The translations under genes were made by a program, and so were the position numbers. From a virus, in IMG/VR virus record IMGVR_UViG_3300003320_000492: 64,000 bases of DNA; one strand, 5' to 3'. The stretch's first letter is position 1; the number at the start of each line of letters is the position of its first letter. This document shows, piece by piece, positions 1 to 64,000 of the stretch. A model generated the notes under the pieces. That model saw nothing but the letters and a program-made list of their open reading frames with translations, was not told the DNA's origin and did no database searches.

Positions 1-1041
1 GATAATCAATGGCACCATGTTGCATTACGAATGGGAACTAATAAAACTAGTTGGACTATTTTTCTAGACGGTGCTGTTTATGCAAGTGGAACTGCATCTG
101 CGGCATTGAACTGGAATCCAGGAATTTTTACTTTTGGAGCACAATATGCACCTCAGGTTGGAGATTTTGGTTCTTTTATTTGGGAAAAATGGTTAGCTTA
201 TCCGACAATTTATCAATACCCGTTAACTGATAATAGAATTTTCGAACATTATACCGCAGGATCAGGAGGTACCGTTTACTACGGTGACGATGAGGTAACT
301 CGTCTTACTCGTATTGCAGATTGGGCAGAAGTACCTGATCAATCTCGTGAGTTTGAAGCAGCATTAGGAAATCTTCAAGGAATTCAAGTCGATGGAACTA
401 ATGCATTAACCGCTTTCCAAGAAACTGCGACTGCTATCGGAGGATTGATTTTTGCGGACGGCCAATCTCGACTTGTATATCATAATCGTAGACATCGATA
501 TAATCGTTGGTCTGTGGCAACATTAGCCGAATCAACTGACTCGGCACCAGAATATGGTGTCACGTTCACTATTGATGATAGTAGAATCTATAATGATGTT
601 CGTGGTGAACGACCTTTCGGGTCTACAGTTCGTCTCGTAGATAATATCTCTAAATCTGCGTATGGTAGAAAGACTTATTCTTTTTCTATTCCAGTAACTA
701 CTCATGAGGAATTGCAAAATGCTGTATCGTGGATTGCAACTAACTATAGAGATGCAGTAGTAAGAATTTCTGACGTTTCATTTCGTGCTGAGTCTAGTGA
801 TTTGATTGAGTGGCTTGGGACAGGTGGGGTAAATATTGGGGATCATATCGTATTGGATGAAATGCCTCCAAGCGATGCACCAGAGGTTAAAATGGATTTC
901 ACGGTTGAAAAGATTAGCATCAGCGCTGATATTAAAAATAGAGTATGGATCGTAAAACTACAACTCAGCCCCTATTATTTAAATCAAGTGTTTGAGGTAG
1001 GTCTATCGAATCTGGGTACTAAATATAAGATTGGATATTAA
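1..1041 (+). CDS. minor tail / receptor-binding protein, 5'-truncated by window edge (LamG-like N-terminal segment)
   Basis: Frame 1 is open from nt 1 (DNQWHHVALR...) and runs into the listed ORF 31..1041. It is followed by tightly packed tail-fibre-like genes. Confidence 0.65.
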   Translation, partial: DNQWHHVALRMGTNKTSWTIFLDGAVYASGTASAALNWNPGIFTFGAQYAPQVGDFGSFIWEKWLAYPTIYQYPLTDNRIFEHYTAGSGGTVYYGDDEVTRLTRIADWAEVPDQSREFEAALGNLQGIQVDGTNALTAFQETATAIGGLIFADGQSRLVYHNRRHRYNRWSVATLAESTDSAPEYGVTFTIDDSRIYNDVRGERPFGSTVRLVDNISKSAYGRKTYSFSIPVTTHEELQNAVSWIATNYRDAVVRISDVSFRAESSDLIEWLGTGGVNIGDHIVLDEMPPSDAPEVKMDFTVEKISISADIKNRVWIVKLQLSPYYLNQVFEVGLSNLGTKYKIGY

Positions 1042-1596
1042 ATGTCTGGAATTTTTAGCCCTGTAGTGTGGGCCGATGGAGATGATCCAGAAAATATTCC
1101 CACTGCTGATGACTTAAATGTAGAATGGAGAGATTCTTTAAACTTTCTATTGGGCTATAACAGACCAATTATCTGGGTTCATTCGACTACAGGTACCTCT
1201 TTAAGTAATTCAGCTTCAGATTTCAATGTACCCTTTAATAACGAATTCTTGAAGCGCGGCAATATGGTGCATTCTACATCTACAAATAATGATCAAATCA
1301 CAGTACCATACACTGGTCAGTATCAAGGATTTATGTGGGGAGCTTTTGCATCTTTAAGTGTTATTACGGGTAAATGTGTGATTCGTTTAAAGAAGAATGG
1401 TACTCAAGTAGCAATCGCTGCAATGAAGCCTGAAATTACTGCTTCGTGGACTGTATCAGCGTCTCTTACTCTAGACGCTGCTGCCAATGACATTATTACA
1501 ATGTCAATGCAACTATCAGCAGGGACAGCTACAATGGGGAACACTTTGATCGCTAATCCGAGATTACTTCTTTATTATGTTGGAGATTATGCATAA
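1042..1596 (+). CDS. tail-fibre-like protein, paralog 1 of 3
   Basis: 184 aa. The ATG abuts the upstream stop. Shares the N-terminal pattern (W..G....N....D.N......L..L) with the next two ORFs. Confidence 0.7.
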   Translation: MSGIFSPVVWADGDDPENIPTADDLNVEWRDSLNFLLGYNRPIIWVHSTTGTSLSNSASDFNVPFNNEFLKRGNMVHSTSTNNDQITVPYTGQYQGFMWGAFASLSVITGKCVIRLKKNGTQVAIAAMKPEITASWTVSASLTLDAAANDIITMSMQLSAGTATMGNTLIANPRLLLYYVGDYA

Positions 1597-2141
1597 TGGC
1601 CGTACCTACAGTCCACACTTGGGCAAATAAAGAGAAACCTAATTTCAGGGATATGAATTCATATCTAGAAGATCCATTTAATTTTCTAATGAATCCTCCG
1701 ATGGTTCGTCTTAGAAAAACTTCTGTGCAATCTATCCCGCATAACACCTTTACTGCTATCAGTTGGGATTATGTTGAAGTTGAAACTGTAAATTTCTGGG
1801 ATTCATCAAATCCTACTAAACTTACTCCTAGTGTTCCTGGTTATTACATAGGGTCTTTTGGATGGTCTTTTGCCGCAAATGCAACTAGTTATAGGGCCGG
1901 ACAAATTATTAAAAATAACTCTGGCGGTACTGCGAAAACTATGGTTGTTCATCAAGACGCTTATACCAATGCAACCTATACAGAGGTATCAAGAGGAAAT
2001 GTGTTTTTTGAACAGTTCAATGGAACAACTGATTATATTACTGTTGAATTATTTCAAGTATCGGGTGCATCCTTAAATATTGAGGTTACTCCTCTTGATA
2101 GACAACCAGATGTTACATTAAGGTGGTTTGCAGCATTATGA
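1596..2141 (+). CDS. tail-fibre-like protein, paralog 2 of 3
   Basis: 181 aa. MAVPTVHTWANKE...FLMNPPMVRLRK aligns by eye with paralog 3. ATGA-type overlap with the upstream gene. Confidence 0.75.
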   Translation: MAVPTVHTWANKEKPNFRDMNSYLEDPFNFLMNPPMVRLRKTSVQSIPHNTFTAISWDYVEVETVNFWDSSNPTKLTPSVPGYYIGSFGWSFAANATSYRAGQIIKNNSGGTAKTMVVHQDAYTNATYTEVSRGNVFFEQFNGTTDYITVELFQVSGASLNIEVTPLDRQPDVTLRWFAAL

Positions 2142-2674
2142 GTGTTCCAAACGTACATCATTGGTTAGCGGGTGAAGAATTTAATGCAACCAGGATGAAT
2201 GAAATAGGGAATCTAATTAAATGGATTAGAAATCCTCCAATGGTCCACGTAGCTCGTCGAACGACCGGACAAGCAATTACGTCTAACACATGGACCAAGA
2301 TTAGTTTCGATACTGTGTTCAATTCTTATGATCCCTATACGTTTTTTGATGCTGGTTCTCCTGATAAAATTACTGTTACAGAGCCAGGATGGTATTCTTG
2401 TGAAATTAGAATTGCTATGAGCACTGCTACAGATACTAGAATCATTATGGGTCTGTATAAAAATGGGTTTACTAGTAATGAACTACTCTTGCGCTATGAT
2501 CAACCTACTGTTCCTACAACACCTAATAACACTATGAGAAAAGAAACAACTCTTTTCTTTAATGCAGGAGATTGGATGCATTTAGGGATCATGTGTGATG
2601 GAGCATCTTTTACTACTGCTAATCCTTCTGATGGGGAATGTTGTGCTTTGAGGGTTCGATGGGTTTCAAATTAA
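2138..2674 (+). CDS. tail-fibre-like protein, paralog 3 of 3
   Basis: Start moved to MSVPNVHHW (ATGA overlap with the upstream stop) by analogy with paralog 2. WIRNPPMVHVARR matches FLMNPPMVRLRK. Confidence 0.75.
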   Translation: MSVPNVHHWLAGEEFNATRMNEIGNLIKWIRNPPMVHVARRTTGQAITSNTWTKISFDTVFNSYDPYTFFDAGSPDKITVTEPGWYSCEIRIAMSTATDTRIIMGLYKNGFTSNELLLRYDQPTVPTTPNNTMRKETTLFFNAGDWMHLGIMCDGASFTTANPSDGECCALRVRWVSN

Positions 2675-2685
2675 GGAGAAAAACA

Positions 2686-2943
2686 ATGATTGTTGGTGGA
2701 AAGCCGACTCAGGTAGCGCATCCAGGGCGCGCAACTTTTAGAACTATTTTCCAAGGAGTAGTTGCGGCTGCCGCAATTCTTCCTTTGGTATTATCTACCG
2801 CTGGTATTGCTCCAGTTGGTATTGCTGGTATTGCAATCGCAATTGCCGGTGCTTTAACTCGTGTAATGGCTTTGCCTGCTGTTGAGGAATTCTTGGAGAA
2901 TTACATTCCGATCCTCGCTGCAAAGCCGAAGTCTGACAACTAA
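2686..2943 (+). CDS. small membrane protein
   Basis: ATG at 2686 preceded by AAGGAG. Hydrophobic core ILPLVLSTAGIAPVGIAGIAIAIAGAL. Confidence 0.6.
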   Translation: MIVGGKPTQVAHPGRATFRTIFQGVVAAAAILPLVLSTAGIAPVGIAGIAIAIAGALTRVMALPAVEEFLENYIPILAAKPKSDN

Positions 2944-2960
2944 TGTTAGGAGTCAATCTA

Positions 2961-3359
2961 ATGGCGAACGATAAAGTTCATGCAGTAGGTGACGAGGTTA
3001 CTGTTTCGGGTGTTGTTACTCATGTCGGGACTAATGGTGGGAACCCTGAATACACTGTCGCTGTAAATGACGAAAGTGTAGAGCGTCCGATTTCAATTCC
3101 TCCTCGCGTACACCCAGCAGCATTTACCAATGGTCCAGTTGAATTAGCGGAAGCTAACCAGGAGACCTATGATGCGGCTGCAAAAGAATCAGAGGAAGCT
3201 ACTCGTAAATTAGAAGAGAGTGCGAAGGAAGAGGCTGGCTCTACTTCGGACCCTAAAGAAATTCGCGAAAAGACTGTAACCCCTGATCCTGCTAAGACCC
3301 CAGCGGGTCAAGGCGCAAAGGGTAATGCTACTGCTGCAAAGGCATCAGATAACAAGTAA
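2961..3359 (+). CDS. hypothetical protein (charged, Ala/Lys/Glu-rich C-terminus)
   Basis: ATG at 2961 preceded by AGGAG. In frame with listed ORF 2943..3359. Confidence 0.6.
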   Translation: MANDKVHAVGDEVTVSGVVTHVGTNGGNPEYTVAVNDESVERPISIPPRVHPAAFTNGPVELAEANQETYDAAAKESEEATRKLEESAKEEAGSTSDPKEIREKTVTPDPAKTPAGQGAKGNATAAKASDNK

Positions 3360-3374
3360 TCGAAGGGAATCAAC

Positions 3375-3671
3375 ATGGCAAGTGAAAACCTAAAGATTGC
3401 CGATGGTAATTTGGTAGTCAATAGAGAGGGTGTAAACAAGTCCAATCTAGAGGTTTCATTGTCTGATGTGGAATCGGTTTCCTTTGAACGCGGTGGAGAG
3501 GGCGAGGGACAGAGTGATGGTACTCTCGTCCTTTTCACTAAAGATGGAAATCGTCACACAGTACGCGTGGCAGACCATGAAGCTGGTAAATATCTGAAGG
3601 CTATTTACGAATCCCAGAATAGCAAGACAACTGCGAAAGAAAAGCCTGTCTCAAAGACAGATGAAAAATAA
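3375..3671 (+). CDS. hypothetical protein
   Basis: 98-aa ORF and last gene of the plus-strand block. GAAGGGAATC lies upstream of the ATG. Confidence 0.6.
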   Translation: MASENLKIADGNLVVNREGVNKSNLEVSLSDVESVSFERGGEGEGQSDGTLVLFTKDGNRHTVRVADHEAGKYLKAIYESQNSKTTAKEKPVSKTDEK

Positions 3672-3690
3672 GCTTTACTGCGCCCATAAA

Positions 3691-3737
3691 CAAAAAGGCC
3701 CAGGTCACCAATTCACGGTGACCTGGGCCTTTTTGTT
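3691..3737. terminator. bidirectional rho-independent terminator
   Basis: Perfect 13-bp stem GGCCCAGGTCACC / GGTGACCTGGGCC with a 7-nt loop. An A-run lies on one side and a T-run on the other, between convergent gene blocks. Confidence 0.85.
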
Positions 3738-3821
3738 TTATTCTTCCCATGCTCCCTGGCAAAGACAATTTTCTACATTACATGATTGCCAGTTGTGCTG
3801 GCTCATGATCGCAAGTGCAAT

Positions 3822-4082
3822 TTAAGAAATAGATAGTCTCTTCCCAGTAGCATTCTTCGTTTTCTTCTTCGTAATCAGATTCCACAGTATTTTTCTCCGA
3901 TGACTCCTGGGCTCTAGTAATTTAATGTGTTCTTTACACAATTCGATGGAATCGAATGCGCCCTGTTCTGTGCACTTAGCTACGCGATTACATAGAAGAA
4001 CAGCACAGTCGAAAGTAGAACAACACCAACCCAATTCAAATTCACATAAGCCTTTATTTTTTCGGAATCTCGCAAACATCAT
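3822..4082 (-). CDS. Cys-rich hypothetical protein
   Basis: Internal Met start chosen in listed ORF 3822..4136 (MMFARFRKNKGLCEFELGWCC...). Overlaps the RNR stop by about 28 nt. Weak support. Confidence 0.35.
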   Translation of the reverse strand: MMFARFRKNKGLCEFELGWCCSTFDCAVLLCNRVAKCTEQGAFDSIELCKEHIKLLEPRSHRRKILWNLITKKKTKNATGKRLSIS

Positions 4083-6099
4083 TTGTGCAATATTGCTCCC
4101 CGTCAGCATCCACAACCCTTTCATCATATAGCACATCCATGTCTACTTTAGACAAGTAGCTGGCTGCATTTACATAATCGATAGAACTGATATTTGTGTA
4201 AGGCTGCTGGGGATATACCTTGTTACCCATAGGCAAGAAGGAAATAGCCTTTAATTGACCATCGTACATAGAGAGGATGGTCGATACCTGATCTGCTTCG
4301 TTTTCAGCATCAAATGACACAGTGACAGATACACCATTATCGCTCCACCATCTTTGTGCCTCTACCGCAAGTGAAGCCTTTTCAAAAATCGAGACATCTT
4401 TTTCTGAGCGCGTAGCATCGGAATGAATAGGGAAATAAATAACCACACTGGAATCGGGAGAGGTAACCGATTGCTCCACAGTGTACCCAGCGTCCCGGAA
4501 TACGGACACAATTGGATGGTCCTTATCGAAGATTACCGCTCGATTGAAATACGATCCACCAGGGGACCAATGAACCCCAGGACTTTCCCCGACAAGTAAC
4601 GAAGTGGTTCCCGTAGGTTTAACAGTAGTGACCTTAATGGATTCTCTGACACACAACCATTCTGAATAGGTAGCATCATAGTCCTTTACAATTCCGTATC
4701 CTTCATCCATCCACTTGCGTAATACTGCACGTCCATTGTTGTCTGAGAAATTAGCAATTCCAGACATTGAAATCCCGATTCTACGATTCCGCTGCATAAT
4801 AGCATTAGTGCGAGGAATCCCAGTCGGTAACAGAGTAACAGTTTTCGCATACAAATAAGCATACTTCAATACTCTCTTTAGTTCAGCAGGATCAGAGATC
4901 TTAGATAAGTGAACATTTACCAGAGTACACATTTCTCCGGACTCTAGCGGCTGTTCTACACATGGATTAAAGCCCGCGAATCGCCAATCTTTATTATCCG
5001 GCGGATCGGCCAATCGTCCATATTGCTTAGACACATCTTCCCAAATAACTCCAGGCTCACCATTCAGTGCAATTCCTGGAATTATAGAAGATAAATCATC
5101 GCCCACAAAAGCGCGGATAGAATTATTAGACATATAAGCCCACCCAGGATTATCAGGATCATACGAGTTACGCTCTGGGAAAACTTCCGGGTTTTTGAGA
5201 TTGAGGAAATTTTTAGATTCCTTTCGCCCGTAAGCAAGTAGGGCGCTACGTCGAACATTCCCAGAAACAACGCAGTCCCCAATGATATTAGCAATATCGG
5301 CAATATCCACATCGGACAGAATCTCTCCGTCTCTATTTCCTAGAATTTGGTCAATTAGATTATGAAGTCTCTTCAATGGTTCTGGCCCGGGAGCGATTCC
5401 TCCGAAGGTAACAATAGGAGCACCCTTAGGACGAATTTCATCATAAATGAATTCAACCGCGTATTGTCCTGGTAGTAAATAGGAATTGAGCTTAAGACGC
5501 AGTGATTCGACCCAACCTTCCCGAGTATCCGGAACTGTATAAATGGTACGTGTGTCTGATGGATTAGTAGCAGGAATAGGTTCATGAATCACAAACTCTT
5601 TTTCTGCTCCGCGAGTGTCATAGCCTACACCGACACCTAGCATTGACACATTCATCAAAAACGTAAAAGGATTGCTGGGGTCTGCCTTGGTCATGTCATA
5701 CGTAGAAATAAAAGCACAATTCTGTAAAGCTGTAGAATCCTTACGTCCATTAACAACATAGGTTCCCATAGCGAAAATCCCACGTCCGGGCGGACTCCAC
5801 TTCATTTCATACATCAAATCATAAGCCTCTTGTGCTGATTTCTGTGCTTTGTGATCATTCCAAGGTAATACGTGCTCCTTAGCCCAATCTTTTTGAATTG
5901 AATACATACCTTCAATTACTCGACGACATGTCTCGTACCAGCGTTCTTTTGAGCCGTTATCTTTAGTACGAGAATAGGTGCGGATAAATGTAATCTCACC
6001 TAAACTGTTTCCGCCCGCGTCTCTGAATCCAAAGGGCGGTTGTCTGTCTTTATATTGCTCAATAAATGAGTCAGTAAGTTTGAAGCTTAGAAATGACAT
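4054..6099 (-). CDS. nrdJ: ribonucleotide reductase, class II (B12-dependent)-like
   Basis: 681 aa. RNR active-site signature NPCVEQPLESGEMCTLVNV. Size and single-chain architecture fit NrdJ. Confidence 0.85.
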   Translation of the reverse strand: MSFLSFKLTDSFIEQYKDRQPPFGFRDAGGNSLGEITFIRTYSRTKDNGSKERWYETCRRVIEGMYSIQKDWAKEHVLPWNDHKAQKSAQEAYDLMYEMKWSPPGRGIFAMGTYVVNGRKDSTALQNCAFISTYDMTKADPSNPFTFLMNVSMLGVGVGYDTRGAEKEFVIHEPIPATNPSDTRTIYTVPDTREGWVESLRLKLNSYLLPGQYAVEFIYDEIRPKGAPIVTFGGIAPGPEPLKRLHNLIDQILGNRDGEILSDVDIADIANIIGDCVVSGNVRRSALLAYGRKESKNFLNLKNPEVFPERNSYDPDNPGWAYMSNNSIRAFVGDDLSSIIPGIALNGEPGVIWEDVSKQYGRLADPPDNKDWRFAGFNPCVEQPLESGEMCTLVNVHLSKISDPAELKRVLKYAYLYAKTVTLLPTGIPRTNAIMQRNRRIGISMSGIANFSDNNGRAVLRKWMDEGYGIVKDYDATYSEWLCVRESIKVTTVKPTGTTSLLVGESPGVHWSPGGSYFNRAVIFDKDHPIVSVFRDAGYTVEQSVTSPDSSVVIYFPIHSDATRSEKDVSIFEKASLAVEAQRWWSDNGVSVTVSFDAENEADQVSTILSMYDGQLKAISFLPMGNKVYPQQPYTNISSIDYVNAASYLSKVDMDVLYDERVVDADGEQYCTNDVCEIPKK

Positions 6100-6475
6100 C
6101 TAAATCCTCCTCGGATAGTAGCCCTAATCTATTTACAGTTCGGATTCGATGGCATAAAGCACAAACGACATCACACTTTTCAATCTCTTTGAGAATGCGT
6201 TCCTTTGAAAGGAAACTACTTACTTTTCCTAATTTGTCTCCCGACACATGATCAAAATCCATTATCGATGCGGGATATTGCTTACCACAATCAGCGCAGG
6301 CAGTTTGTTTAAAAGAATTAATCCATTCTCTTAATTCCTTTAGTTCTAATGCTCGACATGATTTACACTCGCCACGGTAATATTTACCGTTTTTAGTATA
6401 TTCTGAAAGTGGTTTAGTAATCTTACATAAGTTACACTCTCGTAAACCGTCTTTGGTTTTGGTTGGTCTTGGCAC
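6071..6475 (-). CDS. HNH endonuclease with CxxC zinc motifs
   Basis: Multiple CxxC pairs plus DFDHVSGDK...CALCHRIRT (HNH core). Overlaps the RNR start. Confidence 0.7.
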   Translation of the reverse strand: MPRPTKTKDGLRECNLCKITKPLSEYTKNGKYYRGECKSCRALELKELREWINSFKQTACADCGKQYPASIMDFDHVSGDKLGKVSSFLSKERILKEIEKCDVVCALCHRIRTVNRLGLLSEEDLDVISKLQTY

Positions 6476-6498
6476 TATTTAATTATCCTTTCAACACA

Positions 6499-6536
6499 GA
6501 ATAGGGAGATGATCGATTAAGACCATCTCCCTATTC
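6499..6536 (-). terminator. strong hairpin, possible terminator
   Basis: 13-bp perfect stem GAATAGGGAGATG / CATCTCCCTATTC directly after the stop of 6537..6854. Only a weak U-tract on the minus strand. Confidence 0.45.
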
Positions 6537-6854
6537 TTAGCTATGATTTTTCACCTGATTACTCAGTGCACGTGTTTCCACGCTAATAACATCAACAGGC
6601 TTGGCTAGCTTGCCCGCGTATTTGAGTTTGCTAATATTAAAGATCCTAGATCTCCCACCATTCCGAGAGGGATTGGATGGAAAGTAGGGACCAATTACTT
6701 CTACATAATGGATTGTACCATCCGCATCTTGAACTGCTGGTCCTATGTATCTCCATAATCCTTGGAATCCTATTACTCTAACCGGCCATGATGGACAAGT
6801 TCGGGATCTTGGTCCAAATACTAAGCATCCTTTTTCATCAATAATCGTAGACAT
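6537..6854 (-). CDS. hypothetical protein
   Basis: Start set to MSTIIDEKG, which overlaps the upstream stop (typical coupling). Lies within listed ORF 6537..6908. Confidence 0.55.
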   Translation of the reverse strand: MSTIIDEKGCLVFGPRSRTCPSWPVRVIGFQGLWRYIGPAVQDADGTIHYVEVIGPYFPSNPSRNGGRSRIFNISKLKYAGKLAKPVDVISVETRALSNQVKNHS

Positions 6855-7044
6855 GATCACCTTCATCGTAGCAAGGATCATCACCATAGCAATAAATGCA
6901 ATCTCCACATTTATCGCAGTATACGTCCCCGCATCGCAGCTCTTTATTCGTTTTCTCGGTAAATGCTTTTATCCCACTTACCTTTTCGGCGGCGGACAGG
7001 TTTGCTTTTTTCTGAGGGAGTATTTTCAATAAACTTGCCTTCAT
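6838..7044 (-). CDS. Cys-rich hypothetical protein
   Basis: 68 aa with CGDVYCDKCGDCIYCYGDDPC. Confidence 0.55.
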   Translation of the reverse strand: MKASLLKILPQKKANLSAAEKVSGIKAFTEKTNKELRCGDVYCDKCGDCIYCYGDDPCYDEGDHVYDY

Positions 7045-7091
7045 TATTGTTGTATTCTTTAGGTTCGAACCTACGATCCCTATTATTACGC

Positions 7092-7280
7092 CTAGGCACG
7101 GAACAATTCCTTTAGATCCTTTGCCATTTTATCATCAATGATTTCGGCAAACTTGAATCGGCCCGCAACTGCCAAATTGGTAATCTCGTGTCCATTGGGG
7201 ACACCCTCACCTGCTGGTAGGCGGTAATTATGTTCATGCCCCTTCTTATCTCTAGTAGTGGCATAAAACTGATGGAACAT
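7092..7280 (-). CDS. hypothetical protein (paralog of 46168..46347)
   Basis: FYATT...HEHNYRLPAGEG...FKFAE matches FYVTT...REHNFRLPQGES...FKLAE in the distant copy. Confidence 0.65.
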   Translation of the reverse strand: MFHQFYATTRDKKGHEHNYRLPAGEGVPNGHEITNLAVAGRFKFAEIIDDKMAKDLKELFRA

Positions 7281-7465
7281 TAGACCTCCACGATTAGTTG
7301 CTTAATTCCGCCACCAAAGTTTACGAATACAGTTACCTTCGAATCTTCTAATGGCTTTTCATTGACTTTAGCAAAGCTGACTGCCTCATTGAGGCTATCT
7401 AGTAATTCTTTTAAGGACATTCCCTTTTTTGGGCTCTCCGCTTCATATGATACTTTCCGACCCAT
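7280..7465 (-). CDS. hypothetical protein
   Basis: 61-aa ORF abutting its neighbours in the minus-strand operon. Confidence 0.5.
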   Translation of the reverse strand: MGRKVSYEAESPKKGMSLKELLDSLNEAVSFAKVNEKPLEDSKVTVFVNFGGGIKQLIVEV

Positions 7466-7643
7466 GGTATTTCACCTCCCAAGCATCCATATTACGCGGA
7501 GTCCAATATGTGTTTAAGCAGCCAAAAGGTTTTGTCGATGCTTCATAAACTCTGCGCATAGCAGCTCTATTTCGATAAGCTTGAGCTAATAGATCTCCCC
7601 TCGTCGGTTCGTTTTTAGCTCTCTTTTTCTTTGTCACTTGCAA
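7443..7643 (-). CDS. hypothetical protein (basic)
   Basis: 66-aa ORF in operon context. Confidence 0.5.
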   Translation of the reverse strand: MQVTKKKRAKNEPTRGDLLAQAYRNRAAMRRVYEASTKPFGCLNTYWTPRNMDAWEVKYHGSESII

Positions 7644-7837
7644 TTTATCCTATCATCGATTCGTTGCATCATTTCTTTTGCGATTTGTGCTAAGATTTCA
7701 GGGTTATATTCAAGCATTTCTCTAGAAACTACTTGTGTTTCTCCATACTTAACAATTTTTCTAACTTTTAGCAGGAGTGCATCATTGAAAAGTTCATCTT
7801 CGGTCACCATTACTTCAAAGCCATCATCAGTCTTCAT
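7634..7837 (-). CDS. hypothetical protein
   Basis: The ATG (MKTDDGFEV) is preferred over the TTG listed at 7849. Confidence 0.5.
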   Translation of the reverse strand: MKTDDGFEVMVTEDELFNDALLLKVRKIVKYGETQVVSREMLEYNPEILAQIAKEMMQRIDDRINCK

Positions 7838-8003
7838 CGAAATCCTCAAATGTTGCTAGAACACCCTCATGGATATCAATGTATCCTGCGTAACGATCAT
7901 TTACTATCACTGCTAAGTTACCGACTAGATTTTTCTCTAAGATGGCATCAGGATACCTTTGTTTTAAGGTTGTTAGTAACTTGATCAATGAGTTAATTGT
8001 CAC
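7824..8003 (-). CDS. hypothetical protein (59 aa, below ORF-track cutoff)
   Basis: GTG start overlaps the ThyX stop (GTGA). Reads TINSLIKLLTTLKQRYPDAILEKN.... Confidence 0.4.
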
Positions 8004-8710
8004 GGTGCGACTCTCCCATTTTTCTCAAAAGATTCCCAAGTCAGAGGGAATTTTGCTGAGAAGTGTCCTTCATATTTCTTAGCGACTTGTTCAATTTCCC
8101 ACATAGGAAAGGTTGGAAACTTAGCTTCATCTGATTTTACTCTAAGGCTTAGAAAGTTCATCAGTGCGCGAGGGTTCATTGCGATAATCATAGTTGACAT
8201 GAGATTCAGTGGTAACACCATTCGAGCTACCTCTTTAGCAATTCCATTAGATAGCATGCCTTTGTATTGATTCCATGAGTGAATAGAATTTTGTATAAAT
8301 GACATTCTGACTGTTTGGAACTGATCAGTAGTGCCTGGTTCAAAGATATATGCGCCCGGTTTCCCAGTCTGAGTAAGTGGTCGAGAAAGATCAGGTACAT
8401 AGAAATTAGGTTTCATTTCTGTGTACCGACCAGACATTTCATTATACGATGCAATTCGATGCCGATGATGCTCACGGAAAACTACAATAGGAGCAGTGAC
8501 TCTAAATCTTAGTAATCCCTGTTCAAAAGGACTTCCATGCCGATCACGCATAAGCATATTAATGAGTCCCTTTACTCGATTAGGATCTCCTTCATCAGCT
8601 CTTTCGCCCATGGTAGAAACCCAAGCTGCTCTTGCAATCTCTAAATCAGATCCTAAATGATCGAGAAATTCAACCTTCATCTCTGAACTGTAAGTAATTT
8701 TATCGGTCAT
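8000..8710 (-). CDS. thyX: FAD-dependent thymidylate synthase
   Basis: ThyX signature HHRHRIASYNEMSGRY (RHRxxSxxxxSxR). Start set to MTDKITY (ATGA overlap with the upstream gene). Confidence 0.9.
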   Translation of the reverse strand: MTDKITYSSEMKVEFLDHLGSDLEIARAAWVSTMGERADEGDPNRVKGLINMLMRDRHGSPFEQGLLRFRVTAPIVVFREHHRHRIASYNEMSGRYTEMKPNFYVPDLSRPLTQTGKPGAYIFEPGTTDQFQTVRMSFIQNSIHSWNQYKGMLSNGIAKEVARMVLPLNLMSTMIIAMNPRALMNFLSLRVKSDEAKFPTFPMWEIEQVAKKYEGHFSAKFPLTWESFEKNGRVAP

Positions 8711-9000
8711 GCAAAATCCGTTCCGAGAACAATCCACTTAGGGTATCCGTCAAGTATGAGGAAATCTGATCCATCATTTCCTTTCCATACTTCAATGCCG
8801 AGATAACTAGGACCAGCGAATAGTAAATCAATTCTCCAACTTCCATATTTACTCATCTTGATTGCAAACAGCGTACCGTCAGAGATAGCAATAAGATTTT
8901 CAAAATCTCCGTCAACATTAAACTCTTCACTGCGGTACTGAGTCTGATCATCGCTTTCGATTTCGATGAGATCGTCACTTGCGCCATAGATTTTAATCAA
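8707..9000 (-). CDS. hypothetical protein
   Basis: 97-aa ORF coupled to thyX. Confidence 0.55.
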   Translation of the reverse strand: MIKIYGASDDLIEIESDDQTQYRSEEFNVDGDFENLIAISDGTLFAIKMSKYGSWRIDLLFAGPSYLGIEVWKGNDGSDFLILDGYPKWIVLGTDFA

Positions 9001-9166
9001 TTGCTAGTACCTCGAATGCATAAACGAACTTCTTTACTTCAGTTTCTCCTGGGCACGGATCGGAAGTAAGAGTTAATGTGTAAGTATCACCAACAGTTAA
9101 TGTCTTAGGCATTTGATAGTCTAAATTATCACCAGTCAATTTAACAGTTACATATTTAGCGGCCAT
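8993..9166 (-). CDS. hypothetical protein
   Basis: Internal start MAAKYVTVKL chosen because the upstream gene ends at 9156. Confidence 0.45.
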   Translation of the reverse strand: MAAKYVTVKLTGDNLDYQMPKTLTVGDTYTLTLTSDPCPGETEVKKFVYAFEVLAID

Positions 9167-9386
9167 TACGTCTCGCTTTCCGGGCGGCCTTGTTCTTTTT
9201 ACGTCGTTTTTCTGTTGCAGATTCGTTGACACCATGGATGTTTCCACCCTTGCGCCAAATAGTCATCATTAAGAATGCCTCTCGTGACTGAGTTGCGACT
9301 TTCAATTCTCGTAGATTATCGAGCTGCTCGTCAGTTACTCCGAGCTTTTCCTTAAGTCCTTTGATTTCTAGTCTAGGATCTTCCAT
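9156..9386 (-). CDS. hypothetical protein with basic C-terminus
   Basis: MEDPRLEIKGLKEKL...KRRKKNKAARKARRNGR. Confidence 0.55.
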   Translation of the reverse strand: MEDPRLEIKGLKEKLGVTDEQLDNLRELKVATQSREAFLMMTIWRKGGNIHGVNESATEKRRKKNKAARKARRNGR

Positions 9387-9526
9387 CACTTATTCCCAAA
9401 AATAGTGTCGTCTGGTCCATCGTTTTCGTCTTCTTCATGGTGATGTACTACAATTACATCCGGTGACTCTTCGTTAGATTCGTCAATTTCAAATAAACGG
9501 AAATCGAAGATAGTTAATCTACCCAT
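9386..9526 (-). CDS. small acidic protein (46 aa)
   Basis: MGRLTIFDFRLFEIDESNEE... Its stop overlaps the next start (TGATG). Below the ORF-track cutoff. Confidence 0.4.
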   Translation of the reverse strand: MGRLTIFDFRLFEIDESNEESPDVIVVHHHEEDENDGPDDTIFGNK

Positions 9527-9540
9527 GGTGAACAATAATC

Positions 9541-9714
9541 TCACTTTGCGAGTACCTTCTTTAATTGTCTGGTAAGCCGAGCAACTTCTTTGCTGTGCTT
9601 AGGAGTTTTTAGCAGAAGATCGAGTAATTCTTTCGCAGTTTCCTTATCCATTTCGATTGTGTATGGTAAGTCTGTTGCCGGAAACTCCATTGTGTAAACC
9701 ACAGATCGTGACAT
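9541..9714 (-). CDS. hypothetical protein (57 aa)
   Basis: The ATG overlaps the phosphoesterase stop (TAATG). Reads MSRSVVYTMEFPATDL.... Confidence 0.45.
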   Translation of the reverse strand: MSRSVVYTMEFPATDLPYTIEMDKETAKELLDLLLKTPKHSKEVARLTRQLKKVLAK

Positions 9715-10487
9715 TAGTACCTCTCACCATTTACCATAAAGTGTCCATCAGGATTAATGGGCACTAATTCAGGAAACACTTCATTTTCATTTAGCCATAA
9801 AATACCGAATGCAGTTCCCCAGTTATTAAGTCTCGCGCGGCCGAGATATTCGGCGGCTGGAATATCCATCATGTGCCCAACTTCTAAGCCTGCAAACGAT
9901 TCTCTCTTATCAGATAGGCCCTTTGAAGACCAGATAAGGGCTGCTCTATGTGTATGTCCACAGACGACACTTTGATGGATTTCGTTTGCAAGGTTAAGCG
10001 CTGTTGCTCCTGGGACTTGAGATACTCTACCCTCATCGCCATGCGCCATAATCCAATTAGGAGCAATCTCAATAGGAGATTCATGCCATTCGATTCCGAA
10101 GTGATCAAGTCTAAGAGCATTTTGGATATTGAATTTATAACCTTGGATAGTAAGTCCAGCGATTCCAGGTAGCCGCCTTTCGATCGCCAATTCCAATCGC
10201 TCATCGTGATTGGATCTAACGAGATCCCACGGCCCGTCGTATTTATTGCGGTAATATTCGAGGAGTTCTCTCGTTTTTTCGAAACCACCTTCTAAACCTC
10301 CATCGAATTCTTGTCTCAGACCTTGTGCCCATCGGCCGATCTGAGTTGAGTCTGTCATATCTCCCACATGTCCTAATCGGACAGGCTGGAAATCCCCAAT
10401 GAAATCTCCCACACGTTTGATAATATTCTCTGAGTGTAAAGGAACCTGCCAATCAGGAAGAATAACTACCGCATTAGTTTTAGACAT
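9714..10487 (-). CDS. calcineurin-like metallophosphoesterase
   Basis: Motifs HVGDMTD, SNHDER, AHGD and CGHTH appear in the canonical order. Confidence 0.8.
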   Translation of the reverse strand: MSKTNAVVILPDWQVPLHSENIIKRVGDFIGDFQPVRLGHVGDMTDSTQIGRWAQGLRQEFDGGLEGGFEKTRELLEYYRNKYDGPWDLVRSNHDERLELAIERRLPGIAGLTIQGYKFNIQNALRLDHFGIEWHESPIEIAPNWIMAHGDEGRVSQVPGATALNLANEIHQSVVCGHTHRAALIWSSKGLSDKRESFAGLEVGHMMDIPAAEYLGRARLNNWGTAFGILWLNENEVFPELVPINPDGHFMVNGERY

Positions 10488-11007
10488 GTGCCCAATTCTT
10501 TCCGGAAAGAAGTCCTGTAATAGAGGCTTTAGTGACTCCGTATCTCATTGCTAATTGTTTATGAGTGCCATAGCCCATTGCATACTCTTCCCTAATAGCT
10601 TTTACTTTAATTTCATCTAGCTTCGCGCTGTGATGATTTACACCTCTAATTTGTGTTCCATGATTCACTCTATCACGTGAATTTTGTTTGGGTGTAGCCC
10701 AATAGATGTTTGTAACTATGTTATTTAAACTATTCCCATCAATATGTGCAGCTTGATGAACACTACTTGGAGGTGTGTCTAGAAAAGCTTTAGCCAATAG
10801 TCTATGGACAGTTTTAGTCAAGCTTTTACCGTTAACTGATAGATGGACAGTGAGATATCCGTATCTATCAATTGTTTGTTTCAACAGTTTGGGAGTTTCT
10901 GCAAGTGATTTTGCACCAACTCCACGTTTACGGTAAGACCGAACTTGTCCTAAGGAAGAAATCTCATATCCTACAAAACCACTAATGGGTCTCCATTCCT
11001 CATTCAT
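10480..11007 (-). CDS. HNH homing endonuclease (NUMOD4 + HNH_3-like)
   Basis: EEWRPISGFVGYEISSLGQVRS (NUMOD4-like), then HRLLAKAF...AAHIDGNSLNN...YWATPKQN. Start set to MNEEW. Confidence 0.75.
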   Translation of the reverse strand: MNEEWRPISGFVGYEISSLGQVRSYRKRGVGAKSLAETPKLLKQTIDRYGYLTVHLSVNGKSLTKTVHRLLAKAFLDTPPSSVHQAAHIDGNSLNNIVTNIYWATPKQNSRDRVNHGTQIRGVNHHSAKLDEIKVKAIREEYAMGYGTHKQLAMRYGVTKASITGLLSGKNWAHV

Positions 11008-11293
11008 TGAACTCCCTATATTTCTTGCGACCGTGAACATGTTGAATGTAAAGATGTCCTTTGTCTGGCGGACCTTGGTCTCTGAACCATGCTGTAGCCC
11101 ATAATTGGGTCGGTCCTTTCCAAACATTAATCACGATCTCTCGATATTTGTTTAGGATTGAAGCATCTGAATATGGTACAGCTTTAGTGTCGAGGCGGAG
11201 AATGAGACCATACACATGAGCTTCAATTACGGGTTCTTCGCAATAGGAGACAGGGCACCGCGAAAGCCATGCCCTGCCTTCCGTAAATCTCAT
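11000..11293 (-). CDS. hypothetical protein
   Basis: 97-aa ORF in operon context. Confidence 0.5.
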   Translation of the reverse strand: MRFTEGRAWLSRCPVSYCEEPVIEAHVYGLILRLDTKAVPYSDASILNKYREIVINVWKGPTQLWATAWFRDQGPPDKGHLYIQHVHGRKKYREFNE

Positions 11294-11535
11294 GCCTCAA
11301 TTCCACAAATCCAGCATCGACCTGTTAATGGAACATCGAATTTATCAGAACATTCAGGACATTTATTGCCTTCACTTTCCCAATTTACTCGAAAGAGTCT
11401 ACCGCATAAACCTTGAGTAATTGTCCCACTCAATGGTCTTTTTCCTTCGTGTTCAGGACAATATGCAATAGCGTGACCAAATTCGTCATTGCTTAATTCA
11501 TATTCGATGTCTACTTCAGGAAGAGTGATGTTCAT
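11290..11535 (-). CDS. zinc-ribbon protein
   Basis: CPEHEG...CGRLF...CPECS...CWIC. Confidence 0.55.
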   Translation of the reverse strand: MNITLPEVDIEYELSNDEFGHAIAYCPEHEGKRPLSGTITQGLCGRLFRVNWESEGNKCPECSDKFDVPLTGRCWICGIEA

Positions 11536-11897
11536 CGTTCTTCTTTCACTTGTGTAGCTTCAATAGGTCCGCTGTCAACGACTCGAACTTCAGCATCAGG
11601 ATTCACTTTTGCATTATCAACCATATCCTTTTTAGACCGAGATTGGAAAACTCTTTCTCCAGTTGCAGGATTATCGTACCAATACAAGAATACGTCATCT
11701 ACCATGTCCTCTTCAGACACTCGGATTTCACCTCCTGCTGCCTTTACTAGATAGGCAATATCTTGTGAGTTCATCCATCCCTTTTCATAAAAATAGTTAA
11801 CCACTCGTGAAGCAATTGCTCGGTCTAATCCTGTTGGAACAGAACCGTAACCATTGGCAATAATGTCCATAACCTCACGAACCATGCCCATGTTCAT
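11532..11897 (-). CDS. hypothetical protein
   Basis: 121-aa ORF with 4-nt overlaps to both neighbours. Confidence 0.6.
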   Translation of the reverse strand: MNMGMVREVMDIIANGYGSVPTGLDRAIASRVVNYFYEKGWMNSQDIAYLVKAAGGEIRVSEEDMVDDVFLYWYDNPATGERVFQSRSKKDMVDNAKVNPDAEVRVVDSGPIEATQVKEER

Positions 11898-12061
11898 TTC
11901 TGACTCTCCAAGGCTTTATACAATCTACTATAGCCATTTTGCATAATCTTTTGTGCTTCTTCGATGATTATTCCAATCTGGCTACTAGGAACAGTGGGCT
12001 CAGTTCGCTCATATTTAAAAGTGACACCATTAACCGTTACTGTAAGTTCTACTTCAATCAT
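11894..12061 (-). CDS. hypothetical protein (55 aa)
   Basis: MIEVELTVTVNGVTFKYERTEP... ATGA overlaps at both ends. Below the ORF-track cutoff. Confidence 0.45.
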   Translation of the reverse strand: MIEVELTVTVNGVTFKYERTEPTVPSSQIGIIIEEAQKIMQNGYSRLYKALESQK

Positions 12062-12239
12062 TTAATCCTTCTAATAACCACTCGAAATGTTTCTGATTCA
12101 TTTCAGGTTCACCAATTAAATAACGAATAGTATTGAACCTGTCTCTAAGTTCGCGTGGACCAATTAATCCAGCCTTATAAGCGTGTCTTGCGTCTTTGGC
12201 TAATCTGATCGCGGCCGAGAATGATTCCTGAGTGAACAT
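12054..12239 (-). CDS. hypothetical protein
   Basis: 61-aa ORF coupled to the DNA polymerase gene. Confidence 0.55.
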   Translation of the reverse strand: MFTQESFSAAIRLAKDARHAYKAGLIGPRELRDRFNTIRYLIGEPEMNQKHFEWLLEGLND

Positions 12240-14077
12240 TACTTAGTCCATCTCTTTCCTTTGATCTCCCATTCGACATCAATTGGCACACCTTTAAATT
12301 CAGTAGTCATGCATTCTGCGATGGCGGCACCGATTTCTTTTGCATTTTCTTCAGGCACCGAGGCAACGATTTCATCGTGTACCACAAGTCTGACGTATTG
12401 GCCGAGTCCTCTTTGATGTGCTTTGTTAATTCCTGCTGCAAACAAGTCTCTAGCGACTGATTGAATCGCATAGTTCGGTGCCGCATAAGAAGGAGAAACA
12501 ATAAGCCTGCGACCAGTAGCAGTATAAAGAATTCCACCTGTTTTCTCCGTATTATCTTTTAGTCCTGTAGCCCAACGATAATAGACTTTGTATTGGTTAT
12601 CGAAAGCTCGGATTGCTCTCTGCACCTGAACCATCGACGGCATATAACCTGTAGTATCCGATTCAGCCATTTGGGTGTAAATCCCTTTGGCACCACCAAG
12701 ATATAGACGTCCAAATCCAATTGGCTTTGCGGCTTGTCGTTGACCCTTATTGAAGCCTTTACCAAATAGAGCTGTCGCAGTAACCTCATGTAAGTCTTCA
12801 CCATTTTTAATTTTATTGATTAGTACCGGGTCTTGCGAGACTGCCGCACCGACACGGAATTCCACTTGCGCGTAATCTGCGGTGATAATAACGTGGCCAG
12901 GATCAGCAATAAGCGTTCCTCGCACTCTCGGGTCATCCCGTGGGAACTGCTGAATAGGAGGATTTGAAATCGACATCCTATGGGTTGCTGCCTGCATAGG
13001 TCGAATATTTGGATGAATTCGTCCATCTGATCCGAGTTCAGCTCGCATTCCCCTAATATAGTCAGCATAGTGCTTATTTCTTTTCGCTTCGAATACCGCA
13101 GTAGCCAATCCTTGAATCTCTTTATTCGATCCAAGATTCATCAGCTCCTTAATTACTGACTTATCTAGTGATGGACGATTAGTTTTCTCCGAGAATTTAG
13201 TCCATTTAACATCGAATGATTCGAATGCCTCGATCAAAGATGCCGCAGCATTAGCATATGATTTAGCTGTTTTGCCCTTAGTAATCTTCCATTGCTCGCT
13301 AAGTTCTTTTTCGTAGCGATCTGCAATCTCATCGTACTCGGCTTCCACACGCGCAGCCCATTCATCGTCAAAGAGAATTCCATCCCTTTGCATCTGCGCC
13401 AGTCTCCACCCGAGTGGTCTCTCGTAATTGTAGAAACGCTCTAAATTGAGTTCCCGCATTTTGTGAGTTGCTACCTCAGCTAATCGCGCAGTAAGGAAAA
13501 CATCCTGTCCGGCATAGATGTTATATGCTGGATTATCGACAGGAATCATCGACCACATGTTGTCCTTATTAAATGCGCGACCAAATAATCGCTTACCTTC
13601 TTCCAAGATCATGCCACGAGCATCTTTTTTGGAACCAGGATAGATATATTCTGTTCCCAATTGCTCTAGCTTATGTCCCGAACCACCTTTCATGATTGGT
13701 CGTGGATCGATAAGTCTAAATGCGGTTTCTGTATCCTGAGCACCAGAGAATGTATTATCGAAATCTAATCCTAGAGCTTGTTCCATCGCTAGGCCGTCGT
13801 AAACCCAATTGTGCCACCAAACTGGACGACCATCTTGCCCAGTCAGATCATTAATCGCTTGCATGTGCCATTCAGGCCGAAGAATCCATGCCTTATCTTT
13901 TGTTCCAACTTGGACGATGCGAACACGGAAATCAGATTTGTATTGATTAAGTCCTGTAGTTTCCGTGTCCGCTGCCCAGAATATCTCAGTATTCCTATAG
14001 AGTTGGTATGCTTCGCTTAGATCGTCATTTGGTCCGGGAACATAGATCGTGCCTAATGGATGCGAATATGTGATCAT
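12239..14077 (-). CDS. polA: family A DNA polymerase (3'-5' exonuclease + polymerase)
   Basis: Pol I motifs DYAQVEFRV (A), RQAAKPIGFGRLYLGG (B) and VHDEIV (C). N-terminal exonuclease-like AADTETTGL. Confidence 0.92.
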   Translation of the reverse strand: MITYSHPLGTIYVPGPNDDLSEAYQLYRNTEIFWAADTETTGLNQYKSDFRVRIVQVGTKDKAWILRPEWHMQAINDLTGQDGRPVWWHNWVYDGLAMEQALGLDFDNTFSGAQDTETAFRLIDPRPIMKGGSGHKLEQLGTEYIYPGSKKDARGMILEEGKRLFGRAFNKDNMWSMIPVDNPAYNIYAGQDVFLTARLAEVATHKMRELNLERFYNYERPLGWRLAQMQRDGILFDDEWAARVEAEYDEIADRYEKELSEQWKITKGKTAKSYANAAASLIEAFESFDVKWTKFSEKTNRPSLDKSVIKELMNLGSNKEIQGLATAVFEAKRNKHYADYIRGMRAELGSDGRIHPNIRPMQAATHRMSISNPPIQQFPRDDPRVRGTLIADPGHVIITADYAQVEFRVGAAVSQDPVLINKIKNGEDLHEVTATALFGKGFNKGQRQAAKPIGFGRLYLGGAKGIYTQMAESDTTGYMPSMVQVQRAIRAFDNQYKVYYRWATGLKDNTEKTGGILYTATGRRLIVSPSYAAPNYAIQSVARDLFAAGINKAHQRGLGQYVRLVVHDEIVASVPEENAKEIGAAIAECMTTEFKGVPIDVEWEIKGKRWTK

Positions 14078-14229
14078 TAAACCTCTTCGTAAGTTCGCTC
14101 CACAGTTTCAGAATTTGAGATCCAGATATCGAGAAACTCCTCTGGGTCAGAATTTAGATATTCTCTGTATTCCTCGTCTGTTAATTCTGCTACAGCTTGC
14201 TTAACAGTAGTGATTACAATGGTATGCAT
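14077..14229 (-). CDS. small acidic protein (50 aa)
   Basis: MHTIVITTVKQAVAELTDEEYREYL... Its stop overlaps the polA ATG (TAATG). Confidence 0.4.
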   Translation of the reverse strand: MHTIVITTVKQAVAELTDEEYREYLNSDPEEFLDIWISNSETVERTYEEV

Positions 14230-14356
14230 TTAATCCCAATCCGGTACACTATCTTCTTCGTCATCAAAAATGTCGTAGATATCTAGCTGTTCGTAATCGT
14301 CTTCATCCATGAATTCTTCCTCATCGTCGTAGAAATGATCCCATGAATCGTTTATA

Positions 14357-14647
14357 TCACTCGGGTATGGCATCTAATTTCTCCCGATCTCTTACGTGTC
14401 CGATAACTGTAACACGTTCTAATGCTTTTACTTTAACAGGTTTCATATTGGTTCTTCCGTATGTGCCTTGTCTTAATGGTTGGACTCGTAATGCCCATAC
14501 AAATCTATCCCATTCCCAATCTTGGAAGATCTCTAATACTTCAGCCTCGACCATCCATTGATGAGATCCTCGTCTTCCGGGATAAACAACTAATGATCCC
14601 GGTTCAATTGGTGTTCCTCGCCAGTCTTTCATTTCAACATTAATCAT
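14357..14647 (-). CDS. hypothetical protein
   Basis: 96-aa ORF abutting the primase/helicase gene. Confidence 0.55.
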   Translation of the reverse strand: MINVEMKDWRGTPIEPGSLVVYPGRRGSHQWMVEAEVLEIFQDWEWDRFVWALRVQPLRQGTYGRTNMKPVKVKALERVTVIGHVRDREKLDAIPE

Positions 14648-16672
14648 TTAGATATTCCATGGTAAGTTTTCATCATTTACATCTTCAGTATTTAATTCAG
14701 GTAATTCCCAAGTAGACATCATTGTCTTCCCGTGCCCAGTTCGTTTAGCAATTCCGCCCATTTCTGAGAACTTTCGTTTGATAGTGGCTTCCGAGAATCC
14801 CATTTCTTTTCCTTCGTCTTTGATATCTTGTGAAGGAACCGGACCATTTTGGAGTCTTGTTTCGAGCCACTCTTCTACTTGCTCTGCTTTTGTTTTCTGA
14901 GTTTGTGATTTAGGAGAAAGGAAACTTTTTGTAGTACCTACATCCTTTTCTCCGGCCCATTGTAACGCAACAGAAGTAATGATTTCATCTCCGAACATTC
15001 CAACAGTTACTTGATTAAGTGTGTATGCAAGCTCTGGCAAATCTGATCGACCTAAGTTATTTTTAGCTTGCATCATTACTTTTTCTTCTCTGTTCTCAGG
15101 ATTCTCGGCTACATAAAGAACTGCTCTTGCTACCGCAGAGAATGCACGTGATCCCATGAGTGTGCTAAGTGGATCAGTCGACCCTGATTTATTAACGTGA
15201 ATCAATCCCAAAACAGCGGCCTGTGAAGCGATGGCCATCTTTACCAATGGCTCCAAGGCTTTTCGTACATCATGGTCTTTGTGAGAATCCAATTTGGAGT
15301 CTACTCGCGACATCAATGGATCTAGAAGAATGAATCCAACACCATTTTCTTTTGCAATCATGCTTAGCTCATCAACATCACGTGGCAGGCTAATTCCATA
15401 TTCATCTTCGTCAACAGGATCAGCCCGAAATACCTTGTCCAAATTCGCTTGTGCTGCAACCAATCTTGGGACGATGGTGAATTCCCATGAATCTTCAGTC
15501 GCTACAATGATCACTCCGCGAGGTTTACCATAATGGTCGCCCTCTAATGTACCCTTAGTAATCTGTGCTACTAAAGTATAAGCCAATGTCGATTTACCAA
15601 TTCCCTCACGACCAGCTAACAAAGCCAGAGTTCCTTCAGCAATTCTATCTTTCCAAATCCAGTGAACAGGCTTCATTATGATACTAGAAGCTGGGGTCAG
15701 TTTAATTTTTCGATTTGGTAAGGACTTTTTGGCCTTCTCGATATTTCCATCATGGTTCAGCAGTGCATAAAGCCGAAGCTTTGTTAGCTTAGTTCCTCTG
15801 CCTACTGGTAATCTATCATCAGATTCAGACCAATTGGTAATTACGAACGGGGAAAAGTCTGCAATTGATAAAGAAATGCCTTCACTACAATCTTTTCCTG
15901 GTCGTACCCATTTATTATCATCGCACTGCAAATAGCCGTGTGGTGCAAGGATTTCGTTCCAGGTGAGAGGAAAATTATCCTCTACTGGTTTTGGATCAGT
16001 TTCGTATTGATGACTATCGGGAATGCCGAAAGCTGTTAATTCTTCAACATCGTGCCCTGGTTTATCCGACCATCTAATTTGGACAGGTCTAGGAGTTCCA
16101 GTTTTGTGATTTTGGCTACCAGGAACTCGAAGAATTCGAGCCAAATCCGCAACCTTATCGACATGAAATCCTAGTTCTTTTCCCTTTTCCTCTAATAGAT
16201 TAGCCCATTCCTGGATTGCTTTCTTAGCTTTCGCCTTGTCCTCGGCATCAGTGAAAACCCATGGGCCATTCTCAAAAATCCAGAATGCCTGTAAGCCACC
16301 ACCTGAATGCATAAGCATCGATGGCTCGGGAAGTCCGGCCACAATGGACAATGCATCCTCTTCGGTTGGTGGATTAGGAAGGGAAGCAGGCTTATGACCT
16401 ACTTCTCCAATGTCCAAATCGGACCATAAACCAGGGATTGAAATAATAGTGGACTCGCCACCACGAGTCGGTTGTGGTTCCCCGTGTGTGCCGACTGAAA
16501 GATAAAGGTCTGCTTTATCTGCGTATTTCAGAATTACTGTTTCAGCGGCGTCAAGCGCGCTAGTTGCAAACCATTGAGTTCTTCTTGGTCGCCCACCCGC
16601 AAAGGCCGTAATGCCAAAGAAACCAGGAGACTGACCATAAAGTCTCTCTAGCCATTCGCGGATTTCACTCAC
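14648..16672 (-). CDS. bifunctional primase-polymerase / RecA-fold helicase
   Basis: N-terminal AEP-like motifs (WSDLDIGE, HSGGGLQAFWIF). C-terminal Walker A LLAGREGIGKST and Walker B FILLDPL. Confidence 0.85.
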   Translation of the reverse strand: MSEIREWLERLYGQSPGFFGITAFAGGRPRRTQWFATSALDAAETVILKYADKADLYLSVGTHGEPQPTRGGESTIISIPGLWSDLDIGEVGHKPASLPNPPTEEDALSIVAGLPEPSMLMHSGGGLQAFWIFENGPWVFTDAEDKAKAKKAIQEWANLLEEKGKELGFHVDKVADLARILRVPGSQNHKTGTPRPVQIRWSDKPGHDVEELTAFGIPDSHQYETDPKPVEDNFPLTWNEILAPHGYLQCDDNKWVRPGKDCSEGISLSIADFSPFVITNWSESDDRLPVGRGTKLTKLRLYALLNHDGNIEKAKKSLPNRKIKLTPASSIIMKPVHWIWKDRIAEGTLALLAGREGIGKSTLAYTLVAQITKGTLEGDHYGKPRGVIIVATEDSWEFTIVPRLVAAQANLDKVFRADPVDEDEYGISLPRDVDELSMIAKENGVGFILLDPLMSRVDSKLDSHKDHDVRKALEPLVKMAIASQAAVLGLIHVNKSGSTDPLSTLMGSRAFSAVARAVLYVAENPENREEKVMMQAKNNLGRSDLPELAYTLNQVTVGMFGDEIITSVALQWAGEKDVGTTKSFLSPKSQTQKTKAEQVEEWLETRLQNGPVPSQDIKDEGKEMGFSEATIKRKFSEMGGIAKRTGHGKTMMSTWELPELNTEDVNDENLPWNI

Positions 16673-16690
16673 GCGCCATCTCCTATTCTG

Positions 16691-17122
16691 TTATGGGTGC
16701 GGAATTGCTTCTAACGTAGAAACTCGTGCACTTAATGCGTTAATTGCATTAGTGGCATCGGTTCGCAATTGGGAGATTGCGTTTGTTGCGTCTGTTCTAA
16801 GTTGAGCAACAGCTCCATTAGTTTGAGTGATCGCGACAGTGACTCTTGGTTCGAGACCCGTTTCCGGAGCCACAACGTAATTAGTAATAGTATCCAATCG
16901 ATTTTGGACTTGCACTTGGAGGCCAGTTTCTGGATTAATAATGTAATCTGAGAATGCAGCCAAACGCGTGTCAACGCTAGCAACGTATTGATTCATCGCG
17001 TCATGCCACTGTTGATGAGTTTGATAACCGTCCGCAGTGGACACCAATGCTCCGCATCGTGGGCATGTAACTAATTGTCTTAGTTGCTTTAGCGCTTCGG
17101 TCACTCTCCAATCATCTGCCAT
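16691..17122 (-). CDS. zinc-ribbon protein with internal tandem repeats
   Basis: Start set to MADDWRV. CPRCGALVS, then repeated ...PETGL...V and AQLRTDATNAISQLRTDATNAINAL. Confidence 0.55.
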   Translation of the reverse strand: MADDWRVTEALKQLRQLVTCPRCGALVSTADGYQTHQQWHDAMNQYVASVDTRLAAFSDYIINPETGLQVQVQNRLDTITNYVVAPETGLEPRVTVAITQTNGAVAQLRTDATNAISQLRTDATNAINALSARVSTLEAIPHP

Positions 17123-17155
17123 GAAGAAATCCTTTCTCTTAATTGGCAATAGATA

Positions 17156-17191
17156 CAGAAAAGGGGGCCGATCCATTTAGGACCGACCCCC
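17156..17191 (-). terminator. rho-independent terminator (minus strand)
   Basis: Imperfect 12-bp GC-rich stem (GGGGGTCGGTCC / GGATCGGCCCCC) followed by TTTT on the minus strand, after the Lsr2-like gene. Confidence 0.6.
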
Positions 17192-17208
17192 TATTCAATG
17201 TCTACTGA

Positions 17209-17388
17209 TTACTCAGCATCCGCAGTAACAGCAGTCGGGCTTACTACCTCACGGCCGGTTTCAGCAGTGAAGAAATCCTTAGCCTGCTGTGAAAGGCGGC
17301 CACGCTGTCCAACAGAAACACCCTCAGGAAGTCTTTCCGAATTCTCTAGAAGGTAAGCGCGAACCTCGCGCGGTGATGCTGCACTCAT
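17209..17388 (-). CDS. Lsr2-like DNA-binding protein (59 aa)
   Basis: VRAYLLENS...GQRGRLSQQAKDFF resembles the Lsr2 C-terminal RGR AT-hook-like DNA-binding domain. Below the ORF-track cutoff. Confidence 0.45.
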   Translation of the reverse strand: MSAASPREVRAYLLENSERLPEGVSVGQRGRLSQQAKDFFTAETGREVVSPTAVTADAE

Positions 17389-17417
17389 TACTTTACTCCT
17401 TTGTTTACTGCACCTAT

Positions 17418-17861
17418 TTATCTAATAACAGTGATACCAGAACTATAAGAATCTTCGCTTAAAAATTCTCTATCTGGATTTAAATCAAGAGAAGCTGAAC
17501 CATCAGCAATTCTCTCACGCTCTACGGCTACTCGCCATTCGGCATATTCTTCACGAGTCATTGGAACAGCCTTACGAATCTTCTCAGATCGAGAGGAATA
17601 CCAAGGATACCTATCTACTTCTTTATACCAAGGAAGATCATTTTGTGAGGTTCCTGCTTTAACTTCGTGAAGTGTGTACCAATTACCATCAACATTTTCT
17701 AGGATCTTAGCATTATTACGATTATTGTAATTATGCCATCTGTGAGCATTCTTTGCTGACCCTAAATCGTCATAGGGTTTAAAGAATCCACGACCATTCC
17801 CATGGTCAACGAACAATGCGTACTTTGCTACCTGTCTTGGAGGGTCAAATCGCAATGTCAT
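17418..17861 (-). CDS. hypothetical protein
   Basis: 147-aa ORF. Confidence 0.6.
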   Translation of the reverse strand: MTLRFDPPRQVAKYALFVDHGNGRGFFKPYDDLGSAKNAHRWHNYNNRNNAKILENVDGNWYTLHEVKAGTSQNDLPWYKEVDRYPWYSSRSEKIRKAVPMTREEYAEWRVAVERERIADGSASLDLNPDREFLSEDSYSSGITVIR

Positions 17862-18313
17862 TAGTGTCCAAGGTGTCTAGTCTTGACTTGGAAATTCTTA
17901 TAGGTGTTATCACCCTTACGGTTGGTCGTTTCCCCCTTGTAGACAACCGCGAAAATGTCACCGGAACGTAGACCAGCATCGATGACCTTATTCATCTGGC
18001 TTTCGAGCACAGTGGAGTATCCACGAACTCCCCAAACAGTGCCATCTTTATCGGTCAATTCCACATAAGGAACTTCGTCACCACCATACTTTGCATCCTG
18101 GGTTACGGTGCCGACATGAGTTACAGTTCCCTGCAATCCTCGTGGCTGATCATCTTCATTCCATGGAACCCATGCCTTGGCATCACTTTCTGACATATCA
18201 GAAAGTAAGTCAAAATCTTCGTTGTCCTGATTCGGACCAGTTGGGTTGGTGTCCATTTCGGACAATAGATCTACTTCGTCTTTTGTTGCTACCTTTGAGG
18301 TACCTGCTGGCAT
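17861..18313 (-). CDS. hypothetical protein (acidic N-terminus, beta-rich C-terminus)
   Basis: 150-aa ORF with a 1-nt overlap to the downstream gene. Confidence 0.6.
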   Translation of the reverse strand: MPAGTSKVATKDEVDLLSEMDTNPTGPNQDNEDFDLLSDMSESDAKAWVPWNEDDQPRGLQGTVTHVGTVTQDAKYGGDEVPYVELTDKDGTVWGVRGYSTVLESQMNKVIDAGLRSGDIFAVVYKGETTNRKGDNTYKNFQVKTRHLGH

Positions 18314-18940
18314 TTATCCAGTCTCCTTTGTTCGTTTGTACCTAATTGTTTCTACTTCGTTAATGTTAAAGAATACTGCCGCTGCGTGATCTTCATCAGT
18401 TTCTCCAGCGAACCATTGCATAAAGTGTCGGAATGCAGAAGCTTTAGCTCTGTCCAATTCTTCAATACTATCCGCCTTTTCCCAATTCCTACGGGAGTAT
18501 TTGATAGCTCCTTTTCGTAGAAGTTCTGCCCAGCGAGTGAGCATTAATTCCGAGTAAGGAATTCCTTCTGGAATGATTAAATCAAAAGCTGGCTTGGTAT
18601 CATCAACATCACGTACCATTCCGGATTTAAAGTGTAGCCGTTTACCGCTATCTTTTAATCCGGAATCTGGGATTGCCGACCCCCGATCGTCATCGACAAT
18701 TTTTTCTTCGCTGTTACTAGTCTGGCTGGGGGTTGCCGTGCCAGGAGTCACACACATCGATCCCGCTAAACTCTCTTCCTGTTCTCGGGTTATAGATAAA
18801 TGTAACATGAATTTAGGACAATTACAATTGTCGCACTTATCAATCCCTAGGGAGTGCATGCCCTTGGTATGTGTGCAAATACACTTTGCATTAGAAAACG
18901 GAATCAGAGGACCTGAATCAGTGCCTACTGTGGCAGCCAA
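18314..18940 (-). CDS. putative nucleotide pyrophosphohydrolase (MazG-like / DUF5664-type C-terminal domain)
   Basis: C-terminal half KGAIKYSRRNWEKA...RHFMQWFAGETDEDHAAAVFFN resembles the all-alpha NTP-PPase fold. The N-terminus is Cys-rich. Confidence 0.45.
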   Translation of the reverse strand: MAATVGTDSGPLIPFSNAKCICTHTKGMHSLGIDKCDNCNCPKFMLHLSITREQEESLAGSMCVTPGTATPSQTSNSEEKIVDDDRGSAIPDSGLKDSGKRLHFKSGMVRDVDDTKPAFDLIIPEGIPYSELMLTRWAELLRKGAIKYSRRNWEKADSIEELDRAKASAFRHFMQWFAGETDEDHAAAVFFNINEVETIRYKRTKETG

Positions 18941-25302: not shown

Positions 25303-26755
25303 AGCGCTCACCATTTAGAATGTCTAGCATAGACTGGACCGGAGTCTTGCCTTCTAGAACATAACGGAAAGTGCTCTGAGACAGACCAGAAACCAAGGTT
25401 ACATTAGTCTGTGCCGCAGTAGTTGGGACATTGGTGTTTCTCGATGCCACATTCCAGAAAACTACGTGAGGTAGTTTGAATCCGGCAGCTTCAAACTTGC
25501 GCTTAGCTGCTTCGTAATTGGTTTCATTTCTTCCACCTCTTACGGAATCGAATTCCATGTCTGAAATGATATAGATAACCGCAGGAATATCCTCGGCATC
25601 TGCACCAGCTCGCTTTGCAGTATCAAGAATCAAATCAAATACCTTCTCGATATCAGTATTGAATCCCCAATCCGCAGTGCTGATGTTACGCAACTTATCC
25701 ATCAAAGTATTTCCAACCACCTTATTAAGAGCAGGCCGCTCAGAGAAGGTAATAAAGTAATCCTTGAATGGACCAGTGTTGTGTTCAGCAAAGTACAAAG
25801 CAAGTGATGATGAAACATCAATTGCTCGTGTGCTACCTGAAATGATCTGTCCCATTGAACCTGAGGTATCGGCAACAACTAGTGCGTTGTTTCCGTTTGT
25901 GTAATCAGGAAGTGAAGCCCAGAAAGCGTTTGCTGTCTGATCCTGTCCTTTTCGAACTACATCCAAAACCTCATATGTAGCAACGGTTCCAGCATTCAAC
26001 TTAGCCTTACCGGCAACAACATTTCCAAGGAACGCATCGTAACGATTTTCATCGTGCCGCTTGAATGCCTTAGAGTGCTTGCGTCCAGCCTGTGAAGGAA
26101 GCTTTCCGTAATCGATTTCAGACCATTCGTTTTCTGACATCTTCTGCTCTAGGAGTCCGATGTACTTACGAAGTGCCACGATTCGCTTACGGTATTCCTT
26201 ATTGGATAGACCCAATTCACTAGCAAGTTGACGAGCCTTTACCCGAGAATTTGCGCTTGAAGCATTCTCAGAAGGAAGCCACTTAGCCATTAGCGAAACA
26301 GAATTTCCACGACGAACATCTAACTCGTCTAATTCGAACTGGTTCGTAACCATCTTTCGAATTGTCTCAGTTACTCCGCCGTTAAATTCGTTGTAGCCAT
26401 AAAGATCAATCACATCATCCCAGCGACCATATTCAGGAATGAATCCGATTACTTTCTCAGCCGCAGCCAAGTCAATTCGAATCAAATCCTTAAATAGCGC
26501 ACGGAACAAAGCACGCTCTCCCTGTCCACCACGAATGTCACGCAAATAGAATAGTGCTCGAATCGCTAGCTGGCGGTCTTCTTGCAGTGCCTTACGGAAC
26601 AAAGTTCGGGCACCAGGGATATCATTCCGCTTTGCACCAGCAAGAGCGAAGAAATCCAACACTGCATTTGTAGTTGTTGAGTGAGTCACTGCGCCATTTT
26701 CGGTGCGAGCATTCTTTGTACCCTGTGCCTGCAACTCTGCTAGAAATGAACCCAT
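25280..26755 (-). CDS. rsr: Ro60-related TROVE-domain protein with vWA/MIDAS domain
   Basis: 491 aa. HEAT-like N-terminal repeats (LFYLRDIRGGQGER...). C-terminal vWA with MIDAS ALVVADTSGSM. Architecture matches Ro/Rsr. Confidence 0.8.
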   Translation of the reverse strand: MGSFLAELQAQGTKNARTENGAVTHSTTTNAVLDFFALAGAKRNDIPGARTLFRKALQEDRQLAIRALFYLRDIRGGQGERALFRALFKDLIRIDLAAAEKVIGFIPEYGRWDDVIDLYGYNEFNGGVTETIRKMVTNQFELDELDVRRGNSVSLMAKWLPSENASSANSRVKARQLASELGLSNKEYRKRIVALRKYIGLLEQKMSENEWSEIDYGKLPSQAGRKHSKAFKRHDENRYDAFLGNVVAGKAKLNAGTVATYEVLDVVRKGQDQTANAFWASLPDYTNGNNALVVADTSGSMGQIISGSTRAIDVSSSLALYFAEHNTGPFKDYFITFSERPALNKVVGNTLMDKLRNISTADWGFNTDIEKVFDLILDTAKRAGADAEDIPAVIYIISDMEFDSVRGGRNETNYEAAKRKFEAAGFKLPHVVFWNVASRNTNVPTTAAQTNVTLVSGLSQSTFRYVLEGKTPVQSMLDILNGERYAQIVLE

Positions 26756-26791
26756 TTTCGCTACCTTCCAATCTTTGTCAAGATGTATGGG

Positions 26792-26980
26792 TTATTTATT
26801 TAATTGATCTAGTTCAAATTCTAGATCGTCAATTATTTCGATCAGCTTGTACATGTAAGTGATTGCACAATCTTGACAAGAAAGATTAATTTCTCCCTTG
26901 TTATTGCGATAAACGTCTACGCGTTTGCGAGCCTTAGATACCAATGTAGCTTGTTCATCGGTCAGGATTTTACTAGACAT
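26792..26980 (-). CDS. hypothetical protein
   Basis: ATG (MSSKILTDEQ) preceded by AGGTGTGG. The listed ORF starts at a GTG 9 nt upstream. Confidence 0.5.
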   Translation of the reverse strand: MSSKILTDEQATLVSKARKRVDVYRNNKGEINLSCQDCAITYMYKLIEIIDDLEFELDQLNK

Positions 26981-27112
26981 TTTCCACACCTATAGCACTT
27001 GCCATGAGAATCCATTTTCTCGTGGTGTTTATCCTTGAGATAGCATTGGGAAATCTTCTCCCAATACCAGAGAACATGATCCCAAAACATTCCTACCTCA
27101 TATTGTTTCACG

Positions 27113-27185
27113 TCGGGTATAAAGGACTCGAACCTTTCGCCTCAGCATCCCAAATGCCGCCATCTACCCCATGATCTAATACCCG
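27113..27185 (-). tRNA. tRNA-Pro(TGG): tRNA-Pro(TGG)
   Basis: Acceptor CGGGTAT/ATACCCG, anticodon arm CGGCA-TTTGGGA-TGCTG, T-arm AAAGG-TTCGAGT-CCTTT. Confidence 0.85.
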
Positions 27186-27189
27186 TTTA

Positions 27190-27255
27190 CTAGGCGCATA
27201 TTATATTGGGTTGGTTTGGATTACCAGAAATATAATAATTGCTGTTAGCGCCTAA
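27190..27255 (-). repeat. ACAGCAAT-box cassette 5
   Basis: TTTAGGCGC-TA-ACAGCAAT...(AT-rich, ends CAATATAATAT)...GCGCCTAG, then 4 nt and tRNA-Pro. Confidence 0.7.
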
Positions 27256-27346
27256 ATCTTACAACCAATCTGATTTCTTTCTCTTTCGCTGAAGCCATAA
27301 CATAAATGCTAAGACATACGAACCTAGAATTTCAATTAGTTTCACG

Positions 27347-27417
27347 CACACCGCGTAGGAATCGAACCCACTCCAAGAGGTTTGGAAGCTCTTGTGCAAC
27401 CATTACACCAGCGGCAT
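27347..27417 (-). tRNA. tRNA-Trp(CCA): tRNA-Trp(CCA)
   Basis: Acceptor ATGCCGC/GCGGTGT (2 G-U), anticodon loop TTCCAAA, T-arm GTGGG-TTCGATT-CCTAC. Confidence 0.75.
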
Positions 27418-27499
27418 ATGTGAAGGTTCCAATTCTGTAGCCCGAATTACTCCATAATGGATACGGACATGCCGTCACGTCACCTACAACCACTCAGCG

Positions 27500-27571
27500 C
27501 TGACCCCCTAGGATTCGAACCTAGATTTGCGAGATTCAAAGTCTCGTGTCCTGCCGTTAGACGAGGAGTCA
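27500..27571 (-). tRNA. tRNA-Gln(TTG): tRNA-Gln(TTG), second copy
   Basis: Acceptor TGACTCC/GGGGTCA, anticodon arm CGAGA-CTTTGAA-TCTCG, T-arm CTAGG-TTCGAAT-CCTAG. Confidence 0.8.
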
Positions 27572-27672
27572 ATCAGACAGAATGGTTTAGCTATCTGTCA
27601 GTAGCTAGAGTAACCGCGCGGTTACTCTTTCGGTCACGAATAGCTTGGCCATTGTCGTGATTCCAGACCATG

Positions 27673-27746
27673 AGCCACTAGTAGGATTCGAACCCACGAC
27701 CTATCGCTTACAAGGCGATTGCTCTGACCAACTGAGCTATAGAGGC
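27673..27746 (-). tRNA. tRNA-Thr(TGT): tRNA-Thr(TGT)
   Basis: Acceptor GCCTCTA/TAGTGGC (one U-U), D-arm GCTC-AGTTGGTCA-GAGC, anticodon arm ATCGC-CTTGTAA-GCGAT, T-arm GTGGG-TTCGAAT-CCTAC. Confidence 0.85.
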
Positions 27747-27750
27747 GAAA

Positions 27751-27818
27751 CTAGACACGGTTGGTTTCTTATAATCCAGAATATTAGGCAAGAAATAAGA
27801 ATTGCTGTACGTGTCTAA
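27751..27818 (-). repeat. ACAGCAAT-box cassette 6
   Basis: TTTAGACACG-T-ACAGCAAT...(AT-rich, GGATTATAAG)...CGTGTCTAG, then 4 nt and tRNA-Thr. Starts just after the stop of CDS 27828..28769. Confidence 0.7.
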
Positions 27819-27827
27819 AAAGCTTTG

Positions 27828-28769
27828 TTACTTAACAGGTTCTGCGTTTACAATCACACCGCTACTATTTCCCAGCAAACAAAGTCCGGGATTAGTGTGA
27901 CTCTCTTGTGCAATCTGCAAACAATATGTTTGCTTATCCACTTGAGCCTGCTTATTGGTGATATCGTTCTTCAGAGTCTGATTTGTTTTCTGCTGTTCCA
28001 AATTACGGTTCTCTAGAACAAGATTCGCGTATTCTTGAAGTGCCTGGGTAGTCTTGTCATTGTAAACAATTGTCCCGACATATAGATTTCGAATCAAGAA
28101 TTCACTTCCTGATTCTTTTAGCTTTCGATTCAATTCATCCTTATACGGACCCATGTCCGGCGGATTTACCTGTTTTGTAACTGGGTCAACATTTGCTTTT
28201 GCTAAAGGATCATGTGTACGAAACAGTGTTGTTACCAGATTGAGAAGTGTCGGATCAACTCGTCGTGCTTCCCAGTTATCACGATTACGTGCATAATCTT
28301 TGAAATCTTGTGGTGCAGTAGCCGGATTCGGAGCAAACTCAACTGAAACTGGAACCCATGCATCCTGATTACCAGCAATCTTTACGAGTAAGCCCTTACC
28401 ACTATTATCAGATCGGTGATCCCACAATTGGTAATTGGCATCCCATTGCTCAATCTTCAGCCATGGATCAATCCACTTGGCACCAGAACCAGTAACTTCG
28501 CCAGTTGGATTGTGGAATTGAGTTACGATTCCAACATTCCGAACCGGAACAGTATTGAATGAAGCATTGACTGTGAATAATGCCGCAAGAAACAGAAGCA
28601 CTGTGACACTTAGCAGCGGAATTGCCCATCCAAAGGGTTCCGTTACTTTGTCACGATTATAACTGCCTTCTGTAACAACTACCTTGTGTCGTGCAATAAA
28701 TGGACTTGCCAGCAGAATAACTAATGCAATTACTACTAACACAATCGCAAAGATGAATGACTCAGGCAT
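27828..28769 (-). CDS. SPFH/band-7 (stomatin/prohibitin-like) membrane protein
   Basis: N-terminal TM helices, then NVGIVTQFHNPTGEVTGSGAKWIDPWLKIEQWD (SPFH-like core) and a coiled C-terminus. Confidence 0.7.
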   Translation of the reverse strand: MPESFIFAIVLVVIALVILLASPFIARHKVVVTEGSYNRDKVTEPFGWAIPLLSVTVLLFLAALFTVNASFNTVPVRNVGIVTQFHNPTGEVTGSGAKWIDPWLKIEQWDANYQLWDHRSDNSGKGLLVKIAGNQDAWVPVSVEFAPNPATAPQDFKDYARNRDNWEARRVDPTLLNLVTTLFRTHDPLAKANVDPVTKQVNPPDMGPYKDELNRKLKESGSEFLIRNLYVGTIVYNDKTTQALQEYANLVLENRNLEQQKTNQTLKNDITNKQAQVDKQTYCLQIAQESHTNPGLCLLGNSSGVIVNAEPVK

Positions 28770-28797
28770 CCTTTTCCTTTATCGTTTTTATAATGCG

Positions 28798-28873
28798 TAG
28801 AGCAGACGGGGCTCGAACCCGCACAATACCAGATTGAAAGTCTGGTCACTTAGTCCAATTTGTATACTGCTCC
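28798..28873 (-). tRNA. tRNA-Glu(TTC): tRNA-Glu(TTC)
   Basis: Acceptor GGAGCAG/CTGCTCT, anticodon arm CCAGA-CTTTCAA-TCTGG, T-arm GCGGG-TTCGAGC-CCCGT. Large D-loop. Confidence 0.75.
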
Positions 28874-28874
28874 A

Positions 28875-28986
28875 GGTGAAAGGAGTCGGGCTTGTCAGTC
28901 TCCTTTCCCATTACCGACAGATAAGAGATGTATCCGGAATCATCTTATCCGAACTCACGGTGCACACTTCTCCGATGTGAGTCACC
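28875..28986 (-). ncRNA. candidate structured RNA (four-way junction spacer)
   Basis: Closing stem GGTGA/TCACC around three hairpins: ACTCAC/GTGAGT, GATAAGA/TCTTATC and GAAAGGAG/CTCCTTTC. No tRNA loop motifs. Confidence 0.3.
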
Positions 28987-28992
28987 CTTTTG

Positions 28993-29063
28993 CTGCCCAC
29001 CCTGGATTCGAACCAAGAATGAAGGATTCAGAGTCCTTAGTGTTGCCGTTACACTAATGGGCA
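28993..29063 (-). tRNA. tRNA-Gln(CTG): tRNA-Gln(CTG)
   Basis: Acceptor TGCCCAT/GTGGGCA, D-arm GTGT-AACGGCA-ACAC, anticodon arm AAGGA-CTCTGAA-TCCTT, T-arm CTTGG-TTCGAAT-CCAGG. Confidence 0.85.
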
Positions 29064-29215
29064 ATGCGAGAATGGAGATGAAAGGAATAGGAAGCTCTCA
29101 ATTCATTAGTTAGATCGCGCTAGTAGCTCTTGTCCTATTACTCGGTACTAGATCCGCCTCTTGTACTAATGCCATTCTCTGTCCACACTAGATTGCGCTA
29201 CCTAATATGGATTTG

Positions 29216-29300
29216 CGGAAGTGGTAGGATTTGAACCCACGGATCTTTCGATCTCCGGTTTTCAAGACCGGTGCACTAAACCAGACTATGCGACACTTCC
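29216..29300 (-). tRNA. tRNA-Ser(TGA): tRNA-Ser(TGA), type II
   Basis: Acceptor GGAAGTG/CACTTCC, anticodon arm CCGGT-CTTGAAA-ACCGG, long variable arm GGAGATCGAAAGATCC, T-arm GTGGG-TTCAAAT-CCTAC. Confidence 0.85.
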
Positions 29301-29304
29301 ATTA

Positions 29305-29364
29305 CTAGGCACATTACTTTATAATCTGCGAAATGATTTAGTAGTAATTGCTGTTCGTGCCTAA
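29305..29364 (-). repeat. ACAGCAAT-box cassette 7
   Basis: TTTAGGCAC-GA-ACAGCAAT...(AT-rich, AGATTATAAAG)...GTGCCTAG, then 4 nt and tRNA-Ser. Confidence 0.7.
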
Positions 29365-29513
29365 ACCTTATGATGAATGCTACGAGTCAAAAGATAGCGA
29401 TTCTTTTTCACGTAGTCTAGTCAGCTAACAGTTCACCTAGCGTACGCACCTTATTTGGTATTAGGATTCCTGATACAGCCCGCTGACATATTGCTCAGCT
29501 ACCATTCATCTAG

Positions 29514-29585
29514 AGCCGAATGTAGGATTTGAACCCACGGCCTGCTCATTACTAGTGAGCTGCTCTACCCCTGAGCTAATCCGGC
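29514..29585 (-). tRNA. tRNA-Thr(AGT): tRNA-Thr(AGT)
   Basis: Acceptor GCCGGAT/ATTCGGC, anticodon arm GCTCA-CTAGTAA-TGAGC, T-arm GTGGG-TTCAAAT-CCTAC. Confidence 0.85.
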
Positions 29586-29586
29586 G

Positions 29587-29823
29587 CTAATCTATTATCG
29601 GTTTTCCATCTAGGAATCTTTGCAGATCCCAGGCATAAACTACAAACCCATGCGGCCCGCAGTAAGTGGGCTCGTATTCATCACTAGCATAGTTATACAG
29701 TTTACCATCACACATAGCAATGGTTTGTCCGTTCATCCACTTCATAAATTCGTCGTAACGATTTCCTAGAATTCGTTCAAGTTGATTATACGGATATCCC
29801 ATAAAACATTCTTGTTTTTCCAT
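29587..29823 (-). CDS. hypothetical protein
   Basis: Start moved to the second ATG (MEKQECF...) because the listed start overlaps tRNA-Asn. Confidence 0.55.
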   Translation of the reverse strand: MEKQECFMGYPYNQLERILGNRYDEFMKWMNGQTIAMCDGKLYNYASDEYEPTYCGPHGFVVYAWDLQRFLDGKPIID

Positions 29824-29824
29824 G

Positions 29825-29898
29825 CTCACCCAATAGGACTCGAACCTATAACCTTGGAGTTAACAGCTCCCTGCTCTGCCGAATTGAGCTATGAGTGA
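29825..29898 (-). tRNA. tRNA-Asn(GTT): tRNA-Asn(GTT)
   Basis: Acceptor TCACTCA/TGGGTGA, anticodon loop CTGTTAA, T-arm ATAGG-TTCGAGT-CCTAT. Confidence 0.85.
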
Positions 29899-30030
29899 AT
29901 GGCTGGATTTTCACTTTTCTTCCCGCTTACCTCGCGTGGAGAAAACACCCGGGATTCTCAGACACGCTGTGCGGAACGCAGGTTACGAAATACCAGCTAA
30001 AGGAGAAACTGCGCGCTATACGTAGAGTCT

Positions 30031-30255
30031 TTATGTGAAAAGAGATTCACCAGGATCGATGATCAATGGTGCGTCTTGCTCGTCAATAAAACACTCATTA
30101 CAAATCACTACGTCTCCGATCAGAGTCGGACATGAGTCGTTATAGCAAATTGCACAAACCTCATGAAACATCCGACCATCTGCATCTGATGATCGAGAAT
30201 ATCCACAGTTATCGCACTCGATGATAAATGGCATGTGACCATTCCCCATTATCAT
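30031..30255 (-). CDS. Cys-rich zinc-ribbon-like protein
   Basis: CDNCGY...CAICYNDSC...CNEC. Confidence 0.55.
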   Translation of the reverse strand: MIMGNGHMPFIIECDNCGYSRSSDADGRMFHEVCAICYNDSCPTLIGDVVICNECFIDEQDAPLIIDPGESLFT

Positions 30256-30400
30256 GTTGCTTGATAAAAAGCGCTGCCACTCTTTGATCTCCTGCTTTTT
30301 CGAAAGTAGAAGTAACTAAGTAACAGTAGAATTCATCGTCAGTGATACATAGTTTAGACCATTCAGTGATCTTCACCTTGAACTGATCCCAAGTTTCCAT
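30209..30400 (-). CDS. hypothetical protein
   Basis: 63-aa ORF overlapping both neighbours. Confidence 0.45.
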   Translation of the reverse strand: METWDQFKVKITEWSKLCITDDEFYCYLVTSTFEKAGDQRVAALFIKQHDNGEWSHAIYHRVR

Positions 30401-30551
30401 CCTTATTCACTTTTCTTTTGGGAGGGGGTAAATATTGTGATGGCACATCATAGCAAACTGCTACCAAATCGCACACTTCACATTTTCCATAAGACCGGCT
30501 CATGCTTTCTGGCCAATACATTTCGATTTTACATCTCTCACAGAAAAACAT
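30363..30551 (-). CDS. Cys-rich small protein
   Basis: Start set to MFFCERCKIEMYW, preceded by AAGGAGG. The listed N-terminus overlaps tRNA-Gly. Confidence 0.55.
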   Translation of the reverse strand: MFFCERCKIEMYWPESMSRSYGKCEVCDLVAVCYDVPSQYLPPPKRKVNKDGNLGSVQGEDH

Positions 30552-30574
30552 CACAGCCTCCTTAAAAGGAAAAG

Positions 30575-30645
30575 AGCGGAAGACGGGAATCGAACCCGCG
30601 ACAAATGTTTGGAAGACACTTATGTTACCTCTACACCACATCCGC
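30575..30645 (-). tRNA. tRNA-Gly(TCC): tRNA-Gly(TCC)
   Basis: Acceptor GCGGATG/CTTCCGC (one U-U), anticodon arm AGTGT-CTTCCAA-ACATT, T-arm GCGGG-TTCGATT-CCCGT. Confidence 0.8.
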
Positions 30646-30857
30646 ATTGTGGGAACTAGACTCGGTACATTACCCTCATATCTAGAATGACGCCTAGTTC
30701 CCTAATTAGCTCATTCCTATATTTCAATAGGCTGCTAACAACAGAACTCCTATTTTCTTATAGGTCTTTACTAATTCCAGTCGCGGCGCTTTATACCCAC
30801 TGGAGCTAGTTTTATCCGGCCTTTAAGCTTTAACCGGCATCGTTCAACTAGCAAACG

Positions 30858-30929
30858 TACGCCATCGGAATTTCGAAATCCGGACCCGAGGATTAAAAGT
30901 CCCCTGCTCTGCCTCTGAGCTAATGGCGC
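30858..30929 (-). tRNA. tRNA-Lys(TTT): tRNA-Lys(TTT)
   Basis: Acceptor GCGCCAT/ATGGCGT, D-arm GCTC-AGAGGCA-GAGC, anticodon arm GGGGA-CTTTTAA-TCCTC. T region CGGAT-TTCGAAA-TTCCG is atypical at 53:61. Confidence 0.7.
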
Positions 30930-30980
30930 ATGTTCCCCCTGACCTGTACTTATAAGATTAGCAGGGGGTTGCCGTGCCAC

Positions 30981-31232
30981 TTACTGAGTGAGTGCATCAC
31001 TCAATCTTGCAAGAGCACTTTCCAGGACATACTTCAAAATCTCACCATTATCGATATCAGTTGAAGCATTGACCTGTAAATATGTACCATCTTCATCTTG
31101 ACCCAATTCGGCAGTAAGGAAAACATAGGGCTTTCCTTCTGAAATCAGACCAAGCAGTCCAGCCGCTGCCAAATCGGCCTCAGATGGCTCTTTCCGATAA
31201 GCAACTACACTTTCCGCGTCCACAGAGGACAT
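30981..31232 (-). CDS. acidic hypothetical protein
   Basis: 83-aa ORF with GGAGGTAGTA upstream of the ATG. Confidence 0.55.
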   Translation of the reverse strand: MSSVDAESVVAYRKEPSEADLAAAGLLGLISEGKPYVFLTAELGQDEDGTYLQVNASTDIDNGEILKYVLESALARLSDALTQ

Positions 31233-31270
31233 TACTACCTCCCCAATAGGGTAACATTTAATTTATTGCG

Positions 31271-31342
31271 TACGCCATGAGGGATTTGAACCCCCGACCC
31301 GAAAGTTAAGAGCTTCCTGCTCTACCGCTGAGCTAATGGCGC
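31271..31342 (-). tRNA. tRNA-Lys(CTT): tRNA-Lys(CTT)
   Basis: Acceptor GCGCCAT/ATGGCGT, anticodon arm GGAAG-CTCTTAA-CTTTC, T-arm GGGGG-TTCAAAT-CCCTC. Confidence 0.85.
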
Positions 31343-31395
31343 ATTTGATTCCGAGCAAAATCCCTGGAACATGTTCCAAGTCATTTAACCATTTG

Positions 31396-31469
31396 TTGGG
31401 GTAATAGGGATCGAACCTATGACCTCCGCTTTATCAGAACGGCACTCTAACCTACTGAGCTATACCCCA
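31396..31469 (-). tRNA. tRNA-Ile(GAT): tRNA-Ile(GAT)
   Basis: Acceptor TGGGGTA/TACCCCA, anticodon arm CCGTT-CTGATAA-AGCGG, T-arm ATAGG-TTCGATC-CCTAT. Confidence 0.85.
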
Positions 31470-31574
31470 TTGAACACCCTCAAATAGCCACACCGCCATG
31501 CTCTATTCCTATTGGGTGCCGGAACTGGCAGATTCCTTGCTAGGACTATGGATTAGCGTCCAATTCCTAAACCG

Positions 31575-31647
31575 TTGGGATAATAGGATTTGAACCTATA
31601 ACCTGCTGTTGATAAGACAGTTGCTCTGACCGTTGAGCTATATCCCA
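31575..31647 (-). tRNA. tRNA-Ile(TAT): tRNA-Ile(TAT)
   Basis: Acceptor TGGGATA/TATCCCA, anticodon arm ACTGT-CTTATCA-ACAGC, T-arm ATAGG-TTCAAAT-CCTAT. Confidence 0.8.
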
Positions 31648-31725
31648 TTGAAAGAAGATTGTAGTTTAGCGTGTCCCTACAATTACCCATTCATGCAAAT
31701 AACACATGCCGCTGGAATCTTCTCG

Positions 31726-31808
31726 TACCCGAAGAGGGAATCGAACCCTCACTCCTTGCGGAATCGGATTTTGAATCCGACGCGTCTGCCTAATTCCGCC
31801 ATCCGGGC
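31726..31808 (-). tRNA. tRNA-Leu(CAA): tRNA-Leu(CAA), type II
   Basis: Acceptor GCCCGGA/TTCGGGT, anticodon arm TCGGA-TTCAAAA-TCCGA, long variable arm, T-arm GAGGG-TTCGATT-CCCTC. Confidence 0.85.
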
Positions 31809-32010
31809 TGGAGTCGGGTGGTGTCCCCTAACCCGACATGAGGAGACTACTCTCCCGTTCCACCTTTACGTGGATTCTGTGACCCTGGCCGATGGTATCG
31901 CATATTCATGACACCGTTACCATTTCTTGCGAATCCGGTCGGAGTTTCTAGTTCCCAAGCTTTTACTCGGGCCTTCAATCCTCCGCCAGCTTTTCCATTA
32001 CCTTTTTTAT

Positions 32011-32268
32011 TCACAATCTCTCAGCCCAATCTTCAAGAGTCTCTGCTACCTGGGATATTTGCTTATTAGAAGTTCTCAAATTATCGGCCGCTAAGTCAAT
32101 AAGAGATAAAACAGGTGGAGCATCTTCTCCTAAACTTGAAGCGATATCTTTAATTTGATCACTGATCAATACGAGATCCAGTGCAAATTCGTTGAAATCA
32201 TGTGCTTTGAGTGTTAGAGCCTTAACTCGACTTTTTAATTGTTGTGCATCAGTGGAGGACACAGGCAT
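32011..32268 (-). CDS. small helical protein, family member H1
   Basis: ...SSTDAQQLKSRVK... and C-terminal ...LEDWAERL ([WY]xxx[LVI] end shared by 9 paralogs). Start ambiguous (32262-32280). Confidence 0.6.
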   Translation of the reverse strand: MPVSSTDAQQLKSRVKALTLKAHDFNEFALDLVLISDQIKDIASSLGEDAPPVLSLIDLAADNLRTSNKQISQVAETLEDWAERL

Positions 32269-32530
32269 CTGCTCCATCAATACCTACTAATTTGTATCTG
32301 TCTGCAAAAAGCAGCAGATCTGTCATTGATGCCGGGTAAATATCCTCACCACAGGAAATCATATCCGTCTCCCATATTCGAATAAGAATCTCGGAATGAG
32401 GGGCAGTTTCAGCGATTACCTGTAACCAAATAAAGGTCGGAATGCTATGACCTTCATATTTGAGTGCATCATTTAGGAAGATGCCTTCCCATTCTCCGCT
32501 ACCATCTTTTACGTGATCAATAACAAACAT
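32249..32530 (-). CDS. hypothetical protein
   Basis: Start set to MFVIDHVKDG. The listed N-terminus overlaps tRNA-Leu(TAA). Confidence 0.55.
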   Translation of the reverse strand: MFVIDHVKDGSGEWEGIFLNDALKYEGHSIPTFIWLQVIAETAPHSEILIRIWETDMISCGEDIYPASMTDLLLFADRYKLVGIDGADACVLH

Positions 32531-32531
32531 G

Positions 32532-32614
32532 TAGCCGACGTGGGATTCGAACCCACACCCCATTTCTGGGAACGGATTTTAAGTCCGTCGCGTCTGCCCT
32601 TTCGCCACCCGGCC
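32532..32614 (-). tRNA. tRNA-Leu(TAA): tRNA-Leu(TAA), type II
   Basis: Acceptor GGCCGGG/GTCGGCT (7:66 mismatch), anticodon arm ACGGA-CTTAAAA-TCCGT, T-arm GTGGG-TTCGAAT-CCCAC. Confidence 0.8.
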
Positions 32615-32615
32615 A

Positions 32616-32807
32616 TTATCTTGGAAAAATATCTGGATGATTGTATTCGTATCTACGAATCAATTCCTTTATTTTCGCTTTATCGCTAGCACCTACTGCG
32701 ATATTGCCTCTAGTTACTTGTATCCAAAATTTAGCTGCATCGTATTCTTTTTGTGTAGGCTGTTCAGAGGTATCCCAGCCTAATACAATTTCTCTTATAC
32801 TTACCAT
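32616..32807 (-). CDS. hypothetical protein
   Basis: 63-aa ORF wedged exactly between two tRNAs. Confidence 0.55.
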   Translation of the reverse strand: MVSIREIVLGWDTSEQPTQKEYDAAKFWIQVTRGNIAVGASDKAKIKELIRRYEYNHPDIFPR

Positions 32808-32808
32808 G

Positions 32809-32894
32809 CGGAACCGGTAGGATTCGAACCTACGAAGGTTTTACCCTTACTCGATTAGCAATCGAGCGCCATCGTCCACTCATGCCACGATTCC
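32809..32894 (-). tRNA. tRNA-Ser(GCT): tRNA-Ser(GCT), type II
   Basis: Acceptor GGAATCG/CGGTTCC, anticodon arm CTCGA-TTGCTAA-TCGAG, long variable arm, T-arm GTAGG-TTCGAAT-CCTAC. Confidence 0.85.
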
Positions 32895-33088
32895 AGCGCC
32901 GGGAAATGGTGTGCACTTATTACTAGGGTCAAGGTGCGGACTTTCGATGCCAACATTAAATGCAGGTCCTATACTACTTGCGCAAACTGATTCCTAGCAT
33001 TTTCCATTTCCCTAATTCCAGTACGTCGGAACCTATTCACGTCCACATCATAGTTTTTGAAAAGAGTCTAATGTGGAACTCACTCTCG

Positions 33089-33171
33089 TAGGAACGGAGA
33101 GAATCGAACTCTCACACCTTTCGGTACTGGATTCTAAGTCCAGCGCGTCTGCCTAATTCCGCCACGCTCCC
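33089..33171 (-). tRNA. tRNA-Leu(TAG): tRNA-Leu(TAG), type II
   Basis: Acceptor GGGAGCG/CGTTCCT, anticodon arm CTGGA-CTTAGAA-TCCAG, T-arm GAGAG-TTCGATT-CTCTC. Confidence 0.85.
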
Positions 33172-33229
33172 AAGGAAGGGATCACAATCGATCCCGGTAC
33201 TCTGAAATCTATTTCGCAGAAATTCAGCA

Positions 33230-33490
33230 TCAGACATGAGGCAACCAATTCTGCATCTCAGTTTTCACTTGGCCAGTAATTTCAGCATCAACTACTAATT
33301 CCTTACCAATTAAAGCAACCATTCTTGCAGCCGATCTACTATACATACTTTCACTGCGTAGATCTAGAATCATTACTTTATGCTGAAGATCATTAACGGC
33401 AGTCTGATACTCTAAAGCCAATCTTTGTACCTCTGCCGCAGCCTCAATAGTTGCTTGAATTTCTAATCTTAGCTGATCGGCATCAGTCAT
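33230..33490 (-). CDS. small helical protein, family member H2
   Basis: MTDADQLRLEIQ... and C-terminal ...MQNWLPHV. Confidence 0.65.
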   Translation of the reverse strand: MTDADQLRLEIQATIEAAAEVQRLALEYQTAVNDLQHKVMILDLRSESMYSRSAARMVALIGKELVVDAEITGQVKTEMQNWLPHV

Positions 33491-33756
33491 AGATCTCTAC
33501 GCCATTCTTCAATACCCTCTTGTAGACGGGCAAATCTAGTTCGAATAGTTGCCAATTCCATTTGTGTTCTAGACAATGCCTGAGCGATTATATGAGCACG
33601 ATCTAAACTACCAGGACCAACATTAGTCGCCATAACAGTAATATTAGTCTTTAAATTATCAACGATTCCTTCCAAGCTACCAAGTACACCAATAGCTGTA
33701 CTCAAATCACCTAGAGATACTTCTAATTGACCTTTTACATTATCTGCATCTGTCAC
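33487..33756 (-). CDS. small helical protein, family member H3
   Basis: GTG start. (M)TDADNVKGQLE... and C-terminal ...IEEWRRDL. 4-nt overlap with H2. Confidence 0.65.
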   Translation of the reverse strand: MTDADNVKGQLEVSLGDLSTAIGVLGSLEGIVDNLKTNITVMATNVGPGSLDRAHIIAQALSRTQMELATIRTRFARLQEGIEEWRRDL

Positions 33757-33757
33757 G

Positions 33758-33829
33758 TAGGCATAGAGGGTATCGAACCCCCGACCTGCTGTTTGTAAGA
33801 CAGCCGCTCTTCCACTGAGCTATACGCCT
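33758..33829 (-). tRNA. tRNA-Val(TAC): tRNA-Val(TAC)
   Basis: Acceptor AGGCGTA/TATGCCT, anticodon arm GCTGT-CTTACAA-ACAGC, T-arm GGGGG-TTCGATA-CCCTC. Confidence 0.85.
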
Positions 33830-33950
33830 ATGAGATGTCGCGGGAATTCCTCGGTTATTCCCCACATCCACTGCCTTTTAACGTGGCGCAGTTGTTATCT
33901 CCTTTTAATACACGAGGAAAGTGGCTTCTCGCATTTTATTGCTTTACGGA

Positions 33951-34382
33951 TTAATCTCCGTTGTATTCGCGGAAGGTTCGCACAGCTTTCGGAAACACGT
34001 TAACGAAATGAGTATCTAAGACCTCAGCAACCAATTCAAATAGAATGCGAGATCCGAACTCAGCTTCTCCCCAGACATGCTCGAAATTCGGTGCAACCCA
34101 AAGCTTAAGACCCGTGTCCGAAGAACCATTAATTCTACGTGAATGCGGATCAAGCTTATCAGTTTCCAGCCATTCCTTCTCAGCCCATGTCAGCGGCCGA
34201 GATAACAGGACACGAATACGACTCTTCACAACCTTTGGAGTTTCCTCTACCGGAATCTCGTCAGGCAAGGGATCAATGCTCAAAGTCTGACCATAATCCC
34301 AATTCTCCTTAGCCGGATCAGCGGGCACTCTATACCCGTAACCGTCGTAAGGAACCTCTTTGACGCTACCCTTACCAAACAT
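33951..34382 (-). CDS. hypothetical protein
   Basis: Start set to MFGKGSVKEV. The listed N-terminus overlaps tRNA-Asp. Confidence 0.55.
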   Translation of the reverse strand: MFGKGSVKEVPYDGYGYRVPADPAKENWDYGQTLSIDPLPDEIPVEETPKVVKSRIRVLLSRPLTWAEKEWLETDKLDPHSRRINGSSDTGLKLWVAPNFEHVWGEAEFGSRILFELVAEVLDTHFVNVFPKAVRTFREYNGD

Positions 34383-34413
34383 CCCTAATTCCTTTCCATA
34401 GTAATAGGGAAAG

Positions 34414-34486
34414 CGATCCCAACGGGATTCGAACCCGCACAACCCACCGTGACAGGGTGGTGCTCTAACCGTTAAGCTATGAGACC
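34414..34486 (-). tRNA. tRNA-Asp(GTC): tRNA-Asp(GTC)
   Basis: Acceptor GGTCTCA/TGGGATC, anticodon arm CCACC-CTGTCAC-GGTGG, T-arm GCGGG-TTCGAAT-CCCGT. Confidence 0.85.
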
Positions 34487-34514
34487 TTGATAGCCCATTT
34501 CTGGGCTTTTAGAT

Positions 34515-34967
34515 TTAGTTATCGTTTTCAGTTGAAGGGTCCGGCAGCCCTAGAGCCACGCGCAATGCACGTTGATTTGCGTTTTTCCCATTTTCGAATC
34601 CCTCAGCACGGACGGCATCAACGATTTCCGCCAATTCCGCTACGCTTTCCTCATCCGACGTAGTGAGATCAGAAGGCTTTTCGACACGTGACTCGAAACA
34701 CGAGCAACCGACATTGTCCCAATCCACGGAAACAGTTCCGTCAGGATTGACGGATGCTACAGTTCCTGTATCGAATCGACGACCAGGAACCCATTCGTCC
34801 TTGCCATCTTCCCAATCCCATTCGCCATGTAGCTGATGAACAGCGACATAGACCGGATCGCCCGGCTTCAATTCGTTACCATCTGAATCGAGCCATTCCG
34901 TTGCATCTGCCACTACTGCTACCTCAGCAGTGGTTGGTTCCTGTAGTTTTTCTGCCAGATTACTCAA
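34515..34967 (-). CDS. acidic hypothetical protein
   Basis: 150-aa ORF with a TTG start as listed. Confidence 0.5.
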   Translation of the reverse strand: MSNLAEKLQEPTTAEVAVVADATEWLDSDGNELKPGDPVYVAVHQLHGEWDWEDGKDEWVPGRRFDTGTVASVNPDGTVSVDWDNVGCSCFESRVEKPSDLTTSDEESVAELAEIVDAVRAEGFENGKNANQRALRVALGLPDPSTENDN

Positions 34968-35090
34968 TTTTATGAGCCTTTTCTAAGAGAAAGGAAGTAG
35001 GACATGCCTCTGTCCAAACTCCTTTGATCAAAGCACACCAGGCAGTGCGCTTTCTTCCTTTACCATTCATCAATACGAATTGACGGATGG

Positions 35091-35501
35091 TTAGTCCACA
35101 CTTTCGACATTTGCTTGTACGTTCTGGTTCCATTTCTTTCGTTCTTCCAAATAATCAGCCTCAGATTCAGCCTGCACATTTCGATGTGAAGTGACTGCCT
35201 CACCTAGCTTCTGAAGAACTAAGAATGAATGAGCAATTCCCTTAACCGCCAAAGCAGTCAATGCCCATCCAAATAGACCACCTGAAACAAAAGCCGGAAT
35301 AAACAGAGCCACGATTGCCGACACCCAAATGCCAGTACACATATGACAATGGATCAGGTATCGAAGTTTGTAGCTCCACCAGTTATCGTGTTTCTCGTGT
35401 ACTCGATCACAAGCCTCGCGCACATCACGGAAAATTTCAGCTTCCACAATAGTCGATGTTGCAATCCAAGCTGCCAATCCTGCGAGGAAAATAGTCACCA
35501 T
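35091..35501 (-). CDS. membrane protein
   Basis: Start set to MVTIFLAGLAAW, 2 nt after the upstream stop. Several hydrophobic helices. Confidence 0.55.
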   Translation of the reverse strand: MVTIFLAGLAAWIATSTIVEAEIFRDVREACDRVHEKHDNWWSYKLRYLIHCHMCTGIWVSAIVALFIPAFVSGGLFGWALTALAVKGIAHSFLVLQKLGEAVTSHRNVQAESEADYLEERKKWNQNVQANVESVD

Positions 35502-35502
35502 T

Positions 35503-36042
35503 TTAGATCCATCCATCCCAACTCTGTGTTGAGTATTCTCTGATTCTGCCACCACGAACGGTGAGATGAGTTGTCATATTCTCATCCATTACATATTCAG
35601 CTAGTTTACCTTCTAATTTTAATCCTACAATAGGAGTATCAGCAGGCATTGGTTCAGGTAACACCATTGCTTTAGCAGGATTAGAGAGAGTAGGAGTATC
35701 TATTTCTCGCCAGCTAATGCTAGGAATTTCATGATACTGAAAAATATCACGTCCTCTGCGAGAACGGAAAAGTGATTCCTCAAGTCTTGCAATTAAGGCA
35801 CTCTTACTTTTAACCAGTTCCTCTAGTTCCCGGATCTTAGCGTCTTTGCTTTTATTTGCTTGCCACCATTCCTCAAGATCGTCAATGGGAGTTCTCGAAG
35901 AAGGAGCAAGTGAACTAAGTATTTCTGAACTACTAAGAGTGCTCTTTACCTTTTTAGGTTTAGCTTTAGAATTGGCAACGGACTTACTGAAAAGTAAAGC
36001 TAAAGCCAAAACACTGAAAGTCAAAAGTAAAATACTAATCAC
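35503..36042 (-). CDS. N-terminally anchored coiled-coil protein
   Basis: MISILLLTFSVLALALLF (TM), then a charged helical region. Confidence 0.6.
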   Translation of the reverse strand: MISILLLTFSVLALALLFSKSVANSKAKPKKVKSTLSSSEILSSLAPSSRTPIDDLEEWWQANKSKDAKIRELEELVKSKSALIARLEESLFRSRRGRDIFQYHEIPSISWREIDTPTLSNPAKAMVLPEPMPADTPIVGLKLEGKLAEYVMDENMTTHLTVRGGRIREYSTQSWDGWI

Positions 36043-36296
36043 TGGAACCTCACATTAAACAGAAATGCATAATGCTCGGTCCGCTTACCTGTGACTATGT
36101 TTTCCACAAGCAATCGACCATTGTCCGGTCGATCAGGAGTGGGATATTTGGTCACCCTAAGGAAACGGTATCGCCATCTATCTCTAGATGGTCCTTTCTC
36201 GGAAGCGGCCATCGGATGAGTAAGAAGCTCACTGACCTGCAATTCTTTGGTTCTATTACCATTACCTGTGACAGGGTGTTGAGTCTTGCTACCCAA
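36039..36296 (-). CDS. hypothetical protein
   Basis: 85-aa ORF with a 4-nt overlap downstream. Confidence 0.5.
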   Translation of the reverse strand: MGSKTQHPVTGNGNRTKELQVSELLTHPMAASEKGPSRDRWRYRFLRVTKYPTPDRPDNGRLLVENIVTGKRTEHYAFLFNVRFQ

Positions 36297-36307
36297 CTGC
36301 CTACCTC

Positions 36308-36898
36308 CTAAGAATACCTGGGGGTTGCCGTGCCACGCTTTTTAGCTCTATTCGCTTTGCGTGCAATGTTGTAACATGCCTTACAGAATCTACGACCGTG
36401 ACCATCAATTGAAATATTGTCTACAGTCATTTCGTGCAGACCCTTTGAACACATATCCGGTAAACCAGAAAGTCCTTCGGGTGCCTTCAGTCCAGCATTG
36501 ATGCGCTTGATTTCTGCTACAGGAACTCCGAAACTGACAGCCATTTCCACGACTTCAGATTCATTAGTCACAAACCCAATATCCTGCAAATGTAGAGCAA
36601 TCCTCTCTCGCAGAATTCCTTTATCCTGCTCGAAAGCTACAACTTCATCAGTCGAGACAGGTCGATTCATGGGTTCGGTAATCACTTCTCTGAATTCCTG
36701 ACAACTACTGCACCAAACGAAATCACCATTTTCGATAGGTGTTCGTGACTGGAACGTGTGAAGGTGGGCATTTCTACCGCATCCTAAATCATACTCATAG
36801 TACGGTACGGATAGATAGAAATGAACGGGTGTACGAGTAGATGCTTTGCCTCTCGCACTACGGCTCGCGGCCAATGAATCATTGTAACCACTACCCAA
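36308..36898 (-). CDS. hypothetical protein with Cys clusters and basic tail
   Basis: 196 aa. CSSCQEF...CKACYNIARKANRAKKRG. Contains one copy of the 17-mer GTGGCACGGCAACCCCC. Confidence 0.55.
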   Translation of the reverse strand: MGSGYNDSLAASRSARGKASTRTPVHFYLSVPYYEYDLGCGRNAHLHTFQSRTPIENGDFVWCSSCQEFREVITEPMNRPVSTDEVVAFEQDKGILRERIALHLQDIGFVTNESEVVEMAVSFGVPVAEIKRINAGLKAPEGLSGLPDMCSKGLHEMTVDNISIDGHGRRFCKACYNIARKANRAKKRGTATPRYS

Positions 36899-36902
36899 TT
36901 CT

Positions 36903-37142
36903 TCACCCCAATACGTCTAGTGATTTACTTTCCATTACTGCGAGCAATTCAGGGACTTCTGGTCCCCATTTTTTAATACGGGTGAAGACTTGGTTTAGCT
37001 TTTCCCACGTCCCTGTAATTTCTACTACAGTATTTCCTTTCTCTCTATGGGAATCTGGAGTCACATCCAAACCCAACATAGCAGATTGGAAAATAACATT
37101 GTTCCATGCTGGTACTGGAACATCTAACACCATCACTGCCAT
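36903..37142 (-). CDS. hypothetical protein
   Basis: 79-aa ORF. Confidence 0.55.
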   Translation of the reverse strand: MAVMVLDVPVPAWNNVIFQSAMLGLDVTPDSHREKGNTVVEITGTWEKLNQVFTRIKKWGPEVPELLAVMESKSLDVLG

Positions 37143-37151
37143 TAAAATTTC

Positions 37152-37445
37152 CTACACTGTGGTGCAAGTGAATCCTGTGAACTTAGGAGATTCAGAATCC
37201 TTTTGAGATTCTGTGGGATCAGAAGTCCCATTCTCAGCTCCCCCTAACTCTTGTAACCGTTTCCGATAATATTCGACATCAGATTTGGCTTGACCTATCC
37301 TTCGCATGTGCTCTGAAAATTCCGCCGGTGAATACACGTACCGACTCAATAGATCCCAGACATGATTGATATCGAATTCGGCTGCCTTAATCAAGTTCTC
37401 AAATTCGATTTTAAGAAGATTAAGGTAGCGCTGCCCAGGGGACAT
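37152..37445 (-). CDS. hypothetical protein
   Basis: 97-aa ORF with GGAGGCGGA upstream of the ATG. Confidence 0.55.
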   Translation of the reverse strand: MSPGQRYLNLLKIEFENLIKAAEFDINHVWDLLSRYVYSPAEFSEHMRRIGQAKSDVEYYRKRLQELGGAENGTSDPTESQKDSESPKFTGFTCTTV

Positions 37446-37516
37446 TCCGCCTCCTTTTGTAGAGTTAATACTCTAAGGAAATGCTCAAGATAGTCCTGAG
37501 CACAACCTTTAGTGCA

Positions 37517-39049
37517 TTAATCCTCGCTGACTACTTCAAGACGACCATTGTAATCACCATCGTAATCGTAAAGCTTAGCCTTATCGAGCTTTGCCTCGAT
37601 TACGGTTTCGACCACTCGGGTAAGAGCACTGTCCACAGTAACCTTATCGCGGGTGCCTTCCTGTGCATCGTTCATCAGATTGAGCTGAGTACGCAGACCG
37701 TGTGCAGCCTTAATGATGTCCTCAGTTTCAATAGTGAAATTCGGGCTTCCGCCATTTCGAGTAACCGCGTAACGAACTGCGCGGTTCACAGCCTCAACAA
37801 CGAATGCCGGAAGGAATCCGTGCATCTCAGCGAATACGACATCATAATCGACATCACCGAGAACTGTGGAATCGACATTCGCCTTAATGGCGCGCTCAAT
37901 ACCGTTCCGATCGAGATCGGCAATGTGAATGATGGAATCGATTCGACCAGGGCGCATAACACCCTTCTGAATATTCTCCACGTGATTGGTAGTGAACAGG
38001 GCAAGAACACCATTGGTCTTATTACTGATTCCGTCAAGTGCATCAAGCAACTTGGAAATATGCCTATCCGTTCCGTCCGCAGCAATGGTGTCGATATCCT
38101 CAAATTGCACAACCGCAGGAGCATAAAGCTTTGCAGTATTGAGAACATCGAATACGTTATCCTTACCCGGACGGGCGAGAATGAACGTCCAGCCATTCTG
38201 TTCCGCACGCTTTGCAGTCAGAGCACCAGCAAGCGACTTACCGGTACCGTATGGACCTTCAAGGAGCACTGCTCGCTTAAGTGGAATTCCAAGCTTGACC
38301 ATGGTATCGGTGTGCTCAATCAAGCCCCAAAGGTTGGCATCGAGCTGTGCCAATACATCATCGGCATAGACAACTTTGGATTCGTCCAGCTTGGACAGAT
38401 CCAGGAACTCCGGATTATCGGCACCATTAAAGCCCTTGCCCTTGTAAATAGAGCGCTGCTCTAGTTCGTCCTTAACGACATCGAAGAATCCTTCAAGAGC
38501 CTTTCGGCGCTTTTTAGGTGCGGTAACCGAAAGATAGAATAGCTGACCATATTCCTCATCATTGTAACCACCCAAATTGAAAGTGGCATCCAACAGAGGC
38601 ATGGAGACCTGTCCCCACGGAACCTGAATTGTCTTAGTCGGACCAACGGCGATAGAAATACGCTTTGGAGGTCGAGGACCGAAGAAACTCTGTGTCGCTT
38701 TTCCGAATCCAGTAGTACCGAATACGCGATAGAGGGCACGATCGAATGCCGCTGCACCATCCCATGGACGATACTTGAAATCGCGCCCGAACTCGAATTC
38801 CTCTTCCTCCTGCTCGTGCAATTCCTCAAGGAATCGAGCAGCAGCAATCAGATTACCGTCGAACTGTGCCGGAAGAACAATCTTCGTACCTTCGAAGACA
38901 ATTCCATCGTCCTTTACAGTTCGTGCACCGAGGGCATCGAGTGCTGCCAATGCATCCTGCTGAAGTCTTGCCTGCTCAGTATTCTTCATCCCCACATTGG
39001 AGAGAAGACCCTCAAGAAGCTTACGCTGGAATTCGGCGTCACTAGCCAT
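37517..39049 (-). CDS. AAA+ ATPase (classical clade) with unassigned 250-aa N-terminal domain
   Basis: Walker A GPYGTGKS, Walker B VVQFEDID, sensor TTNH, Arg-finger region PGRID. Confidence 0.85.
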   Translation of the reverse strand: MASDAEFQRKLLEGLLSNVGMKNTEQARLQQDALAALDALGARTVKDDGIVFEGTKIVLPAQFDGNLIAAARFLEELHEQEEEEFEFGRDFKYRPWDGAAAFDRALYRVFGTTGFGKATQSFFGPRPPKRISIAVGPTKTIQVPWGQVSMPLLDATFNLGGYNDEEYGQLFYLSVTAPKKRRKALEGFFDVVKDELEQRSIYKGKGFNGADNPEFLDLSKLDESKVVYADDVLAQLDANLWGLIEHTDTMVKLGIPLKRAVLLEGPYGTGKSLAGALTAKRAEQNGWTFILARPGKDNVFDVLNTAKLYAPAVVQFEDIDTIAADGTDRHISKLLDALDGISNKTNGVLALFTTNHVENIQKGVMRPGRIDSIIHIADLDRNGIERAIKANVDSTVLGDVDYDVVFAEMHGFLPAFVVEAVNRAVRYAVTRNGGSPNFTIETEDIIKAAHGLRTQLNLMNDAQEGTRDKVTVDSALTRVVETVIEAKLDKAKLYDYDGDYNGRLEVVSED

Positions 39050-39073
39050 TTAATACAATTCCCCTTCCCGGGA

Positions 39074-39502
39074 TTAGAGGTATCGAGACCATTGCTCGAT
39101 AGTTTCTTTTATTTCTTTGAGAATGCTGTTGGGTGCCTCAATAGAGGGCTGTACTTGCAAATTCAAAACCGCACGAATCTTATCAATGTTATTGACGTGA
39201 TATTGTGTGCGACTAAGAAAGTCGGATACATGGCGCATTGCTAGTTTTAATCTGCCTTGAGCCACAATGACATCGGCACTCAATGTACCAACCAAAATCA
39301 ATTCAAGCTGATCATTCAGTGCTGCCATAGTATCTAATTGTTCATTCGCATATACACGAGCAGCTTGTAATTGTTCACTTGCGTACTTCAATCCGGTAAT
39401 CGTGTCCTGCAAATTTGCTAAGGCATCCGCTCCATTAACAGATGCCCTTTGAATTAACAGGTTTACCTGATTGACTTGTGCTCGTACGTCATCGGAATCC
39501 AT
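39074..39502 (-). CDS. helical protein, family member H4 (double length)
   Basis: Start set to MDSDDVRAQVN (overlaps the upstream stop, ATGGATTCCGATGA). C-terminal ...IEQWSRYL. Confidence 0.6.
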   Translation of the reverse strand: MDSDDVRAQVNQVNLLIQRASVNGADALANLQDTITGLKYASEQLQAARVYANEQLDTMAALNDQLELILVGTLSADVIVAQGRLKLAMRHVSDFLSRTQYHVNNIDKIRAVLNLQVQPSIEAPNSILKEIKETIEQWSRYL

Positions 39503-40127
39503 TTGAGTCCTCGTGTCGTCTTCTGGATTCCTTTTGCTGCACAATTCTTTCGAATTCAGTAGTACGTCTACGCAACTCAGCTTCAGATGTAGGTGGAACT
39601 GGCCAGTATTGCGCATGCGGATGATTGGTTAGGTATTCGCGCATGCTTATGTTCAAAACTCCTGCTCTTACACTCAGAAGTCTGAATCTCGGCACATAGT
39701 CTCTTTCATATGTCGCTGGAGAAATCGAATGACCAACTTTCTTAATGACCTGCTGCCATTCATTGAACATCTTTCGAATGTAATTTGGATCATATTTGGG
39801 GTCATAAGATTTTGGTGTGGGTGGAGTAGTTGGTCTCTCTGGCTCCCTTTTATGCTTTGGGTACGTCTTGATCATTTCCTGAATACCCAATACTGCGGTT
39901 TGAGGATCATGACCTACAAAAACCGTTTGATGATACCCACCAATAGAATAAATTATTTCCCAACCTCTGGTGAATTTCTCTGAAAACTTATCAGGATACA
40001 ACAGTGCCCATCCTGCGGTTTTCTCGCCAGTCTGACCAGCAACATTTCTGAATTCTCGGAATGCATCAAATACTCTAATCCATCCCTTAGGGTTTTTACT
40101 TGGGGTTCGGGGATTTAACTCTTTCAA
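39489..40127 (-). CDS. hypothetical protein
   Basis: 212-aa ORF. Confidence 0.6.
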   Translation of the reverse strand: MKELNPRTPSKNPKGWIRVFDAFREFRNVAGQTGEKTAGWALLYPDKFSEKFTRGWEIIYSIGGYHQTVFVGHDPQTAVLGIQEMIKTYPKHKREPERPTTPPTPKSYDPKYDPNYIRKMFNEWQQVIKKVGHSISPATYERDYVPRFRLLSVRAGVLNISMREYLTNHPHAQYWPVPPTSEAELRRRTTEFERIVQQKESRRRHEDSNGFR

Positions 40128-40136
40128 TTCAAATCC

Positions 40137-40577
40137 CTACGGAATAGTGCTGCGGTAACCTCTCAGACGAGATTCAGCCGCATGCAATTTTGCTTTGTCA
40201 TTATCTTTGTCTCTAGTCGCTACAGGCAAAATACCGGATACGATTCGATCCAAATCTTGTTTGATGGCATAGAATTTCTGTACCATATCGCGTTGGTCGA
40301 TATCAGCTTCATCAATCATGGCATGCGCTTCCGCTACCAATCCTGTTTGAGCACTACCGGCCATTGCTTGACTAGTAACAGCTTTTGCTTCATCGATATT
40401 ATGAAGAATATCGAGAACAGTCTTTACTGCGTCTTCTACCTTTTTTCGAGCAACATTTAGGGCTTCACCAACATCAGCCAGTGCATCAGACTCACGGCTG
40501 CCAATATCGATTGCCGCAATTCTGAGTGCATTTTCAGCACCCTCGACTCTTGCTCGTAGCTCGTCGCTATCAGGCAT
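40137..40577 (-). CDS. helical protein, family member H5 (double length)
   Basis: MPDSDELRARVE... and C-terminal ...RGYRSTIP. Confidence 0.6.
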   Translation of the reverse strand: MPDSDELRARVEGAENALRIAAIDIGSRESDALADVGEALNVARKKVEDAVKTVLDILHNIDEAKAVTSQAMAGSAQTGLVAEAHAMIDEADIDQRDMVQKFYAIKQDLDRIVSGILPVATRDKDNDKAKLHAAESRLRGYRSTIP

Positions 40578-40750
40578 TAATCTCTTTCTCCACAGATTGG
40601 GCAGAGGGAATGTTCAGGAATTACCTCGCCACATTTTAGCCAGTGTTTCTCACTGACAATCCATTGCGGATTCCATCTCCATGTACCCGCTTCCAATTCC
40701 AGCGGGGCAGATTCTCTTTCATTTGGGGGGATAACGATGACACCGCTCAC
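40577..40750 (-). CDS. small zinc-ribbon-like protein (57 aa)
   Basis: GTG start. ...HWLKCGEVIPEHSLCPICGERD. Its stop overlaps the H5 ATG (TAATG). Below the ORF-track cutoff. Confidence 0.4.
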   Translation of the reverse strand: MSGVIVIPPNERESAPLELEAGTWRWNPQWIVSEKHWLKCGEVIPEHSLCPICGERD

Positions 40751-40908
40751 AGAGCATATTCCATTCTCGCTTTTGGGCGTAACACCAATAGCAACGGATT
40801 ACTTCAGATGGCACGATGATCAATCCAAGTCTGCCAGAGAATCTGAAGTGGGATCAGGACATTGTTTACAATAAATTCGAACCAATGCATTTTGATTCTC
40901 CTTTCGCG

Positions 40909-40982
40909 TACGCCTAGCAGGATTCGAACCCGCGACAACCCGGGGTAGAAACCCGGTGCTCTGTCCCCTGAGCTATAGGCGT
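40909..40982 (-). tRNA. tRNA-Arg(TCT): tRNA-Arg(TCT)
   Basis: Acceptor ACGCCTA/TAGGCGT, anticodon arm CCGGG-TTTCTAC-CCCGG, T-arm GCGGG-TTCGAAT-CCTGC. Confidence 0.85.
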
Positions 40983-41046
40983 GAGAGGAATAGGGAGCCT
41001 AGGTTTCGGTATTAATACCTAATCATCTATTCCCTATTCCACGTAA

Positions 41047-41382
41047 TTAAGACTCTAGTCGCTCGATCATGTTATCTGCTCTGTCAAGCAATTGCTGAAG
41101 CCTTATTTCTTGCTCCCGCTGTTTTTCAGCAGGTGTCGGTGCCTGAATTATGAACATTGCTAGAGTCAAGAACCAAAATGGAATAGACCATAGTCCATAG
41201 GTTCGGGCTGAGCTTAGATCATCAGAGTCGATTGCTCGCAAAGGACCAGTTTCTCTGTCATATTGACTCAATTGTTTACCGATGTAATACCGAGAGTTGA
41301 TGCCTAAGCGTTTACGAAACAAAATTCTACCGATGACTGTTCCGATAAACATGTTTAAAAGAACTATAAGGAATACTTCCAC
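41047..41382 (-). CDS. membrane protein
   Basis: Two hydrophobic segments (MEVFLIVLLNMFIGTVIG; WSIPFWFLTLAMFII). Confidence 0.55.
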   Translation of the reverse strand: MEVFLIVLLNMFIGTVIGRILFRKRLGINSRYYIGKQLSQYDRETGPLRAIDSDDLSSARTYGLWSIPFWFLTLAMFIIQAPTPAEKQREQEIRLQQLLDRADNMIERLES

Positions 41383-41431
41383 TTTAAACCTTTGTCAGTT
41401 ATAACTGAAACAAATTTCCTATTCCAAATTA

Positions 41432-41680
41432 CTACAAATTCAACTTGTATGCGGACAGTTCATCAGTTACACCAGGAGCACGAACCATTGCTTCATCTAA
41501 TTGATGGAGCATTGAATCGATAGTGGGAATTCCGAGAACTTCCGCACTCGTGGCACGGACCAACATGATTTCCTGCCGTGCCTCAAAAAGCTGTTCTTTT
41601 GCTGACCGCATACTTGTAACGGCTTGCTGAATTGAATTAGATGCTGAATCCAGCAGTGCTCTTACTTCACCAGCGAGCAT
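41432..41680 (-). CDS. small helical protein, family member H6
   Basis: MLAGEVRALLDS... and C-terminal ...LSAYKLNL. Confidence 0.6.
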   Translation of the reverse strand: MLAGEVRALLDSASNSIQQAVTSMRSAKEQLFEARQEIMLVRATSAEVLGIPTIDSMLHQLDEAMVRAPGVTDELSAYKLNL

Positions 41681-41685
41681 TTTTC

Positions 41686-41904
41686 TTATAACTCCAATAG
41701 GTCTTCTTGCTCCAAAGCGGTGACCTGCTTTCGAGCTACGTTAGCGCGCTGCTTACCAGTGCTACCAACTTTGACATTGTGAGCATGGCGCGCTTCCTGA
41801 TCTGCAATCCGATTCTTTCTTAGGGTTTCGTTCTTTGCCTTGTTACGTGCGCGCTTTTCCTTCTTTTTGACGTTTGCTGCACGCTTAGGGATTCCCGACG
41901 CCAT
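41686..41904 (-). CDS. highly basic protein
   Basis: 72 aa, Lys/Arg-rich (KKKEKRARNKAKNETLRKNR). Confidence 0.55.
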   Translation of the reverse strand: MASGIPKRAANVKKKEKRARNKAKNETLRKNRIADQEARHAHNVKVGSTGKQRANVARKQVTALEQEDLLEL

Positions 41905-41917
41905 ACTCTTTTCTCCC

Positions 41918-42067
41918 TTACAGTTTGCTTAGAAAAACACCGAACGCTATCAGGGTTACAGCAATCGCTTCGATAAGAAAGATCCATGCGAATGCAACTC
42001 CGGAGAGCACTCCGGTCACAACCAAGATCGCTAGCACGATGTTGATCAGTCCTACGCCTACCTGCAT
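41918..42067 (-). CDS. small membrane protein (49 aa)
   Basis: MQVGVGLINIVLAILVVTGVLSGVAFAWIFLIEAIAVTLIAFGVFLSKL. Below the ORF-track cutoff. Confidence 0.45.
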   Translation of the reverse strand: MQVGVGLINIVLAILVVTGVLSGVAFAWIFLIEAIAVTLIAFGVFLSKL

Positions 42068-42211
42068 AGTGATCAACTTCCCTGGTTACTAGTCAGTAAT
42101 ACCCTGTCCAGACATCCCGTAACAGGGTGTGAAAATTTTGGCCCAGAAACACCCCTCAGAGCGTCTCTAGAGCACGAAAACTACCGTGTGTAGGGTCTTA
42201 TAAGGGTGGTT

Positions 42212-42478
42212 CTATTTGATCTTGTTAGCGTCGCTCTCAGCCCTATAGGGTTCAAGATCGACATCAGACATGCCAGCGTGCCACACAAAGTAGGGTGTCT
42301 CGGCTGGCCAGCCTCGCTCCTGGATAAGATCATTTTTTCTAGTGATCACTAACTCGATATCAGCTCTCTCGCTCGAAAACGTGACTTGAGAAATCCAGAG
42401 CTTACCGCTGTTATGCCAACGTGCGACATGGAATGTTCCTTGTGGGAGTTCTGATGGTCGCATGTTCTGTAGATACAT
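42212..42478 (-). CDS. hypothetical protein
   Basis: 88-aa ORF. Confidence 0.55.
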   Translation of the reverse strand: MYLQNMRPSELPQGTFHVARWHNSGKLWISQVTFSSERADIELVITRKNDLIQERGWPAETPYFVWHAGMSDVDLEPYRAESDANKIK

Positions 42479-49780: not shown

Positions 49781-50128
49781 TAGCACCGTAGGGATTCGAA
49801 CCCTGTATCTCCGTCCGTCGCGGTAGTAGCCGAGACAAGTCAATCGGCATCACGCGCCCTGATCGATCGGCGGAAGTGATCTGTAGTCAAGAGTTACCAG
49901 CGGACACGGTGAGCTTGCTAAGCTGGCCGATTTTCTCATACGCGGGAAAGACCGTCGGTGATCATGCGCTGGTTCCACTCGGATTTTACCCGCGTGCTCT
50001 CATACGCCTCTGCCGAACCCCATACACCCGTGTGGGTTTAAGGTATCGTCTGACTCTGGTACGTGTCATGGAAGTGCTCTTGAGTTATTCGCACCGTACC
50101 CGCTGTGCGGGCGGCCCGTGTGGGCGCT
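49781..50128 (-). ncRNA. GC-rich structured element ending in a tRNA-like T-arm and acceptor (about 350 nt)
   Basis: 3' end CAGGG-TTCGAAT-CCCTA-CGGTGCT-A. The best 5' partner, AGCGCC(C), is at 50122-50128. No convincing ORF. Many local GC hairpins. Confidence 0.3.
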
Positions 50129-50177
50129 GCGGTGTTACGAGAAAAACATTACGCGGACCCCTGGCAAACACCTATGA

Positions 50178-50499
50178 CCCAGGTCACAACTACCCTTTTT
50201 GATCTACGTTTTCCCAGGTAGATTGGCCTGAGTGAGCCCGGTCACACTAGTCTTGGAGCAAGGGGTTTGGTGCCCGATTTACCCCATTCCACAGTAGACT
50301 AGCCACAAGATCATGTGTCCAGATTGTCTTAAAAAGTCTAGTAAAAAAGTGGTCCCGGTCACAGACAACTAGGCATTAGTTAAGGTGTAACTTGTCCTAA
50401 AAAGTCTGGTAATTTTAGTGACTCCGGTCACAGACAACTAGTCTTGTGTTCAGTGGTATTTGTCCTAGTTTGACCAGGCAAAATGTAACCCAGGTCACA
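50178..50499 (+). repeat. iteron-like CC(C/A)GGTCACA repeats (5 direct copies)
   Basis: Copies at 50178, 50237, 50354, 50423 and 50489. Inverted variants at 50471 and 50637. The same CCCAGGTCAC forms the stem of the 3697 terminator. Confidence 0.7.
50324..50441 (+). repeat. two tandem-ish ~49-bp direct repeats
   Basis: TTGTC(T/C)TAAAAAGTCT(A/G)GTAA...(T/C)CCGGTCACAGACAACTAG at 50324-50372 and 50392-50441. Confidence 0.75.
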
Positions 50500-50861
50500 A
50501 AAGTTCAAGATCCGTAAAGATGGTTGCCAGTGGAGAGCTCAGACATTTGTGGTGAAACGGACTAATAGGCTGCCCTTTGTGACTGACCTCATACTCCTAG
50601 TTTATAGGGGTGAACCGTGCCAGCACAGACAAGTCAGTGACCAGGGCAAACACAAACCCGGTACTGGCAGTGTAGACCTCTGTAACTCAAAAGTTGATCT
50701 ACGTTTCCCCTGGTCAGAAGCTGGTAATTTACCCAGGAGCGATTTTCCTGAGATTTTGCCTCAGACCCTAATACGAGTAGGGGCTTAAGTTGATCATCGA
50801 GAAAATCCCTCCTACAAAACCACAGGTTAGCCTAACCTTTCCTCAGATCGCTGGCACCAGA

Positions 50862-50913
50862 GATCTAGAACTGTGATCCAAAGAGTTCTAGAACTGTTAG
50901 TGAAGAGTTCTAC
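50862..50913 (+). promoter_or_regulatory. repeated palindromic operator-like sites (AGTTCTAGAACT)
   Basis: GATCTAGAACTGT (50862), AGTTCTAGAACTGT (50884) and partial AGAGTTCTAC (50904), about 140 nt upstream of the first rightward gene. Confidence 0.5.
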
Positions 50914-51052
50914 ATGGTGGCACGGCAGGGTCCATTCATACTTAGACATAGGAGATCTATGAGATCCCCTGCGCGTGCGCGCGAGAGTAGTCCACACTGG
51001 ACAGTCCCATGTGGACGATCTAGATAGGACTATGCAAAAGGGAGGTGCCAAA

Positions 51053-51295
51053 ATGGCGCACAAGTGTAAGCGACCACAATCGGGTCATCAGGTTTGTGCT
51101 GAACACATGCTAACGAAAGACGGACTTCGATACCGTTTTAAGAAGCAAATGAGAGACACCTTCGCTGTTGAAGAATTGGTGGAAATGCAGGAATTGATGA
51201 ATGCAACAATGCTTCCTGCTGATAAATCGATTCCCCTCGATGATCGGCCACACTCACTCATTGAGCGAATTGCAAGAGGAGGGGTAGCAACGTAA
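51053..51295 (+). CDS. hypothetical protein
   Basis: ATG preceded by AAGGGAGGTG (MAHKCKRPQSGHQ...). First gene of the rightward block. Confidence 0.55.
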   Translation: MAHKCKRPQSGHQVCAEHMLTKDGLRYRFKKQMRDTFAVEELVEMQELMNATMLPADKSIPLDDRPHSLIERIARGGVAT

Positions 51296-52858
51296 ATGAT
51301 CTATATCGATGTTTCTCATTACGATTGGGATCGTAATGGTGGAAACTTGAATTGGAAGTTGATTAAGGCTTCTGGAATCGATGTAGTAATTATTCGAGCT
51401 TCCTATGGCGATCCGCAGATTTACAGCCCACAGACACGCTATTTCAAAGAAATGGCATTAGCTGCTAAAGCAGCAGGATTAAAGGTGGGCGGTTATCATA
51501 ATTTAATTCATGGTGATCTAAACAGCATTAAACGACAGGTTATCTATTTCAAAGGTGAATTGGATTCGGTAAAAGCTGATTATGCCATGATCGATGTAGA
51601 GCCATATGATGCTCTCAGACAGAATGACTTATGGCCTAGGCTTTCTGATGCAGAATTATTTGCACAAGAGTTTTCTAATCTAGACACTCGAAAGCTTATG
51701 GTCTATCTTCCAAAATGGGTGTGGCAAAACTGGTTACAGAGTCCGGATTTGCAGCCGCTAATGGGAATTGCACGTGGTCCTCTAGTTTCTTCCAATTATC
51801 CCATTGGAACCAATGGAGTACCATTCAATCAACTATACGAGCAAACTGGTGGTGACAATGGTGCCGGATGGGCTTCCTATGGAAATGTCACACCTGAATG
51901 TTGGCAATATAGTTCAAAAGCAATGGTTCCTGGCGCAAGCTCAACTACGGATGTAAATGCTTACAAAGGAACCTCAGAGGAGTTTGATACTAGAATGGCT
52001 TGGGTACTAACCAAAAATATGCAAGCATTCCGGGATCAGATGAATGAATTCTTTCCTAATCGTGATAAGACTAGTGACGGAACCATTGGTGATTATGCTC
52101 ATACTCAGGAAAAGAGTGGGCATAATCCAGATGATACGTCAGAGCACAACGCAGAATGGGATTCTGATTCCGATACCAAATCCGAGGTCAGAGCAATTGA
52201 CATTGATTCAAATACCGGAGATCCAGATGTTTCGATGGAGGATATTTTCCAGCATCTAATCGCACTTGGTAAATCTCAAGGATCGAAATTCCCGGTAAGA
52301 TACATGATTTACAATCGTCGAATCGCTCGTGCTTCTAACAACTGGGCACTAGAGACATATACCGGTGCCAGTGCTCACACCGAACATATTCATCTATCCG
52401 GAGCTTATTCCGATGCAGCAGATGAAAATTATTACAATTATCGATTGGATGAGTTAATGGCTCTAACTGATTCTGACAGACAATGGATTACTGATTTCTT
52501 TGCCCGCACTACTCGTACTGATGGTGGTGGAATTACTTCCAAAATCGGAAGAGATGCACTAGATCAGGGAATCCCTAACGGAGTAACTGGAACTTTTAGT
52601 CCAGCATGGTCTGCAATTGGCGACATTGGAAAACAAACTAAAGCAATTAGTGCAGCTTTGCAGACAGTATTGACTAAAGTAGACTTAGATCCGGCTGAAT
52701 TACAAGCGATTAAAGACACATTAGATGTGCCGACTGCGGATGAAAATGCGGCAGCCGTTGTGTCCGCTTTAGCTCAGGTTGATACTAATACATTAGTAAG
52801 TACGTTGAAAGATGGGCTTTCAGACGAGCAAATCGCTGCTCTAAAAGAAGCTTTGTAA
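51296..52858 (+). CDS. endolysin: GH25 muramidase + M15-like peptidase domain + C-terminal domain
   Basis: N-terminus IDVSHYDW...GIDVVIIRASYG (GH25). Centre DGTIGDYAHTQEKSGHNPDD...AIDID...HTEHIH (H/D/H zinc-peptidase-like). Confidence 0.85.
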   Translation: MIYIDVSHYDWDRNGGNLNWKLIKASGIDVVIIRASYGDPQIYSPQTRYFKEMALAAKAAGLKVGGYHNLIHGDLNSIKRQVIYFKGELDSVKADYAMIDVEPYDALRQNDLWPRLSDAELFAQEFSNLDTRKLMVYLPKWVWQNWLQSPDLQPLMGIARGPLVSSNYPIGTNGVPFNQLYEQTGGDNGAGWASYGNVTPECWQYSSKAMVPGASSTTDVNAYKGTSEEFDTRMAWVLTKNMQAFRDQMNEFFPNRDKTSDGTIGDYAHTQEKSGHNPDDTSEHNAEWDSDSDTKSEVRAIDIDSNTGDPDVSMEDIFQHLIALGKSQGSKFPVRYMIYNRRIARASNNWALETYTGASAHTEHIHLSGAYSDAADENYYNYRLDELMALTDSDRQWITDFFARTTRTDGGGITSKIGRDALDQGIPNGVTGTFSPAWSAIGDIGKQTKAISAALQTVLTKVDLDPAELQAIKDTLDVPTADENAAAVVSALAQVDTNTLVSTLKDGLSDEQIAALKEAL

Positions 52859-52869
52859 GAATTTCTCTG

Positions 52870-52917
52870 GCATACAGCTCACATAGGGCTCAGTCTCCCC
52901 GTGATGAGCTGTATGCC
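52870..52917 (+). other. 13-bp perfect hairpin after the endolysin gene
   Basis: GGCATACAGCTCA...TGAGCTGTATGCC. No U-tract. Part of a larger nested inverted-repeat region extending to about 53075. Confidence 0.4.
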
Positions 52918-53087
52918 TAGGGGAGAGTATTCTTTGAATTATATACCCTGGTCAGAGCATTCAGCTCATTCAGCTCATGGTTGGGAGACTGAGCTGAGCT
53001 GATCCGTATGAGCTGAGTGAATTTACTAGTCATCTGACTACTCTTGTCTGGTGCATATTGACTAGTGACTAGAATTGAAGGTAGCGA

Positions 53088-53642
53088 ATGCCTAATTTAG
53101 ATTTAAAGACATTGAAACCGGGCGATGTTATTGTAACGGAAATGGGAGTCTGGATTATCAGAATGCTGATTATTTTTCAGGCTTTTTTGACCCGGAAAAT
53201 GAAATATCGTCAAGGTGGTCATATTATTGTATTCACTCATGTGGATGCTGAAGGCCGTTATTGGGGAATTGAAGGACGCCCAGGCGGAGTTGGCTGGGCA
53301 CAACTAGATAAGCGAAATGGTAAATGGGGACTGGCTAACGTAGATCAGCCCAAGGATGCAGCACAGCGATCAAAAATTGTTGAGACCATGAAAGAATTGC
53401 TTGGTACAAAATACGATTACAGTGCTTACATTGATATTGCTCTACAGACCATTGGGATTACTAAAAACTGGACGGATTTCAGAGGAAATGAAGTTCCTAC
53501 TCATGTGATTTGTTCGGCTGTTGCAGATTATGTTTATGAAGATGTTGGGTTGGCTAATCCTGGTGGGTTTGCAATTACTCGTTTCACAACCCCAGCAGAA
53601 TGGGCTTTATTCATTGATAAGAAGCAATGGGAATCACAGTAA
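53088..53642 (+). CDS. putative cell-wall peptidase (permuted papain-fold, YiiX/NlpC-P60-like)
   Basis: The His-containing segment (QGGHIIVFTH) precedes the Cys segment (VICSAVADYVYE). Lies in a lysis-gene neighbourhood. Confidence 0.5.
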   Translation: MPNLDLKTLKPGDVIVTEMGVWIIRMLIIFQAFLTRKMKYRQGGHIIVFTHVDAEGRYWGIEGRPGGVGWAQLDKRNGKWGLANVDQPKDAAQRSKIVETMKELLGTKYDYSAYIDIALQTIGITKNWTDFRGNEVPTHVICSAVADYVYEDVGLANPGGFAITRFTTPAEWALFIDKKQWESQ

Positions 53643-53776
53643 TTTTTAAATATCGTAAAGGTTCCTGGTGGATGAAGATAGATGATAACTTTGACTTTTT
53701 ATCTCAATCCTATTTAGAATCTTTACCGCACCCTACACAGTGGACCCTAGAGCGCTACAATCGTTTTCTGAATTGA
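53627..53776 (+). CDS. small hypothetical protein (49 aa)
   Basis: MGITVIFKYRKGSWWMKIDDNFDF.... Overlaps the upstream gene by 16 nt. Below the ORF-track cutoff. Confidence 0.3.
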   Translation: MGITVIFKYRKGSWWMKIDDNFDFLSQSYLESLPHPTQWTLERYNRFLN

Positions 53777-53792
53777 ATGAAATAGGGTAGCG

Positions 53793-54074
53793 ATGTCAAG
53801 AAAAATGTGTCTGGTGTGTGGGGCAGTCAGTGATCAATCTCGATGTCCCAAACACAGAACCAATAATTCTCGTGGATATGGAAAATCTCACAGAGATTCA
53901 AGAGCCGTAGCCATGAAAATAGCCCCGTATTGTTGGAAATGTGGATGCCCAGCACGTGTCTGTAAACTTGAATGGCATCACGTAGAGCCCTTATATGGTG
54001 GCCGAAATCCTTATGCTGACGATCGTCGGCAGCTTTTATGTAAAAATTGCCATGATTCAGTGAAGGAGAGATAA
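53793..54074 (+). CDS. HNH endonuclease
   Basis: CxxC pairs plus WHHVEPLYGG...CKNCH. Confidence 0.7.
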   Translation: MSRKMCLVCGAVSDQSRCPKHRTNNSRGYGKSHRDSRAVAMKIAPYCWKCGCPARVCKLEWHHVEPLYGGRNPYADDRRQLLCKNCHDSVKER

Positions 54075-54076
54075 TT

Positions 54077-54487
54077 ATGGCTTCTGGTGCTCCTACTCCT
54101 GGTGGAATTAAGTTAAATCCTCCAGGTGGATTACAGGAATTGCGTCCAGGTGGACTTTATTCCGATAATTGGAGAGTGGTACAGGGACATCCTAATGTAG
54201 ACCCTGGTAGCCCGCTTTCTAGCTCTGGTGCGAGAGTCACCCAGACTCGTAAAGTTGTAAACGCAAGAAAGGATGCTAAAACTACTAGTATTACTTATGC
54301 TTGGACTTTGCCAACTGTCCCTGGTGGATCGACTACTGCTGTTGGTTCTATTACTGGTGGATCAACTAATACCGCATCATTTACCCCTGACGTAGCTGGA
54401 ACTTATGTATTTAGATGCGTAACTACGTTCGTAAAGGCTTCTGGTAACCAAACTATTACTACTAACTTTACATATGTGAGTGCCTAA
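54077..54487 (+). CDS. hypothetical protein with Ig/PKD-like C-terminal segment
   Basis: ITYAWTLPTVPGGSTT...FTPDVAGTYVFRCVTT resembles a PKD-type strand pattern. Confidence 0.45.
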   Translation: MASGAPTPGGIKLNPPGGLQELRPGGLYSDNWRVVQGHPNVDPGSPLSSSGARVTQTRKVVNARKDAKTTSITYAWTLPTVPGGSTTAVGSITGGSTNTASFTPDVAGTYVFRCVTTFVKASGNQTITTNFTYVSA

Positions 54488-54990
54488 TGAAAAAAGTAGG
54501 ACTGAGTTTGGCAGCCTTCTTATTGGTGCTTTTTAGTGTTTTCTCGTTTTCTACTCCTGCTTCAGCTTCCGTTACTCATGGTTGTGGAGACAACTGGGTT
54601 TGTCTTTATCAGTGGGTAAATTTTGGTGCTCCTGCGGGTGATAGAAATCCTGGCTGGGTTTCTTCATTTGCTAATTTACGTAATCAGCATTGTATTAACC
54701 TTACTCAGCCTGCTGCTTACTGGCCTAATGGCACAAAGGTCTGGGATAATTCTGCTGGACTTATTGTAAATGGTAATGGAGCTTACGGGCAGCAGGATGG
54801 AATTTCATTTTATAATTCTTTGAATTGTAATTCTTCCACAGGTGTGGTTAGCTACAATGCAAATTGGTCGCAAGCTGAACCAGATTTGCGAAATGTGCCT
54901 ATCGGTTATGGGTACACCGCTTATCACACTATTGCTAGCATTGGGTTTGTGGAAACTTGTGTTCCTGGTACGCCACCCAATGGATGTTAA
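54487..54990 (+). CDS. secreted protein, peptidase-inhibitor I36-like
   Basis: Signal peptide MKKVGLSLAAFLLVLFSVFSFSTPASA, then CGDNWVCLYQWVNFG (the I36-type C..CLY..NFG pattern). Confidence 0.5.
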   Translation: MKKVGLSLAAFLLVLFSVFSFSTPASASVTHGCGDNWVCLYQWVNFGAPAGDRNPGWVSSFANLRNQHCINLTQPAAYWPNGTKVWDNSAGLIVNGNGAYGQQDGISFYNSLNCNSSTGVVSYNANWSQAEPDLRNVPIGYGYTAYHTIASIGFVETCVPGTPPNGC

Positions 54991-55003
54991 GTGAGGGGTA
55001 AAA

Positions 55004-55135
55004 ATGGCAAATAACAGTAATCCTAATGGCGGACATGCTTCCGCTACTAAGGGCCAGAAAAAGCAGACTAAGACTATGAGCCATGGTGGCACTAAAGGTC
55101 AGTCTACTGCTGGTACTAATAACAAAAAGTACTAA
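55004..55135 (+). CDS. small Gly/Lys-rich basic protein (43 aa)
   Basis: GAGGGG upstream. MANNSNPNGGHASATKGQKKQTK...GGTKGQSTAG. Below the ORF-track cutoff. Confidence 0.4.
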   Translation: MANNSNPNGGHASATKGQKKQTKTMSHGGTKGQSTAGTNNKKY

Positions 55136-55137
55136 AA

Positions 55138-55605
55138 ATGATTCGTCCTTCAATCGAAGAGACTTTATTAGAAATCGCGGTTACAGTCTCGAAACGTGGA
55201 ACCTGTTCTAGGCGACAAAATGGGGCTGTAATCGCGGATTCTAAAGGAGTTGTGCTGAGCACTGGCTATAACGGCTCGCTTTCTGGAATGTTGCACTGTG
55301 ATCATGAATGCGATTGCATGGAGAAAATTCTTATTTTAGGAATTCATGATAATGATTGCCCAGCACATCCAAATAACGGTTGCCAATTAGCAGTTCACGC
55401 TGAGGCGAATGCCGTTTATTTTGCTGCTAGAAATGGTGTTTCGGTAAATGGAGCAACGATTTTCTGTACTACAGAGCCTTGTGTGAAATGTGCGGAAGCG
55501 ATCGTTCAAAGTGGAATTCAAAAGGTAGTATACAGACAAGATTATCGTGATCACAGTGGAATTGAGCTTCTGAAAGAGGCTTATGTGGTAGTTCAACAAA
55601 TCTAA
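55138..55605 (+). CDS. dCMP deaminase
   Basis: Zinc-deaminase motifs HAEANA and PCVKCA. Confidence 0.85.
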   Translation: MIRPSIEETLLEIAVTVSKRGTCSRRQNGAVIADSKGVVLSTGYNGSLSGMLHCDHECDCMEKILILGIHDNDCPAHPNNGCQLAVHAEANAVYFAARNGVSVNGATIFCTTEPCVKCAEAIVQSGIQKVVYRQDYRDHSGIELLKEAYVVVQQI

Positions 55606-55618
55606 GGAGATGAATTGG

Positions 55619-56377
55619 ATGGCTAAGCCTCCTGTAAATTGGAATACTGTTTCCATGCTCACTCCTGGTATGAAAAATCTAGGGAATCAAATTAATCGAG
55701 TATTCATCAATCGTGATGGAACATCGGATGGTGCTATTGGTGATTATGCGCATCAGCAAGGAAAATCAGGCCATAACCCGGATGATACTTCTCATCACAA
55801 TGCTGAATGGGATAGCGATTCGGATAATATTCCTGAGGTTCGTGCAATTGACGTTGATTCTAATTTAGGTGATGAGGTAAGCGCTCAGGCATTGGTTGAC
55901 CACATTAGAAAACTTCCAAATGTGGGCACTGTATTGAGATATATCATTTATAACAGAAAAATTTATTCGGCCAGCAATGGATGGAATCCGCAACCTTATA
56001 CAGGACCGTCCCCTCATACCGAGCATATTCACTTTTCAGGGCAGTACTCTAATGCTGCTGATTCAAATACCTCATTCAATTATAAATTGGAGGATATTCC
56101 TATGGCTCTTAATGCAGCCGATAAAACATGGATTATTCAGCAGATTAATGCGGCGGTAAGTGGCGTGAAAACTTCTGTTGGAAATCCACTTGATCTAAAT
56201 GAAAAAATTGGTGACAAGGCTAATCCTGCCCGTACTGTAGGAGATGTTTTCCGAGATCTAGCGAAATTGCGTGGTTATCTTGTAGGAGACGAAAAAGACA
56301 CTACAAATGCAGAAATTTCTTCAGATGCTCCAGTGGCAAGAGTTGTTGCCGCAGCAGACGAAACGCTAAAAAGTTAA
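55619..56377 (+). CDS. M15-like peptidase domain protein (paralog of endolysin central domain)
   Basis: DGAIGDYAHQQGKSGHNPDD...AIDVD...HTEHIH aligns with endolysin residues. The second ATG is preferred on RBS spacing. Confidence 0.7.
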   Translation: MAKPPVNWNTVSMLTPGMKNLGNQINRVFINRDGTSDGAIGDYAHQQGKSGHNPDDTSHHNAEWDSDSDNIPEVRAIDVDSNLGDEVSAQALVDHIRKLPNVGTVLRYIIYNRKIYSASNGWNPQPYTGPSPHTEHIHFSGQYSNAADSNTSFNYKLEDIPMALNAADKTWIIQQINAAVSGVKTSVGNPLDLNEKIGDKANPARTVGDVFRDLAKLRGYLVGDEKDTTNAEISSDAPVARVVAAADETLKS

Positions 56378-56605
56378 TTGACTAAAACACGAATCCTCCA
56401 CTTAGGATTCATTATTTTCTGGATTCTGATGATCGTTCCCACGCTTACGATTTGGAAGGGTTCGATTCTTTTAGTTTTATTGATGAGTTTATATGCGAAT
56501 ATCGAGGCTTCTGTTACAGCCTTTCTATCAGCAAAGCCTGTAGCAGAGCCTAAAAAGAAGAAAATCAAGGGTAGCATTGATATTTCTCATAGAGGGGTTC
56601 TATAA
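56378..56605 (+). CDS. small membrane protein (holin candidate)
   Basis: Two or three hydrophobic helices and a Lys-rich tail (KKKKIKG). TTG start as listed, so the boundary is uncertain. Confidence 0.45.
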   Translation: MTKTRILHLGFIIFWILMIVPTLTIWKGSILLVLLMSLYANIEASVTAFLSAKPVAEPKKKKIKGSIDISHRGVL

Positions 56606-56609
56606 AAAG

Positions 56610-56729
56610 ATGTGTGAACACAGGTTCAAAAAGGAATGTTATAAAAAGCGTTGTGTAGGCGCTATTGAAGAAAAGTGTGTAGAATCGTGCATTTATTGCA
56701 ATGTGAAAAGGGAGAATGTAAATAGATGA
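56610..56729 (+). CDS. Cys-rich micro-protein (39 aa)
   Basis: MCEHRFKKECYKKRCVGAIEEKCVESCIYCNVKRENVNR. Its stop overlaps the thioredoxin ATG (ATGA). Weak RBS. Confidence 0.3.
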   Translation: MCEHRFKKECYKKRCVGAIEEKCVESCIYCNVKRENVNR

Positions 56730-57001
56730 AAGTCTATGATGTATGGGCAGATTGGTGCGCTCCCTGTAAAAGATTTGCACCGATTTTTGAAAAGGTAGCA
56801 AAAGAATTTCCAGACGTGGAATTTATAAAAAAGGAAGCGGACACAGATCCGACTTTTCTTTGGCAATATGGAATTAATTCAATTCCTACGATTTTGATTA
56901 CTGATGATCAGGATCGAGTTTTATTTCAGCATGCAGGAATTCTTTCTGAGTCGATTTTCAGAAATGTTGTTTCTGCGCACTTTTTGCAGAGTCACAAATA
57001 G
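56726..57001 (+). CDS. thioredoxin
   Basis: Active site WADWCAPCKRF (WCxPC). Confidence 0.8.
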   Translation: MKVYDVWADWCAPCKRFAPIFEKVAKEFPDVEFIKKEADTDPTFLWQYGINSIPTILITDDQDRVLFQHAGILSESIFRNVVSAHFLQSHK

Positions 57002-57089
57002 AGGCTATATTTGGGTACTACTATTAATAAAAAGGCTGTATATAGGGGCTATTATTAAGCTTCTATATAAGGCTTTTCTGGTAGGGTAC

Positions 57090-57205
57090 CGCTACTATAT
57101 GTGGGGTATTAGTACACATTAGTATACACCCACTACCCTATGTGGTAGGTAGTATATGCACAGTACTACATATCTAATATAGCTATGTGATATATGTGGT
57201 AGTGA
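57090..57205 (+). repeat. TATGTGG-type short direct repeats in AT-rich non-coding region
   Basis: CTATATGTGGGG (57094), CCTATGTGGTAGG (57137), CTATGTGA (57183) and TATATGTGGTAG (57191). Confidence 0.55.
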
Positions 57206-57675
57206 TACTAATACATTTGTAGATATTAGAATAGTAATAGCTATTACATGTAGCACATAGTGAGTAGGCATAGAGGTTGATCGATGCACTAGCTCGCTAC
57301 CTCTAAGTGCTCTCCCTCTATGTCTACTCTCAATTGCATACACATAACATGCACTAAAAATATTTGAATCTTAAATTTATTTACTTTGAGTAATTTATTT
57401 TGAATTTGAAAATATTCGCGTAAATCGATGTATTTTTATGCAGAGGCTCGAATTGGAACTTTGTATCGAATGTCCGTTTTGGGAAAAGTGTCCAGCAAAT
57501 GGCTTCAAGAACGTGCCATCAACGGCGTGCACGGCCGAAAGTTAAGCTAAAATTATCCAAATAGACTGCATATTATACACATTGATTTAAAATAGATCTG
57601 AATCGATCTCAAACGACTTGGCACAATTACTTAGAGTAACACTAATTCAAAGAATTCTGGTTATAGGAGGTGAAT

Positions 57676-57882
57676 ATGTTCGAGAAGTTGGGATATAGTC
57701 CTGAAAAGGGATTACATATTTTAGATTCCAAAGAGTTAACTGATAAGGCTGATAAATACTTCCGTCGGGCAAATTCCTTCACTAATCGGGAAAATGCAGA
57801 TGAACGACTTCGATTAGCTAAAAAGGGAAAGTATCTTGCTAATTTGGCAAAATGGCGTAGACGGGAGGAAAGCGATGACTAA
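57676..57882 (+). CDS. hypothetical protein
   Basis: ATG preceded by AGGAGGTG (MFEKLGYSPEKG...). Confidence 0.55.
   Translation: MFEKLGYSPEKGLHILDSKELTDKADKYFRRANSFTNRENADERLRLAKKGKYLANLAKWRRREESDD

Positions 57883-64000: not shown

What the first reader, a model, noticed from the sequence alone, without database searches (positions are those of the whole stretch)
49781..50128. GC-rich 350-nt non-coding island ending in a tRNA-like 3' module
This segment is visibly GC-richer than the rest of the window. It is packed with short GC hairpins (for example CCCGC-ACA-GCGGG, ACGCGGG...CCCGCGT and a duplicated CTCATACGC). It has no credible ORF; the listed plus-strand ORF 49876..50202 is Arg/Cys/Gly-rich with no RBS.

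On the minus strand it ends in CAGGG-TTCGAAT-CCCTA-CGGTGCT-A. The best acceptor partner, AGCGCC(C), lies about 340 nt upstream at 50122-50128. That is the same '6 bp plus terminal mismatch' geometry as the neighbouring 49541-49694 element.

Size and end structure recall tmRNA, which some tRNA-rich phages encode. However, there is no G3-U70 pair and I could not find a plausible tag reading frame. It may be a different large structured RNA, an intron-containing tRNA, or part of the replication origin or genome-end region.
Basis: partly seen in the sequence, partly recalled or inferred. Interest (0 to 1): 0.6.

Follow-up and report, generated by a model that had tools for sequence, protein, structure and literature searches.

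The report
New folded phage RNA with tRNA-like end
The GC-rich gap is a gene for a roughly 370-base non-coding RNA with three folded domains, the last shaped partly like a tRNA; it is kept at the same place in every relative of this uncultured soil phage that I could recover, matches no catalogued RNA family, and has no known function.

Summary
The observation largely holds. Window 49767-50134 is a GC-rich (57% against 44%), ORF-free island, and its minus strand carries a tRNA-type T hairpin.

It is a large structured RNA, but not a tmRNA, an intron-containing tRNA or an origin. ARAGORN and Rfam 15 find nothing, even at E up to 10 and in seven divergent relatives.

Fourteen distinct homologues, from IMG/VR, JGI, ENA, NCBI and Logan assemblies, all lie at the same spot, divergent from the lysis genes.

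A curated 63-pair structure is 89% paired. Of its pairs, 28 show compensatory changes, against 14 ± 2 in shuffles (0 of 500 reach the observed value). Slid controls give 35-44% paired. G·U pairs favour the minus strand.

The T hairpin instead sits inside a roughly 115-nt tRNA-like 3' domain, closed by a helix whose sequence differs in all 14 homologues.

Function is unknown. My best reading is a stand-alone phage RNA of the "large ornate RNA in a tRNA island" kind (GOLLD and ROOL are the known examples) that uses tRNA-elbow mimicry to dock on a tRNA-binding partner.

This scan has noted comparable RNAs in other phages, but not this family.

The parts
49767..50139 (-). Whole non-coding RNA, about 370 nt. 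The structured core runs from 50134 to 49767; the 5' end is inferred to lie a few bases upstream.
   Evidence: An nhmmer profile finds one copy in the window and one in each of 14 distinct relatives at the same locus. Covariation supports the fold. No ORF is conserved.
50146..50151 (-). Conserved -10-like hexamer just upstream of the RNA: the inferred promoter.
   Evidence: In alignment A4 the second position (A) and the sixth (T) are at least 90% conserved and the fifth (G) is invariant. The sigma-70 consensus scan itself found nothing, so this is an inference.
50089..50134 (-). Domain 1: a 5' stem-loop. The basal helix pairs 50130-50134 with 50092-50096. It has conserved internal-loop sequences and a tip that varies in length.
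   Evidence: Helix 1 is 93% paired in 14 sequences but shows no compensatory change. The variable tip is visible.
50077..50083 (-). 5' strand of the long-range helix P2, which encloses domain 2. Its partner is 49887-49893.
   Evidence: 90% paired. By my reading of the printed L020 segments, both strands are replaced there and remain complementary. The column count shows this only partly, because L020 is misaligned at this point.
49887..49893 (-). 3' strand of P2. It is followed by a conserved single-stranded junction (49882-49886) that leads into domain 3.
49898..50076 (-). Domain 2, the most conserved part. It contains helices P3 (50063-50067 with 49903-49907), P4 (50048-50051 with 49949-49952), P5 (50040-50044 with 50017-50021) and the long hairpin P6 (49999-50007 with 49966-49973).
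   Evidence: Pairs with compensatory changes: P3, 4 of 5; P4, 4 of 4; the P6 lower stem, 7 of 8. Covariance model R1, built from this core, recovers all family members searched at E of 6e-15 or better.
49980..49992 (-). Nearly invariant cap of hairpin P6. Its five-base loop fits the general T-loop motif pattern.
   Evidence: The stem is invariant or nearly so in 13 of 14 sequences, and the second loop position varies A, G or U. The T-loop reading is my inference from the sequence pattern.
49767..49882 (-). Domain 3, the tRNA-like 3' domain. Its parts are: an outer closing helix (49872-49881 with 49768-49777); an inner 4-bp helix (49868-49871 with 49785-49788) that abuts the T stem; a long arm made of helices A (49861-49866 with 49811-49815), B (49853-49856 with 49819-49822) and C (49844-49848 with 49829-49833); a five-base linker; and the T hairpin.
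   Evidence: The outer helix has 14 different 5' strands. In 12 of 14 sequences, at most 6 of 200 shuffled tails pair as well as the real one. Compensatory changes: inner helix, 3 of 3 pairs; helix B, 4 of 4. The tip of the long arm comes in three unrelated versions.
49789..49805 (-). T-arm-like hairpin: stem 49801-49804 with 49790-49793, seven-base loop 49794-49800.
   Evidence: The three G-C pairs are invariant and the outer pair covaries. The arm, together with the five bases before it, most resembles the odd tRNA at 43651-43723 of the same phage.
49751..49759 (-). Conserved nine-base motif just downstream of the RNA. Its role is unknown.
   Evidence: It is visible in most rows of A4. It was not analysed further.
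49541..49694 (-). Neighbouring tRNA-like element with an insert of about 80 nt. This is a separate RNA that usually accompanies the one described here.
   Evidence: A single-sequence nhmmer search finds it downstream of the RNA in 11 of the 14 homologues, the window's own phage included. Its fold has z = -2.2.

Best explanation
Window 49767 to about 50139, minus strand, is a stand-alone gene for a non-coding RNA of about 370 nt. It belongs to a family I could not find described.

Shown:
- The RNA is conserved in position and fold in all 14 distinct relatives of this uncultured soil phage that I recovered.
- It folds into three domains: a 5' stem-loop; a large, highly conserved multi-helix core enclosed by a long-range helix; and a 3' domain of about 115 nt.
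- In the 3' domain an extended acceptor-like helix stacks directly on a tRNA-type T arm, a five-base linker takes the place of the variable loop, and one long arm replaces the D and anticodon arms.

Inferred:
- It is transcribed leftwards from its own conserved -10-like element at the divergent control region. That places it at the head of the block that carries the neighbouring tRNA-like RNA and the 32 tRNA genes.
- It acts as a stable RNA in trans, not as a message or a decoder. The tip of the long arm is not conserved (three unrelated versions), no CCA is encoded, and the acceptor-like helix is closed. What is conserved is the elbow side of a tRNA together with the core of domain 2.

The mechanism I commit to is tRNA-elbow mimicry. 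The RNA would dock on something that normally recognises tRNA by its T arm and acceptor stack, such as a host tRNA-processing or modifying enzyme, the ribosome, or a tRNA-directed defence nuclease. Domain 2 would supply the specific activity or assembly surface. This is the same niche as the large ornate phage RNAs GOLLD and ROOL, which lie in phage tRNA islands.

My confidence differs by step. That it is a real structured RNA family: about 0.9. That the 3' domain is a tRNA mimic in the sense above: about 0.6. The docking or decoy function: about 0.35.
For: - Conservation and synteny. Fourteen distinct homologues were found, one per locus, each divergent from the GH25 lysin cassette. All relatives with enough upstream DNA have it.
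- Fold. 63 curated pairs are 89.0% paired, against 80.6 ± 0.7 in shuffles. 28 pairs show compensatory change, against 14.1 ± 2.3 (0 of 500 shuffles reach the observed value). Slid controls give 35-44% paired.
- Unbiased check. A scan of all column pairs ranks the same helices first.
- Strand. There are 92 G·U cells against 26 A·C cells: 89.0% paired on the minus sense against 81.1% on the plus sense.
- Non-coding. No frame is conserved, and most gap runs are not multiples of three.
- tRNA-like 3' domain. The outer closing helix has 14 different sequences yet pairs far better than shuffled tails. The inner helix and helix B covary fully. The T loop is nearly invariant. The only Rfam echo is a sub-threshold match to the tRNA-like mascRNA family. 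The linker plus T arm most resemble one of the phage's own tRNA-like genes.
- Own promoter. A conserved -10-like hexamer lies immediately upstream.
- Kind. GOLLD and ROOL are large structured RNAs of phages and prophages, often near tRNA islands. GOLLD sometimes carries a covalently linked tRNA. Their functions are unknown (PMC12286853, read).
Against: - No transcript evidence exists. The promoter scan and the terminator scan were both negative, so the ends of the RNA are inferred.
- The window sequence alone is not more stable than shuffles.
- Several helices (H1, P2 apart from L020, P5 and the P6 cap) never vary, so they are neither supported nor contradicted by covariation.
- The 14 homologues are one phage lineage, so shared ancestry inflates the counts. 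The tool's own caveat on shuffle control (a) applies.
- The acceptor-like stem is interrupted by a 3'-side bulge of 3-17 nt and there is no D arm, so the tRNA likeness is partial.
- Nothing tested here bears on the partner or the function. The match to GOLLD and ROOL is one of context only; neither Rfam model matches.
Confidence: 0.6

Rival explanations
1. It is the 5' leader or processing module of one long leftward transcript. In this reading the tRNA-like 3' domain is a punctuation signal, cut by host RNase P or RNase Z as in MALAT1-mascRNA or mitochondrial transcripts. The cut would free the downstream tRNA-like RNA and the tRNAs, and the upstream domains would only stabilise or time the transcript.
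For: - The RNA lies first in the leftward block, directly upstream of another tRNA-like element in 11 of the 14 homologues and of the 32 tRNA genes.
- No terminator follows it.
- The weak Rfam echo is to mascRNA, a processing-generated tRNA-like RNA.
Against: - The acceptor-like helix continues for 7-12 further pairs instead of ending in a single-stranded leader and a 3' tail, so it is not a canonical RNase P or RNase Z substrate.
- Domain 2 is the most conserved part, with nearly invariant loops. That is more than a passive leader needs.
Confidence: 0.15
2. It is a ribozyme, or an RNA-only assembly, whose catalytic or architectural core is domain 2. Examples would be an unrecognised self-cleaving or tRNA-processing ribozyme, or a multimeric cage like those formed by GOLLD and ROOL.
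For: - Its size, multi-domain fold and invariant junction and loop nucleotides are typical of ribozymes and ornate RNAs.
- GOLLD and ROOL, from the same genomic niche, form homo-oligomeric cages (PMC12286853).
Against: - No known ribozyme family matches, including RNase P, group I and II introns, hammerhead, twister and HDV-like.
- No pseudoknot is supported: the candidate loop-to-junction pairing is lost without compensation in the subtypes whose arm tip differs.
- Nothing tested here bears on oligomerisation.
Confidence: 0.12
3. It is a DNA-level element, such as a replication origin or a packaging or terminal region. The apparent helices would be DNA hairpins or protein-binding repeats.
For: - It lies beside the divergent control region, where cumulative GC skew reaches its minimum.
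Against: - The compensatory changes keep a nested, multi-domain fold of about 370 nt.
- The excess of G·U over A·C pairs is strand-specific.
- A tRNA-type T loop has no known DNA role.
- The repeats lie outside the element.
Confidence: 0.04
4. It is a divergent tmRNA, or a tRNA gene interrupted by a group I intron. These were the first reader's leading ideas.
For: - The size is right, at about 350-370 nt.
- It has a T arm, and the phage carries a full set of tRNAs.
- The genome also carries homing-endonuclease genes.
Against: - ARAGORN and all Rfam tmRNA and group I models are silent for the window and for seven relatives.
- The two ends do not pair with each other.
- There is no conserved G·U at the third acceptor pair, no encoded CCA, no conserved tag frame, and no D arm or anticodon stem.
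- The T arm is enclosed by an internal helix.
Confidence: 0.02

Closest known systems
GOLLD (Rfam RF01998) and ROOL (RF03087), the large ornate RNAs of phages and prophages
   Same: - Large, elaborately folded non-coding RNAs encoded by phages, typically in or beside tRNA islands.
- GOLLD can carry a covalently linked tRNA.
- No protein partner or function is known (PMC12286853; PMC5737381).
   Different: - There is no sequence or structure match to either Rfam model, even at E up to 10.
- This RNA is about half their size (370 nt against about 580 and 800 nt).
- Its tRNA-like part is an integral closed domain, not an inserted tRNA gene.
- Oligomerisation was not tested.
tmRNA, including phage-encoded tmRNAs
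   Same: - Similar length.
- A tRNA-like domain without a D stem, in which a long helix replaces the anticodon arm and a canonical T arm is kept.
   Different: - In tmRNA the two ends of the molecule form the acceptor stem, with a G·U at the third pair and a 3' CCA. The long helix then opens into pseudoknots and a tag reading frame.
- Here the acceptor-like helix is internal and closed, the long arm ends in a loop, there is no tag frame, and no tmRNA model matches.
tRNA-like structures used as processing or docking modules: mascRNA at the MALAT1 3' end, plant-virus 3' tRNA-like structures, and the tRNA-like domain of bacterial YrlA Y RNAs (PMC4201824)
   Same: A tRNA-type T arm and acceptor-like stack embedded in a longer non-tRNA transcript. 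The only Rfam echo here is a sub-threshold match to mascRNA (15.5 bits, E = 5).
   Different: - This is a DNA-phage RNA with a 250-nt structured 5' part.
- The strand order differs from YrlA, where the ends lie on the anticodon side.
- There is no 3'-terminal CCA as in the viral structures.
- No Y RNA model matches. The phage's Ro-like gene lies 23 kb away.
Small stable RNAs of unknown function in phage tRNA clusters, such as the T4 species 1 and 2 RNAs (from my own knowledge), and the large T5 RNA noted by this scan (an unchecked AI note)
   Same: Non-tRNA stable RNAs with tRNA-like features, encoded among phage tRNA genes.
   Different: Different phages and sizes, and no detectable similarity. 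I did not verify those records here.

Membership tests
tmRNA | The 5' and 3' ends pair to form a terminal acceptor stem with a G·U at the third pair, followed by a discriminator base and CCA. | tested here: not met
   The proposed end-to-end pairing is specific to this window and does not covary. The bases 3' of the T arm pair with a strand only about 80 nt upstream, inside a closed helix. No CCA follows.
tmRNA | A conserved tag-peptide reading frame with a resume codon and a stop, flanked by pseudoknots. | tested here: not met
   Translations in all three frames show no plausible tag. No frame is conserved across the homologues. No pseudoknot is supported.
tmRNA | Recognition by ARAGORN or by the Rfam tmRNA models (standard, alpha, beta, cyano, mitochondrial). 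| tested here: not met
   No hit in the window or within the RNA in seven relatives at E up to 10. Two sub-threshold beta-tmRNA echoes lie downstream of it, in the neighbouring element.
tRNA gene with a group I intron | Flanking exons that form the D arm, anticodon stem, T arm and acceptor stem of one tRNA. | tested here: not met
   Only a T arm is present. The 5' region folds into its own conserved stem-loop. No tRNA model matches the window element; the one partial sub-threshold echo, in L020 (21.5 bits, E = 6.5), lies almost wholly downstream of the RNA.
tRNA gene with a group I intron | A group I catalytic core (P3-P8 with the P7 guanosine pocket) detectable by Rfam RF00028. | tested here: not met
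   No match at E up to 10. A candidate P7-like pairing seen by eye in the window is not conserved in the relatives. RF00028 is known to miss some subgroups, so this is not absolute.
Bacterial RNase P RNA | The P4 pseudoknot formed by the universally conserved regions CR-I and CR-V; recognition by the Rfam RNase P models. | tested here: not met
   No Rfam RNase P hit. A short resemblance of the P6 cap to CR-I has no conserved partner strand in the right topology.
GOLLD / ROOL | A match to the family covariance model. | tested here: not met
   No match at E up to 10 in the window or in seven relatives.
GOLLD / ROOL | A large, ornate, non-coding RNA encoded by a phage in or next to a tRNA island. 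| tested here: met
   32 tRNA genes lie on the same strand and another tRNA-like RNA is adjacent. The multi-domain fold is supported by covariation. This is a shared niche, not evidence of homology.
GOLLD / ROOL | Homo-oligomeric cage assembly. | not testable with these tools
   Needs native gels, SEC-MALS or cryo-EM of the transcript.
tRNA-like structure (general) | A T arm with the conserved T-loop positions, stacked directly on an acceptor-like helix. | tested here: met
   The T loop is nearly invariant. The T stem has four standard pairs plus one outer C·A, which is U-A in L004 and L019 (read by eye). The inner helix starts at the next base and covaries at 3 of 3 pairs.
tRNA-like structure (general) | A D loop or an equivalent that forms the elbow with the T loop; recognition by tRNA enzymes. 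| not testable with these tools
   No D arm is present. A partner for the T loop could lie elsewhere in the RNA. This needs probing, a structure, or enzyme assays.
Y RNA / YrlA | A terminal Ro-binding helix with the tRNA-like domain at the far end; a match to the Rfam Y RNA models. | tested here: not met
   No Rfam match. The strand order of the tRNA-like domain is that of a normal tRNA, not the permuted order of YrlA (PMC4201824).

The most novel reading that the evidence does not exclude
The RNA is a functional machine, not a passive mimic. Either it is a new ribozyme whose conserved domain 2 acts on tRNA or tRNA-like substrates held by its own tRNA-shaped domain, or it is a third, much smaller class of self-assembling RNA cage in phage tRNA islands alongside GOLLD and ROOL. 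In the cage case the covalently attached tRNA-like domain would be the displayed or enclosed part.
Probability: 0.12. Interest if true: 0.85.

Novelty: new variant of a known kind. Interest (0 to 1): 0.55.

Why it matters
Large, intricately folded bacterial and phage RNAs are rare. Historically they have proved to be ribozymes, ribonucleoprotein scaffolds or, very recently, RNA-only cages.

This one is small enough (about 370 nt) for direct structural work. It has a clear three-domain fold backed by compensatory changes, and a built-in tRNA-like domain that points to a testable set of partners.

It adds an independent example to the unexplained rule that phages with many tRNA genes place large structured RNAs in their tRNA islands. 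Comparing it with GOLLD and ROOL could show what these RNAs have in common.

The limits are real. The host is unknown, no expression data exist, only one phage lineage carries it so far, and its function is not established.

Tried and rejected
- **Known RNA families.** Rfam at gathering thresholds over the whole window gave only tRNAs. Rfam at E up to 10 on 49400-50400 gave no meaningful hit, and the same search on seven divergent homologue loci gave none in the RNA. ARAGORN found no tmRNA.
- **Cultured phages.** A sensitive blastn against 50,697 phage records found no match. The closest terminase is below 40% identity, so there is no cultured relative.
- **Cellular genomes.** An exact scan for the most conserved 23-base stretch in 185,579 species genomes found no hit.
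- **Metagenome scan for the T-arm module.** It returned copies of one relative plus L008. L008 is a contig of a phage with a protein-primed polymerase and shares only about 30 nt. The domain 2 model does not match it, even with filters off, so it is not a family member.
- **Pattern from the neighbouring element.** It pulled three unrelated high-GC contigs. These were chance matches.
- **RNA-seq.** No RNA holder is listed for this DNA. I did not lay reads, because only assembled contigs of DNA runs were on offer.
- **Promoter and terminator scans.** Both were negative.
- **Thermodynamic stability of the window sequence alone.** Not significant.
- **Alternative eight-base helix next to P3.** It is perfect in one relative but only 61% paired overall. 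Rejected in favour of P3.
- **Pseudoknot between the ten-base loop of helix C and the junction before P2.** It is complementary in most sequences, but the loop is replaced without compensation in four relatives. Not supported.
Not supported.
- **Full-length covariance model.** Not attempted, because the tool's time limit rules out models of this length. Structure-aware MAFFT modes are not installed.
- **RNA-related proteins.** A Pfam scan of 30 window proteins found no SmpB, RNase P protein or RNA ligase near the RNA.

Full report
**What the window is.** It comes from an uncultured tailed phage. It encodes a large terminase, a portal, a family A DNA polymerase, a ribonucleotide reductase and a GH25 lysin, with 32 tRNA genes all on the minus strand. 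No whole genome is held. The phage has no close cultured relative: there is no DNA match among 50,697 phage records and the best terminase identity is below 40%. The runs that hold the DNA are root, rhizosphere and soil metagenomes. That is a habitat hint only.

**Checking the observation.** The segment is a GC island: 0.573 for 49767-50134 against 0.438 for the window and about 0.475 in each flank. On the minus strand it ends in a hairpin with a seven-base loop of the tRNA T-loop type. All three minus-strand frames are full of stops. The sequence alone does not fold more stably than shuffled versions (z = +0.37). ARAGORN and Rfam find nothing beyond sub-threshold echoes of the T hairpin, the best being 15.5 bits to the tRNA-like mascRNA family. 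At this stage the finding could have been chance.

**Relatives.** I used the neighbouring lysin as a handle.
- Four relatives came from IMG/VR.
- After a protein search, ten more loci came from JGI, ENA, NCBI and Logan assemblies.
- A profile of the region finds exactly one copy in the window and one in every locus that has enough upstream DNA.
- That gives 14 distinct sequences, always on the strand opposite the lysin cassette and 1.1-1.7 kb from the lysin gene.
- Nucleotide identity to the window falls to about 68-73% for the two relatives measured by BLAST. Indels are many and mostly not multiples of three.
- Conservation is block-wise: invariant stretches alternate with variable ones. This is the pattern of a structured RNA, not of a gene or a spacer.

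**The fold.** RNAalifold and an unbiased scan of all column pairs for compensatory changes point to the same helices. I assembled 63 pairs in 14 helices and had them counted on the MAFFT alignment, which was not fitted to any structure.
- 89.0% of cells are paired, against 80.6 ± 0.7 when partners are shuffled (0 of 500 shuffles reach the observed value).
- 28 pairs show changes on both sides, against 14.1 ± 2.3 (0 of 500).
- Sliding the partners by one to three columns drops pairing to 35-44%.
- The strongest helices are P3, P4, the lower stem of the long hairpin P6, the inner helix of the 3' domain and helix B.
- Several helices (H1, P5 and the P6 cap) never vary, so they remain untested. 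P2 barely varies in the column count.
- G·U pairs outnumber A·C by 92 to 26. The same columns pair at 89.0% on the minus sense but only 81.1% on the plus sense. The folded strand is therefore the one that carries the tRNA genes.
- All 14 sequences belong to one phage lineage, so shared descent inflates such counts. The slid controls and the number of distinct pair types argue that the signal is still real.

**Anatomy (minus strand, window coordinates).**
- *Domain 1 (50134-50089)* is a stem-loop with conserved internal-loop sequences and a tip that varies from about 10 to about 45 nt.
- *Helix P2* (50077-50083 with 49887-49893) is a seven-pair long-range helix that encloses domain 2. In relative L020 both strands appear replaced and still complementary in the printed segments.
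- *Domain 2 (50076-49898)* is the most conserved part. Its features are:
  - P3 and P4;
  - a small stem, P5, whose flanks recall a tetraloop-receptor motif (my reading, untested);
  - a long irregular hairpin, P6, whose nearly invariant cap has a five-base loop fitting the general T-loop pattern;
  - a further helix at the base of P6 that switches between two complementary versions in two groups of relatives.
- *A conserved single-stranded junction (49882-49886)* leads into domain 3.

The bases that follow the T hairpin do not pair with the 5' end of the RNA. That match exists only in this window: in the relatives the 5' bases are a conserved loop sequence and the 3' bases are a variable linker. 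The actual arrangement is as follows.
- A short helix (49868-49871 with 49785-49788) begins at the base next to the T stem. It covaries at all three counted pairs.
- After a 3'-side bulge of 3-17 nt it continues into an outer helix of 7-12 pairs (49872-49881 with 49768-49777).
- The 5' strand of that outer helix differs in all 14 homologues. In 12 of the 14, at most 6 of 200 shuffled tails pair with it as well as its own partner does.
- Between the 5' strand of this helix and the T arm lie one long arm (helices A, B and C) and a five-base linker, where a tRNA has its variable loop.
- There is no D arm, and no CCA is encoded. None of the 33 tRNA or tRNA-like genes examined in this phage encodes CCA either.
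- The tip of the long arm exists in three unrelated versions, so it is not an anticodon-like functional loop.
- What is conserved is the junction, the linker and the T arm, that is, the elbow side of a tRNA.
- The linker plus T arm most resemble an odd tRNA-like gene of the same phage at 43651-43723. This suggests descent from, or convergence on, the phage's own tRNAs.

**Ends of the RNA.** Immediately upstream lies a hexamer (50146-50151) whose second, fifth and sixth positions are conserved in the way of a -10 element. The generic sigma-70 scan finds no promoter and no terminator. I infer a start near 50139 and an end just after 49767, but transcription may continue into the neighbouring tRNA-like element. 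That element (49541-49694) follows the RNA in 11 of the 14 homologues.

**What it is not.**
- *tmRNA:* no model match, no terminal acceptor stem, no G·U at the third pair, no tag frame, and a T arm enclosed in an internal helix.
- *Intron-containing tRNA:* no exons with D arm or anticodon stem, and no group I core.
- *RNase P RNA, GOLLD, ROOL, Y RNAs and the known small ribozymes:* no Rfam match in the window or within the RNA in seven divergent relatives, even at E up to 10.
- *A DNA-level origin:* unlikely, given the strand-specific wobble pairs and the nested multi-domain covariation.
- *L008:* this contig, from a phage with a protein-primed polymerase, shares the 30-nt linker plus T arm but has no domain 2, even with filters off. 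I treat it as a different tRNA-like element.
- *Cellular genomes:* the most conserved 23-base stretch is absent from 185,579 species genomes.

**How it most likely works.** Shown: a conserved, strand-specific, three-domain fold with a partial tRNA mimic at its 3' end, placed at the head of the tRNA-rich leftward block. Everything else is inference.

The mimic keeps the T arm and the stacked helix but discards the decoding and charging ends. So the RNA most plausibly presents a tRNA elbow to something that recognises tRNAs by shape, such as a processing or modifying enzyme, the ribosome, or a tRNA-directed defence nuclease. Phage tRNAs are known to counter such defences (PMC11464382, abstract as listed). 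The conserved domain 2 would supply the specific function.

The closest described kind is the large ornate RNAs of phage tRNA islands. GOLLD and ROOL have unknown functions, GOLLD sometimes carries a covalently linked tRNA, and both form RNA-only cages (PMC12286853).

The rival readings are a processing leader, a ribozyme or cage, and a DNA element. They are listed with odds in the rivals section.

**Novelty and verdict.** The family is absent from Rfam 15, and I could not find it in the papers searched. Those searches were by topic, not by sequence. The kind, a large structured phage RNA beside tRNA genes with a tRNA-like piece, is known. This scan's earlier notes list several other unclassified examples in other phages (unchecked AI notes), but none on this sequence.

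I therefore rate it a new variant of a known kind. The structure is solid, the function is open, and interest is moderate to good.

Noticed in passing
window 49541-49694 (-): The neighbouring tRNA-like element has true end-to-end acceptor pairing, a T arm and an insert of about 80 nt in the anticodon arm. It is conserved downstream of the RNA in 11 of the 14 homologues, the window included, with covarying acceptor positions.
   Followed up: partly
window 43651-43723 (-): A tRNA-like gene found by Rfam (33.5 bits) but missed by ARAGORN. In the minimum-free-energy fold its anticodon stem closes a nine-base loop instead of seven. Its variable loop and T arm are the closest match in the phage to those of the RNA's 3' domain.
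   Followed up: partly
window 22829-48607 (-): None of the 33 tRNA or tRNA-like genes encodes a 3' CCA, so all depend on a CCA-adding enzyme. No such enzyme turned up among the 30 window proteins scanned against Pfam.
   Followed up: no
The repeats may therefore be phage promoters rather than iterons.
   Followed up: partly
window 49751-49759 (-): A nine-base motif just downstream of the RNA is conserved in most relatives. It could be a processing site or part of the next promoter.
   Followed up: no
L008 10390-10480 (+): A 13-kb metagenomic contig that encodes a protein-primed type B DNA polymerase carries the same 30-nt linker-plus-T-arm module, inside what looks like a miniature D-armless tRNA-like element. 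It has no domain 2 homologue.
   Followed up: partly
L016 2491-3581, L021 2525-3069, L026 2839-3399: The space between the RNA and the lysis cassette is a hot spot for gene insertion in the relatives. L016 has two unknown ORFs there, L021 and L022 have an Rv1352-family ORF, and L026 has an HNH endonuclease. The RNA itself stays in place.
   Followed up: no
L011 380-790: This short metagenomic contig switches abruptly from high-GC, coding-like sequence to the 3' half of the RNA. It is probably an assembly chimera.
   Followed up: no
window 10480-11127, 20235-20774, 39489-40127 (-): HNH/NUMOD4, endonuclease VII and homing-endonuclease-repeat proteins are scattered through the leftward block, so mobile endonuclease genes are active in this phage lineage.
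   Followed up: no
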